From: Alkanindiges illinoisensis DSM 15370
GTDB lineage: Bacteria > Pseudomonadota > Gammaproteobacteria > Pseudomonadales > Moraxellaceae
Assembly: GCF_000619845.1 (NCBI RefSeq)
Contig: NZ_JHUX01000011.1
Location: 1-32,000, forward strand
Length of the DNA stretch: 32,000 nucleotides
Direction of reading: 5' to 3'
Shown: piece after piece, positions 1-32,000 of the stretch
Numbering within the stretch: position 1 is the first letter of the stretch
How the letters are laid out: the number at the start of each line of letters is the position of its first letter
Made by a program: the position numbers and the translations under genes
The notes under the pieces: generated by a model
The model's database searches: none
The model's input: only the letters and a program-made list of their open reading frames with translations
What the model was told of the DNA's origin: nothing

Positions 1-543
1 TACAACCATAACCTCGATACCTCACGCCAGCATTACAGCAATGTGATCACCACCCGCAGCTTTGATGACCGCCTGCAAACTTTAGAGCATGTGCGTAACA
101 GTGGCATGAAAGTGTGTAGTGGTGGCATTTTAGGCTTAGGTGAGCAGCAAAGCGACCGCATCAGCTTATTGCATGAACTGGCCACCCAGCCCATCCATCC
201 CCAGTCAGTACCCATCAATATGCTGGTGCCGATTGCAGGCACTCCCCTTGCAGATGCCCCCAAGGTGAGTGTGATTGAATGGGTCAGAACCATTGCCACT
301 GCCCGTATCCTGATGCCCAAGAGTTATATTCGCCTGTCTGCGGGTCGTGAAGGCCTGACCGATGCTGAGCAGGCCTTATGTTTTCAGGCGGGTGCCAATT
401 CGTTTTTCTCTGGTGAGCAATTGTTGACCACGCCCAATGCGGGTGAAAGCCGTGATGGAGTTTTATTTGCACAACTGGGCCTTAGCAAGGAAAAAGCCAG
501 GCTGGATATTAAGGCTAGTGCAATCAATGCAATGAGTGCCTAA
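1..543 (+). CDS. bioB: Biotin synthase, C-terminal part (5' end is upstream of the window)
   Basis: Frame 1 is open from base 1 ([32 protein letters not shown]...), matching the conserved BioB YNHNLDTS...RL.TL region. bioF follows 20 nt downstream. Confidence 0.9.
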
Positions 544-563
544 GGGCGGGCTGATTTTCTAGC

Positions 564-1730
564 ATGAGTCTTGAACAGTTTAAGCTGGCACAAAAATATG
601 CTGCTCTGCAACAGCAGCATTTAGACCGTTACACGCAAGTAATTGATCAGGGTGTGACACCGCTGGTGCAACGCCACGGCAAAACCCTGATTAACTTTTC
701 CAGTAATGATTATCTAGGGCTGGCCAGTCATCCAGCCGTTACCGCAGCAACTGTTGATTATTTAAAACAGCATGGCATTGGCGCAGGGGCTGCGCATCTA
801 GTCACGGGACATCATGCCATTCATGAGCAACTGGAACAGCGACTGGCACAAGTCACCGGTTATCCAAAAGCCATGCTGTTTTCTACCGGTTATATGGCCA
901 ATCTGGGGGTAATTGATGCCCTCATGGGTAATTTAACCGACAGCAAATCCGGCATTGTTTACCAGGATCGCTTAAACCATGCCTCGCTGCTGGATGGGGC
1001 ACGACTGGCAGGCGCCCAAACTGGTGTCAGGCTGCGCCGTTATCCGCATCTGGATATTGCGCAACTGAATCAATGGTTAAGTCAGGATTCTACTGAACAA
1101 AAATTGATTGTGACTGATCAGATTTTTAGCATGGATGGCACCGAAGCGCCGTTGCCTGACTTAATAAAAACTGCCGAGCAACACCAAGCCGCCTTGATGA
1201 TTGACGATGCGCATGGCTTTGGCTTGCGTACTCAGCCTTTGCCCAAGGTTGATGTATACATGGGCACGCTAGGTAAGGCGATTGGAACTTTTGGCGCATT
1301 TGTGGCTGGTTCGGAATTACTGATTAACTATTTAAAAAGCCGGGCACGTACTTTTGTATATACCACCGCAACACCGCCACTGATTGCGGCAGGAACCCTG
1401 GCTGCACTGGATGTGATTGCGCAGGAGCCGTGGCGGCAATTAAAATTACAACAACATATTAGCCGCTTGCGCAGCGCTTTAATGGCACAAGGCTGGGAAC
1501 TACTTCCGAGTCAGTCCGCGATTCAACCGATTATTGTAGGAAGTGCTGAGGATACATTAGCATTGTCAGCAAAATTGCTTGAGCAAGGCATTTTGGTTAG
1601 TGCAATTCGTCCACCGACTGTTCCACGTGGAACGTCACGCTTAAGAATTACCTTAAGCGCGGCACATACGGATGAGCACATATCTCATTTAATTAGTGCC
1701 TTGGCTGTTCATCAGGCTTTGCTTCGATAA
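564..1730 (+). CDS. bioF: 8-amino-7-oxononanoate synthase (PLP-dependent)
   Basis: 388 aa. Class II aminotransferase-like, with DDAHG and the TLGKA PLP-lysine motif and C-terminal IRPPTVPRGTSRLRITL, typical of BioF. Adjacent to bioB. Confidence 0.9.
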   Translation: MSLEQFKLAQKYAALQQQHLDRYTQVIDQGVTPLVQRHGKTLINFSSNDYLGLASHPAVTAATVDYLKQHGIGAGAAHLVTGHHAIHEQLEQRLAQVTGYPKAMLFSTGYMANLGVIDALMGNLTDSKSGIVYQDRLNHASLLDGARLAGAQTGVRLRRYPHLDIAQLNQWLSQDSTEQKLIVTDQIFSMDGTEAPLPDLIKTAEQHQAALMIDDAHGFGLRTQPLPKVDVYMGTLGKAIGTFGAFVAGSELLINYLKSRARTFVYTTATPPLIAAGTLAALDVIAQEPWRQLKLQQHISRLRSALMAQGWELLPSQSAIQPIIVGSAEDTLALSAKLLEQGILVSAIRPPTVPRGTSRLRITLSAAHTDEHISHLISALAVHQALLR

Positions 1731-2106
1731 CTACTGGATTAATATTTTCTGGCTTGTTTTTGGGTTCAATTGTCCGTTCTTCCTGCATTTCCTTCATTAA
1801 AAAGAAATTTAAACCTGTCCGAATAATGGCAATCGCTGCCAGTTTGCCAATTTGTTCCCAACTGGGTGATACGGCGGTTGATAAAATATCGGCAGCCAGT
1901 TGAAACTCCAGGCCTAAAGCCAGATAACGCGCGAAGATAAGTCGAACCGGTGTAAAACCATCAGGATGGCGGCTAACAAAAGCTTTTAAAAATCCATAGA
2001 GAGCCGCGAAAATACCAAAGGCAATAATGAGCGCGCCAACGCTTTCCACCATCAGGCGCAACCAGCTTACGGCTTGAATGACAAAGGTTTCGGTTTGCTC
2101 GAACAT
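1693..2106 (-). CDS. DUF1622-type small membrane protein
   Basis: 137 aa with predicted TM helices and the ARYLALGLEFQLAADIL motif I associate with DUF1622. Its 3' end overlaps the bioF 3' end by 38 bp. Confidence 0.7.
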   Translation of the reverse strand: MFEQTETFVIQAVSWLRLMVESVGALIIAFGIFAALYGFLKAFVSRHPDGFTPVRLIFARYLALGLEFQLAADILSTAVSPSWEQIGKLAAIAIIRTGLNFFLMKEMQEERTIEPKNKPENINPVVIEAKPDEQPRH

Positions 2107-2146
2107 AAATTAAGATGCCTTAAGTTTTAATTTAGGGCTTAGAAAG

Positions 2147-2887
2147 TTAAAGGGGATTATTTGTGAGAATTTTAGCCATTTTAAGATACTTTTTACGTCC
2201 AGTAAAATCTGTCATTGTTAAAGGATAAGGGGTTAGACACTTTGCACAAGCAGCATAATTTACTAAATGCTCTGTAGAAAATTTAAAAAACTTAAACTTA
2301 GTTACTGGTAACCATTCTATTTTAGTTTCTATTGTTAATTTCCCAATATATTTACAACTCTCACAGTAGCTGAGTTGCCAGAAATTTTCAGGAAGCTTTA
2401 ATTCTAAAAGTTGCAAGAACTGTTCAGCGAATTCTTTAATATAGGTGCTTTGATTTTCTTTAGTCAGTCCACTATTCCAGAAAGCACCATGCTCTTCATT
2501 TTCAATAAAATAGATATCCTCACTTAATTCATCCCAGATTCTAAATAAGGGTTCTTCATAGTCTGTTAGTGACCATAAACGACTTAAGTCATCAATTGCT
2601 TTTTTTACTAAAATATTTTCTTGCAATAATTCTATGCAAAGCTGCTTGGCATAAATTTTTAGAGCTTTTTCCCTAGTAGGCAATTTAAGCTTCAATTCGG
2701 AAAGACATTTTTCAAAATATGTTTCAATTTCATATTTATCAATATTTTTATCTAATCCAAAACTGGCAAGAATCATAATATTTTCACTTTCATTACCCTG
2801 ATCCAATAAGGATTCTGCCCAGTCGCTGTAATTACGTAGTTGAACACTCCCAAAAGCTATTTTTGCAGTAAGCATTTCAATATTCAT
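2147..2887 (-). CDS. Hypothetical protein on a low-GC islet, with a C-terminal CxxC...CxxC pair
   Basis: 246-aa ORF. Sampled 60-nt lines have 14-17 G+C, against 33 of 60 in the flanking EamA gene. Helical acidic N-terminal part. C-terminal CESC...CAKC suggests a zinc ribbon. No family recognised. Confidence 0.55.
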   Translation of the reverse strand: MNIEMLTAKIAFGSVQLRNYSDWAESLLDQGNESENIMILASFGLDKNIDKYEIETYFEKCLSELKLKLPTREKALKIYAKQLCIELLQENILVKKAIDDLSRLWSLTDYEEPLFRIWDELSEDIYFIENEEHGAFWNSGLTKENQSTYIKEFAEQFLQLLELKLPENFWQLSYCESCKYIGKLTIETKIEWLPVTKFKFFKFSTEHLVNYAACAKCLTPYPLTMTDFTGRKKYLKMAKILTNNPL

Positions 2888-2916
2888 TTTCTCAAATTAT
2901 CTCTATCAATCACTAC

Positions 2917-3807
2917 TCAAGCCCAAATCACCAGCACCGCCCCCAGCATCACCAGCCACAATCCCGCATGATCAGTTTTTACCAGTTTTTCCTTAAAGAA
3001 GTAAAGGGAAATCAACAAGGTAAACAGCACCTCAATTTGCCCCAAGGTTTTGACCAAAGGCACCGACTGCAAACTCATGGCACTAAACCAGCCCAGTGAC
3101 CCCAAAAAACTGGCCAGGCTCACCCGTGCCGTTAAACCTTTGCGCTGTCGCATGGCGGTTAGCGTTTGCGGACTTTTTATAGACAGCCAGACCAGCAATA
3201 GCAAGTTTTGCAAGCTAATGGCACAAAACAACACCCAGCCCGCACGATGCAAAAACGGCAACTGGCTTAGCTCAAGACTGGCTTCCCGCACCATTAACGA
3301 GGCAATGGCAAAACACAGGCCACTGGCAAGCCCTGTCCACAGCGTTGGCCATGACAGTGTGGCCATGGAACGCGCACCACTCAGTAAAAATACCGCGACT
3401 GCGCCTACCAGTACACCCAGCCAGCCCAGCCAAGACAACTGCACACCCAGCACGGCTACCCCAATAATAGCGGCCAGAATCGCTTCACTTTTGGCTAGGC
3501 CTACCCCAATGGCGTAGTTTTTTTGCTGAAACAGTTTCACCATGAGTACTGTGGCCAGAATCTGGCTCACCGCCACCATACCAATATACAGCCAGAAGCG
3601 AGCTCCAAAACTGCTTATGGAGATTGAATGGGCCACTGGCTGAAAGTGATACAGCAATAGCAAATACAATATAGCCAGCGGCGTTGCACCAATAAAGCGT
3701 GCCAGCGTAACGCCATAGGCATCTACGGTGGTGCTAAGCTGCTTTTGAAAAGCATTGCGCCAGGCCTGCATAAATGCAGCCATGATGGTAAAGAAAATCC
3801 AAGTCAC
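2917..3807 (-). CDS. EamA/DMT-family transporter (10-TM type)
   Basis: 296 aa, highly hydrophobic, with the two-fold EamA-like repeat architecture. Confidence 0.8.
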   Translation of the reverse strand: MTWIFFTIMAAFMQAWRNAFQKQLSTTVDAYGVTLARFIGATPLAILYLLLLYHFQPVAHSISISSFGARFWLYIGMVAVSQILATVLMVKLFQQKNYAIGVGLAKSEAILAAIIGVAVLGVQLSWLGWLGVLVGAVAVFLLSGARSMATLSWPTLWTGLASGLCFAIASLMVREASLELSQLPFLHRAGWVLFCAISLQNLLLLVWLSIKSPQTLTAMRQRKGLTARVSLASFLGSLGWFSAMSLQSVPLVKTLGQIEVLFTLLISLYFFKEKLVKTDHAGLWLVMLGAVLVIWA

Positions 3808-3890
3808 CGAATACCCTTACAATAATGAATCCACATTTAGGTGAATCTTTCAAAAAATAATGATCTATATGTCCTGTTACTTAATCCAGA

Positions 3891-4607
3891 CTACTGCGGA
3901 TATACGCCCCAATAAACCTCAGTTTTATCTGTACAATAAAAACCTTCAAGCGGTGAAAATTGTAAAATCTTCTCTATTATTTCTTTTGATCCACATAGAA
4001 AGGAACAATGACTATCCCAATGGGCTGTCACTAAAACCTTATAATCAGGTGTAAAAATGCAACCATTTGCTGGTATCTTGTCTTCATCAAAAAGATCCTC
4101 TATCCAGTACAGTTTTCTTTCAGTCCCTAGATCATCACCAAGCCAGACCCACTCATATCCCAACTCGACCAGTGCATGATAAATATAATTTTCTACATAC
4201 TCAGAAATAACGCCATCTCTTGGCTCCCATATATCTTCAGCATGTAAATAATCTATTAACTGCCTGGAAAGGTGCTCATTTTTATATTTGGCATTAAGAC
4301 CATGAATCATTGTTCTCAGCGCGATATCCACATCTGCTAGACTTTGGAAACCCAAAGCTTGCCGGACATCCTCCCATGAAATCGGTTCCATACCATTTAG
4401 TATTTCCTGTTTGGTTGGAAAATTACTGTCCAAAAAATCACTGTTTTTTAATTTGATAGGATTTAGAAAAGGATGTAAAACAATATATACCTCATCAAAC
4501 TGCCCGGCATAATATTCTTTAATTCTCCCATCAATAGGACAAGAAGCATATTTCGGCTGTTCCGGCAAAATTCTGTCTTTTATGCGCTTCTTTCTGTTGT
4601 TAAGCAT
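3891..4607 (-). CDS. Hypothetical cytoplasmic protein on a low-GC islet
   Basis: 238-aa ORF with GAGG 5 nt upstream of the ATG. Sampled lines have 15-23 G+C of 60. No TM helix or signal peptide. No family recognised. Confidence 0.55.
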   Translation of the reverse strand: MLNNRKKRIKDRILPEQPKYASCPIDGRIKEYYAGQFDEVYIVLHPFLNPIKLKNSDFLDSNFPTKQEILNGMEPISWEDVRQALGFQSLADVDIALRTMIHGLNAKYKNEHLSRQLIDYLHAEDIWEPRDGVISEYVENYIYHALVELGYEWVWLGDDLGTERKLYWIEDLFDEDKIPANGCIFTPDYKVLVTAHWDSHCSFLCGSKEIIEKILQFSPLEGFYCTDKTEVYWGVYPQ

Positions 4608-4641
4608 AGCCGCCTCAAAATTATCTTATTGAAATGAATAC

Positions 4642-5082
4642 TTAATCCATATCCAGCATAAAAGTGACTGGTCCATCGTTTTGCAGGCTCACCTGCATGT
4701 CGGCACCAAACGAACCAGTTTGCACATTCGGATAAACATTTTTGGCATGGGCAACCAGTTGGCTAAACAGCTCACGCGCCTCATCGGGTGGCATAGCGGG
4801 GCCAAAATCCGGACGCAATCCCTTGCGTGTTTCGGCCATCAGGGTGAACTGCGACACCAGCAGCAAGCCGCCATTCACTTGCTGCACATTTAAATTCATG
4901 CGATCACCGTCATCGCTAAACAGACGGTAGGCCAAAATTTTCTTGAGCATTTTTTCGGCAGTTTGCAGGGTATTGGTTTTGCCAAGGCCGATAAACACCA
5001 GTAAGCCCTGCTCAATTTGCCCAATGACATTGCCATCCACTTCAACTTTGGCATGCTTAACGCGCTGAATTAGTGCCCGCAT
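4642..5082 (-). CDS. dtd: D-aminoacyl-tRNA deacylase
   Basis: MRALIQRVKHAKVEVDG...SQFTL...G.RP.F matches Dtd. Start set at the internal ATG (5082) that reproduces the canonical MxALIQRV N-terminus, not the longer ORF start at 5136. Confidence 0.9.
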   Translation of the reverse strand: MRALIQRVKHAKVEVDGNVIGQIEQGLLVFIGLGKTNTLQTAEKMLKKILAYRLFSDDGDRMNLNVQQVNGGLLLVSQFTLMAETRKGLRPDFGPAMPPDEARELFSQLVAHAKNVYPNVQTGSFGADMQVSLQNDGPVTFMLDMD

Positions 5083-5286
5083 GATATGATTCCAGACTGT
5101 TTTGGCTATTGTGAAACAAGCAGGCCGATGCTGCAATTGTTGTGATGGATTTATGCTTTAAGCTACGCTACAGCCTTTATGCCTGAACCTGATTTACGCT
5201 GCAAAAATTTTGTAAAAAATACAAAATGCTTTGTGTAGTCAACCAAGCCAAGTTCTTGTACAGTAGTTTTTTACTGCCTTTTTATC

Positions 5287-6144
5287 ATGCTCATGACGCC
5301 TGCCGAACCCCTTAGCCTGCCCCTGCTGGTGGATGCCGAACAACTGCTGCCTGTGCTGAATCATCCCTTATTGCGCATTATCGATTTGGGCAAGCCCCGG
5401 GTATATGAACAGGTGCATTTGCCCAATGCATTGTCCTTAGCACCTGCCCTGTTGGTTCGGCAGGAAGAACATGCCTCGGGTTTGCTGCCAGATGATGAGC
5501 AACTGCAACAACTGCTACAAATATTGGCAATTACACCCCAGCATCAGGTGGTGGTGTATGACGATGAAGGCGGCGCCTGGGCAGGCCGCTTGATCTGGAC
5601 GCTGCATATTCTGGGTTTTGACAAGGTAAGTTTACTGAATGGCGGGATTCATAGCTGGCTGGCCAAGGGCCTACCCACCAGCAGTGAGGTGCCCAGCCTT
5701 GCTGCGGTTGAAGCTTTTCAACCTAGCCCATTAAACCTTGAGCCACGCATTACCTTGGATGAGCTAACAACGATTCTGGCTGAACAACCAGATACCTATA
5801 ACCTGTGGGACTGCCGCACCCATGGCGAATACACTGGCGCACGGCTGGCCGCACGGCGTGGCGGGCACCTGCCAGGCGCATTTCATTATGAATGGAACAC
5901 TGTGCTGGATCGGCAAAATAACCTGTGTTTACGGTCCCTGCCCGAGATTATGGCGGAACTACAGCAGCAAGGCCTAAACCCGCAAAAACCCGTAATTGTG
6001 TATTGCCAGAGCCATCATCGTTCCGGGCTGGCCTATGTGCTGGCGCGGCTGTTCAATTGGCCGGTTCGCGCGTATGATGGCGCGTGGAGTGAATGGGGCA
6101 ATCGACTTGATACGCCTATTGTGACAGGAGAACATCCGCTTTGA
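5287..6144 (+). CDS. rhdA: Tandem-rhodanese thiosulfate sulfurtransferase
   Basis: 285 aa with two rhodanese domains. The active-site loop CQSHHRSG is close to CQTHHRSG of Azotobacter RhdA. Lies directly upstream of psd, as I recall for Pseudomonas rhdA. Confidence 0.8.
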
Positions 6145-7016
6145 GTCAAGACAACACCAATCAAAAGAAAAGTTTGATGGATAAGGCTTTTATCCACTTT
6201 CAGCATCTGGCACCGCAGCATGGTTTAAGCCGTCTGGTCGGCACGCTGGCCGCCAGCAAAAATCCGCTGGTGAAAAAGGCGTTTATCAAGCTGTTCCATG
6301 ACCGTTATCAAATTGATATGAGTCTGGCGGAAATTGAAGAGCTGTCCCGGTTTGGCTCGTTTAATGAATTCTTTACCCGCGCACTTAAAGTGGATGCCCG
6401 CCCGGTGGATCCTTCACCGACCAGCATTGTTTCCCCTGCCGATGGTGCGATTTCCCAGCTGGGTAAAATTGACGGTGACGAGATTTTTCAGGCCAAGGGA
6501 CAAAATTTTTCCCTAAACCAGCTGATTGGTGATGCCGCACTGGCGCAACATTTTATTGGTGGTGAATTTGCTACCGTATACCTGTCACCACGTGATTATC
6601 ACCGCGTACATATGCCGTTTGCGGGTCGTCTGACTGACACCATTTATGTACCGGGCAAGCTGTTTTCGGTCAATACCGTCACTGCTGAAAATGTACCAGC
6701 CCTGTTTGCCCGTAATGAGCGTCTAGTGTGCCTGTTTGACACCAGCGTGGGCCGCATGGCCGTGGTGCTGGTGGGTGCCATGATTGTGGCTGGTATTGAA
6801 TGTGTGGCTACCGGCAAGATCAAGCCATCCGGCAAGCTGGAACATCGCAAGCATGACCTTCAGCTTGATAAAGGCGCAGAGCTGGGCCGTTTTTATCTGG
6901 GTTCTACCGCCATTGTGCTGTTTGAAAACAGTAAGATTAACTGGCTGGCCCCGTTTGAAGCGGGCAGTACCGTGATGATGGGTCAGGCCATGGGTACTGT
7001 CCTTAACGCGCAATAA
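6141..7016 (+). CDS. psd: Phosphatidylserine decarboxylase proenzyme
   Basis: [27 protein letters not shown] and the LGST self-cleavage motif are all present. TTG start overlaps the rhdA stop (TTGA). An alternative ATG is at 6177. Confidence 0.9.
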
Positions 7017-7097
7017 TTATACGCTTGTTTAGTCTGTTAGTTTAAAACTTTCAACGCCATGTTTTGCTGAAGCATGGCTGCTATAAAAAGGAATTTT

Positions 7098-8825
7098 ATG
7101 GCATTTCAAACATCGCTTAGCCTGTTGGGCTTAAGCCTACTGCTTACCTTAACGGGTTGTGCCACGCGTCAGGTTCAGCCCCTGCTGCCCACCACGGCGC
7201 AGGGCACGCTGAAGCAAAGCCATTATCAAATGCGCATGACCACGGATGATGGCGTTACCCTGTCCTTTACCGTATACCAGCCAGCACTTGCACCCGGCCA
7301 AACTGCACCGCTGATCCTTCACACGCATGGCTTTGGCCTGTCACGCATGAAACGCCCGTATTTGAGCCTGTATGGTAGCGTCATGCCCACCGGACAAGGC
7401 GCGGAAGCAGCATGGAAACGCGGTTACTGGATGATTAGTTTTGACCAGCGCGGGCATGGCGGGCTTGATGGCACGGGTGGTAAAATCCGCCTGACTGATC
7501 CGCAATTTGAAGGCCGTGATGTCAGCCGGGTGATTGACTGGGCTGAGAAAAATTTGCCACAACTGGCCCGTAATACTAATGGCGCACGGGTTGGCATGAT
7601 TGGTGAATCCTATGGCGGGGCCATTCAATATATTGCTTCGGCACAGGACAAGCGCATTCAGGCACTCGTACCCGTCACCACCTGGTATAATCTGGAATAC
7701 AGCCTTGCGCCCAATGGTGTGCCCAAAAGTGGCTGGCTGGATTTATTGAATATTGTGGGTGACTGGTGGAACTGGAACAAATTTGATCCGGCACTGAAAA
7801 TGGCCTATCAGGACACCAAAAATGGCGCGATTTCAGCGTCATCTTACCAGTTCTTAAAAACCCATCAGGCACGCTGGTTTTGTGATACCCAGCAGGCGCC
7901 ACAGGCGGATGCGCTGATTATTCAGGGTTTTCGCGATGTGCTGTTTCCGTTTAATGAAGGCATTTCAGCCTACCAGTGCCTAAAGCAGGCTGGCCATGAT
8001 GTGCGCTTGCTGGGTGTTGAAGGCGGGCACCTGCAACCCGGTGTGCAGCATTCACCAGGGCTTGAGCTACCGGCCTGGTACATTGGCAAAAACATGAATT
8101 GTCAGGGCAAAATACTTAATATTCAGGCCATGATTGCCCACTGGTTTGATGCCAAGCTCAAAGACCAGCCTGCGCAGGCCAGCCAGATTCCGGCAGTGTG
8201 CATTGACCATAGTCCAGTGCAAGCCATTGATGCCTTACAGCCCCGTGTCGATTATCCGCTGCCAGCATTACACATGACGGCTGGCGGTGGCTATGAATGG
8301 CTGTTTAAATCAACCGATCGCCTGCGGCATTTATTGACACCCCAGCACTTGCCGGCCAACTGGCAACAACCGCAACAAGGCGGTTCACGGCCGTTACTGC
8401 TACCACTCACCCGCATGACTCAGGATCAATGGCTCACCGGCATTCCACGTTTGCATCTCAACATTGATACGCCTGATGCAACTAAAGCCCAAAACTCCCC
8501 GACCCTATTTGTGTCACTGGCGCGCTGGACACCCGGCAAAGGCAGCTATCAGGTGCTAAACGAACAGGTAATTCCCATCAACCTGCAAAAATTGCATTAT
8601 CGCAATCAAATGCTTAGCCAGTTGTCTGTGCCCATAGATGACCCGGCCAAGGGTATTGATTTACCAGCTGTGAATGCAAAACTTAAACAGGGTGAGGTAT
8701 TGGGTTTGGTGATTAGCAGCCGCAGCCGTTACTTTGGCCGTAGCAGCAAGGCCCATGCACAAGCCAATATCAGCGGCTTTATTGAATTACCGACCATGCT
8801 ACCGGCCAGTTCGGTTCTTTATTAA
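7098..8825 (+). CDS. Alpha/beta-hydrolase lipoprotein, CocE/NonD (peptidase S15)-like
   Basis: Lipobox LTLTGC after a hydrophobic signal sequence. GESYGG nucleophile elbow and a large C-terminal beta-rich domain. Start chosen at the ATG preceded by AAGGA; the ORF track starts at 7074. Confidence 0.75.
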   Translation: MAFQTSLSLLGLSLLLTLTGCATRQVQPLLPTTAQGTLKQSHYQMRMTTDDGVTLSFTVYQPALAPGQTAPLILHTHGFGLSRMKRPYLSLYGSVMPTGQGAEAAWKRGYWMISFDQRGHGGLDGTGGKIRLTDPQFEGRDVSRVIDWAEKNLPQLARNTNGARVGMIGESYGGAIQYIASAQDKRIQALVPVTTWYNLEYSLAPNGVPKSGWLDLLNIVGDWWNWNKFDPALKMAYQDTKNGAISASSYQFLKTHQARWFCDTQQAPQADALIIQGFRDVLFPFNEGISAYQCLKQAGHDVRLLGVEGGHLQPGVQHSPGLELPAWYIGKNMNCQGKILNIQAMIAHWFDAKLKDQPAQASQIPAVCIDHSPVQAIDALQPRVDYPLPALHMTAGGGYEWLFKSTDRLRHLLTPQHLPANWQQPQQGGSRPLLLPLTRMTQDQWLTGIPRLHLNIDTPDATKAQNSPTLFVSLARWTPGKGSYQVLNEQVIPINLQKLHYRNQMLSQLSVPIDDPAKGIDLPAVNAKLKQGEVLGLVISSRSRYFGRSSKAHAQANISGFIELPTMLPASSVLY

Positions 8826-8852
8826 AATATGGTCTTACAGGTTTGAAAAATT

Positions 8853-8889
8853 AAAAAACGCAGCAAAGTCATGCCCTGCTGCGTTTTTT
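8853..8889. terminator. Bidirectional intrinsic terminator between convergent genes
   Basis: AAAAAACGCAGCA - 11-nt loop - TGCTGCGTTTTTT. Perfect stem with an A-run and a T-run on either side. Confidence 0.8.
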
Positions 8890-8921
8890 AGCATTAGCCT
8901 GCTTAAAACAGGCTTCAACCT

Positions 8922-9521
8922 CTAGCCAAAAATCTTGAAACGCTCATCACGCTGCATGTAGTTCTTGTCACCGGCTGGTGATTCGATCGAACCAAACGGC
9001 ATTTGCGCACGCAGTTTCCAGCTGGCTGGAATACCAAAGCGGGCAGCAACTTCATCATCAATAATTGGATTGTAGTGTTGCAGCGTAGCACCAATGTTTT
9101 CATTAGCCAGTGCCGACCACACCGCAAACTGGGCAATACCGGTAGAGTGCTCAGACCAGACCGGGAAGTTTTCCGCATACAGGGCAAACTGCTCCTGCAG
9201 GTTTTTGATAATGTCCTGATCTTCATAAAACAGCACGGTGCCAAAACCGGCTGCAAACGAGGAAATCTTGTTGCTGGTGGCTTCAAAGGCGGCTTCCGGC
9301 ACAATCTTGCGCAGGGTTTCACGCACAATTTCCCAAAAATCCACACTGGCCTGACCAAATAGGATCACGGCACGCGAGCTTTGTGAGTTGAACGATGACG
9401 GGCTTTGTTCAACAGCGGTCTGAATCAGCTCACTGATTTGATCCTGTGACACTGTGACATTTTTGCCAATGTGATAAATGGAGCGGCGTTTTGCAATGCT
9501 GTCTAAAAACGGGTTGGCCAT
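8922..9521 (-). CDS. Nitroreductase-family flavoprotein
   Basis: 199 aa. N-terminal RRSIYHIGK and overall nitroreductase-fold sequence features. Confidence 0.8.
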   Translation of the reverse strand: MANPFLDSIAKRRSIYHIGKNVTVSQDQISELIQTAVEQSPSSFNSQSSRAVILFGQASVDFWEIVRETLRKIVPEAAFEATSNKISSFAAGFGTVLFYEDQDIIKNLQEQFALYAENFPVWSEHSTGIAQFAVWSALANENIGATLQHYNPIIDDEVAARFGIPASWKLRAQMPFGSIESPAGDKNYMQRDERFKIFG

Positions 9522-9583
9522 GATTTTGTATTCCTACCAAAATATTAAAACTTAAAAAAACTGAATCGATTGATTAAAACCGG

Positions 9584-10204
9584 TTATTTAGCCAGCGCTT
9601 CAGTGGTAATGTTGACCTTGATTTCATCACTAACCGCAGGTACATACTGCGCAATACCAAAATCGGAACGCTTGAAGCTGGTGGTGGCGTTAAAGCCAAT
9701 GGCTGGTTTTTTGGCCATCGGGTGCTCACCCATGCCATTTAAAGTGGCATCCAGTACCACCGGCTTGGTTACCCCTTTTACGGTTAAATCACCAGTAATC
9801 TTGAAGTGCTTTTTATCCTTGGTTTGAACCTTGGTACTCTTAAAGGTGATATTGGGATATTTGGCTTCGTTAAACCAGGCATCCGTTAAGAATTCCTTGT
9901 CCAGTGCTTCCACATGGCTGTCCATGCTTTTTACAGGAATGGTCACGCTCACGCTGGATTTTTCCGGGTGCTTGTCATCGACGCTGATTACGCCCTGCAC
10001 ATCATTAAAGTTGGCTGTCGGATTGGAAAAACCAAAATGGCTCCAGCTAAACAGAGTGGCCGTGTGCTTGGAATCAATCTGGTAATCCGTGGTGGCTGCC
10101 ATACTGGCACTGCTGGCTGCAATCAGCGCTGTACTGATCACCGTGGTGTGGGCAAGCATTTTTAGTTTTTGCATCATTAACTTTTGCATTGTCATTCGCC
10201 TCAT
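9584..10204 (-). CDS. YceI-family periplasmic protein
   Basis: Signal peptide (..ALIAASSASMA) followed by YQIDSKHT...F...HFGFS, typical of YceI. Start is ambiguous among several ATGs (10204, 10195, 10189...). Confidence 0.8.
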   Translation of the reverse strand: MRRMTMQKLMMQKLKMLAHTTVISTALIAASSASMAATTDYQIDSKHTATLFSWSHFGFSNPTANFNDVQGVISVDDKHPEKSSVSVTIPVKSMDSHVEALDKEFLTDAWFNEAKYPNITFKSTKVQTKDKKHFKITGDLTVKGVTKPVVLDATLNGMGEHPMAKKPAIGFNATTSFKRSDFGIAQYVPAVSDEIKVNITTEALAK

Positions 10205-10334
10205 TTGTTAGTCGTGCTTCATTGTAGCCAATGGTTTTTAAATGTCAGGGTCATTTCTAACAACAGTTTGTTGCATATTTGGAACATTGCTGGTTTAAAA
10301 ATCAACAGACTCACCAAAAAAACAGTATTAGTTT

Positions 10335-10362
10335 CTTGAATTTCAGCAGGATTACCCTCACT
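10335..10362 (+). promoter_or_regulatory. Candidate sigma-32 promoter for grpE
   Basis: CTTGAAT - 13 nt - CCCTCACT, compared with the E. coli sigma-32 consensus CTTGAAA-N13-15-CCCCATNT. About 100 nt upstream of the grpE ATG. The -10 match is imperfect. Confidence 0.45.
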
Positions 10363-10459
10363 CAAGGGACAGGTTTTACTGAAACGTACAGCAACGTCAA
10401 AATATTGCCGCAAGGCCTAAGGACTGTACATGATTCAATTTTTTAAACGGAGGTCAGCC

Positions 10460-11038
10460 ATGTCTAGCCAAGACAATTCCATACCTGAAAACGGCACCAA
10501 CAACAATGAGCAGATCGACCCACAGGATCAGATCAAGAACGACAGCGATTTTGTGCCTTCCGGTACGCCTGTAGATGACAATGACAACAGCGGTAACCCG
10601 GAAGATTTGCAGGCGCGCATTGCCGAACTCGAAGCAGAAATTACCGATGTCAAAGCCCGTGCCAATGCCGACATGTACAACTTCCAGAAGCGGGTTGAGC
10701 GGGAAACCGACAATGCCAAAAAATATGCACTGGAAAAATTTGCCGGTAGCTTGCTGGACGTGGTGGACAATCTGGAGCGTGCCATTGCTGCTGCCGGAAA
10801 CGATGAAAACCCGGTGATCGAAGGGGTGCGCCTGACCCACAAAAACCTGCTCGGTGCGCTGGAAAAACACGGCATTAGCGTGGTCGATCCGGCAGGTCAG
10901 CCATTTAATGCCGAGCTGCATCAGGCGGTAGGCATTGATCCCAACACCCCGGCAGGTCAGGTAGCCAATGTGCTGCAAAAAGGCTATAGCCTGTCCGGCC
11001 GTTTGCTGCGTCCGGCCATGGTTACCGTTGGTCAGTAA
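10460..11038 (+). CDS. grpE: Nucleotide exchange factor GrpE
   Basis: Acidic N-terminus, coiled coil and C-terminal beta domain (..HQAV....P.G.V..V.QKGY.L.GR.LRPAMV.V). Start set at the ATG preceded by GGAGG; the ORF track starts at 10430. Confidence 0.9.
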   Translation: MSSQDNSIPENGTNNNEQIDPQDQIKNDSDFVPSGTPVDDNDNSGNPEDLQARIAELEAEITDVKARANADMYNFQKRVERETDNAKKYALEKFAGSLLDVVDNLERAIAAAGNDENPVIEGVRLTHKNLLGALEKHGISVVDPAGQPFNAELHQAVGIDPNTPAGQVANVLQKGYSLSGRLLRPAMVTVGQ

Positions 11039-11202
11039 CCGCAACAAATGAATTAACCCCGCGCGCTGGCATCTTGCCCTGTCTAAAGCACGCTGATGAT
11101 TGATTAAGTTTGACTAACCTGCTGGTGTACATAAGCAGTGCTGTGATTCGTTGTTTTTCGACGTTTTTTTTGAATTATTTTTAAAATTTTTTGCAGGATT
11201 TG

Positions 11203-11230
11203 CTTGAAATTCACCGATTCACACCGATAT
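11203..11230 (+). promoter_or_regulatory. Candidate sigma-32 promoter for dnaK
   Basis: CTTGAAA - 14 nt - CCGATAT, about 45 nt upstream of the dnaK ATG. Confidence 0.6.
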
Positions 11231-11276
11231 CGGATAACAAGCAGCCACTACTGCAAAATGATGAGGAGAGATACAC

Positions 11277-13235
11277 ATGGCCAAAATTATTGGCATTGAC
11301 TTAGGCACCACCAATTCCTGTGTTGCCGTACTGGAAGGCGACAAAGTAAAAGTAATCGACAATGCTGAAGGCGCACGTACCACGCCATCCATTATTGCTT
11401 ATAAAGATGGTGAAGTACTGGTTGGCCAGAGCGCCAAGCGTCAGGCTGTTACCAACCCAAAAAATACCCTGTTTGCCATCAAGCGTTTGATTGGCCGTCG
11501 CTACAGCGATGACGTGGTACAAAAAGACATCGCCATGGTGCCGTACAAAATTGTTCAGGCTGACAATGGCGATGCGTGGGTAAACGTCAACGACAAAAAA
11601 CTGGCACCGCAACAGGTTTCTGCTGAAATCCTGAAAAAAATGAAAAAAACCGCCGAAGATTACTTGGGCGAAACGGTGACTGAAGCGGTGATTACCGTGC
11701 CAGCGTACTTTAACGATGCGCAGCGTCAAGCCACCAAAGATGCTGGTAAAATTGCAGGTCTGGACGTTAAGCGCATTATTAACGAGCCAACTGCTGCTGC
11801 CCTTGCCTTTGGTATGGACAAAAAAGAAGGCGACCGCAAAATTGCCGTGTATGACCTTGGCGGCGGTACTTTCGACGTATCCATTATTGAAATTGCCGAT
11901 GTAGATGGCGAACAGCAGTTTGAAGTACTGTCCACCAATGGTGATACCTTTCTGGGCGGTGAAGACTTCGACCTGGCACTGATTGACTTTCTGGTTGAAG
12001 AATTCAAGAAAGAACAAAGCGTTAACCTGAAGAATGATCCATTGGCACTGCAACGCTTAAAAGAAGCTGCGGAAAAAGCCAAAATTGAGCTGTCTTCTGC
12101 AACGTCTACCGAAGTAAACCTGCCTTACATTACTGCGGATGCGACTGGGCCAAAACACCTGGTGGTGAACATTACCCGTAGCAAACTGGAAGCGCTGGTT
12201 GGCGATCTGGTTGCCCGCACCATGGAACCCTGCAAAATTGCACTGAAAGATGCAGGCTTATCTGCCTCTGATATTCAGGATGTCATTCTGGTGGGTGGTC
12301 AGACCCGTATGCCACTGGTACAGGCCAAAGTGCAGGAATTCTTTGGTAAAGAGCCACGTAAAGACGTGAACCCGGATGAAGCCGTTGCCGTAGGTGCAGC
12401 AATTCAGGGTGCGGTACTGGGCGGTGACAAGAAAGACGTACTACTGCTGGACGTAACGCCACTCACACTGGGTATTGAAACCATGGGCGGTGTACTGACA
12501 CCGATCATTGAGAAAAACAGCATGATTCCGACCAAGAAATCACAGGTTTTCTCAACAGCCGATGATAACCAGCCAGCAGTCACCATTCAGGTGTTCCAGG
12601 GTGAACGCAAAATGGCGGCGCAAAACAAATTGCTGGGTCGCTTTGACTTAAATGACATTCCACCAGCACCACGTGGCATGCCGCAAATTGAAGTGACTTT
12701 TGACATCAACGCCGATGGTATTTTAAACGTATCGGCCAAGGACAAAGGTACTGGCAAGGCGCAATCGATTCAGATTAAAGCCAACTCCGGTTTGTCTGAT
12801 GCTGAAATTGAACAAATGATCCGTGATGCCGAAGCCAATGCCGAAGAAGATAAAAAATTCGAGGACTTGGCCAAGGCACGCAACGAAGCAGATGGTCTGG
12901 TACACAGCACGCAAAAAGCCATCAAGGACTTGGGCGACAAAGCCACCGATGAAGAAAAAGCCTCTATTGATGCGGCAATTTCTGAACTGGAAGCTGCGAC
13001 CAAGGAAAATGATGTTGATGCCATCAAGGCCAAGATCGAAGCGCTGTCCAATGCTTCCCTGCCACTGATGCAGCGCGTTTACGAGCAGAACCAGGCCCAG
13101 GGTGGTGATGCGGGTGGTGCACAGGGTTTTGATCCAAACAGCTTTGGTCAGAATGCAGGTGCGCAACAGCAACAACCAGCCGATGATGGCGTGGTTGATG
13201 CCGAGTTTACCGAAGTGAAAGACGACAAAAAATAA
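11277..13235 (+). CDS. dnaK: Hsp70 chaperone DnaK
   Basis: 652 aa starting [18 protein letters not shown], with all Hsp70 signatures. Confidence 0.98.
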
Positions 13236-13271
13236 TTTGTCGGCCTGACCCTTCCGGGTAAGACATACAAG

Positions 13272-13305
13272 CCGCTCTGGTTGAAAAACCGGAGCGGTTT
13301 TTTTA
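13272..13305 (+). terminator. Intrinsic terminator after dnaK
   Basis: CCGCTCTGG - loop - CCGGAGCGG followed by TTTTTTT. Confidence 0.8.
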
Positions 13306-13478
13306 TGGCCTTAAATTTTTTTGGATTTGTATGTCAGGCTTTTAAAACTATGGATTAACAAATGCGCACTGGTATTTAGCCTGTCGCGCATTAAAATTTA
13401 TCCCTTAAGTCATTCATAATGACCAACAATAATGGCTTTGATTAATCAATAGATTTAAGACAACAACCGAGGACAATA

Positions 13479-13874
13479 ATGATGCAGGCAATGATGAAAA
13501 AATTACTACTGGGGGCTGGCTTGGCCACTGTGTGTTTAGCAGCGCAGGCTGATAATTGTGACCATACCCGCAATAGTCTGGATGCCATTCACTGTAGCAA
13601 TATCATTTACCAAAAAGCCGATAAAGAGCTCAATGCTACCTATCAGCAATTGGTCAAAAAACTCAAAGTGAATGAGAAAAAAACCCTGCGGCGTGCGCAG
13701 ATTCGCTGGATCAAGCAACGTGATCAGGCTTGCACCATGAATAGCGTGGATATGGGTGAAGTGATTGATAGCGCCTGCCTGCTGGATCAGACCACCAGTC
13801 GCACCAACTGGCTCAATGACCGTCTGCGTGAATGTAATACCGTGGGTTGCATAGCCAGCAAACTGGATAATTAA
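13479..13874 (+). CDS. Secreted DUF1311 / LprI-like (lysozyme-inhibitor family) protein
   Basis: Signal peptide, then C...C...LN..YQ.L......L...Q..WIK.RD..C, the pattern I associate with DUF1311. Confidence 0.7.
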   Translation: MMQAMMKKLLLGAGLATVCLAAQADNCDHTRNSLDAIHCSNIIYQKADKELNATYQQLVKKLKVNEKKTLRRAQIRWIKQRDQACTMNSVDMGEVIDSACLLDQTTSRTNWLNDRLRECNTVGCIASKLDN

Positions 13875-13916
13875 CAGCTTTGCGCCAAAACTACTTTTTA
13901 GCATCTGTCTGTTATT

Positions 13917-13941
13917 AACCGCTCCATGTGAGCGGTTTTTT
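13917..13941 (+). terminator. Intrinsic terminator
   Basis: CCGCTC - CATGT - GAGCGG followed by TTTTTT. Confidence 0.7.
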
Positions 13942-14028
13942 ATACCTGCTTTCCAGGTCGGTTTTTACTAAAAAGTTTGCTTTAATCTGCGCACGCGCCA
14001 TTTTATACTCAATAAAATAACTCTATTC

Positions 14029-14955
14029 GTGTTCATGCTAATGCGTTCCTGGTTGCCTATCTTACTGGTCATCATCGTTCTGTTTTATTTATATCAGGTG
14101 GGACAATCGCAGCGTCGCCACACCAGTCTGGCCACCCAGCTGTTGCATCCATTTGATAACCGGGTACATTACCGGATTGGGCAGGTTGACCCGCAGTTTA
14201 ACCTGTCAAAAACCGAAGTGATTGATTTAGCCAAACAAGCCGCTGAAATCTGGCATCAGGGCACAGGCAAAACCTTATTTGTTTATGATCCCTCATCGCG
14301 CCTAAGCATTAACCTGCGTTTTGATGAGCGGCAGCTTGAAAGTAACCTGCGCCATTCCCAGCAGCAACAGCTTGAGCAGGAACTCGCCAGCCAGCAAAGC
14401 AATAATAGTGAGTATCGTCAGCGCCAGCTGCAACTGGAGCAGCAACGCCAGCAACTGGATCTGCGTGAAGCCGCCTTTCAGCAGCGGCTAGCCAGCTATA
14501 ACCGCACCGTGCAGGACTGGAATGCGCTGGGCACGCTGGATGAGTTTAACCGCCAGCAACTGGAGCAACAGCAGCGTCTGCTGGATGCAGAACAGCAGGA
14601 TATCCGCACTGCCATTGCAGCTTATAATCAGCAAGTCAACGCCTTAAATCAGGTGGCAGGTAGCCTCAATCAAATGGCCGATCACTACAATCAGGCAGTT
14701 AATCGCTATCAGGCGCGCTTTGTGCCCCGTGAATTTGAAAAAGGGGTTTATGATGGCCAGCACATCAATATCTATGAATTTAGTTCAGCTGCTGACTTAC
14801 GCCTGACCATTGCGCATGAACTGGGACATGCGCTGGGTCTTGGCCATAACACCGATCCGTATGCTCTGATGTATCCAGTTCTTAAACAGCAGGATGTGGA
14901 TCATTTTCGCCTGACGGTGGCTGATAAAACCCTGCTGTCACAACACCTTCAATAA
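14029..14955 (+). CDS. Membrane-anchored matrixin-type zinc metalloprotease with a Gln-rich coiled-coil insert
   Basis: HELGHALGLGH zinc motif (HExxHxxGxxH) followed by a Met-turn-like ALMYP. N-terminal TM helix. About 130 aa of Q/E/R/L-rich heptad-like sequence precedes the catalytic helix. GTG start; alternative ATGs at 14035 and 14041. Confidence 0.75.
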   Translation: MFMLMRSWLPILLVIIVLFYLYQVGQSQRRHTSLATQLLHPFDNRVHYRIGQVDPQFNLSKTEVIDLAKQAAEIWHQGTGKTLFVYDPSSRLSINLRFDERQLESNLRHSQQQQLEQELASQQSNNSEYRQRQLQLEQQRQQLDLREAAFQQRLASYNRTVQDWNALGTLDEFNRQQLEQQQRLLDAEQQDIRTAIAAYNQQVNALNQVAGSLNQMADHYNQAVNRYQARFVPREFEKGVYDGQHINIYEFSSAADLRLTIAHELGHALGLGHNTDPYALMYPVLKQQDVDHFRLTVADKTLLSQHLQ

Positions 14956-14989
14956 CTAAAATAAAAACCACTGATACTGATGTTTATCA

Positions 14990-15013
14990 TTTAGGTTCCA
15001 CGTGGAACCTAAA
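14990..15013. repeat. Perfect 24-bp palindrome TTTAGGTTCCACGTGGAACCTAAA at a convergent gene junction
   Basis: Read directly from the sequence. Lies between the matrixin stop (14955) and the DUF815 stop (15019). Core GTTCCACGTGGAAC is shared with the 16847-16868 element. Confidence 0.85.
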
Positions 15014-15018
15014 AAATT

Positions 15019-15939
15019 TTAGTGGCCTTGCTCAATCATGCGTTGCCCGGCCACCTGCTTGGCAAACTGCATGGCAACCCGGCCAGAACGGTTGCCCTTT
15101 TGCGTGGCCCATTGCAATGCTAACTTTTCCTGTGCCTTGATGTCTTCATCAGACCAGCCAAAGCGGCTAAGCCAGGCATGGATCAGGTTTAAATATTCCT
15201 GTTGGCTAAAACCATAAAAGGTAATTTGCAGGCCAAAACGATCTGCCAAAGATACTTTTTCCTCGATACTGTCGCCCGGATGAATTTCGCCATCTGGACT
15301 TTGATGGTATTCCAGATTATCGCGGTTTTTTTCCACCATGAGATGCTTACGGTTGGACGTGGCATAAATCAGTACATTGCTGGAAGGCCCGGCAATTGAA
15401 CCATCCAGCACGGTTTTTAGCCCGGCATAGCTGGTATCACCTTCTTCAAACGACAGGTCATCACAGAAAATAATAAACTTTTCCGGACGGTTATTAATGG
15501 CCGCCACAATACGCGGCAAGTCATTTAAAAACTTTTTTTCTACTTCAATCACACGCAAGCCCAGCGTATGAAATTCCTTAAGGCAGGCCTTAACCAGTGA
15601 AGATTTTCCCGTACCGCGTGCACCGGTGAGCAGCACATTATTGGCAAAAAATCCCTTCACAAACTGTTCGGTATTCTGGCGAATTTTTAACTGCTGCTTG
15701 TCCACATTGCACAGGGCATCAAACTCAATCAATTGCGGCTGGTGCAAGGGAATAAAGCCAGCACTTTGTAGCAGGCCCTCGGTCTTTTCCCAGCGAAAGG
15801 CTATGGCGGTATCCAGCACCGCAGTATCCGGCACTACCGAGGGAGAAAGATGGCCAAAAACCTGTGTCAATTGATCCAGCCGTGCAGTGAGCTGGGCAAT
15901 GGCATGAATTAAATCCTGTTCGCTACGTTTCTCAGTCAT
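15019..15939 (-). CDS. DUF815-type AAA ATPase
   Basis: Walker A GARGTGKSS and Walker B IIFCDDLSF, with the overall pattern of the DUF815 ATP-binding protein family. Start set at the internal ATG (MTEKRSEQ); the ORF track starts at 15975. Confidence 0.75.
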   Translation of the reverse strand: MTEKRSEQDLIHAIAQLTARLDQLTQVFGHLSPSVVPDTAVLDTAIAFRWEKTEGLLQSAGFIPLHQPQLIEFDALCNVDKQQLKIRQNTEQFVKGFFANNVLLTGARGTGKSSLVKACLKEFHTLGLRVIEVEKKFLNDLPRIVAAINNRPEKFIIFCDDLSFEEGDTSYAGLKTVLDGSIAGPSSNVLIYATSNRKHLMVEKNRDNLEYHQSPDGEIHPGDSIEEKVSLADRFGLQITFYGFSQQEYLNLIHAWLSRFGWSDEDIKAQEKLALQWATQKGNRSGRVAMQFAKQVAGQRMIEQGH

Positions 15940-16067
15940 GTTGATCTCAATGCTCCACTCTGGCAAAACGGCCACCGGCTGACCGCCAATGTTTCTATTA
16001 TGCGGCTATTGGCTGCGATTGTATTGCGCTAAACTTTCAAAAATTGTCGCCAAAGCAACATTTGTTT

Positions 16068-16844
16068 ATGCAGTCTGATCCCAATTATTTTGTGGCCTTT
16101 GAACAGGCGCATGTGCCGCTTTATAGCATGGCAACCGATTATACGGCTGGCCATTATTTTGCCACCCATGCACATGATACAGCCCAGCTCCTGTATGCCA
16201 TTGAAGGCCTTATGCTAATTGAAACCGCAAAAGGCCGCTGGATTGTGCCCTCACAGCGTGGAGTCTGGCTGGCGCCGCAGACATGGCATGCCGTCACCAT
16301 GTTAACGGCAGTTAAAATGCGTACCGTCTTTATTCAACCCAGTGTGGTGATGCATTTTAATGCGGCCATTTGTGTGCTGCAAACCTCAGCGTTGCTGCGC
16401 GAGCTAATTCTGGCCAGCAGCCAGATTATGGCACCCTATACCGAAAATTCACGTGAAGGCCGCATTACAGCGCTGTTACTGGATGAACTTAAGGTATCTC
16501 CTGTATTGCCCTTTTACTTGCCATGGCCTACGGATTTACGCCTTCAACAGCATTGCCAGCAGTTACTGGACTTCCCGCAGCAGCACAGCACCATTGCCCA
16601 GATTTCCCAGCAACTGGGCATTAGCCAGATGACCTTGCAGCGCCGCTTTATCCAGCAAACCGGTCTGCGTTTTGGTCAGTGGCGGCAACAAGCTCGGCTG
16701 CTTTTAGCGCTTGAAAAACTAGCGCGTGGTGAAAAAATTATTTCTGTCGCGCTTGATGTCGGTTATGCCAGCCAGAGTGCCTTTACCGCCAGCTTTAAGC
16801 AACATTTTGGCTTGACCCCTTCCCTGTTTTGCCGCCAGTCCTAA
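16068..16844 (+). CDS. AraC-family transcriptional regulator with an N-terminal cupin domain
   Basis: C-terminal double HTH (..ISVALDVGYASQSAFTASFKQHFGLTPS) and an N-terminal cupin-like HAH...H region. Divergent from the DUF815 gene. Confidence 0.85.
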   Translation: MQSDPNYFVAFEQAHVPLYSMATDYTAGHYFATHAHDTAQLLYAIEGLMLIETAKGRWIVPSQRGVWLAPQTWHAVTMLTAVKMRTVFIQPSVVMHFNAAICVLQTSALLRELILASSQIMAPYTENSREGRITALLLDELKVSPVLPFYLPWPTDLRLQQHCQQLLDFPQQHSTIAQISQQLGISQMTLQRRFIQQTGLRFGQWRQQARLLLALEKLARGEKIISVALDVGYASQSAFTASFKQHFGLTPSLFCRQS

Positions 16845-16846
16845 GC

Positions 16847-16868
16847 TGATGTTTCACGTGGAACATCA
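16847..16868. repeat. 22-bp near-perfect palindrome TGATGTTTCACGTGGAACATCA at a convergent gene junction
   Basis: Single T/G mispair, a G-U wobble in RNA. Lies between the AraC stop (16844) and the stop of the next minus-strand gene (16885). Shares CTGATGTTT and the CACGTGGAAC core with the 14990-15013 element. Confidence 0.8.
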
Positions 16869-16884
16869 CTCCCTCAAAATCAGA

Positions 16885-17664
16885 TTAATGGCTGAACAAG
16901 TAAAAATTAAGCATCGCCTGTGCCAGTACTTTGTCCTTTGGATTTAGGCTAACAGTCATCCGCCTGAAATTAACAATATCTGCCTGCATGCCAGTAAATT
17001 TTGCCACGCCATCACTAGGATAATGTGAAACCAGTTGATAGTGGTAAAGCGCCGTTTGGCCCCCGTATGGAGCAGTTTTTAAATGCACAATATTTACAGG
17101 AACATTACTGCCGGTATAAAACCAGAACTCATTTTTTTTGGCTTCCTGTTGCGCGGTTTTAAAAAACAATGACGCACTGCTTAATGCACAGCCTACACAG
17201 GCGGAACTATCGTCCATGCTTAAATACTGTTTTCCATCAGGACTAAACATGACAAGCGCTGCAATGCCCGATGGCCCCATGCTGGCTTCAATAATGTTCC
17301 AGTGCCTGGGTGCCAAAAACCATCCCAAGCCTTCGACCTGATAAAGTGCCAATTGCTGTGCCTGTGCAGCATTGATTGTAAAGTTGAAATCACAGGCTTT
17401 TGGCTGGCAGGATGAAAAATCCTTGAGTAAAGCATCTTCTTTTGTGCCGTCACTAACCGGGTTTTCAATACTAATGCCATAGGCCGGAATGAAAATATTT
17501 CCCTTAAACCGGGCTTTGCCCAGCGCTATCCACTGGTGAATCCGGGCACGTTCTGCCGCTGAGCTGTGTAATTTTGGGAAAGCAAACTGGTAAATATGAT
17601 CCTCGGCAAAGCCTGTCGTGCTTACACCTAACATTAGACCCAAGCCAACGAATAAAAACCGCAT
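16885..17664 (-). CDS. Secreted protein of unknown function, possibly DUF4850-like
   Basis: Start placed at MRFLFVGLGLMLGVSTTGFA (signal peptide); the ORF track starts at 17751. Lies 105 nt downstream of, and co-directional with, the lytic transglycosylase gene (18 nt if the longer ORF start is used). Confidence 0.6.
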   Translation of the reverse strand: MRFLFVGLGLMLGVSTTGFAEDHIYQFAFPKLHSSAAERARIHQWIALGKARFKGNIFIPAYGISIENPVSDGTKEDALLKDFSSCQPKACDFNFTINAAQAQQLALYQVEGLGWFLAPRHWNIIEASMGPSGIAALVMFSPDGKQYLSMDDSSACVGCALSSASLFFKTAQQEAKKNEFWFYTGSNVPVNIVHLKTAPYGGQTALYHYQLVSHYPSDGVAKFTGMQADIVNFRRMTVSLNPKDKVLAQAMLNFYLFSH

Positions 17665-17769
17665 CCTGTAAAAATAACCACTGAGCTGCAAAGACATAGC
17701 GCTTGTTTTCCTGATAAAAAAAGCAGGATCACATGTATCCTGCTTGGTCATTCCTATTATTCAACAGGA

Positions 17770-19173
17770 TTAAAACGGTTCACCCTGCATGTTTTTTGGA
17801 GCCTGCCGGATCGTTTGCTGAATGGTCAGGTTTTCACTTTGCTCGGTGGTGGGAGTGGTGGTGATGACAGGTACAGGCTGGCTTACAGTACCTGTATTTG
17901 CTGCTGCGCTACCATTGCTAACTTGACCAGGCTGTTGGGCATTCTGCCTTAGCACTTGCAGGATACGCTGCCCGCCCCTTCCGGTTTGCGGCAAGCCAAA
18001 GCGCGCCTGTTCCTGCCGGATGGCTTGCCGGGTTTTGTCACCAATCAGGCCATCCGGTTCGCCAATATCATAGCCTTTGGCCAGCAAATATTGCTGGATT
18101 TCGCGACGTTCCGCCCGTGATGTACCCGGATCATCGGTTGGCCACGGGGTAACCAGCGGGCCTGCACCTTTAAGCCGATCAGATAAATGTGCAATGGCCA
18201 GTGCATAGCTTTCTGCGGCGTTGTAGCTATAAAACGCATCAAAGTTTTTAAATACCAGAAATACCGGGCCACTGGTATCTGAGGGAACCAGCAAGCCTGC
18301 CATGCTGGAGGTGCTTAAATTGTCCTGAACCAGGGGAGAGCCATCCACGCGGGTCAGGCCACGTTGCTGCCAGCTGGCCAGTGAGCGTTTAGTGCGCCTG
18401 CCCTCGCCGCTGCTATCAAACCCATCAGGCAAGCGAACTTCAAAGCCCCACGGCATGCCGTTTTGCCAGCCAGATTTCTTGAGAAAATTGGCGGTTGAAG
18501 CCAGTGCATCCGGCACGCTATCGACAATATCACGGCGGCCATCACCATCAAAATCCACTGCCAGACGCTCAAAGGTTGATGGCATAAACTGGGTATGACC
18601 AAATGCACCTGCCCATGAACCACGCAGGCGATCTTCGCTAATATGCCCAGCCTGCAGGATACGCAAGGCGGCATAGAGTTCGGTACGGAAGTAACCCTGA
18701 CGACGGCCGTAGCAGCTTAATGTGCCCAGTGCCTGCACCAGTGAATATTTCCCGGATATATCGCCAAAATTACTTTCTACGCCCCATACAGCCACTACAG
18801 CCGCAGGTTCCACCCCATATTGCGCCTGAATACGCTGCAGTGCATCCGCATACTGGGTCATTTTTTGGCGCCCTAGATCAACCCGTTCCTGATCCACCAG
18901 ACCTGACAAATAATCCCAGATGGGCGTACTAAATTCGGGCTGATAATTCAGTTTTTCAATTACGGTCATGTCCGGATCAAGGTTGGCCGTATACTGGTCA
19001 AACGCCTGCCCGGACACCCCGGCTGCAATCGCATCACCCCGCAAATTGCTTAAACAGCCCTGAAACTGGCTTTCAGCAAATTGGTCATCAGCAGCAAAAC
19101 CGCTTACAGGTATTGTCAGCATGCAAGCCATGGCCAATAGGGATAGTTTTTTGGTGATATCACTACGTTTCAT
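17770..19173 (-). CDS. Lytic murein transglycosylase (MltB/SLT_2 type) with a C-terminal PG_binding_1 domain
   Basis: Signal peptide. AVWGVESNFG catalytic-Glu region and GAFGHTQFMPSTF motif. C-terminal ..LLAKGYDIGEPDGLIGDKTRQAIRQEQ..GLPQTG peptidoglycan-binding repeat, then a low-complexity tail. Confidence 0.88.
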   Translation of the reverse strand: MKRSDITKKLSLLAMACMLTIPVSGFAADDQFAESQFQGCLSNLRGDAIAAGVSGQAFDQYTANLDPDMTVIEKLNYQPEFSTPIWDYLSGLVDQERVDLGRQKMTQYADALQRIQAQYGVEPAAVVAVWGVESNFGDISGKYSLVQALGTLSCYGRRQGYFRTELYAALRILQAGHISEDRLRGSWAGAFGHTQFMPSTFERLAVDFDGDGRRDIVDSVPDALASTANFLKKSGWQNGMPWGFEVRLPDGFDSSGEGRRTKRSLASWQQRGLTRVDGSPLVQDNLSTSSMAGLLVPSDTSGPVFLVFKNFDAFYSYNAAESYALAIAHLSDRLKGAGPLVTPWPTDDPGTSRAERREIQQYLLAKGYDIGEPDGLIGDKTRQAIRQEQARFGLPQTGRGGQRILQVLRQNAQQPGQVSNGSAAANTGTVSQPVPVITTTPTTEQSENLTIQQTIRQAPKNMQGEPF

Positions 19174-19392
19174 TGTTCTACCTTAACGCGCATAAATATT
19201 AGAGCACCCATCTGCATACTATCAGCATGCAAATCAAGCCATTCAATGGCTATGGATACTCACGTTATTGTTAATTACCTTAACACGCCCAACCCGGCCT
19301 ATAAAAAGCCGCTTGGTTTTAATATGTAGCAGTACAAAGACCACCTATAAAGCCCAATAAACCTTGCTGTTTTTGGTGTGGTTACCTCAATG

Positions 19393-20219
19393 TTATTCTT
19401 GTGCGTGTAGTAACTGCGAAAATAACTGATTTAAGCGGGCAAGTGCGATAGGTTCCATATCCTGTGCCGGCATCACCTGCTGTAACCGCGCCAATTCGGC
19501 CTTAATCCATTGCTGTAACACGGGAATCGCTGGCTGTACTTCAGCCTCACCATGCTGGCGCTTTTGTACCAGTAAGGCATCAATCGCCTGTTGCACGGAA
19601 GTCTCATTTAATACCTGACGCAGCCGTTCAAACTCAATCGGTGCAACGCCGCCAAACTGTTCAATCCAGCGTACTGCCAGCAGCGGACGCAGTACATATA
19701 AGTATTTTTTCAGCCTGACCTGCTCTCCTTGCAAGAATTGTTGAAAATTGAAACTGGCAGTGCTGCGATAATGATAAAACCCACGTGCCTTATTGTAGTG
19801 CTGTGCAAGCAACTGTCGCGCCTGAACTGCATAACTACCCTGCTCACGATAAATAATGGGTGAATTTAACCATTCCACAATGGCCGGATTGCTTTTGGCT
19901 TGTAAGCGCAGTGCCTTACGCAAATCCCAACCATTGATATCGATTTCGTCAACAATAGGATATTCAATCACATCGCGGCGATCTTCCACATGAGCGATAT
20001 ATCGCGTAAGTCAAATACCAGTCCTGTGAGCAGAGATAAACAAAACGTACGTCCCTTTTACCAATAAAGTGTGCTATCAGGCGAATGAAAGCCTCAGGCA
20101 CGGCTACCTGATTCAATGGCATACAGAATTTTGACCTCATGTTTCTATTCAGCACGCAAAAGCCGCTGTTGAATTTCTTGATGCGCTGCTGCTGAGATGA
20201 CAGGATGAAAATCTGTCAT
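19393..20219 (-). pseudogene. Decayed nucleotidyltransferase gene (PF10127-like), with 2 in-frame stops and at least 2 frameshifts
   Basis: From the ATG at 20219 the minus strand reads MTDFHPVISAAAHQEIQQRLLRAE, TAG (20147-20145), KHEVKILYAIESGSRA, TGA (20096-20094) at the Trp of the GSRAWGF motif, then GFHSPDS. DVRFVY..QDWYL continues in a second frame. IAHVEDRRDVIEYPIVDEIDINGWDLRKAL... continues to 19393 in a third frame. Confidence 0.7.
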
Positions 20220-20242
20220 GTGTTATCCCAAACAATGATTAA

Positions 20243-20581
20243 AATAAATTCAAAATAAAATATTTAAATTTAAACCAGAACTTTTGAATTCAAATTTTTT
20301 ATACCCAGACATAATTTTTGAATTCAAAAATTTAAATTCATTTTGTGGCAGCAACTTTAAATTCAAATTTTATAGTTTTAAATTCATAATTCTTGGCTAA
20401 AAGCCGATTTTTTAGTAATGCCCATAGGCTCACAGTATAAAAAAATGAATTCAAAAGTTTAAATTTAAAACTTTGAATTCATTTCTAGTTCCCGCTTTTT
20501 AGCTAGTCAGACTTATCCACAATCTGTTAATTTTAACAGCTTTAGAATTTGAATTTGAAAATAAGGACTTTTAAATTCAAA
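20243..20581. repeat. Array of at least 12 copies of the AT-rich 12-mer TTTRAATTYAWA in a gene-free gap
   Basis: Copies start at 20243, 20263, 20283, 20317, 20331, 20356, 20377, 20444, 20458, 20472 and 20570, plus an inverted copy at 20548. Two are exact TTTGAATTCAAA palindromes (20283, 20317). Tandem 14-bp phasing occurs at 20317/20331 and 20444/20458/20472. Confidence 0.85.
20513..20521 (+). promoter_or_regulatory. Perfect consensus DnaA box TTATCCACA
   Basis: Exact 9/9 match read from the sequence. Sits 28 bp after the third tandem 14-mer and is followed by the palindrome CTGTTAATTTTAACAG (20524-20539). Confidence 0.6.
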
Positions 20582-20607
20582 TAAAACCATGAAAAATATT
20601 ACTGACT

Positions 20608-20616
20608 TGTGGATAA
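20608..20616 (-). promoter_or_regulatory. Perfect consensus DnaA box (TGTGGATAA on the + strand), inverted relative to the first
   Basis: Exact 9/9 match. Centre-to-centre distance to the first box is 95 bp. Lies 29 nt upstream of the GFA-family gene ATG. Confidence 0.6.
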
Positions 20617-20644
20617 CTACTGATAATTGATCTAAGAGGGCACT

Positions 20645-21040
20645 ATGTATTCTGGAACCTGTTTGTGCGGTAGTGTGGCATATCAGATTCATGGCGAAAT
20701 TGGTGAGGTGGTGATTTGCCATTGCCAGCGTTGCCGCAAAGCCAATGGCAGTGCTTATGCGGTGAATGCCCCCATTAAATGTGCAGATTTTGAGTTAGTC
20801 AAAGGCGAAACCAGCTTAAAGGAATTTTGTTCAAGCCCCGGTGTACACCGGGTGTTTTGTGGCAATTGCGGTGCGCCGATTTATAGCAAGCGCGACAATG
20901 ACCCAGTACATTATCGCTTGCGCTTGGGCACACTAGACACACCACTCACCCATGGCCCAAGTATGCATATTTTTGCCGCATCCAAAGCCGAATGGAATGT
21001 AGTTTGCGATGGCTTGCCACAATATGCAGAACGGCCTTAA
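20645..21040 (+). CDS. GFA-family (CENP-V / glutathione-dependent formaldehyde-activating fold) zinc protein
   Basis: 131 aa with CLCGSV...CHCQRCRKANGSAY...FCGNCGAPI cysteine motifs typical of GFA. RBS-like AAGAGGG upstream. Confidence 0.85.
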   Translation: MYSGTCLCGSVAYQIHGEIGEVVICHCQRCRKANGSAYAVNAPIKCADFELVKGETSLKEFCSSPGVHRVFCGNCGAPIYSKRDNDPVHYRLRLGTLDTPLTHGPSMHIFAASKAEWNVVCDGLPQYAERP

Positions 21041-21086
21041 TGGCTTTCAAGTCTAGCGTTTAAAACTGGTTTTGATTAATTTTAGG

Positions 21087-21116
21087 CAAAAAAGAAGGTG
21101 GCAGGAGCCACCTTTG
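21087..21116 (-). terminator. Intrinsic terminator for purEK
   Basis: On the minus strand, AAGGTGGC - TCCT - GCCACCTT followed by CTTTTTT. About 125 nt downstream of the purK stop. Confidence 0.75.
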
Positions 21117-21239
21117 AAAGAGGGTTTGGTCGATGTGCCCCATCGAAAGGGTGTAACAAACTAAACTAGCCGTTCACGTTACCATTATAAAATGGTAAGA
21201 CACAAAAACCAAAAAAATTGTCTAACAAGACCGTGTTTT

Positions 21240-22415
21240 TTAGACCTCATCTGCCAGTGGAATCACCATATCTGCTGTGAGTGCCAATGGTTCTGGCAAC
21301 AGAGTAGCAAGTTGCTGACACAACTGACTTAACTGGCGGCTGTCTACGGGCATCAGGGTGATATGACCCAGCTTGCGCCCGGCACGCTCGGTTTTGCCAT
21401 AGAGATGCAAATGCGCACCTTCCAGCGCCAGAATGTCGGTGCTGCTAGGATGCTGGCCAATAATATTAACCATCACGGTGGGCTTCACCAATGCCGTTGA
21501 ACCCAGCGGCAAGCCTGCAACCGCACGCATGTGGTTTTCAAACTGCGAACACACGGCACCTTCAATGCTCCAGTGCCCGGAATTATGCACCCGTGGTGCC
21601 ATTTCATTGGCAAACAGGCCCTGTTCAGTCACAAACAGTTCCAGCGTGAGCACGCCGACATAATTCAAATGATTCAGCAGGCGGGTAATATAATCAGTGG
21701 CAATCGGCTGCAAATCCTGACTGTGCGGCGCTGGCACAATCGAATGCGATAAAATGCCTTGATGGTGATGGTTTTCAGCCAGTGGCCAGGTGCGCACTTC
21801 ACCATCCTGCCCACGCACTGCAATAATCGACACTTCACGGCTAAAACGCACAAAGCTTTCGGCAATCAGTGGGGCAGCCTTGCCCAGCTCTGCCCAGGCC
21901 TGCTCAATTTGCATTGTTTCACGGATTACAAACTGGCCCTTACCGTCATAGCCACCAGTTGCGGTTTTTACCACCAAGGGCAAACCCTGTTGTGTGGCAG
22001 CGTGTTGCAGGTCGGCCAATGAATGGATGGCTGAATACGGTGCCACGGGAATGCCAAGCTGGTCAAACAGCGCCTTTTCTGACAACCGATGCTGGGCAAT
22101 GGCCAGAGCCTGTCGCGGTGGATACAGGGTTTTGTGCTGGGTTAGTGCATCGGCATCAGCCAGTGGCGTATTCTCAAACTCAAGGCTAAATACATCCGCA
22201 CTGTCCATAAAGGTTTGCAGGGCATTGGCTTGTGTGTTGTCAATTACCCGACCTAGCGCTGCTGACGGGCACTCGCTTCCAGCTTCATAAAAAGTACATT
22301 TTACCCCGAGCGGCAACGCAGCCTGTGCCAGCATTCGTCCCAACTGGCCGCCACCAAAAATACCCACTGTCTTGACCATCGGGGAGTTGCTGCCTAGATT
22401 TTTTATGGTTGCCAT
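21240..22415 (-). CDS. purK: N5-carboxyaminoimidazole ribonucleotide synthase
   Basis: ATP-grasp protein starting ..VGIFGGGQLGRMLA. Start placed at the ATG at 22415, 10 nt after the purE stop; the ORF track starts at 22505, inside purE. An alternative ATG is at 22379. Confidence 0.9.
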   Translation of the reverse strand: MATIKNLGSNSPMVKTVGIFGGGQLGRMLAQAALPLGVKCTFYEAGSECPSAALGRVIDNTQANALQTFMDSADVFSLEFENTPLADADALTQHKTLYPPRQALAIAQHRLSEKALFDQLGIPVAPYSAIHSLADLQHAATQQGLPLVVKTATGGYDGKGQFVIRETMQIEQAWAELGKAAPLIAESFVRFSREVSIIAVRGQDGEVRTWPLAENHHHQGILSHSIVPAPHSQDLQPIATDYITRLLNHLNYVGVLTLELFVTEQGLFANEMAPRVHNSGHWSIEGAVCSQFENHMRAVAGLPLGSTALVKPTVMVNIIGQHPSSTDILALEGAHLHLYGKTERAGRKLGHITLMPVDSRQLSQLCQQLATLLPEPLALTADMVIPLADEV

Positions 22416-22425
22416 GCTGTCAGCC

Positions 22426-22950
22426 TTATTGCGTTTGACCGGGAATATTGTTGCTGCTGACTTTCTCAGTTTGGGCCAGCCTGAACTGCTGTACCGCTTC
22501 AGCAATGGCCGGGTTGTTTAAGCCCAGAATCTGTGCGGCTAAAATGGCTGCATTGGTGGCACCAGCCTTGCCAATGGCCAGCGTTCCCACGGCAATGCCT
22601 GCCGGCATTTGTACAATAGACAATAGCGAATCCACGCCATTTAAAATGGATGACTGCACAGGCACGCCCAGCACTGGCAAATCGGTTTTGGCGGCACACA
22701 TGCCCGGTAAATGCGCTGCGCCACCTGCCCCGGCAATAATCACCTGAATGCCACGCGCACGTGCTGTTTCAGCATATTCAAACAAACGGTCCGGCGTACG
22801 GTGCGCGGACACCACTTCGGCTTCAAACGGCACATTGAGCTGCTTAAGCATGTTGGCAGTGTGTTCAAGCGTCGCCCAGTCAGACTGAGAGCCCATGATA
22901 ATTCCAACCAGCGGCGGGTTGGCAGGGTTAACGGACGAGTTCATAAGCAC
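22426..22950 (-). CDS. purE: N5-CAIR mutase (class I PurE)
   Basis: [11 protein letters not shown]...SAHRTPD...[14 protein letters not shown] motifs. Confidence 0.93.
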
Positions 22951-23377
22951 GGCAATCCAGAGCGTTTGTTAAAAAAAAGACCGCATATTTTGCCTGAAAA
23001 AGCAGCAGCAGCCAAGAAAATTATCAGGTTTTAAGTGCAAATGCATGAAATAGCCGCCATTAGTGCCAGTTGTGAGCTGCTTCAGTTTATTAAATTGCCA
23101 GATTGCTTCACGAGTGGTTTGAAATTGCACAGATATGGGATAAAAATTAACTTATCAGCCAAAATAACGCACTGTATTTCAAATAATTACATAAGTGCCT
23201 CAGCCGGACTGCCAATCAGGGTAGTTCTACACGCTTTCTGCAAACTGTAGAGACGCCCAGCCGTTATGATGGCTACATCGCGTGATCAAACAGGTTGGTG
23301 GTGTGCAAAACCATACGATAACTGCTCCAGAGCTGATCACGTAAAGCCCTCTCAAGCCATAAATTCAGGAATGAACC

Positions 23378-23767
23378 ATGAAAACGTTATTAAAAACCTT
23401 ATCGGTAGCAATCTTAAGCGGTGGCATTGCCGTATCTGCCTTCGCTGCCAGCACCACACCAGCGAATGCTGACAAAGCACAACAGCGTACCGAACATATG
23501 GCCAAAATGCAGGCTCAGCAGGCCGCACTGTTCCAGCAGGCTGATGCCAATAAAGATGGCAAGCTGTCCAGCACCGAATTTGCTCGGTTTAATGAACTGA
23601 AAAAAGCCGCGTGGGAAGCCCACAAGCAAGAATTTGAAAAGAACCGCTTTGCCCGTCTGGACAGCAACAAGGATGGCAGCCTGAGCATGGATGAATTAAA
23701 AACCGCGCAGGCCAAACGTGCCAGTTTCAAGCATCATCGTGGGAATGCAATGAAACCTGCTTTGTAA
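23378..23767 (+). CDS. Secreted EF-hand calcium-binding protein
   Basis: Signal peptide, then two canonical EF-hand loops: DANKDGKLSSTEF and DSNKDGSLSMDEL. Confidence 0.8.
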   Translation: MKTLLKTLSVAILSGGIAVSAFAASTTPANADKAQQRTEHMAKMQAQQAALFQQADANKDGKLSSTEFARFNELKKAAWEAHKQEFEKNRFARLDSNKDGSLSMDELKTAQAKRASFKHHRGNAMKPAL

Positions 23768-23785
23768 GAAAAAAATAAGCTTACA

Positions 23786-23815
23786 AAAGCGTGATTCTAT
23801 ATAGAATCACGCTTT
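23786..23815 (+). terminator. 30-bp perfect palindrome, likely an intrinsic terminator
   Basis: AAAGCGTGATTCTAT|ATAGAATCACGCTTT followed by ATTATT. Confidence 0.65.
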
Positions 23816-23886
23816 ATTATTCCCTCCAACTAAGCTTATGAAATATAATACTAAAAATTAATTTCAGGGGGAGTTTTACTATTGAA

Positions 23887-24273
23887 TCATTGTAACTTAA
23901 TAGGCATTTTTTCAACTTGAATGGCTTTTAGAAAAGTTTCTCCATCTTCTTTTAAAAAGGGGAAAATATAATCAACACATAATTTTTGACCCGGTTTTAA
24001 ATCTGTTTCGATATAACTTATTTTTTTATGAAATCGCCCATGAAACATGAATTCCAGATTTTTATTACTATAAGTTTTCATGTGAATATAAGTAGTAAAT
24101 TTAATATGTCCTTTAGATTCATCCCTGACTTCATATCTTTCAAAATAGCCACATTCATGCTTAGTTTCAGCATTATTTAATTGATATTTAGTGACTTGAT
24201 AAGTGATGAACTTCCATGTTCCTATCCCAACAATCATTACTATCAAAACAATACCTACAAATTTTTTATCCAT
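23887..24273 (-). CDS. Hypothetical N-terminally membrane-anchored protein on a low-GC islet
   Basis: 128-aa ORF with AAGGA 6 nt upstream of the ATG. One N-terminal TM helix (FVGIVLIVMIVGIGTW). A sampled line has 17 G+C of 60. No family recognised. Confidence 0.5.
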   Translation of the reverse strand: MDKKFVGIVLIVMIVGIGTWKFITYQVTKYQLNNAETKHECGYFERYEVRDESKGHIKFTTYIHMKTYSNKNLEFMFHGRFHKKISYIETDLKPGQKLCVDYIFPFLKEDGETFLKAIQVEKMPIKLQ

Positions 24274-24332
24274 AAAATATCCTTATTATTCAATTATTAA
24301 CTTTGAATTATATAGATTTAAACTAAATCTAA

Positions 24333-24692
24333 TTAAGCACTCATCAGCTGACTTCTAAACACAAAAAAAACTGCCCCTAACAAACATAAACCTGCCCACA
24401 GATAATCCAGCTTAAATGGCTGTTTAAACAGCCACAGCATAAACGGCACAAACACCAGCAGGGTAATCACTTCCTGCGTGATTTTCATTTGACCCAGGCT
24501 CCAGCCCTGTTCATTTAAAAACCGGTTGGCCGGCACCATAAAGGCATATTCCAGCAAGGCAATCAGCCAGCCGCACAGAATAGCCTGCCACATGGGCGCG
24601 TGATGTAAAAACTTCAGGTGACCATACCAGGCCAACGTCATAAAACAGTTGGACACCACCAGCAAACACAGCGGAAACCATAAATTTGTCAT
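24333..24692 (-). CDS. DUF486 / DMT-superfamily small membrane protein
   Basis: Start set at MTNLWFPLCLLVVSNCFMTLAWYGHLKF, which matches the usual DUF486 N-terminus; the ORF track starts at 24728. Confidence 0.75.
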   Translation of the reverse strand: MTNLWFPLCLLVVSNCFMTLAWYGHLKFLHHAPMWQAILCGWLIALLEYAFMVPANRFLNEQGWSLGQMKITQEVITLLVFVPFMLWLFKQPFKLDYLWAGLCLLGAVFFVFRSQLMSA

Positions 24693-24874
24693 GGATTTTC
24701 TCAAATAGTGCCATGCATTCCTGCTCAATGCAGCGACTGCAATACAGCAGTAAAAGACAGGGCTAACAGTATCTTTTTAGCCTAAGCCTTGCTATCGTTC
24801 TTGGCAATTTTTAGCAGGCCCATTTTTTAGGCACTCGCCTGCACGCACTGGTTCTGGCATGGAGAAATACAGCA

Positions 24875-26269
24875 ATGCATCTGCATATTTTGGGGATTTG
24901 TGGCACGTTTATGGGTTCACTGGCGCTGCTGGCCCGCGAACTGGGTCACACCGTCACCGGATCAGACCAGAATGTTTACCCGCCAATGTCTACCCAGCTG
25001 GAAGCTGCTGGCATTGCGCTAATGCAGGGCTATAGCGCCAGTCATTTACAGCCGCATCCCGATCTGGTGATTGTGGGAAATGCCATGAAGCGCGGCATTG
25101 AGGCCGTAGAATACATGCTGAATGCGGGCCTGCCTTATACCTCTGGCCCACAGTTTTTATCGGATTATGTGCTGCGTGGCCGTCATGTGCTGGCCGTGGC
25201 CGGAACGCATGGCAAAACCACCACCACCACCATGCTGGCATGGATTCTGGATCAGGCAGGTTTAAATCCGGGCTTTTTGATTGGTGGCGTACCGTTGTGC
25301 TTTAGCCACAGTGCGCGTCTTGGTGGTGAGGTAAACGCTGAGAAAAACTACTTTGTGGTGGAAGCCGATGAATATGATTCGGCGTTTTTTGACAAGCGTT
25401 CCAAGTTTGTGCATTACCAGCCACGCACCGCCATTTTAAACAACCTTGAATTTGATCATGCTGATATTTTTGATGATCTGGCCGCCATTCAAAAGCAGTT
25501 TCATCATCTGGTACGCACGATTCCCAGCCAAGGCCAGATTATTGCCCCGATCACTGAACGCTATATTGACGAAGTACTGGACATGGGCTGCTGGACGCCA
25601 GTACAGCGCACTGCCATTGTTAGCAATGACAGCAACAGTACAGCAACAGACTGGCAAGCTGAGCTAATCAGCGCCGATGGCAGCCAGTTTAAGGTGATTC
25701 ATCAGGGTATCGACGCAGGTCACGTGAACTGGAGCATGAGCGGCCAGCATAATGTGTCCAATGGCTTGGCCGCCATTGCAGCAGCCTATCATGTTGGGGT
25801 TAGCCCACAGGTCGCCTGTGATGCATTGTCAAATTTTGCAGGTATCAAGCGCCGGATGGAGCTGCTAGCGACCATTGATGGCATTGAGGTCTATGATGAC
25901 TTTGCCCATCATCCGACTGCCATTGAAACCACGCTGGATGGCGCACGCAAAAAAATTGGCCAGCGCAAACTGTGGGCCATTATCGAGCCGCGTTCCAACA
26001 CCATGCGCATGGGCAGCCACAAGGATAATCTGGCACATTCTGCCCGCATGGCCGATGAAGTGATCTGGTATCAGCCAGAAGGACTGGACTGGGATTTATC
26101 CCCAGTGATTGCTGCATCATCCAATTCAGCCACCATTTCCCAGCAACTGGAGCAAATTATTGGCCGTATTCAGCAAGAAGCGCAGTCTGGCGATGCCGTG
26201 GTGATTATGTCGAATGGCGGTTTTGGTGGCCTGCACCAGAAAATTATTGCTGCACTAAAGACCAGATAA
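24875..26269 (+). CDS. mpl: UDP-N-acetylmuramate:L-alanyl-gamma-D-glutamyl-meso-diaminopimelate ligase
   Basis: MHLHILGICGTFMGSLA... and GTHGKTTTT P-loop. Mur-ligase architecture with the Mpl-specific N-terminus. Confidence 0.9.
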   Translation: MHLHILGICGTFMGSLALLARELGHTVTGSDQNVYPPMSTQLEAAGIALMQGYSASHLQPHPDLVIVGNAMKRGIEAVEYMLNAGLPYTSGPQFLSDYVLRGRHVLAVAGTHGKTTTTTMLAWILDQAGLNPGFLIGGVPLCFSHSARLGGEVNAEKNYFVVEADEYDSAFFDKRSKFVHYQPRTAILNNLEFDHADIFDDLAAIQKQFHHLVRTIPSQGQIIAPITERYIDEVLDMGCWTPVQRTAIVSNDSNSTATDWQAELISADGSQFKVIHQGIDAGHVNWSMSGQHNVSNGLAAIAAAYHVGVSPQVACDALSNFAGIKRRMELLATIDGIEVYDDFAHHPTAIETTLDGARKKIGQRKLWAIIEPRSNTMRMGSHKDNLAHSARMADEVIWYQPEGLDWDLSPVIAASSNSATISQQLEQIIGRIQQEAQSGDAVVIMSNGGFGGLHQKIIAALKTR

Positions 26270-26285
26270 GTCATTATTACCCCAT

Positions 26286-26326
26286 AAAAAAGCCAGCCAT
26301 TGCTTGATGACGGCTGGCTTTTTTTA
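26286..26326 (+). terminator. Intrinsic terminator after mpl
   Basis: AAGCCAGCC - 13-nt loop - GGCTGGCTT followed by TTTTT. Confidence 0.85.
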
Positions 26327-26582
26327 TGATTATTGATATGCCAAGTCGCTATTGCTGGGGATATCGCTAGGGATGTTTCTTACTACCTAATCACACTGCT
26401 CTCAGCAAAATGCGCAACTTGCTGACTGGTTAAGCCAGCTTTTTCCCGCGCAAAACAGTGATGCGGACGTGTATCATTGGCATGGTTTAACCAAAAAAAC
26501 CGGCATTGATTGGTGCAGGGTGAACCATCAGAAATTGTATTTGTCAGAACATCGGCGCGATGGCGCTGCGAAGAGGAACTTT

Positions 26583-27929
26583 ATGACTGCCCCTCACTCC
26601 AACCCACGCGGGCTTGATGGCTTTTTTGGCATCAGTGCACGCGGCAGCAATGTCCGGCAGGAAATTATTGCTGGTCTTACCACCTTTCTGGCCATGGTGT
26701 ACTCGGTCATTGTGGTGCCAGGCATGCTGGCCAAGGCCGGTTTTCCGCCGGAACTGGTGTTTGTTGCCACTTGTCTGGTTGCTGGTTTTGGCTCCCTGCT
26801 GATTGGCTTTTGGGCCAATGTGCCGATGGCAATTGGCTGCGCCATTTCACTCACCGCATTTACTGCTTTTAGTCTGGTGCTGGGCCAGCAGGTGAGTATT
26901 CCAGTGGCGCTGGGTGCGGTATTTTTAATGGGTATTTTGTTTACCCTGATTTCAGTGACGGGTATTCGCACCTGGATTTTAAAAAATCTGCCAATGGATA
27001 TTGCCCATGGTATTGGCGTGGGCATTGGCCTGTTTTTGTTTTTAATTGCAGCCAGCGGTGTTGGCTTGATTATCAAGAATCCCAATGAAGGCCTGCCAAT
27101 TAGTCTGGGCCAGTTGACCTCGTTTCCTGTGCTCATGGCGCTGTTGGGGCTTGCTGTCACCATCGGCCTTGAGCGCCTGAAAGTCCCGGGCGCAATTTTG
27201 CTGGTGATCATTGCCATTTCCATTTTAGGCCTGATTTTTGATCCAGCGGTGAAGTTTCAGGGCCTGTTTGCCATGCCCAGCCTGACCGACACTACGGGTC
27301 ATTCACTGCTGTTTAGTCTGGATATTGTGGGCGCACTGGACCCAAAAATTCTGCCCACAGTGTTTGCACTGGTGATGACGGCCATTTTTGATGCCACGGG
27401 CACCATTCGTGCGGTGGCAGGGCAAGCCAACCTGATTGATCAGGACGGGCAAATTATTAATGGCAAGCGTGCGCTGACCTCAGATTCCGTGAGCAGCATT
27501 GCCTCTGGTTTACTCGGTACAGCCCCTGCTGCCGTGTATATTGAATCTGCTGCTGGCACTGCCGCAGGGGGCAAAACCGGCCTGACTGCCATTGTGGTAG
27601 GCCTGTTGTTCCTGCTGATCCTGTTTTTATCGCCACTGGCCTATCTGGTGCCTGAATACGCCACCGCACCTGCGCTCATGTATGTAGGTCTGCTGATGCT
27701 CAGCAACGTGAGCAAGATCAATTTTGCCGACTTTGTTGGGGCCATGTCCGGCCTGATTTGTGCAGTGTTTATCGTGCTCACCTGCAATATTGTGACTGGC
27801 ATCATGCTGGGCTTTAGTGCGCTGGTGATTGGTCGCCTGTTTGCTGGCGAATGGCGCAAGCTGAATATCGGCACCGTCACCATTGCCATTATCCTGGCCG
27901 CGTTTTATATCGGTGGCTGGGCAATTTAA
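26583..27929 (+). CDS. NCS2/AzgA-family purine (adenine/hypoxanthine/guanine) permease
   Basis: N-terminus ..[30 protein letters not shown] is typical of AzgA-type permeases. Start set at the ATG preceded by AAGAGGA; the ORF track starts at 26469. Confidence 0.88.
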
Positions 27930-27951
27930 TTATCTGGCCTGTCCCTGTTCC

Positions 27952-27999
27952 ACCGTGCGTTAAATTTGCCAATCGGTAATTTTGGCGCACGGTTTTTTA
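27952..27999 (+). terminator. Probable intrinsic terminator after the permease gene
   Basis: ACCGTGCG ... CGCACGGT followed by TTTTTT. The loop is unusually long at 26 nt. Confidence 0.55.
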
Positions 28000-28132
28000 T
28001 ACCAGAAACTAAAAAATCCAATCGTAACAATAACTACAATCCTTCACCCAAAGTCCACCAAAGCCCTTTTGATTGTTTTTGGTCACATGGTATTTCTTAA
28101 TTAACTGGAAATCATAAATTAAGGAGACAACC

Positions 28133-28393
28133 ATGTTTTCACTGATTGGTGCCATTATTATTGGTTTTTTTGCCGGGCTGATTGCACGGGCCATTCATCC
28201 AGGCGATGACAAGGCCGGCTTTATTGTAACGACTGTGCTTGGCATTATTGGCTCTCTAGTAGCCACTTATCTGGGACGCGGCTTGGGCTGGTATGCCGAT
28301 GGTGAAGCAGCCGGATTTATCATGTCAGTGATCGGTGCAGTAGTAGTGCTGTTTATTTATAATCTGGTGATGCGTAAACGTCATCAGGTTTAG
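28133..28393 (+). CDS. GlsB/YeaQ/YmgE-family (transglycosylase-associated) small membrane protein
   Basis: 86 aa starting MFSLIGAIIIGFFAGLIARAI.PG, with three TM helices. AAGGAG RBS. Confidence 0.85.
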   Translation: MFSLIGAIIIGFFAGLIARAIHPGDDKAGFIVTTVLGIIGSLVATYLGRGLGWYADGEAAGFIMSVIGAVVVLFIYNLVMRKRHQV

Positions 28394-28793
28394 TATTTCC
28401 ATGCGTTTAAAAGTCATGTAGGTCTGATCATTAAAGCTGCGAGAACCTGACTTTGATTTTCTCTACAAGTAATCAGGCTTGCATGACTAAAAGGCTTTAT
28501 TGAGCTTATAAATTTAAAGATTAAAGTCTTTATTGAAGTAAACCTATCTATTAATAAGGCGTTAAATTTTTATTTGCACGACTGGTTTTTGCAGCTCAGG
28601 TCTATTTAGTTCAATGATTGTTAACTTAATTTAATACACTGTTATTTAAAGCAGAAATTGTTATATAACGCTACATTAATTGCCAATTCTTCACCTAACC
28701 CCTTTAAAACGTGAGTTAAAATCTTACAAATTATTTATTTTCATGCCCTAGTCTTTAGTTTTACACGTGTATATAGCAAATAGAGGAAAGGTT

Positions 28794-29351
28794 ATGAAAA
28801 ATATTGCTACTGGAGCATTGCTGGGTGTACTGGTTGCCATGACTGGCTGTCAAAGCATGGATGGAATGCATGATGGTGACGGCATGCATATGATGAAAGC
28901 CAAAATGAGTGATGCTCAGATTTTATCCGTTCTGCATACAGCTAATATGGGCGAAATTTCCCAGGGTCAAATTGCATTACAAAAAGCCCAGCGTGCTGAT
29001 GTTAGAAACTTTGCCCAGCGCATGGTGAGTGAACATACTGACAATGACCAGAAAGGCAAAGCGCTGCTGACCAGTGCCAATATGGCACCACAGAACAATC
29101 ATTTGAGCATGAAGCTGCAAAAAGACAGTGACGACGTGGTGATGAAGCTAAACAAGGCAGACGCCAAGGACTTTGATAAAACCTATATGGAAAGTCAGGT
29201 AAAAGTGCATAAAATGGTTCTGGAAACCATCGATAAGAAACTGATTCCCAATGCACAGCATCCTGATCTGCGTAATCACCTGACCATGACCCGTGCTGCT
29301 GTTGCCATGCATTTGCAAATGGCTGAGCAACTCAGTGATTCGCTTAAATAA
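28794..29351 (+). CDS. DUF4142-family lipoprotein
   Basis: Lipobox VAMTGC. ..AN.GEI..G..A..KA....V..FA..MV.DH pattern typical of DUF4142. Start set at the ATG after AGAGGAAAGG; the ORF track starts at 28767. Confidence 0.78.
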   Translation: MKNIATGALLGVLVAMTGCQSMDGMHDGDGMHMMKAKMSDAQILSVLHTANMGEISQGQIALQKAQRADVRNFAQRMVSEHTDNDQKGKALLTSANMAPQNNHLSMKLQKDSDDVVMKLNKADAKDFDKTYMESQVKVHKMVLETIDKKLIPNAQHPDLRNHLTMTRAAVAMHLQMAEQLSDSLK

Positions 29352-29375
29352 TTCCAATTATTCTTAGATCTGATG

Positions 29376-29406
29376 ATTGTGCTGGCCAATGGTCAGCACA
29401 ATTTTA
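29376..29406 (+). terminator. Intrinsic terminator
   Basis: ATTGTGCTG - 9-nt loop - CAGCACAAT followed by TTTT. Confidence 0.75.
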
Positions 29407-29476
29407 TAGCTATCCAAGCCCTAAGTTTTGCGTCCTGTTCTGTCAGTTTTGCTTTTCTCAGGGCACGGGCTTAGCT

Positions 29477-30829
29477 TTATTTGCCAATACAAAAACTGCC
29501 AAAAATCTTGCCCAGCAAATCATCTGCACTAAATTCACCGGTAATCTCACTTAATGCATTTTGCGCCAGACGCAAAGATTCTGCCATCAGTTCCCCGGCG
29601 TGAAATTCAACCAGCTGAACACGAGCATCAGCCAGATGTTGCTGGCAGCGCACCATTGCGTCCAGATGCCGTGTCCGGGCAATAAAGGTACTTTCCTCGG
29701 GCTGATAGCCTGCATGCGCGCTAATCGCCTGTATGAGCGTATTAAGGCCATCACCTTGCCGTGCCGATAATATAATGCGCTTAAAGCCATTTAACTCATC
29801 CTGATGCGGGGTTTGTCCCGCCAGATCAGCCTTGTTGGCAATCAGCAATAATCGCTTAGGATCACGCTGGTGAAAAAATCCATCGGCCAGTGCCAGTGGA
29901 TCATTATCAGTGGTCAGGTCATAGACCAATAACAACAGGTCAGCCTGTTCAATTTCCCTATAAGCGCGCTTGATGCCTTCCTGCTCCACAATATCACCGG
30001 TTTCACGCAAGCCAGCAGTATCGGTCAGGGTAATGGGCAGGCCATTCAAGGTAATTCTTTCATGCAACACATCACGGGTGGTGCCGGCAATGTCGGTGAC
30101 AATAGCGCGATCAACCCCGGCCAAGGCATTCAGCAGGCTGGATTTTCCGGCATTGGGCTTGCCTGCAATCACCACCTGCAAGCCCTCACGCAATAACTGT
30201 CCCTGTTTGGCCGATTTTTGGACCTGGCTTACTGCCCCCTGTACTTGCTCCAGCAGGCTTAAAATCCGGCCATCCGCCAGAAAATCAATTTCCTCTTCGG
30301 GAAAATCAATGGCAGCTTCCACATGCAGGCGTAAATGAATGAGTTGCTCCAGAACTTCATTCACCCGCAGCGAAAAAGCACCTTGCAGGGAACGCACGGC
30401 CGAACGGGCAGCCGCTTCACTACTGGCATCAATCAGGTCACTAATGGCTTCTGCCTGCACCAGATCCATTTTGCCATTTTCAAAGGCACGCAGCGAAAAT
30501 TCACCTGCCTTGGCTGCCACAGCACCCAAACTCAATAAGCGCGCCAGTACCGCATTTTGCACCACCACCCCGCCATGTCCCTGTACTTCAACCACATCCT
30601 CACCAGTGAACGAATGGGGGGCTTTAAAGCACAGAATCAAGCCTTCATCAATCACCTCACCCTGTGCGTCCTTAAACTGGCGAAATCCGGCCATACGCGG
30701 TGCCGGCAGCGGCTTTGCTGTTAAAGCCTCAGCAATGGTAAAAGCATTGGGGCCTGACAGGCGGATAACACCAACACCGCCGCGTCCCTGAGGCGTGGCA
30801 ATTGCAGTAATCGTGGTGGTTAGCGTCAT
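29477..30829 (-). CDS. mnmE: tRNA modification GTPase MnmE
   Basis: 450 aa. N-terminal TIxAIATP.GRGGVGVIRLSG, G-domain GKPNAGKSSLLN and C-terminal CIGK. Confidence 0.95.
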   Translation of the reverse strand: MTLTTTITAIATPQGRGGVGVIRLSGPNAFTIAEALTAKPLPAPRMAGFRQFKDAQGEVIDEGLILCFKAPHSFTGEDVVEVQGHGGVVVQNAVLARLLSLGAVAAKAGEFSLRAFENGKMDLVQAEAISDLIDASSEAAARSAVRSLQGAFSLRVNEVLEQLIHLRLHVEAAIDFPEEEIDFLADGRILSLLEQVQGAVSQVQKSAKQGQLLREGLQVVIAGKPNAGKSSLLNALAGVDRAIVTDIAGTTRDVLHERITLNGLPITLTDTAGLRETGDIVEQEGIKRAYREIEQADLLLLVYDLTTDNDPLALADGFFHQRDPKRLLLIANKADLAGQTPHQDELNGFKRIILSARQGDGLNTLIQAISAHAGYQPEESTFIARTRHLDAMVRCQQHLADARVQLVEFHAGELMAESLRLAQNALSEITGEFSADDLLGKIFGSFCIGK

Positions 30830-30875
30830 AATCGCACCTCAGGTAAACAGGCGAATAAATGGTTTAACAGCTGGC

Positions 30876-30916
30876 ATAAAAAAACCGCCCAAGCGTATCA
30901 CTTCAGGCGGTTTTTA
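30876..30916 (-). terminator. Intrinsic terminator between yidC and mnmE, hairpin flanked by A and T runs
   Basis: AAAAAAACCGCC - loop - GGCGGTTTTT. On the minus strand the stem is followed by a T-run, 18 nt after the yidC stop. Confidence 0.7.
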
Positions 30917-30933
30917 AAAACACATAGCAGCAT

Positions 30934-32000
30934 TTAGCTGGTGGCTTTGGCTGCTGCTTCCCTGGCAATCGAACGATTAACCAGCCACTGCTGAAGAATG
31001 GTCAGCAGGTTATTGCAAATCCAGTACAGTACCAGTCCTGACGGGAAAAACAGCAGGAACACGGTAAAGATAATGGGCATAAGCTTGAACACCTTGGCCT
31101 GCATCGGATCAGTCGGCTGCGGGTTGAGCATTTGCTGCACATACATGGTAACACCCATGATCAGCGGCAAAATGAACAGCGGGTCCATGGCAGACAAATC
31201 CTGAATCCAGCCCAGCCACGGGGCATGACGCAGTTCCACGCTTTCCATCAGCACCCAGTACAGCGCCAGGAAAATCGGCATTTGTAGCAATAAAGGCAAG
31301 CAACCGGACAATGGATTAACCTGCTCTTTTTTGTACAGTGCCATCATTTCCTGCGAAAACTTCATGCGGTCTTCGCCATGCTCTTCTTTTAAGCGCTGCA
31401 TTTCCGGTGCAATCACCCGCATTTTGGCCATGGAGCGGTAACTTTTGGCTGATAGCGGAAACAGTACCAGTTTAACGGCACAGGTTAGCAGGATAATGGC
31501 CCAACCCCAGTTGCCTACAATACTGTAGAAGAATTTCAGTCCCATAAACAGGATCTGGGCAATGGGCCACAACCAGCCATAATCCACTGTCTGATTCAGA
31601 CCTGGTGCCAAATCCTTGAGCTTGGCTTGTACCTTGGGACCGGTATACAGCGTGGCACTAACGTCCATTTGCTTGCCAGCCGGAACATTAATCAGCGGGG
31701 TACGGAAACCAATCACATTGTCATTGCCAACCTTGCGTGATTCCAGCGTGGCATTGTACTTGGCATCTGGAATCCAGGCAGTGACAAAGTAATGCTGAAC
31801 CACGCCAACCCAACCGCCTTTGGCCTGCTGGCTTAAGCCATCACTCTGGAAGTCATCAAACTTGAGCTTGTTATACTGCTCGTCTGGCGTTCCCCACGCA
31901 CCACCCAGATAAGTTCCCAGCTGGAAAATACCCTGATGGCTCTTGCTGGGATCAGCACTGCTGTCACGCTTGATCTGGCCAAACATCTGGCCCTGCCATG
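30934..32000 (-). CDS. yidC: Membrane protein insertase YidC, C-terminal about 355 aa (5' end is beyond the window)
   Basis: Conserved YidC core (DYGWLWPIAQ.LF..L, GNWGWAIILLT, KSYRSMAKMR...P....LKE..G.D, NPLSGCLP.L.QMPIF.ALY). The frame stays open to the window edge. Confidence 0.93.
   Translation of the reverse strand, partial: WQGQMFGQIKRDSSADPSKSHQGIFQLGTYLGGAWGTPDEQYNKLKFDDFQSDGLSQQAKGGWVGVVQHYFVTAWIPDAKYNATLESRKVGNDNVIGFRTPLINVPAGKQMDVSATLYTGPKVQAKLKDLAPGLNQTVDYGWLWPIAQILFMGLKFFYSIVGNWGWAIILLTCAVKLVLFPLSAKSYRSMAKMRVIAPEMQRLKEEHGEDRMKFSQEMMALYKKEQVNPLSGCLPLLLQMPIFLALYWVLMESVELRHAPWLGWIQDLSAMDPLFILPLIMGVTMYVQQMLNPQPTDPMQAKVFKLMPIIFTVFLLFFPSGLVLYWICNNLLTILQQWLVNRSIAREAAAKATS

Follow-up and report, generated by a model that had tools for sequence, protein, structure and literature searches.

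In Acinetobacter baumannii, the orphan m6A methyltransferase AamA has the in-vivo target consensus TTTRAATTYAAA, as established by SMRT sequencing, and the methylation signal at this motif is gone in a ΔaamA strain (PMC10483419). The chromosome holds only 66 instances of the motif, counted per strand (PMC10483419); the number of palindromic sites per genome is ~33. The first sequencing run detected 59 methylated adenines, 29/59 of them in a locus named Region 1 and 9/59 in Region 2, upstream of dnaA, and motif I was found to be 100% methylated (PMC10483419). Region 1, the densest AamA-methylated locus in the chromosome, adjoins in strain ATCC 17978 a gene annotated as a lytic murein transglycosylase ('mltA'), and was described solely as a hot spot near that gene (PMC10483419). 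Loss of aamA slows growth and raises dnaA and rnpA expression 1.5- to 2.4-fold (PMC10483419). Broader motif calls from other Acinetobacter methylomes read TNTNAATTNAAA and WTRAATTYA, and related calls are available as well (PMC10287943, PMC5270691, PMC13227989). In the literature we found no report linking AamA to the replication origin, no experimentally mapped Acinetobacter oriC and no marker-frequency data.

The control of re-initiation in gammaproteobacteria without Dam and SeqA, Acinetobacter included, is largely obscure. To our knowledge the Acinetobacter-Alkanindiges clade has neither Dam nor a SeqA homolog, and we know of no reader protein for hemimethylated sites in it. Several systems elsewhere offer points of comparison. 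The GATC clusters of the E. coli oriC and dnaA promoter, served by Dam and SeqA, place dense orphan-methylase sites at and beside the origin; datA and DARS1/2 of E. coli and the DnaA-box clusters of B. subtilis are conserved, non-coding groups of high-affinity boxes outside oriC, near the origin in B. subtilis; and the origin of V. cholerae chromosome 2 carries, beside a DnaA box in its replication-control region, repeated 12-mers with an adenine-methylation site, the RctB 11/12-mers, which contain GATC and are bound only when methylated.

Within the 32-kb stretch of Alkanindiges DNA analysed here (the window), one intergenic gap holds a dense array of a 12-mer that matches the AamA consensus TTTRAATTYAAA letter for letter (PMC10483419; Table 1). 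Seven exact TTTRAATTYAWA sites (20263, 20283, 20317, 20356, 20377, 20458 and 20570) and five near-variants (20243, 20331, 20444, 20472 and 20548) lie in the gap, which contains 6 exact TTTRAATTYAAA sites and 11 TRAATTYA cores, spaced start to start by 20, 20, 34, 14, 25, 21, 67, 14, 14 and 98 bp; the sole further TTTRAATTYAWA match in the window is a stray (near-)match at 28507. Against a background of 2000 dinucleotide-preserving shuffles of the gap sequence itself, the seven 12-mers compare with a mean of 0.034 (maximum 1) and the 11 cores with a mean of 0.36 (maximum 3). The dense, non-random array of the original prediction is confirmed by these counts, as is its placing in a gap without a credible ORF, and the core spacings bear out the pair and the triple at 14 bp and the ~20-25 bp intervals it had described. 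Both neighbours had also been named correctly, as a decayed nucleotidyltransferase gene and a GFA gene. What had been called an inverted copy at 20548 does not deserve that label, which its sequence, TTTGAATTTGAA, does not support.

Table 1. Positions of the array, its sites and the surrounding genes in the window.
Feature	Coordinates	Strand	Remarks
SLT_2 lytic murein transglycosylase gene ('mltA' in PMC10483419)	17770..19173	-	Conserved anchor, distal side
Decayed RlaP-family (PF10127) nucleotidyltransferase gene	19393..20219	-	In-frame stops; left neighbour of gap
Whole element	20220..20644		425-bp non-coding gap, 24.5% GC; site array and two DnaA boxes
Variant site AATAAATTCAAA	20243..20254		Core TAAATTCA at 20245-20252; position kept in L001, L003
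AamA-type site TTTAAATTTAAA (palindrome)	20263..20274		Motif I of PMC10483419
AamA-type site TTTGAATTCAAA (palindrome)	20283..20294		Exact TTTRAATTYAWA match
Tandem pair, 14 bp apart	20317..20342		TTTGAATTCAAA, then TTTAAATTCATT (20331); kept in L001-L003
AamA-type site TTTAAATTCAAA	20356..20367		Motif III/IV of PMC10483419
Site TTTAAATTCATA	20377..20388		Exact TTTRAATTYAWA match
Terminator-like short GC stem-loop TTGGCTAAAAGCCGA, then T run	20393..20417	+	Partly kept in L001-L003
42-bp near-perfect palindrome	20443..20484		Three sites at 14-bp spacing: 20444 (AATGAATTCAAA), 20458, 20472 (TTTGAATTCATT)
Perfect DnaA box TTATCCACA	20513..20521	+	Kept in all six Alkanindiges-type loci
Degenerate site TTTGAATTTGAA	20548..20559		Weakest copy, without 8-bp core; TTTGAATTTAAA at the orthologous position in L001-L004
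AamA-type site TTTAAATTCAAA	20570..20581		Flanked by the pair of DnaA boxes
Perfect DnaA box, TGTGGATAA on + strand	20608..20616	-	Inverted relative to first box; kept in L001-L003, one mismatch in L005
GFA-family gene	20645..21040	+	Right neighbour; inserted between array and purK in this lineage
purK-purE	21240..22950	-	Conserved anchor, origin-proximal side
mnmE and 3' part of yidC	29477..32000	-	End of rpmH-rnpA-yidD-yidC-mnmE operon

The motif had been considered unassignable to any known operator. Because it equals the AamA consensus, a recogniser of the 12-mer is already known, and that recogniser is a DNA methyltransferase. The suggestion of a dimeric DNA-binding protein stands with respect to the palindromic recognition sites and is qualified by this enzymatic recogniser; a separate dimeric reader of the 12-mer is possible. 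The array is, as had been proposed, a platform of palindromic protein-recognition sites distinct from Fur, ArgR, CRP, LexA, PurR or IHF operators, and on inspection ArgR, PurR and other operator readings were rejected for wrong half-site spacing. No methylase gene is present within the window.

By its sequence and neighbourhood, the Alkanindiges array is a cluster of AamA-type target sites and the ortholog of A. baumannii Region 1. An orthologous block lies 3' of purK in Alkanindiges (L001-L006) and in Acinetobacter (L007-L025, L036), and 28 genomes share the gene order purK, array, SLT_2, at the position of Region 1. The published Region 1 spacings (66, 39, 25, 37, 25, 20, 140, 25, 37, 36, 36, 37, 25 and 63; PMC10483419) match those of L013 and L014 when reversed. 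Region 1 (Yang et al. 2023, PMC10483419) and the arrays share the 12-mer, the neighbourhood of purK, array and lytic murein transglycosylase gene, the spacing fingerprint in close relatives and embedded DnaA boxes. Region 1 lies 19.4 kb from dnaA, compared with ~13 kb for the Alkanindiges array, which has 11 cores rather than ~15 and GFA and RlaP genes at its borders. The DnaA boxes, origin proximity and conservation of Region 1 go unmentioned in PMC10483419 and are additions of the present analysis. Among the metagenome arrays listed (at least ~45), PurK and SLT_2 are the sole recognisable flanks. L002 carries the GFA gene as a pseudogene and Acinetobacter lacks it; an exact-protein look-up of the GFA product of the window returned no record.

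Conservation within the arrays was measured as mean identity to the reference per column class, in an Alkanindiges and an A. calcoaceticus-baumannii set. Methylation-site columns reached 0.87 and 0.91, respectively, and DnaA-box columns 0.78 and 0.96, compared with 0.57 and 0.59 for spacer columns, and individual sites are positionally conserved across the two genera. The alignment of orthologous regions, which had been proposed as a check, accordingly places motif copies at conserved positions in relatives; on this evidence the array sites are under purifying selection, the sites being kept while the spacers drift. In 464 kb of Acinetobacter loci, 246 copies of the 12-mer fall inside arrays and 1 outside (2.3 expected), and none was found in 785 kb from other Moraxellaceae genera. 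Across the Acinetobacter-Alkanindiges clade, the array is a conserved, discrete cis-element with 9-17 12-bp sites and 1-4 perfect DnaA boxes. The paired sites that a scan of viral contigs picked up were limited to chance occurrences in viruses of very high AT content and to unrelated tandem or palindromic (AAATTT)n repeats (e.g. L114), and among the metagenome matches listed those outside Acinetobacter were satellite-like repeats (L144, L156, L250), with a further, unrelated family of ~30-bp tandem repeats (L140, L200, L228).

Both perfect DnaA boxes of the window sit within the array, and none occurs elsewhere in it. In 30 Acinetobacter and Alkanindiges loci, arrays totalling 20.9 kb contain 67 perfect boxes, where a Markov model expects 0.22, and flanks totalling 586 kb contain 13, a density ratio of 145. 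Relatives carry 1-4 perfect boxes per array, and the window array 2. Between the arrays and the dnaA-rpmH origin lie 13-19 kb, and the replichore concerned leads from rpmH through purK to the transglycosylase gene; in the window, the mnmE/yidC end of the rpmH operon closes the right edge and so puts dnaA and oriC ~13 kb rightward of the array. The two boxes and the proximity of the origin, the main clues to function, had been passed over in the original prediction.

Because AamA sites and DnaA boxes lie together ~13 kb from oriC, the array probably belongs to replication-cycle control rather than being an unknown operator. Our preferred reading, to which we assign a probability of roughly 45%, is that it would be a methylation-gated, origin-proximal DnaA-box cluster that acts after initiation. 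In resting DNA, all array sites would be fully methylated. A fork leaving oriC would need no more than tens of seconds after initiation to reach the array, and would render at least 11 closely spaced sites hemimethylated together, and this would shift protein occupancy, through DnaA on the embedded boxes, a candidate reader of hemimethylated sites, or both. The array could then titrate, inactivate or sequester the initiator after firing, until re-methylation by AamA. Functionally, the whole scheme would correspond to the Dam/SeqA GATC clusters combined with datA or DnaA-box clusters, built with another methylase and a 12-bp site. Since aamA is dispensable in A. baumannii (PMC10483419), any replication role would be modulatory. 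Several observations count against this model: the window array has just 2 perfect DnaA boxes; the arrays lack a strict IHF consensus, in contrast to the IHF site of E. coli datA; the weak helical phasing of the sites (R = 0.17 at a 10.5-bp period) fits SeqA-type same-face binding poorly; and in most genomes the array is directly upstream of the transglycosylase gene.

A broader proposal, which we put forward only tentatively, is that AamA and its ~33 sites may form a dedicated replication-cycle methylation system of Acinetobacter-Alkanindiges, with array hemimethylation as a post-initiation switch against re-initiation that a putative reader protein, DnaA, or both would use. More than half of the AamA sites sit at oriC and the array, and the system would match E. 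coli sequestration plus datA by convergence, assembled from unrelated parts and a 12-bp site. Re-read with the array in mind, the AamA methylome has most of its sites at the origin and the array, not at resistance-gene promoters, so the pleiotropic ΔaamA phenotypes may follow indirectly from a disturbance of replication or of dnaA control.

The array shares features with each of the systems described above and differs from each of them. As at the Dam/SeqA clusters, the sites are dense, mostly 14-37 bp apart and associated with DnaA boxes, and loss of the methylase has a mild phenotype that includes altered dnaA expression. Here, however, a different methylase acts on a 12-bp site present ~33 times per genome, as opposed to a 4-bp site with ~19,000 copies in E. 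coli; the gap holds one GATC only (20627-20630) and no GATC cluster, and the array is a locus separate from both origin and dnaA promoter; the resemblance is functional only. Like datA, DARS1/2 and the B. subtilis clusters, the array is a conserved non-coding element with high-affinity boxes outside oriC, for which a role in DnaA titration or nucleotide-state change is plausible. It has few boxes (1-4 in relatives, 2 perfect here), such clusters being defined by three or more functional ones, and, unlike datA and DARS2, no strict IHF site (no match to WATCAANNNNTTR in 18 aligned arrays, scanned with the strict consensus only), and its boxes are embedded in a methylation-site array that is absent from all of those clusters. 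The V. cholerae repeats are oriented direct repeats that form an origin with the initiator encoded alongside, whereas the array sites are palindromic, have no adjacent initiator gene and are passed through by forks. The array joins the highest local density of few-site orphan-methylase targets with high-affinity DnaA boxes, and offers a concrete, small and deletable target for the study of re-initiation control.

A doubtful but serious competitor is that the array is a methylation-sensitive promoter or regulatory region of the adjacent genes, with DnaA as transcription factor, a function that DnaA is known to have in E. coli. Its targets would be the SLT_2 transglycosylase in most genomes, and the GFA gene and RlaP remnant in the Alkanindiges window, and it would couple cell-wall remodelling with the cell cycle. 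In Acinetobacter and L002, which lack the RlaP gene, the array directly abuts SLT_2 and takes up the entire upstream region of this transglycosylase gene. Moreover, 'mltA' is up 1.6-fold in ΔaamA and restored by complementation, and transcriptional switching is the interpretation favoured by the authors of that work (PMC10483419). Such a change is slight, however, given 15 sites and 2-4 DnaA boxes, and in the window, L001 and L003, where an inserted RlaP gene separates array from transglycosylase gene, the array is fully retained; it has stayed intact despite insertions on either side. The DnaA boxes are on the purK side of the array, distant from the start of the transglycosylase gene, and promoter-like matches in the gap show no excess (4 versus 2.7 +/- 1.5 expected). 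Furthermore, the pairing of sites with DnaA boxes recurs next to other genes: at oriC, where AamA-type sites also occupy the AT-rich part of the dnaA-rpmH spacer beside a (TAA)4 DnaA-trio, and 3' of gyrB, on the opposite side of oriC, where a third small cluster of 4 sites and 2 inverted DnaA boxes is present in some Acinetobacter-like contigs among the matches listed.

It is unlikely that the array is instead a platform for a dedicated 12-mer-binding protein, be it iteron-like, nucleoid-associated or a segregation factor, that recognises TTTRAATTYAAA and for which AamA methylation is incidental or tuning only, as is the case for RctB of V. cholerae and the methylated 11/12-mers it binds. The conservation of TTT/AAA flanks beyond the RAATTY core, in a site whose 12-bp length is unusual for a type II-like methylase, speaks for such a protein, as do the preferred spacings (14, 20-21, 25-26 and 35-37 bp), the retention of sites amid drifting spacers, and the palindrome made of three sites, an inverted repeat with 90% complementarity that is kept in L001-L003 and folds as a single strand at -12.1 kcal/mol (z = -5.9). 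Methylation of exactly these 12-mers is, however, AamA-dependent (PMC10483419), so that the enzyme could account for the extended specificity by itself. In none of the genomes examined does a gene beside the array encode a candidate protein, no rep or par gene lies nearby, and blastn of the gap against plasmid and phage collections found no similar DNA.

The array is not the replication origin. That the actual unwinding site lies here, or a second or reserve oriC, could be suspected from its AT-richness, from perfect DnaA boxes among dense methylation sites reminiscent of the GATC sites of E. coli oriC, and from its distance to dnaA, the E. coli oriC being 42 kb from dnaA; we regard this as highly improbable. 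The full origin module is found in the dnaA-rpmH spacer, which in L081-L083, L085 and L086 contains 5-6 perfect and ~5 one-mismatch DnaA boxes (at least 10 in total), a GC cluster, the trio and an AT-rich unwinding part. An oriC typically has at least 5 boxes, an unwinding element and a DnaA-trio, whereas the window array has 2 perfect boxes and no trio. An Acinetobacter-specific motif derived from DoriC origins (PMC7174414) has matches in the spacer but none in the purK arrays. Raw GC skew gave no decisive signal around the array and was replaced by a third-codon GC-skew decomposition. On either side of the array in the window the replication component has a negative sign, with no strand-composition switch, which indicates that forks cross the array from the dnaA side; from spacer to array it is +0.075 to +0.175 in 5 genomes, with confidence intervals above zero, and points away from the spacer. 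An iteron or unwinding element, as once suggested, is likewise not supported, in view of the passage of forks, the missing trio, the absence of a rep gene and the palindromic, non-oriented repeats. A plasmid-type iteron origin, with 17-22 bp oriented direct repeats and a rep gene, was rejected on the same palindromic 12-mers and on the RlaP, GFA and purK neighbours.

Finally, a functionless array, produced by base composition or left over from a small repeat element, has been refuted by the conservation and enrichment statistics: very AT-rich though the region is, with a motif of A/T only apart from its R/Y positions, the shuffles of the gap itself do not reproduce the seven sites, the three other AT-rich islands of the window (~2400-2800, 24000-24400 and 28400-28800) hold 0-1 sites, single sites keep their positions in both genera, and the motif is not dispersed, occurring outside arrays no more often than chance predicts across ~1.3 Mb of related loci. 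A dispersed repeat of REP or MITE type was rejected on this frequency and on the one stray near-match in 32 kb. Rfam and tRNA scans of the window gave no match, and a terminator scan of the gap returned one weak terminator-like hairpin. In draft genomes of the clade, the 12-mer array with its flanking DnaA boxes is a good annotation marker of the origin-proximal region.

The 425-bp gap (24.5% GC) between the decayed RlaP-family gene and the GFA gene contains exact copies and near variants of TTTRAATTYAWA, located by a motif scan of the 32 kb, as well as 11 copies of the 8-bp core TRAATTYA. Dinucleotide-preserving shuffles of the gap itself are nearly devoid of the 12-mer (0.034 expected, maximum 1, versus 7 exact sites) and of the core (0.36 expected, maximum 3, versus 11), so the array is not a by-product of AT-richness, confirming the original prediction that it is non-random. 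AT-rich islands elsewhere in the window lack the motif, aside from an isolated near-site (TATAAATTTAAA) in the AT-rich spacer upstream of a DUF4142 gene; beyond the array, the 32 kb contain no other motif-like match. The 14-bp pair and triple reported earlier are real, and the triple forms a 42-bp palindrome that, if single-stranded, is predicted to fold much more stably than shuffled sequences. Mid-array there is a short GC stem-loop with a T run behind it (TTGGCTAAAAGCCGATTTTTT), partly kept in three Alkanindiges-type loci (L001-L003).

Coordinates of the array, the related loci and minor features
Feature	Sequence	Coordinates	Strand	Remark
Decayed RlaP-family gene	window	19393-20219	-	
Its start ATG	window	20217-20219	-	left border of gap
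Exact sites	window	20263, 20283, 20317, 20356, 20377, 20458, 20570		
Near-variant sites	window	20243, 20331, 20444, 20472, 20548		
GC stem-loop and T run	window	20393-20417		mid-array
Perfect DnaA boxes	window	20513; 20608	+; -	
GFA gene start	window	20645	+	right border of gap
Isolated near-site	window	28507-28518		
AT-rich islands	window	~24000-24400; ~2400-2800		
ORFs in these islands	window	23887-24273; 2147-2887	-; -	no Pfam match
dnaA-rpmH spacers	L081; L082; L083; L085; L086	6430-7254; 6457-7278; 6389-7225; 6573-7245; 6617-7261		
Arrays of nectar species, reduced genomes	L028, L030, L031 (A. nectaris, A. pollinis, A. boissieri)	~11100-11700		
Third cluster	L233; L153; L237	2500-2760; 1440-1700; ~1000-1300		
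Tandem ~30 bp repeats	L140; L228; L200	2880-3010; 1250-1410; 760-1010		
Long palindrome	L114	3930-4270		viral contig

The original prediction could not assign the motif to any known operator. A full-text literature search with the 12-mers identified it: TTTRAATTYAAA is the target of AamA (A1S_0222), the orphan m6A methyltransferase of A. baumannii, as determined by SMRT in strain ATCC 17978 versus a delta-aamA mutant (Yang et al. 2023, PMC10483419). Independent methylomes of other Acinetobacter strains report TTTRAATTNA, TNTNAATTNAAA, WTRAATTYA and WTTTRAATTYAAAW. The A. baumannii chromosome holds only 66 motif-subtype instances (counted per strand) in 12 regions; Region 1 (223571-224183), with 29 methylated adenines, adjoins 'mltA', a lytic murein transglycosylase gene, and is regarded as a transcriptional hot spot, while Region 2 lies 19.4 kb away, upstream of dnaA and rnpA (PMC10483419). 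Site spacings in Region 1 match those of the arrays in two Acinetobacter purK loci (L013 and L014), identifying them as the same locus, and the array of the window, with its putative methylation sites, is orthologous to this locus, which AamA methylates in vivo in A. baumannii. Because publications already cover the motif and the hot spot in A. baumannii, the window adds a further locus of a known type, in another genus.

The PurK of the window and the PurK of Alkanindiges illinoisensis share 96% identity. The array is preceded by genes for an SLT_2 lytic transglycosylase and the RlaP pseudogene (both on the minus strand), and followed by GFA (plus), purK-purE (minus), several more genes and, at the right end, mnmE and yidC (minus). 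Beyond this end, loci of three Alkanindiges-type genomes, retrieved via MnmE homologs, continue with yidD-rnpA-rpmH, a spacer of ~820 bp and dnaA-dnaN-recF-gyrB, a gene order that puts ~13 kb between the array and the dnaA-rpmH spacer. The RlaP-family (PF10127) nucleotidyltransferase gene carries indels when compared with L001, an Alkanindiges-type locus, and its reading frame is broken by a stop after codon 24 and by additional stops; the gene is missing at the corresponding position in L002, another such locus, and in Acinetobacter. Insertion of GFA at one border and RlaP at the other is specific to this lineage and left the array intact, and the array is independent of its neighbouring genes.

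Counting the motif over 80 purK-anchored loci, we found that every Alkanindiges-type locus, as well as Acinetobacter, has the array a short way downstream of purK (9-17 cores), with shorter arrays (3-7 cores) in the nectar species. It is absent from the purK-anchored loci of Moraxella, Psychrobacter, Aquirhabdus, Agitococcus and Fluviicoccus, where purK and the transglycosylase gene are not neighbours and DnaA boxes are missing as well. Motif copies are conserved in the orthologous region of relatives and sites are positionally orthologous, site by site, with mean column identities of 0.87-0.91 for methylation sites, 0.78-0.96 for DnaA boxes and 0.57-0.59 for spacers. Outside arrays the 12-mer occurs at or below chance (1 seen versus 2.3 expected in 464 kb). 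Metagenome contigs, scanned for three closely spaced sites, yielded at least ~45 further arrays (33-47% GC), and among the matches listed every identifiable flank was PurK and SLT_2.

The array also contains two perfect DnaA boxes, absent from the original prediction; the rest of the window has no perfect box. Across 30 loci, arrays totalling 20.9 kb hold 67 perfect boxes, versus 13 in 586 kb of flanks (density ratio 145; Markov expectation inside arrays 0.22); the boxes belong to the array element. In Alkanindiges the elements keep a conserved order: several sites come first, then the palindromic triple, a DnaA box, a pair of sites and an inverted DnaA box. A perfect box is kept in A. pollinis and A. 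boissieri, and A. nectaris has only a one-mismatch box.

Several functions could be considered for such an element. It is plausible, at perhaps one chance in four if expressed loosely, that the array is a methylation-sensitive promoter region of the transglycosylase gene; in Acinetobacter and one Alkanindiges-type MAG nothing but the array separates the purK terminator from that gene. It might also serve a dedicated 12-mer-binding protein as a platform, though this is less probable.

The array as the origin is quite improbable, as the fork direction derived from third-codon GC skew rules against it. In five genomes the dnaA-rpmH spacer contains 5-6 perfect and ~5 one-mismatch DnaA boxes, and a conserved module of DnaA box, GC cluster and (TAA)4 DnaA-trio ('TTTCCACAGAAAA...CC-TAATAATAATAA') followed directly by an AT-rich stretch with 2-3 AamA 12-mers, which places putative methylation sites within the presumed unwinding region. 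The Acinetobacter-specific origin motif TAAATTTAAATTTA, derived by gammaBOriS from DoriC origins (PMC7174414), matches this spacer and has no match in the purK arrays. Splitting third-codon GC skew into coding-strand and replication effects put the replication component over the spacer-to-array interval at +0.075 to +0.175, with bootstrap intervals above 0 in 5/5 loci; in the window, plus-strand values of this component are negative to the left and to the right of the array. These signs indicate that forks traverse the array from the dnaA side; its position is origin-proximal and downstream of the fork. Judging by sequence features and skew, this spacer in Alkanindiges and Acinetobacter resembles a complete origin. 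An array without function is highly improbable given the tests.

Some Acinetobacter-like metagenome contigs, which carry AdeT genes too, have a third small cluster, with four AamA-type sites and two inverted perfect DnaA boxes, flanked by an ABC-F ATPase gene and the gyrB 3' end. With respect to the purK array, it lies across oriC; AamA sites paired with DnaA boxes hence recur at three origin-region loci.

The literature within our reach makes no mention of the array's DnaA boxes, its closeness to the origin, its clade-wide conservation or the concentration of the orphan methylase's few sites at origin and array (for Region 1, neither PMC10483419 nor a 2026 review draws a link to DnaA boxes or the origin). 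Together, these four points lead to a specific and testable replication-control hypothesis, favoured over the readings above, in which the array would be a methylation-gated cluster of DnaA boxes: it would turn hemimethylated seconds after initiation, and might then titrate, inactivate or sequester the initiator until re-methylation. By functional analogy, such a role would match Dam/SeqA sequestration and datA or DnaA-box clusters taken together. Against this model, DnaA boxes are few, the IHF consensus was not found in the arrays, helical phasing of sites is weak, aamA is dispensable and we know of no reader protein. The slow growth of the delta-aamA strain, with dnaA and rnpA up 1.5- to 2.4-fold against only a 1.6-fold change of the adjacent transglycosylase gene, is consistent, if weakly, with the model.

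In some metagenome contigs of an unrelated organism (~45% GC), tandem ~30 bp repeats, each terminated by ATTTGAATTTAAA, separate a small regulator-like ORF from the next gene; they appear to form another repeat family, containing the same 12-mer by chance. A long perfect palindrome of (AAATTT)n-like units on a viral contig, flanked by mirror-image ORFs, is probably a hairpin end or assembly artefact, unrelated to the array. In the window, two AT-rich islands (27-30% GC versus ~49% in the rest) each hold one ORF that may be a recently acquired gene.

Follow-up and report, generated by a model that had tools for sequence, protein, structure and literature searches.

The element and its neighbours

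The window, by which we mean the whole 32-kb stretch of DNA that was analysed, includes a 655-bp spacer between a leftward-transcribed rlaP-family gene and a rightward-transcribed GFA-family (gfa) gene, as judged from the open reading frame map. This spacer is hereafter called the element. The features of the locus are as follows.

17770..19173, minus strand: lytic murein transglycosylase gene of the MltB_2 family (TIGR02283, 357 bits), conserved to the left of the element in Acinetobacter
19393..19989, minus strand: rlaP-family gene (PF10127), between the element and mltB here and missing from that place in Acinetobacter loci
19990..20644, no strand: the spacer (whole element), AT-rich (31% GC), defined by the open reading frame map and composition
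20243..20388, no strand: Array I, seven 12-mers of the TTTRAATTYAAA type (AamA target motif; starts 20243, 20263, 20283, 20317, 20331, 20356 and 20377), identical to the motif methylated in A. baumannii (PMC10483419)
20444..20483, no strand: triplet of 12-mers at 14-bp spacing (starts 20444, 20458 and 20472), from inverted-repeat and tandem-repeat scans
20513..20521, plus strand: perfect DnaA box 1, TTATCCACA; a box pair at like spacing occurs in 14 other loci
20524..20539, no strand: imperfect palindrome, CTGTTAA-TT-TTAACAG
20542..20581, no strand: three inter-box 12-mer sites, starting at 20542 and 20548 (overlapping) and at 20570
20608..20616, minus strand: perfect DnaA box 2, reading TGTGGATAA on the plus strand, 95 bp from box 1
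20645..21040, plus strand: GFA-family gene, not adjoining the element in Acinetobacter loci
21240..22950, minus strand: purK-purE, the kept right neighbours of the element
29477..32000, minus strand: mnmE and the 3' part of yidC, leading to rpmH and the real oriC past the window end
window-equivalent 33554-34376 (L082 6454-7276): rpmH-dnaA spacer, the real oriC

Genome data for the window organism, a relative of Acinetobacter within the Moraxellaceae, cover 40.8 kb, made up of the window and a stretch of an overlapping Logan contig that matches it over 12,500/12,500 overlapping bases. Past the window, this contig runs on in the order yidC-yidD-rnpA-rpmH-[spacer]-dnaA-dnaN-recF-gyrB. The rpmH-dnaA spacer is located 13 kb to the right of the element, and the first-pass annotation was therefore correct in calling the locus origin-proximal. 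On the other side, the mltB gene is found beyond rlaP, 0.8 kb to the left. An exact look-up of the RlaP protein returned no record.

The segment at 20223-20342 has a GC content of 17% and is one of the two 120-bp intervals with the highest AT content in the 40.8 kb, with GC as low as that of the rpmH-dnaA spacer. It is built of AamA-type palindromes and lies 170-290 bp from box 1. An Rfam scan of positions 19800-20800 and of the A. amyesii version gave only sub-threshold chance matches, and a known RNA family was rejected. An origin or iteron region derived from a plasmid was also rejected, with 0 matches among 72,556 plasmid records and no rep gene nearby.

Two perfect DnaA boxes

An exact scan agrees with the first-pass annotation that the element carries two perfect, inverted DnaA boxes and that these are the only perfect copies in the window. 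They are 95 bp apart, measured start to start, a separation of about nine helical turns. At least two perfect boxes appeared in 0/5000 shuffles of the 655-bp spacer (mean 0.0046), which bears out the claim that such a pair is unlikely by chance. Ten one-mismatch matches bring the window total at no more than one mismatch to 12, against 8.0 +/- 2.8 expected, and thus one-mismatch boxes are at chance level. None of these falls in the spacer, leaving no third box at this threshold beside the perfect pair. The weaker box-like sequences proposed at 20223 and 20299 have two mismatches each, and the spacer count that includes them (4, versus 2.6 +/- 1.5 expected) is also at chance level. We rejected both as DnaA sites.

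All of the perfect boxes in the 40.8 kb (7/7) fall in two loci, the element and the rpmH-dnaA spacer.

A dense array of candidate AamA sites

Thirteen sites that score at least 10/12 against the 12-bp palindrome TTTRAATTYAAA are packed into the 340 bp of 20243-20581. At no more than one mismatch, the 12-mer occurs nine times in the window, with 8/9 inside 20263-20581, versus 1.05 +/- 1.05 expected per window. When sites scoring at least 10/12 are counted across the 40.8 kb, 13 are in the element, 5 are in the rpmH-dnaA spacer, and 2 are in the remaining 39.3 kb. The bare core RAATTY is not depleted outside the element (62 observed, 72 +/- 8 expected), and the specificity therefore resides in the full 12-mer.

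Part of this array had been described as three tandem AT-rich 14-mers. The period of 14 is real (TRF reports 2.4 copies at 20448-20481), but the three units are themselves instances of the 12-bp palindrome, which is present about 13 times. As a whole, the triplet forms a 42-bp near-palindrome whose 21-nt arms (20443-20463 and 20464-20484) are 90% complementary. The 16-bp palindrome reported at 20524-20539 is likewise present but imperfect, with 7-bp arms flanking a mismatched central TT, and it was not seen between the boxes of other loci.

The consensus derived from the sequence is letter-for-letter the target of AamA, an orphan adenine methyltransferase whose specificity was established by SMRT in A. 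baumannii 17978 and an aamA deletion mutant (PMC10483419). An independent study found related motifs to be partially methylated in all A. baumannii strains tested (PMC10287943). Two regions 19.4 kb apart accounted for 38/59 methylated positions in the first SMRT run, namely Region 1, which adjoins a lytic transglycosylase gene, and Region 2, at rnpA/dnaA (PMC10483419). Region 1 holds 15 sites in ~610 bp, of 66 motif sequences on the chromosome, and is the densest AamA-methylated locus in A. baumannii (PMC10483419). Judged by its sequence, the element is a dense non-coding array of AamA-type sites, as is the Region 1 hot spot. Its 12-mers are candidate methylation sites, methylation itself having been demonstrated in A. 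baumannii alone.

Triple 12-mer patterns are also present in viral contigs. These loci all have 16-31% GC, and many come from giant-virus MAGs. Their arrays are essentially devoid of adjoining DnaA boxes (L260 is the single exception), and one locus, L237, consists of TTTAAA-type sequence arranged as a giant inverted repeat. We judged these patterns to be unrelated and set aside a phage link.

The element in relation to the chromosomal origin

The chromosomal origin is the rpmH-dnaA spacer, and it is of the classical type. This spacer contains 5 perfect and 6 one-mismatch DnaA boxes along with a 17%-GC stretch, and the corresponding spacer of most relatives has 4-7 perfect boxes. Across the 40.8-kb stretch, cumulative GC skew reaches its minimum in this spacer, and the rpmH-to-mnmE and dnaA-to-gyrB gene runs diverge from it. 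The origin and the element carry the same two kinds of site in opposite proportions, with many boxes and few palindromes at the origin.

The first-pass annotation had presented the element itself as an oriC-like structure. In principle, it could serve as the genuine oriC, as an additional or conditional origin, or as the remote part of an origin that is bipartite. Its pair of perfect boxes is inverted like R1 and R4 of E. coli oriC, the 17%-GC stretch equals the rpmH-dnaA spacer in AT-richness, and the AT-rich repeats include methylation sites, as do the 13-mers of E. coli. Moreover, the A. baumannii-like locus L140 has 4 perfect boxes. By analogy, GATC sites in E. coli are more numerous in oriC than in the dnaA promoter, and a review suggests that the oriC of A. 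calcoaceticus may be bipartite (PMC4451416).

However, the AT-rich repeats constitute the AamA recognition motif and so need not be unwinding 13-mers. In addition, the sign of strand-corrected GC3 skew is shared by the two flanks of the element in 7/7 loci with usable data, which are those of the window organism, four Acinetobacter species (L003-L006) and two metagenome loci (L116 and L137). In the window organism and L003-L006, left-flank values run from -0.04 to -0.20 and right-flank values from -0.10 to -0.14. The left and right flanks give -0.21 and -0.15 in L116 and +0.17 and +0.19 in L137, which is in reverse orientation. Skew reflects long-term usage only, and on the dnaA side the orientation of the genes is a confounder. 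This constant sign leaves the oriC interpretation unsupported. The skew minimum, the 11 boxes at no more than one mismatch and the divergent genes are all found at rpmH-dnaA instead. An oriC typically has at least 3-5 consensus or near-consensus boxes and a GC-skew switch point, whereas the element has two perfect boxes and no switch. For a bipartite origin, the separation of 13-19 kb is too great. A short-word blastn comparison of the element with the rpmH-dnaA spacer gave only shared 9-14-nt motifs with no extended homology, and we therefore also rejected the possibility that the element is a duplicate of oriC. Thus, the element is probably not an origin, and we consider an origin function of any of these kinds to be very improbable.

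Conservation of the module

The order mltB-[module]-purK is found in 16 other Acinetobacter-type loci, representing 4 Acinetobacter species and 12 metagenome contigs (a thirteenth contig is partial and was left out of this tabulation). Each of these loci has 7-14 perfect 12-mers and 1-4 perfect boxes. The box pair is 88-108 bp apart in 15/15 loci with at least two perfect boxes (window included), and all 15 loci examined carry one to four 12-mer sites between the boxes. A metagenome-wide scan for a box beside a 12-mer revealed two recurrent contexts only, which are the mltB-purK module and rpmH-dnaA.

Other characteristics are more fluid. Whether the boxes lie towards mltB or towards purK depends on the species, their orientation varies among loci, and the neighbours vary as well, with rlaP and gfa inserted in the window organism. 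Composition and spacing persist despite these differences, which argues that the module is autonomous. These comparisons of sequence indicate that it is a free-standing, non-coding module conserved in the Acinetobacter lineage. A closely related MAG (L002) carries purK without the adjoining module, and so the module is dispensable in at least one relative.

The window element shares with Region 1 of A. baumannii ATCC 17978 (Yang et al. 2023, PMC10483419) the same 12-mer and the same transglycosylase neighbour, since the gene at 17770..19173 corresponds to the one called 'mltA' beside Region 1. Both are on the same side of rpmH-dnaA, at distances of 13 kb (window) and 19.4 kb (A. baumannii), which places the element within 10-20 kb on the rpmH side. 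The window version differs in having 13 sites rather than 15, two boxes rather than a probable four, and the additional genes rlaP and gfa. Locus L140 provides a bridge because it belongs to the mltB-purK family of the window element and is also a near-exact copy of the spacing of the 15 methylated Region 1 sites. Its 4 perfect boxes are seen directly, and A. baumannii Region 1, to which it is near-identical, very probably carries consensus DnaA boxes as well. A text search of PMC10483419 found no mention of oriC or of DnaA boxes in Region 1. Our literature search for work on Acinetobacter oriC, datA, DARS, marker frequency or hemimethylation at this locus retrieved only methylome papers, and the papers covered are silent on DnaA boxes there.

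Promoter and structural alternatives

The adjoining genes suggest another possibility, in which the element is an elaborate promoter or operator for a divergent gene (mltB in Acinetobacter; rlaP-mltB here, and perhaps gfa). AamA methylation, together with DnaA serving as a transcription factor, would then couple cell-wall remodelling to the replication cycle. DnaA is known to play this part in both E. coli and B. subtilis. The start of the leftward gene is always at the element edge, and box 2 is located 28 nt before the gfa ATG. Furthermore, the published account of Region 1 is of a methylation hot spot that influences 'mltA' expression, and the A. baumannii transglycosylase transcript rises 1.6-fold when aamA is mutated and returns on complementation (PMC10483419).

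However, known promoter switches use far fewer elements than the 12-16 methylation sites and as many as four consensus boxes counted in these loci. The boxes are ~130 to ~650 bp from the mltB/rlaP start depending on the species, and the purK terminator separates them from the gene start in three loci, indicating that there is no fixed operator geometry. The module is maintained even though rlaP splits the element from mltB, and the pair and array are kept in 16 other loci that have no adjoining gfa, which disfavours the earlier proposal that DnaA regulates the GFA gene. Matches to the promoter consensus are at chance level (5 found, 3.6 +/- 2.0 expected), and the sole other locus with such a combination of sites is the origin. 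We therefore view a promoter or operator role as unlikely.

Alternatively, the element might be a structural or segregation site, wherein the palindrome array is a platform for a protein that organises, tethers or sequesters the new origin region. The protein loaded there could be a hemimethylation reader, a nucleoid protein or AamA, and the DnaA boxes would be secondary. In E. coli, sequestration of the SeqA type and origin cohesion need clustered hemimethylated sites, and palindromic sites suit dimeric binders. The density of this very rare motif is highest at the locus (15 of the 66 A. baumannii sites within ~610 bp), and its closeness to the origin is kept in two genera (13 kb here and 19.4 kb in A. 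baumannii). Nevertheless, a candidate binding protein is neither known nor conserved beside the element, and the box pair is kept in almost every locus. This conservation, with its constrained spacing, argues for boxes that are an integral part of the element and not an incidental one, and we regard a purely structural site as improbable.

Comparison with known control loci

The E. coli datA locus is a DnaA-ATP hydrolysis and titration site with ~5 boxes, two of which are essential and lie roughly 100 bp apart. It also requires an IHF site, located between its boxes 2 and 3. Both datA and the element are non-coding clusters of high-affinity boxes that lie outside oriC, are origin-proximal and are duplicated early. 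In the element, the conserved pair of such boxes is separated by 88-108 bp (15/15 loci). The two differ in that the element has no sequence homology to datA, and datA is not a cluster of methylation sites. Also, we found no match to the IHF consensus WATCARNNNNTTR between the boxes on either strand in 15 loci, although the IHF preference of Acinetobacter may differ.

Like DARS1 and DARS2 of E. coli, the element is a small non-origin cluster with oppositely oriented boxes. A back-to-back pair, TGTGGATAA-NN-TTATCCACA, that recalls the DARS core is present in L140, L143, L194 and L121 only. In contrast, the window boxes are 95 bp apart with no adjacent inverted pair, and the three-box DARS core was not found. 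DARS2 also needs IHF and Fis. Another parallel is provided by the DBCs of B. subtilis, which are intergenic, lie near oriC, bind DnaA, modulate initiation and sometimes regulate an adjacent gene. These clusters have more boxes than the element and lack methylation sites.

The GATC clusters at oriC and the dnaA promoter of E. coli offer a different likeness, in that both the origin and a single further locus nearby combine DnaA boxes with clustered palindromes for an orphan methylase. Both arrangements are expected to be hemimethylated just after initiation. Whereas the Dam site is 4 bp long with ~19,000 copies, the AamA site is a 12-bp, AT-rich and very rare sequence, and the second locus here is neither an origin nor the dnaA promoter.

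A possible methylation-gated DnaA control locus

Our preferred interpretation is that the element is an origin-proximal, methylation-gated, DnaA-binding control locus resembling datA or DARS, and that it is the ortholog of A. baumannii Region 1. To these two statements taken jointly we assign a probability of roughly 0.45. We infer DnaA occupancy, the timing of hemimethylation and an effect on initiation. Several observations point in this direction. The 12-mers and perfect boxes are confined to the element and the origin, and the box pair, the 12-mers and the mltB-purK context are conserved. In addition, the aamA mutant of a relative, A. baumannii, grows more slowly and has dnaA expression that is up 1.5-2.4-fold (PMC10483419). 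Other observations weigh against the same interpretation. The element has two perfect boxes only, with weaker matches at chance, and no IHF consensus lies between the boxes of the 15 loci. The 1.6-fold change of the transglycosylase gene in the A. baumannii aamA mutant suits a plain promoter role equally well, and the module is missing in L002.

If the element is such a control locus, DnaA would bind its two high-affinity boxes. A fork from oriC would pass soon after initiation, and the entire palindrome array would become hemimethylated. This transient state might be read by DnaA itself or by a separate reader protein, although we know of no SeqA homolog or SeqA-like hemimethylation reader in Acinetobacter. 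The hemimethylated state could then alter the amount of DnaA held by the element or how this DnaA is handled. Thus, the element would serve as a replication-timed DnaA sink or as a switch of DnaA activity. Functionally, such a system would resemble E. coli datA or DARS joined to the Dam/SeqA clock, with another methylase and another motif at its base.

A broader and more speculative proposal, to which we lend somewhat less credence than to the control locus, is that the Acinetobacter lineage independently evolved a methylation clock for initiation that uses a methylase with 12-bp specificity. The few genomic sites would be massed at oriC and at a satellite locus acting as a hemimethylation-gated DnaA sink or reactivator. 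One module, perhaps with the aid of a putative reader protein, would thereby unite datA/DARS roles with those of the SeqA type.

Implications

For annotation, this locus serves as a warning that two perfect inverted boxes and AT-rich repeats near dnaA are insufficient to call an origin. The findings also allow the published methylome to be read anew, in that the origin is the only other place with the components that make up the strongest AamA hot spot.

The control of initiation is poorly understood beyond the groups that use Dam/SeqA (E. coli and relatives) or CcrM (Caulobacter and relatives), and Acinetobacter includes a priority pathogen. The locus is a compact, conserved target, in which ~600 bp hold 2-4 DnaA boxes together with some 12-16 methylation sites. 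It lets one ask whether AamA acts through DnaA, and whether a non-origin site helps to time initiation in this lineage.

DnaA boxes in the element

The element occupies a 655-bp spacer (31% GC, against ~47-50% in the surrounding sequence) between a leftward ORF (19393-19989) and a rightward ORF (20645-21040). The first-pass annotation had reported two perfect, oppositely oriented DnaA boxes here, with no other perfect copy in the window, and had judged the pair improbable by chance. Both statements are upheld, with two perfect boxes arising in 0 of 5000 shuffles of the element spacer. The relevant features are as follows.

20513-20521, perfect DnaA box 1, TTATCCACA
20608-20616, perfect DnaA box 2, reverse complement of TTATCCACA
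33,554-34,376 (window-equivalent, on an overlapping contig), rpmH-dnaA spacer, 13 kb right of the element

Ten one-mismatch matches are scattered elsewhere in the window, and the total at one mismatch or fewer (12 observed versus 8.0 +/- 2.8 expected) places them at chance level. The weaker box-like sequences noted at 20223 and 20299 carry two mismatches each and are as numerous as chance predicts. The 16-bp palindrome described after box 1 does have 7-bp arms, but its centre is mismatched and it is thus imperfect.

Two other regions of the window are mentioned for completeness. Positions 2001-3000, overlapping an ORF at 2147-2887, are 34% GC versus ~47-50% around them, have a strongly negative GC skew, and may be a horizontal acquisition. 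Located 4 kb to the left of the element, a DUF815 AAA+ ATPase gene (15019-15975) has weak NCBIfam matches (E ~1e-4) to IstB, Orc1/Cdc6 and Hda, which most likely reflect only the common AAA+ fold. This gene was not seen beside the element in Acinetobacter loci.

The AT-rich repeats match the AamA target

The three tandem AT-rich 14-mers noted initially are present, but a repeat finder places them in a far larger family across 20243-20581 that reduces to the 12-bp palindrome TTTRAATTYAAA. The element carries six perfect copies of this 12-mer, eight with at most one mismatch, and thirteen sites scoring at least 10/12, whereas only 1.05 +/- 1.05 copies with at most one mismatch are expected in the whole window (nine observed). 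The copies at 20444, 20458 and 20472 together form a 42-bp near-palindrome. The window's only near-match beyond the element (28507-28518; TATAAATTTAAA) lies in the spacer upstream of a DUF4142 gene.

A full-text literature search with motif strings provided the link to AamA. The 12-mer is the exact target of this orphan N6-adenine methyltransferase (A1S_0222), as determined by SMRT sequencing of an aamA deletion mutant and its parent, A. baumannii ATCC 17978 (Yang et al. 2023, PMC10483419). The ATCC 17978 chromosome has 66 AamA motif sequences in 12 regions, the two densest being Region 1 (223,571-224,183; 15 sites), which adjoins a lytic murein transglycosylase gene named mltA by the authors, and Region 2 (243,566-243,940) at rnpA/dnaA (PMC10483419). 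An independent study found partial methylation of TTTRAATTNA and TNTNAATTNAAA in all A. baumannii strains tested (Vesel et al. 2023, PMC10287943). Loss of aamA slows growth and raises the expression of dnaA, rnpA and pitA 1.5-2.4-fold (PMC10483419). Searching the text of PMC10483419 revealed no mention of oriC or of DnaA boxes in Region 1.

Judged by sequence and position, the element is the probable ortholog of the Region 1 hot spot, the methylation itself having been seen in A. baumannii. One metagenome locus (L140), with 12-mer spacing of 64, 40, 26, 36, 25, 20, 144 ..., mirrors the pattern of the 15 methylated Region 1 sites (65, 40, 25, 37, 25, 20, 140 ...) and has four perfect DnaA boxes, including a back-to-back pair in a gap free of 12-mers. 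Because this locus combines the Region 1 spacing with four perfect boxes, the published Region 1 almost certainly contains DnaA boxes as well. The back-to-back pair (TGTGGATAA-NN-TTATCCACA, L140 3931-3950) sits in the 140-144-bp gap of this A. baumannii-type element. Such pairs, also found in three other metagenome loci (L143, L194 and L121) and absent from the window element, recall the oppositely oriented boxes in the core of DARS.

A separate small AamA cluster of 4 sites, A. baumannii Region 12, neighbours a GFA-family gene and smtA (PMC10483419 Table S2), and the GFA gene of the window (20645-21040) directly adjoins the main element. The presence of gfa beside AamA-site clusters may be a coincidence or a recurrent association.

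Conservation of the module

The module lies between mltB and the purK 3' end in A. amyesii, A. terrestris, A. bouvetii and Acinetobacter sp. Ac_5812 (L003-L006). When metagenomes were scanned for TTATCCACA followed within 6-36 nt by the 12-mer, at least 120 stretches matched, and only two contexts recur among the matches listed. Class A, mltB-[module]-purK, comprises at least 13 metagenome loci, one of them partial, and in the twelve tabulated, perfect 12-mers number 7-14 and perfect boxes 1-4. Class B, rpmH-[spacer]-dnaA, comprises at least about 14 loci, each with 1-5 perfect copies of the 12-mer and, in most cases, 4-7 perfect boxes. Thus, the same two building blocks are used in reciprocal proportions. 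The other stretches among the matches listed are mostly single chance co-occurrences, except for small clusters at L136, L141 and L165.

We tabulated 17 class A loci (the window, the four Acinetobacter species and the twelve metagenome loci), several of which are closely related and so non-independent. At least two perfect boxes occur in 15 of these 17, and in all 15 a box pair is 88-108 bp apart (94-95 bp in seven) with one to four 12-mers between. The inter-box sequence is otherwise unrelated among loci. The two boxes may be oriented convergently, in tandem or divergently; they lie at the mltB or the purK end depending on the species, and the purK terminator falls between them in three loci. 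In the window organism, the rlaP and GFA genes are inserted on either side and the module is still intact. This pattern fits an autonomous module that would be selected for composition and spacing, not a fixed promoter-operator geometry. A rather unlikely alternative is that the module is an elaborate promoter of mltB/rlaP and perhaps also of gfa. The 1.6-fold change in transglycosylase gene expression in the aamA mutant (PMC10483419) supports this reading, and it is weakened by a geometry that varies among loci and by the large site number.

The module is absent from four more distant Moraxellaceae with purK-purE-mpl synteny (L007, L010, L011 and L014), and the mltB-purK module is absent from a related Moraxellaceae MAG (L002). 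The window (21083-21160) and this MAG (2050-2130) have in common a conserved non-coding stretch at the purK 3' end, in which a GC-rich hairpin (ggtggc...gccacc) precedes agagggtttggtc...catcgaa; it may represent a terminator together with a small RNA or regulatory leader. Acinetobacter loci have a different conserved stretch of ~90 nt (gataaacggtg...ggcgcaatgatgcc) ahead of the purK terminator, for which an Rfam scan of the L003 copy found nothing.

Among the small clusters, L136 (Ga0172373_10032083, ~1240-1420) combines three perfect TTTRAATTYAAA copies with two perfect DnaA boxes in the spacer that immediately follows recF-gyrB. Since this is the dnaA side of the origin, satellite clusters may flank oriC on both sides in some Acinetobacter-like genomes. 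The 2-kb locus L141 (RCUQ01000141.1, ~1540-1700) has three perfect 12-mers and then a convergent perfect box pair, adjoining an ABC-type ATPase gene. A viral contig (L237, IMGVR_UViG_3300032242_002132) forms a large perfect inverted repeat. Its central arrays (3930-4270) of TTTAAATTTAAATTCAAA-type sequence contain 18 perfect copies of the 12-mer but lack DnaA boxes. The contig is probably a hairpin telomere or assembly fold-back, and we judged it unrelated to the module.

Relationship to the replication origin

The window's Mpl protein shares 78-79% identity with those of Acinetobacter species and of one Moraxellaceae MAG, and thus the organism is a Moraxellaceae relative of Acinetobacter. Logan contig SRR3313971_53 (L001, L082), identical to the window over 12,500 of 12,500 overlapping bases, continues through yidC-yidD-rnpA-rpmH, an 823-bp spacer and dnaA-dnaN-recF-gyrB, which confirms the predicted origin-proximal location. 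The rpmH-dnaA spacer is a Pseudomonas-type origin arrangement, with five perfect and six one-mismatch DnaA boxes, a 120-bp stretch at 17% GC, and five 12-mers scoring at least 10/12. Every one of the seven perfect boxes within the available 40.8 kb belongs to either the element or the rpmH-dnaA spacer. In the MAG L002, the corresponding spacer (10626-10905) has 9 perfect boxes within 280 bp and no perfect 12-mer; by eye, two overlapping one-mismatch copies are visible in its AT-rich part.

The suggestion that the element is itself oriC-like is not supported, as it has too few boxes and no skew switch. Cumulative GC skew, which the first-pass annotation had proposed to compute for the complete genome, was taken over the 40.8 kb; it falls across the whole window and turns at 34 kb, inside the rpmH-dnaA spacer. 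Local skew is dominated by gene orientation, and we therefore separated the replication and transcription components, taking the former as the mean third-codon-position skew of plus- and minus-strand genes, computed separately for the left and the right of the element. At an origin, the sign should change from one flank to the other. In the window organism and the four Acinetobacter species, the replication component is negative on both flanks: left-flank values are -0.04, -0.17, -0.19, -0.13 and -0.20, and right-flank values are -0.10, -0.14, -0.12, -0.11 and -0.14. Two metagenome loci that have plus- and minus-strand genes on each flank give -0.21 and -0.15 (L116) and, in reverse orientation, +0.17 and +0.19 (L137). 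The rpmH-dnaA flanks are opposite in sign, but confounded in that dnaA-side genes all point one way; same-strand genes there shift from ~0 to between +0.10 and +0.25. From these skew values, we conclude that the element is probably not the long-term replication origin, GC skew reflecting historical usage only. That it is a real, auxiliary or bipartite origin is very improbable.

Possible function of the module

The array of AamA sites as a published hot spot, and extra-origin DnaA-box clusters as a class, are already known. The literature searched did not yield the combination of AamA sites and DnaA boxes in one locus, the conservation of the module across the Acinetobacter lineage, its constrained DnaA-box spacing, or its reciprocal relationship with oriC. 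The closest functional parallels of the module would be E. coli datA or DARS and the DnaA-box clusters of B. subtilis, with a clock of the Dam/SeqA kind superimposed. The element differs from datA in having no IHF site (by consensus scan only) and from DARS in having no three-box core.

Our comparisons show the conservation of a non-coding, origin-near module of predicted AamA sites and consensus DnaA boxes, putative site types that, among the matches listed, it has in common only with oriC. A structural, cohesion or sequestration platform made of such sites seems improbable. We favor, at a probability of about 0.45, a replication-timed DnaA sink or activity switch. DnaA would occupy the box pair, and a fork from oriC would reach the module soon after initiation, leaving about a dozen sites hemimethylated at once. 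If this state altered DnaA binding or handling, directly or via some reader, the module would thereby act as a sink or switch timed by replication.
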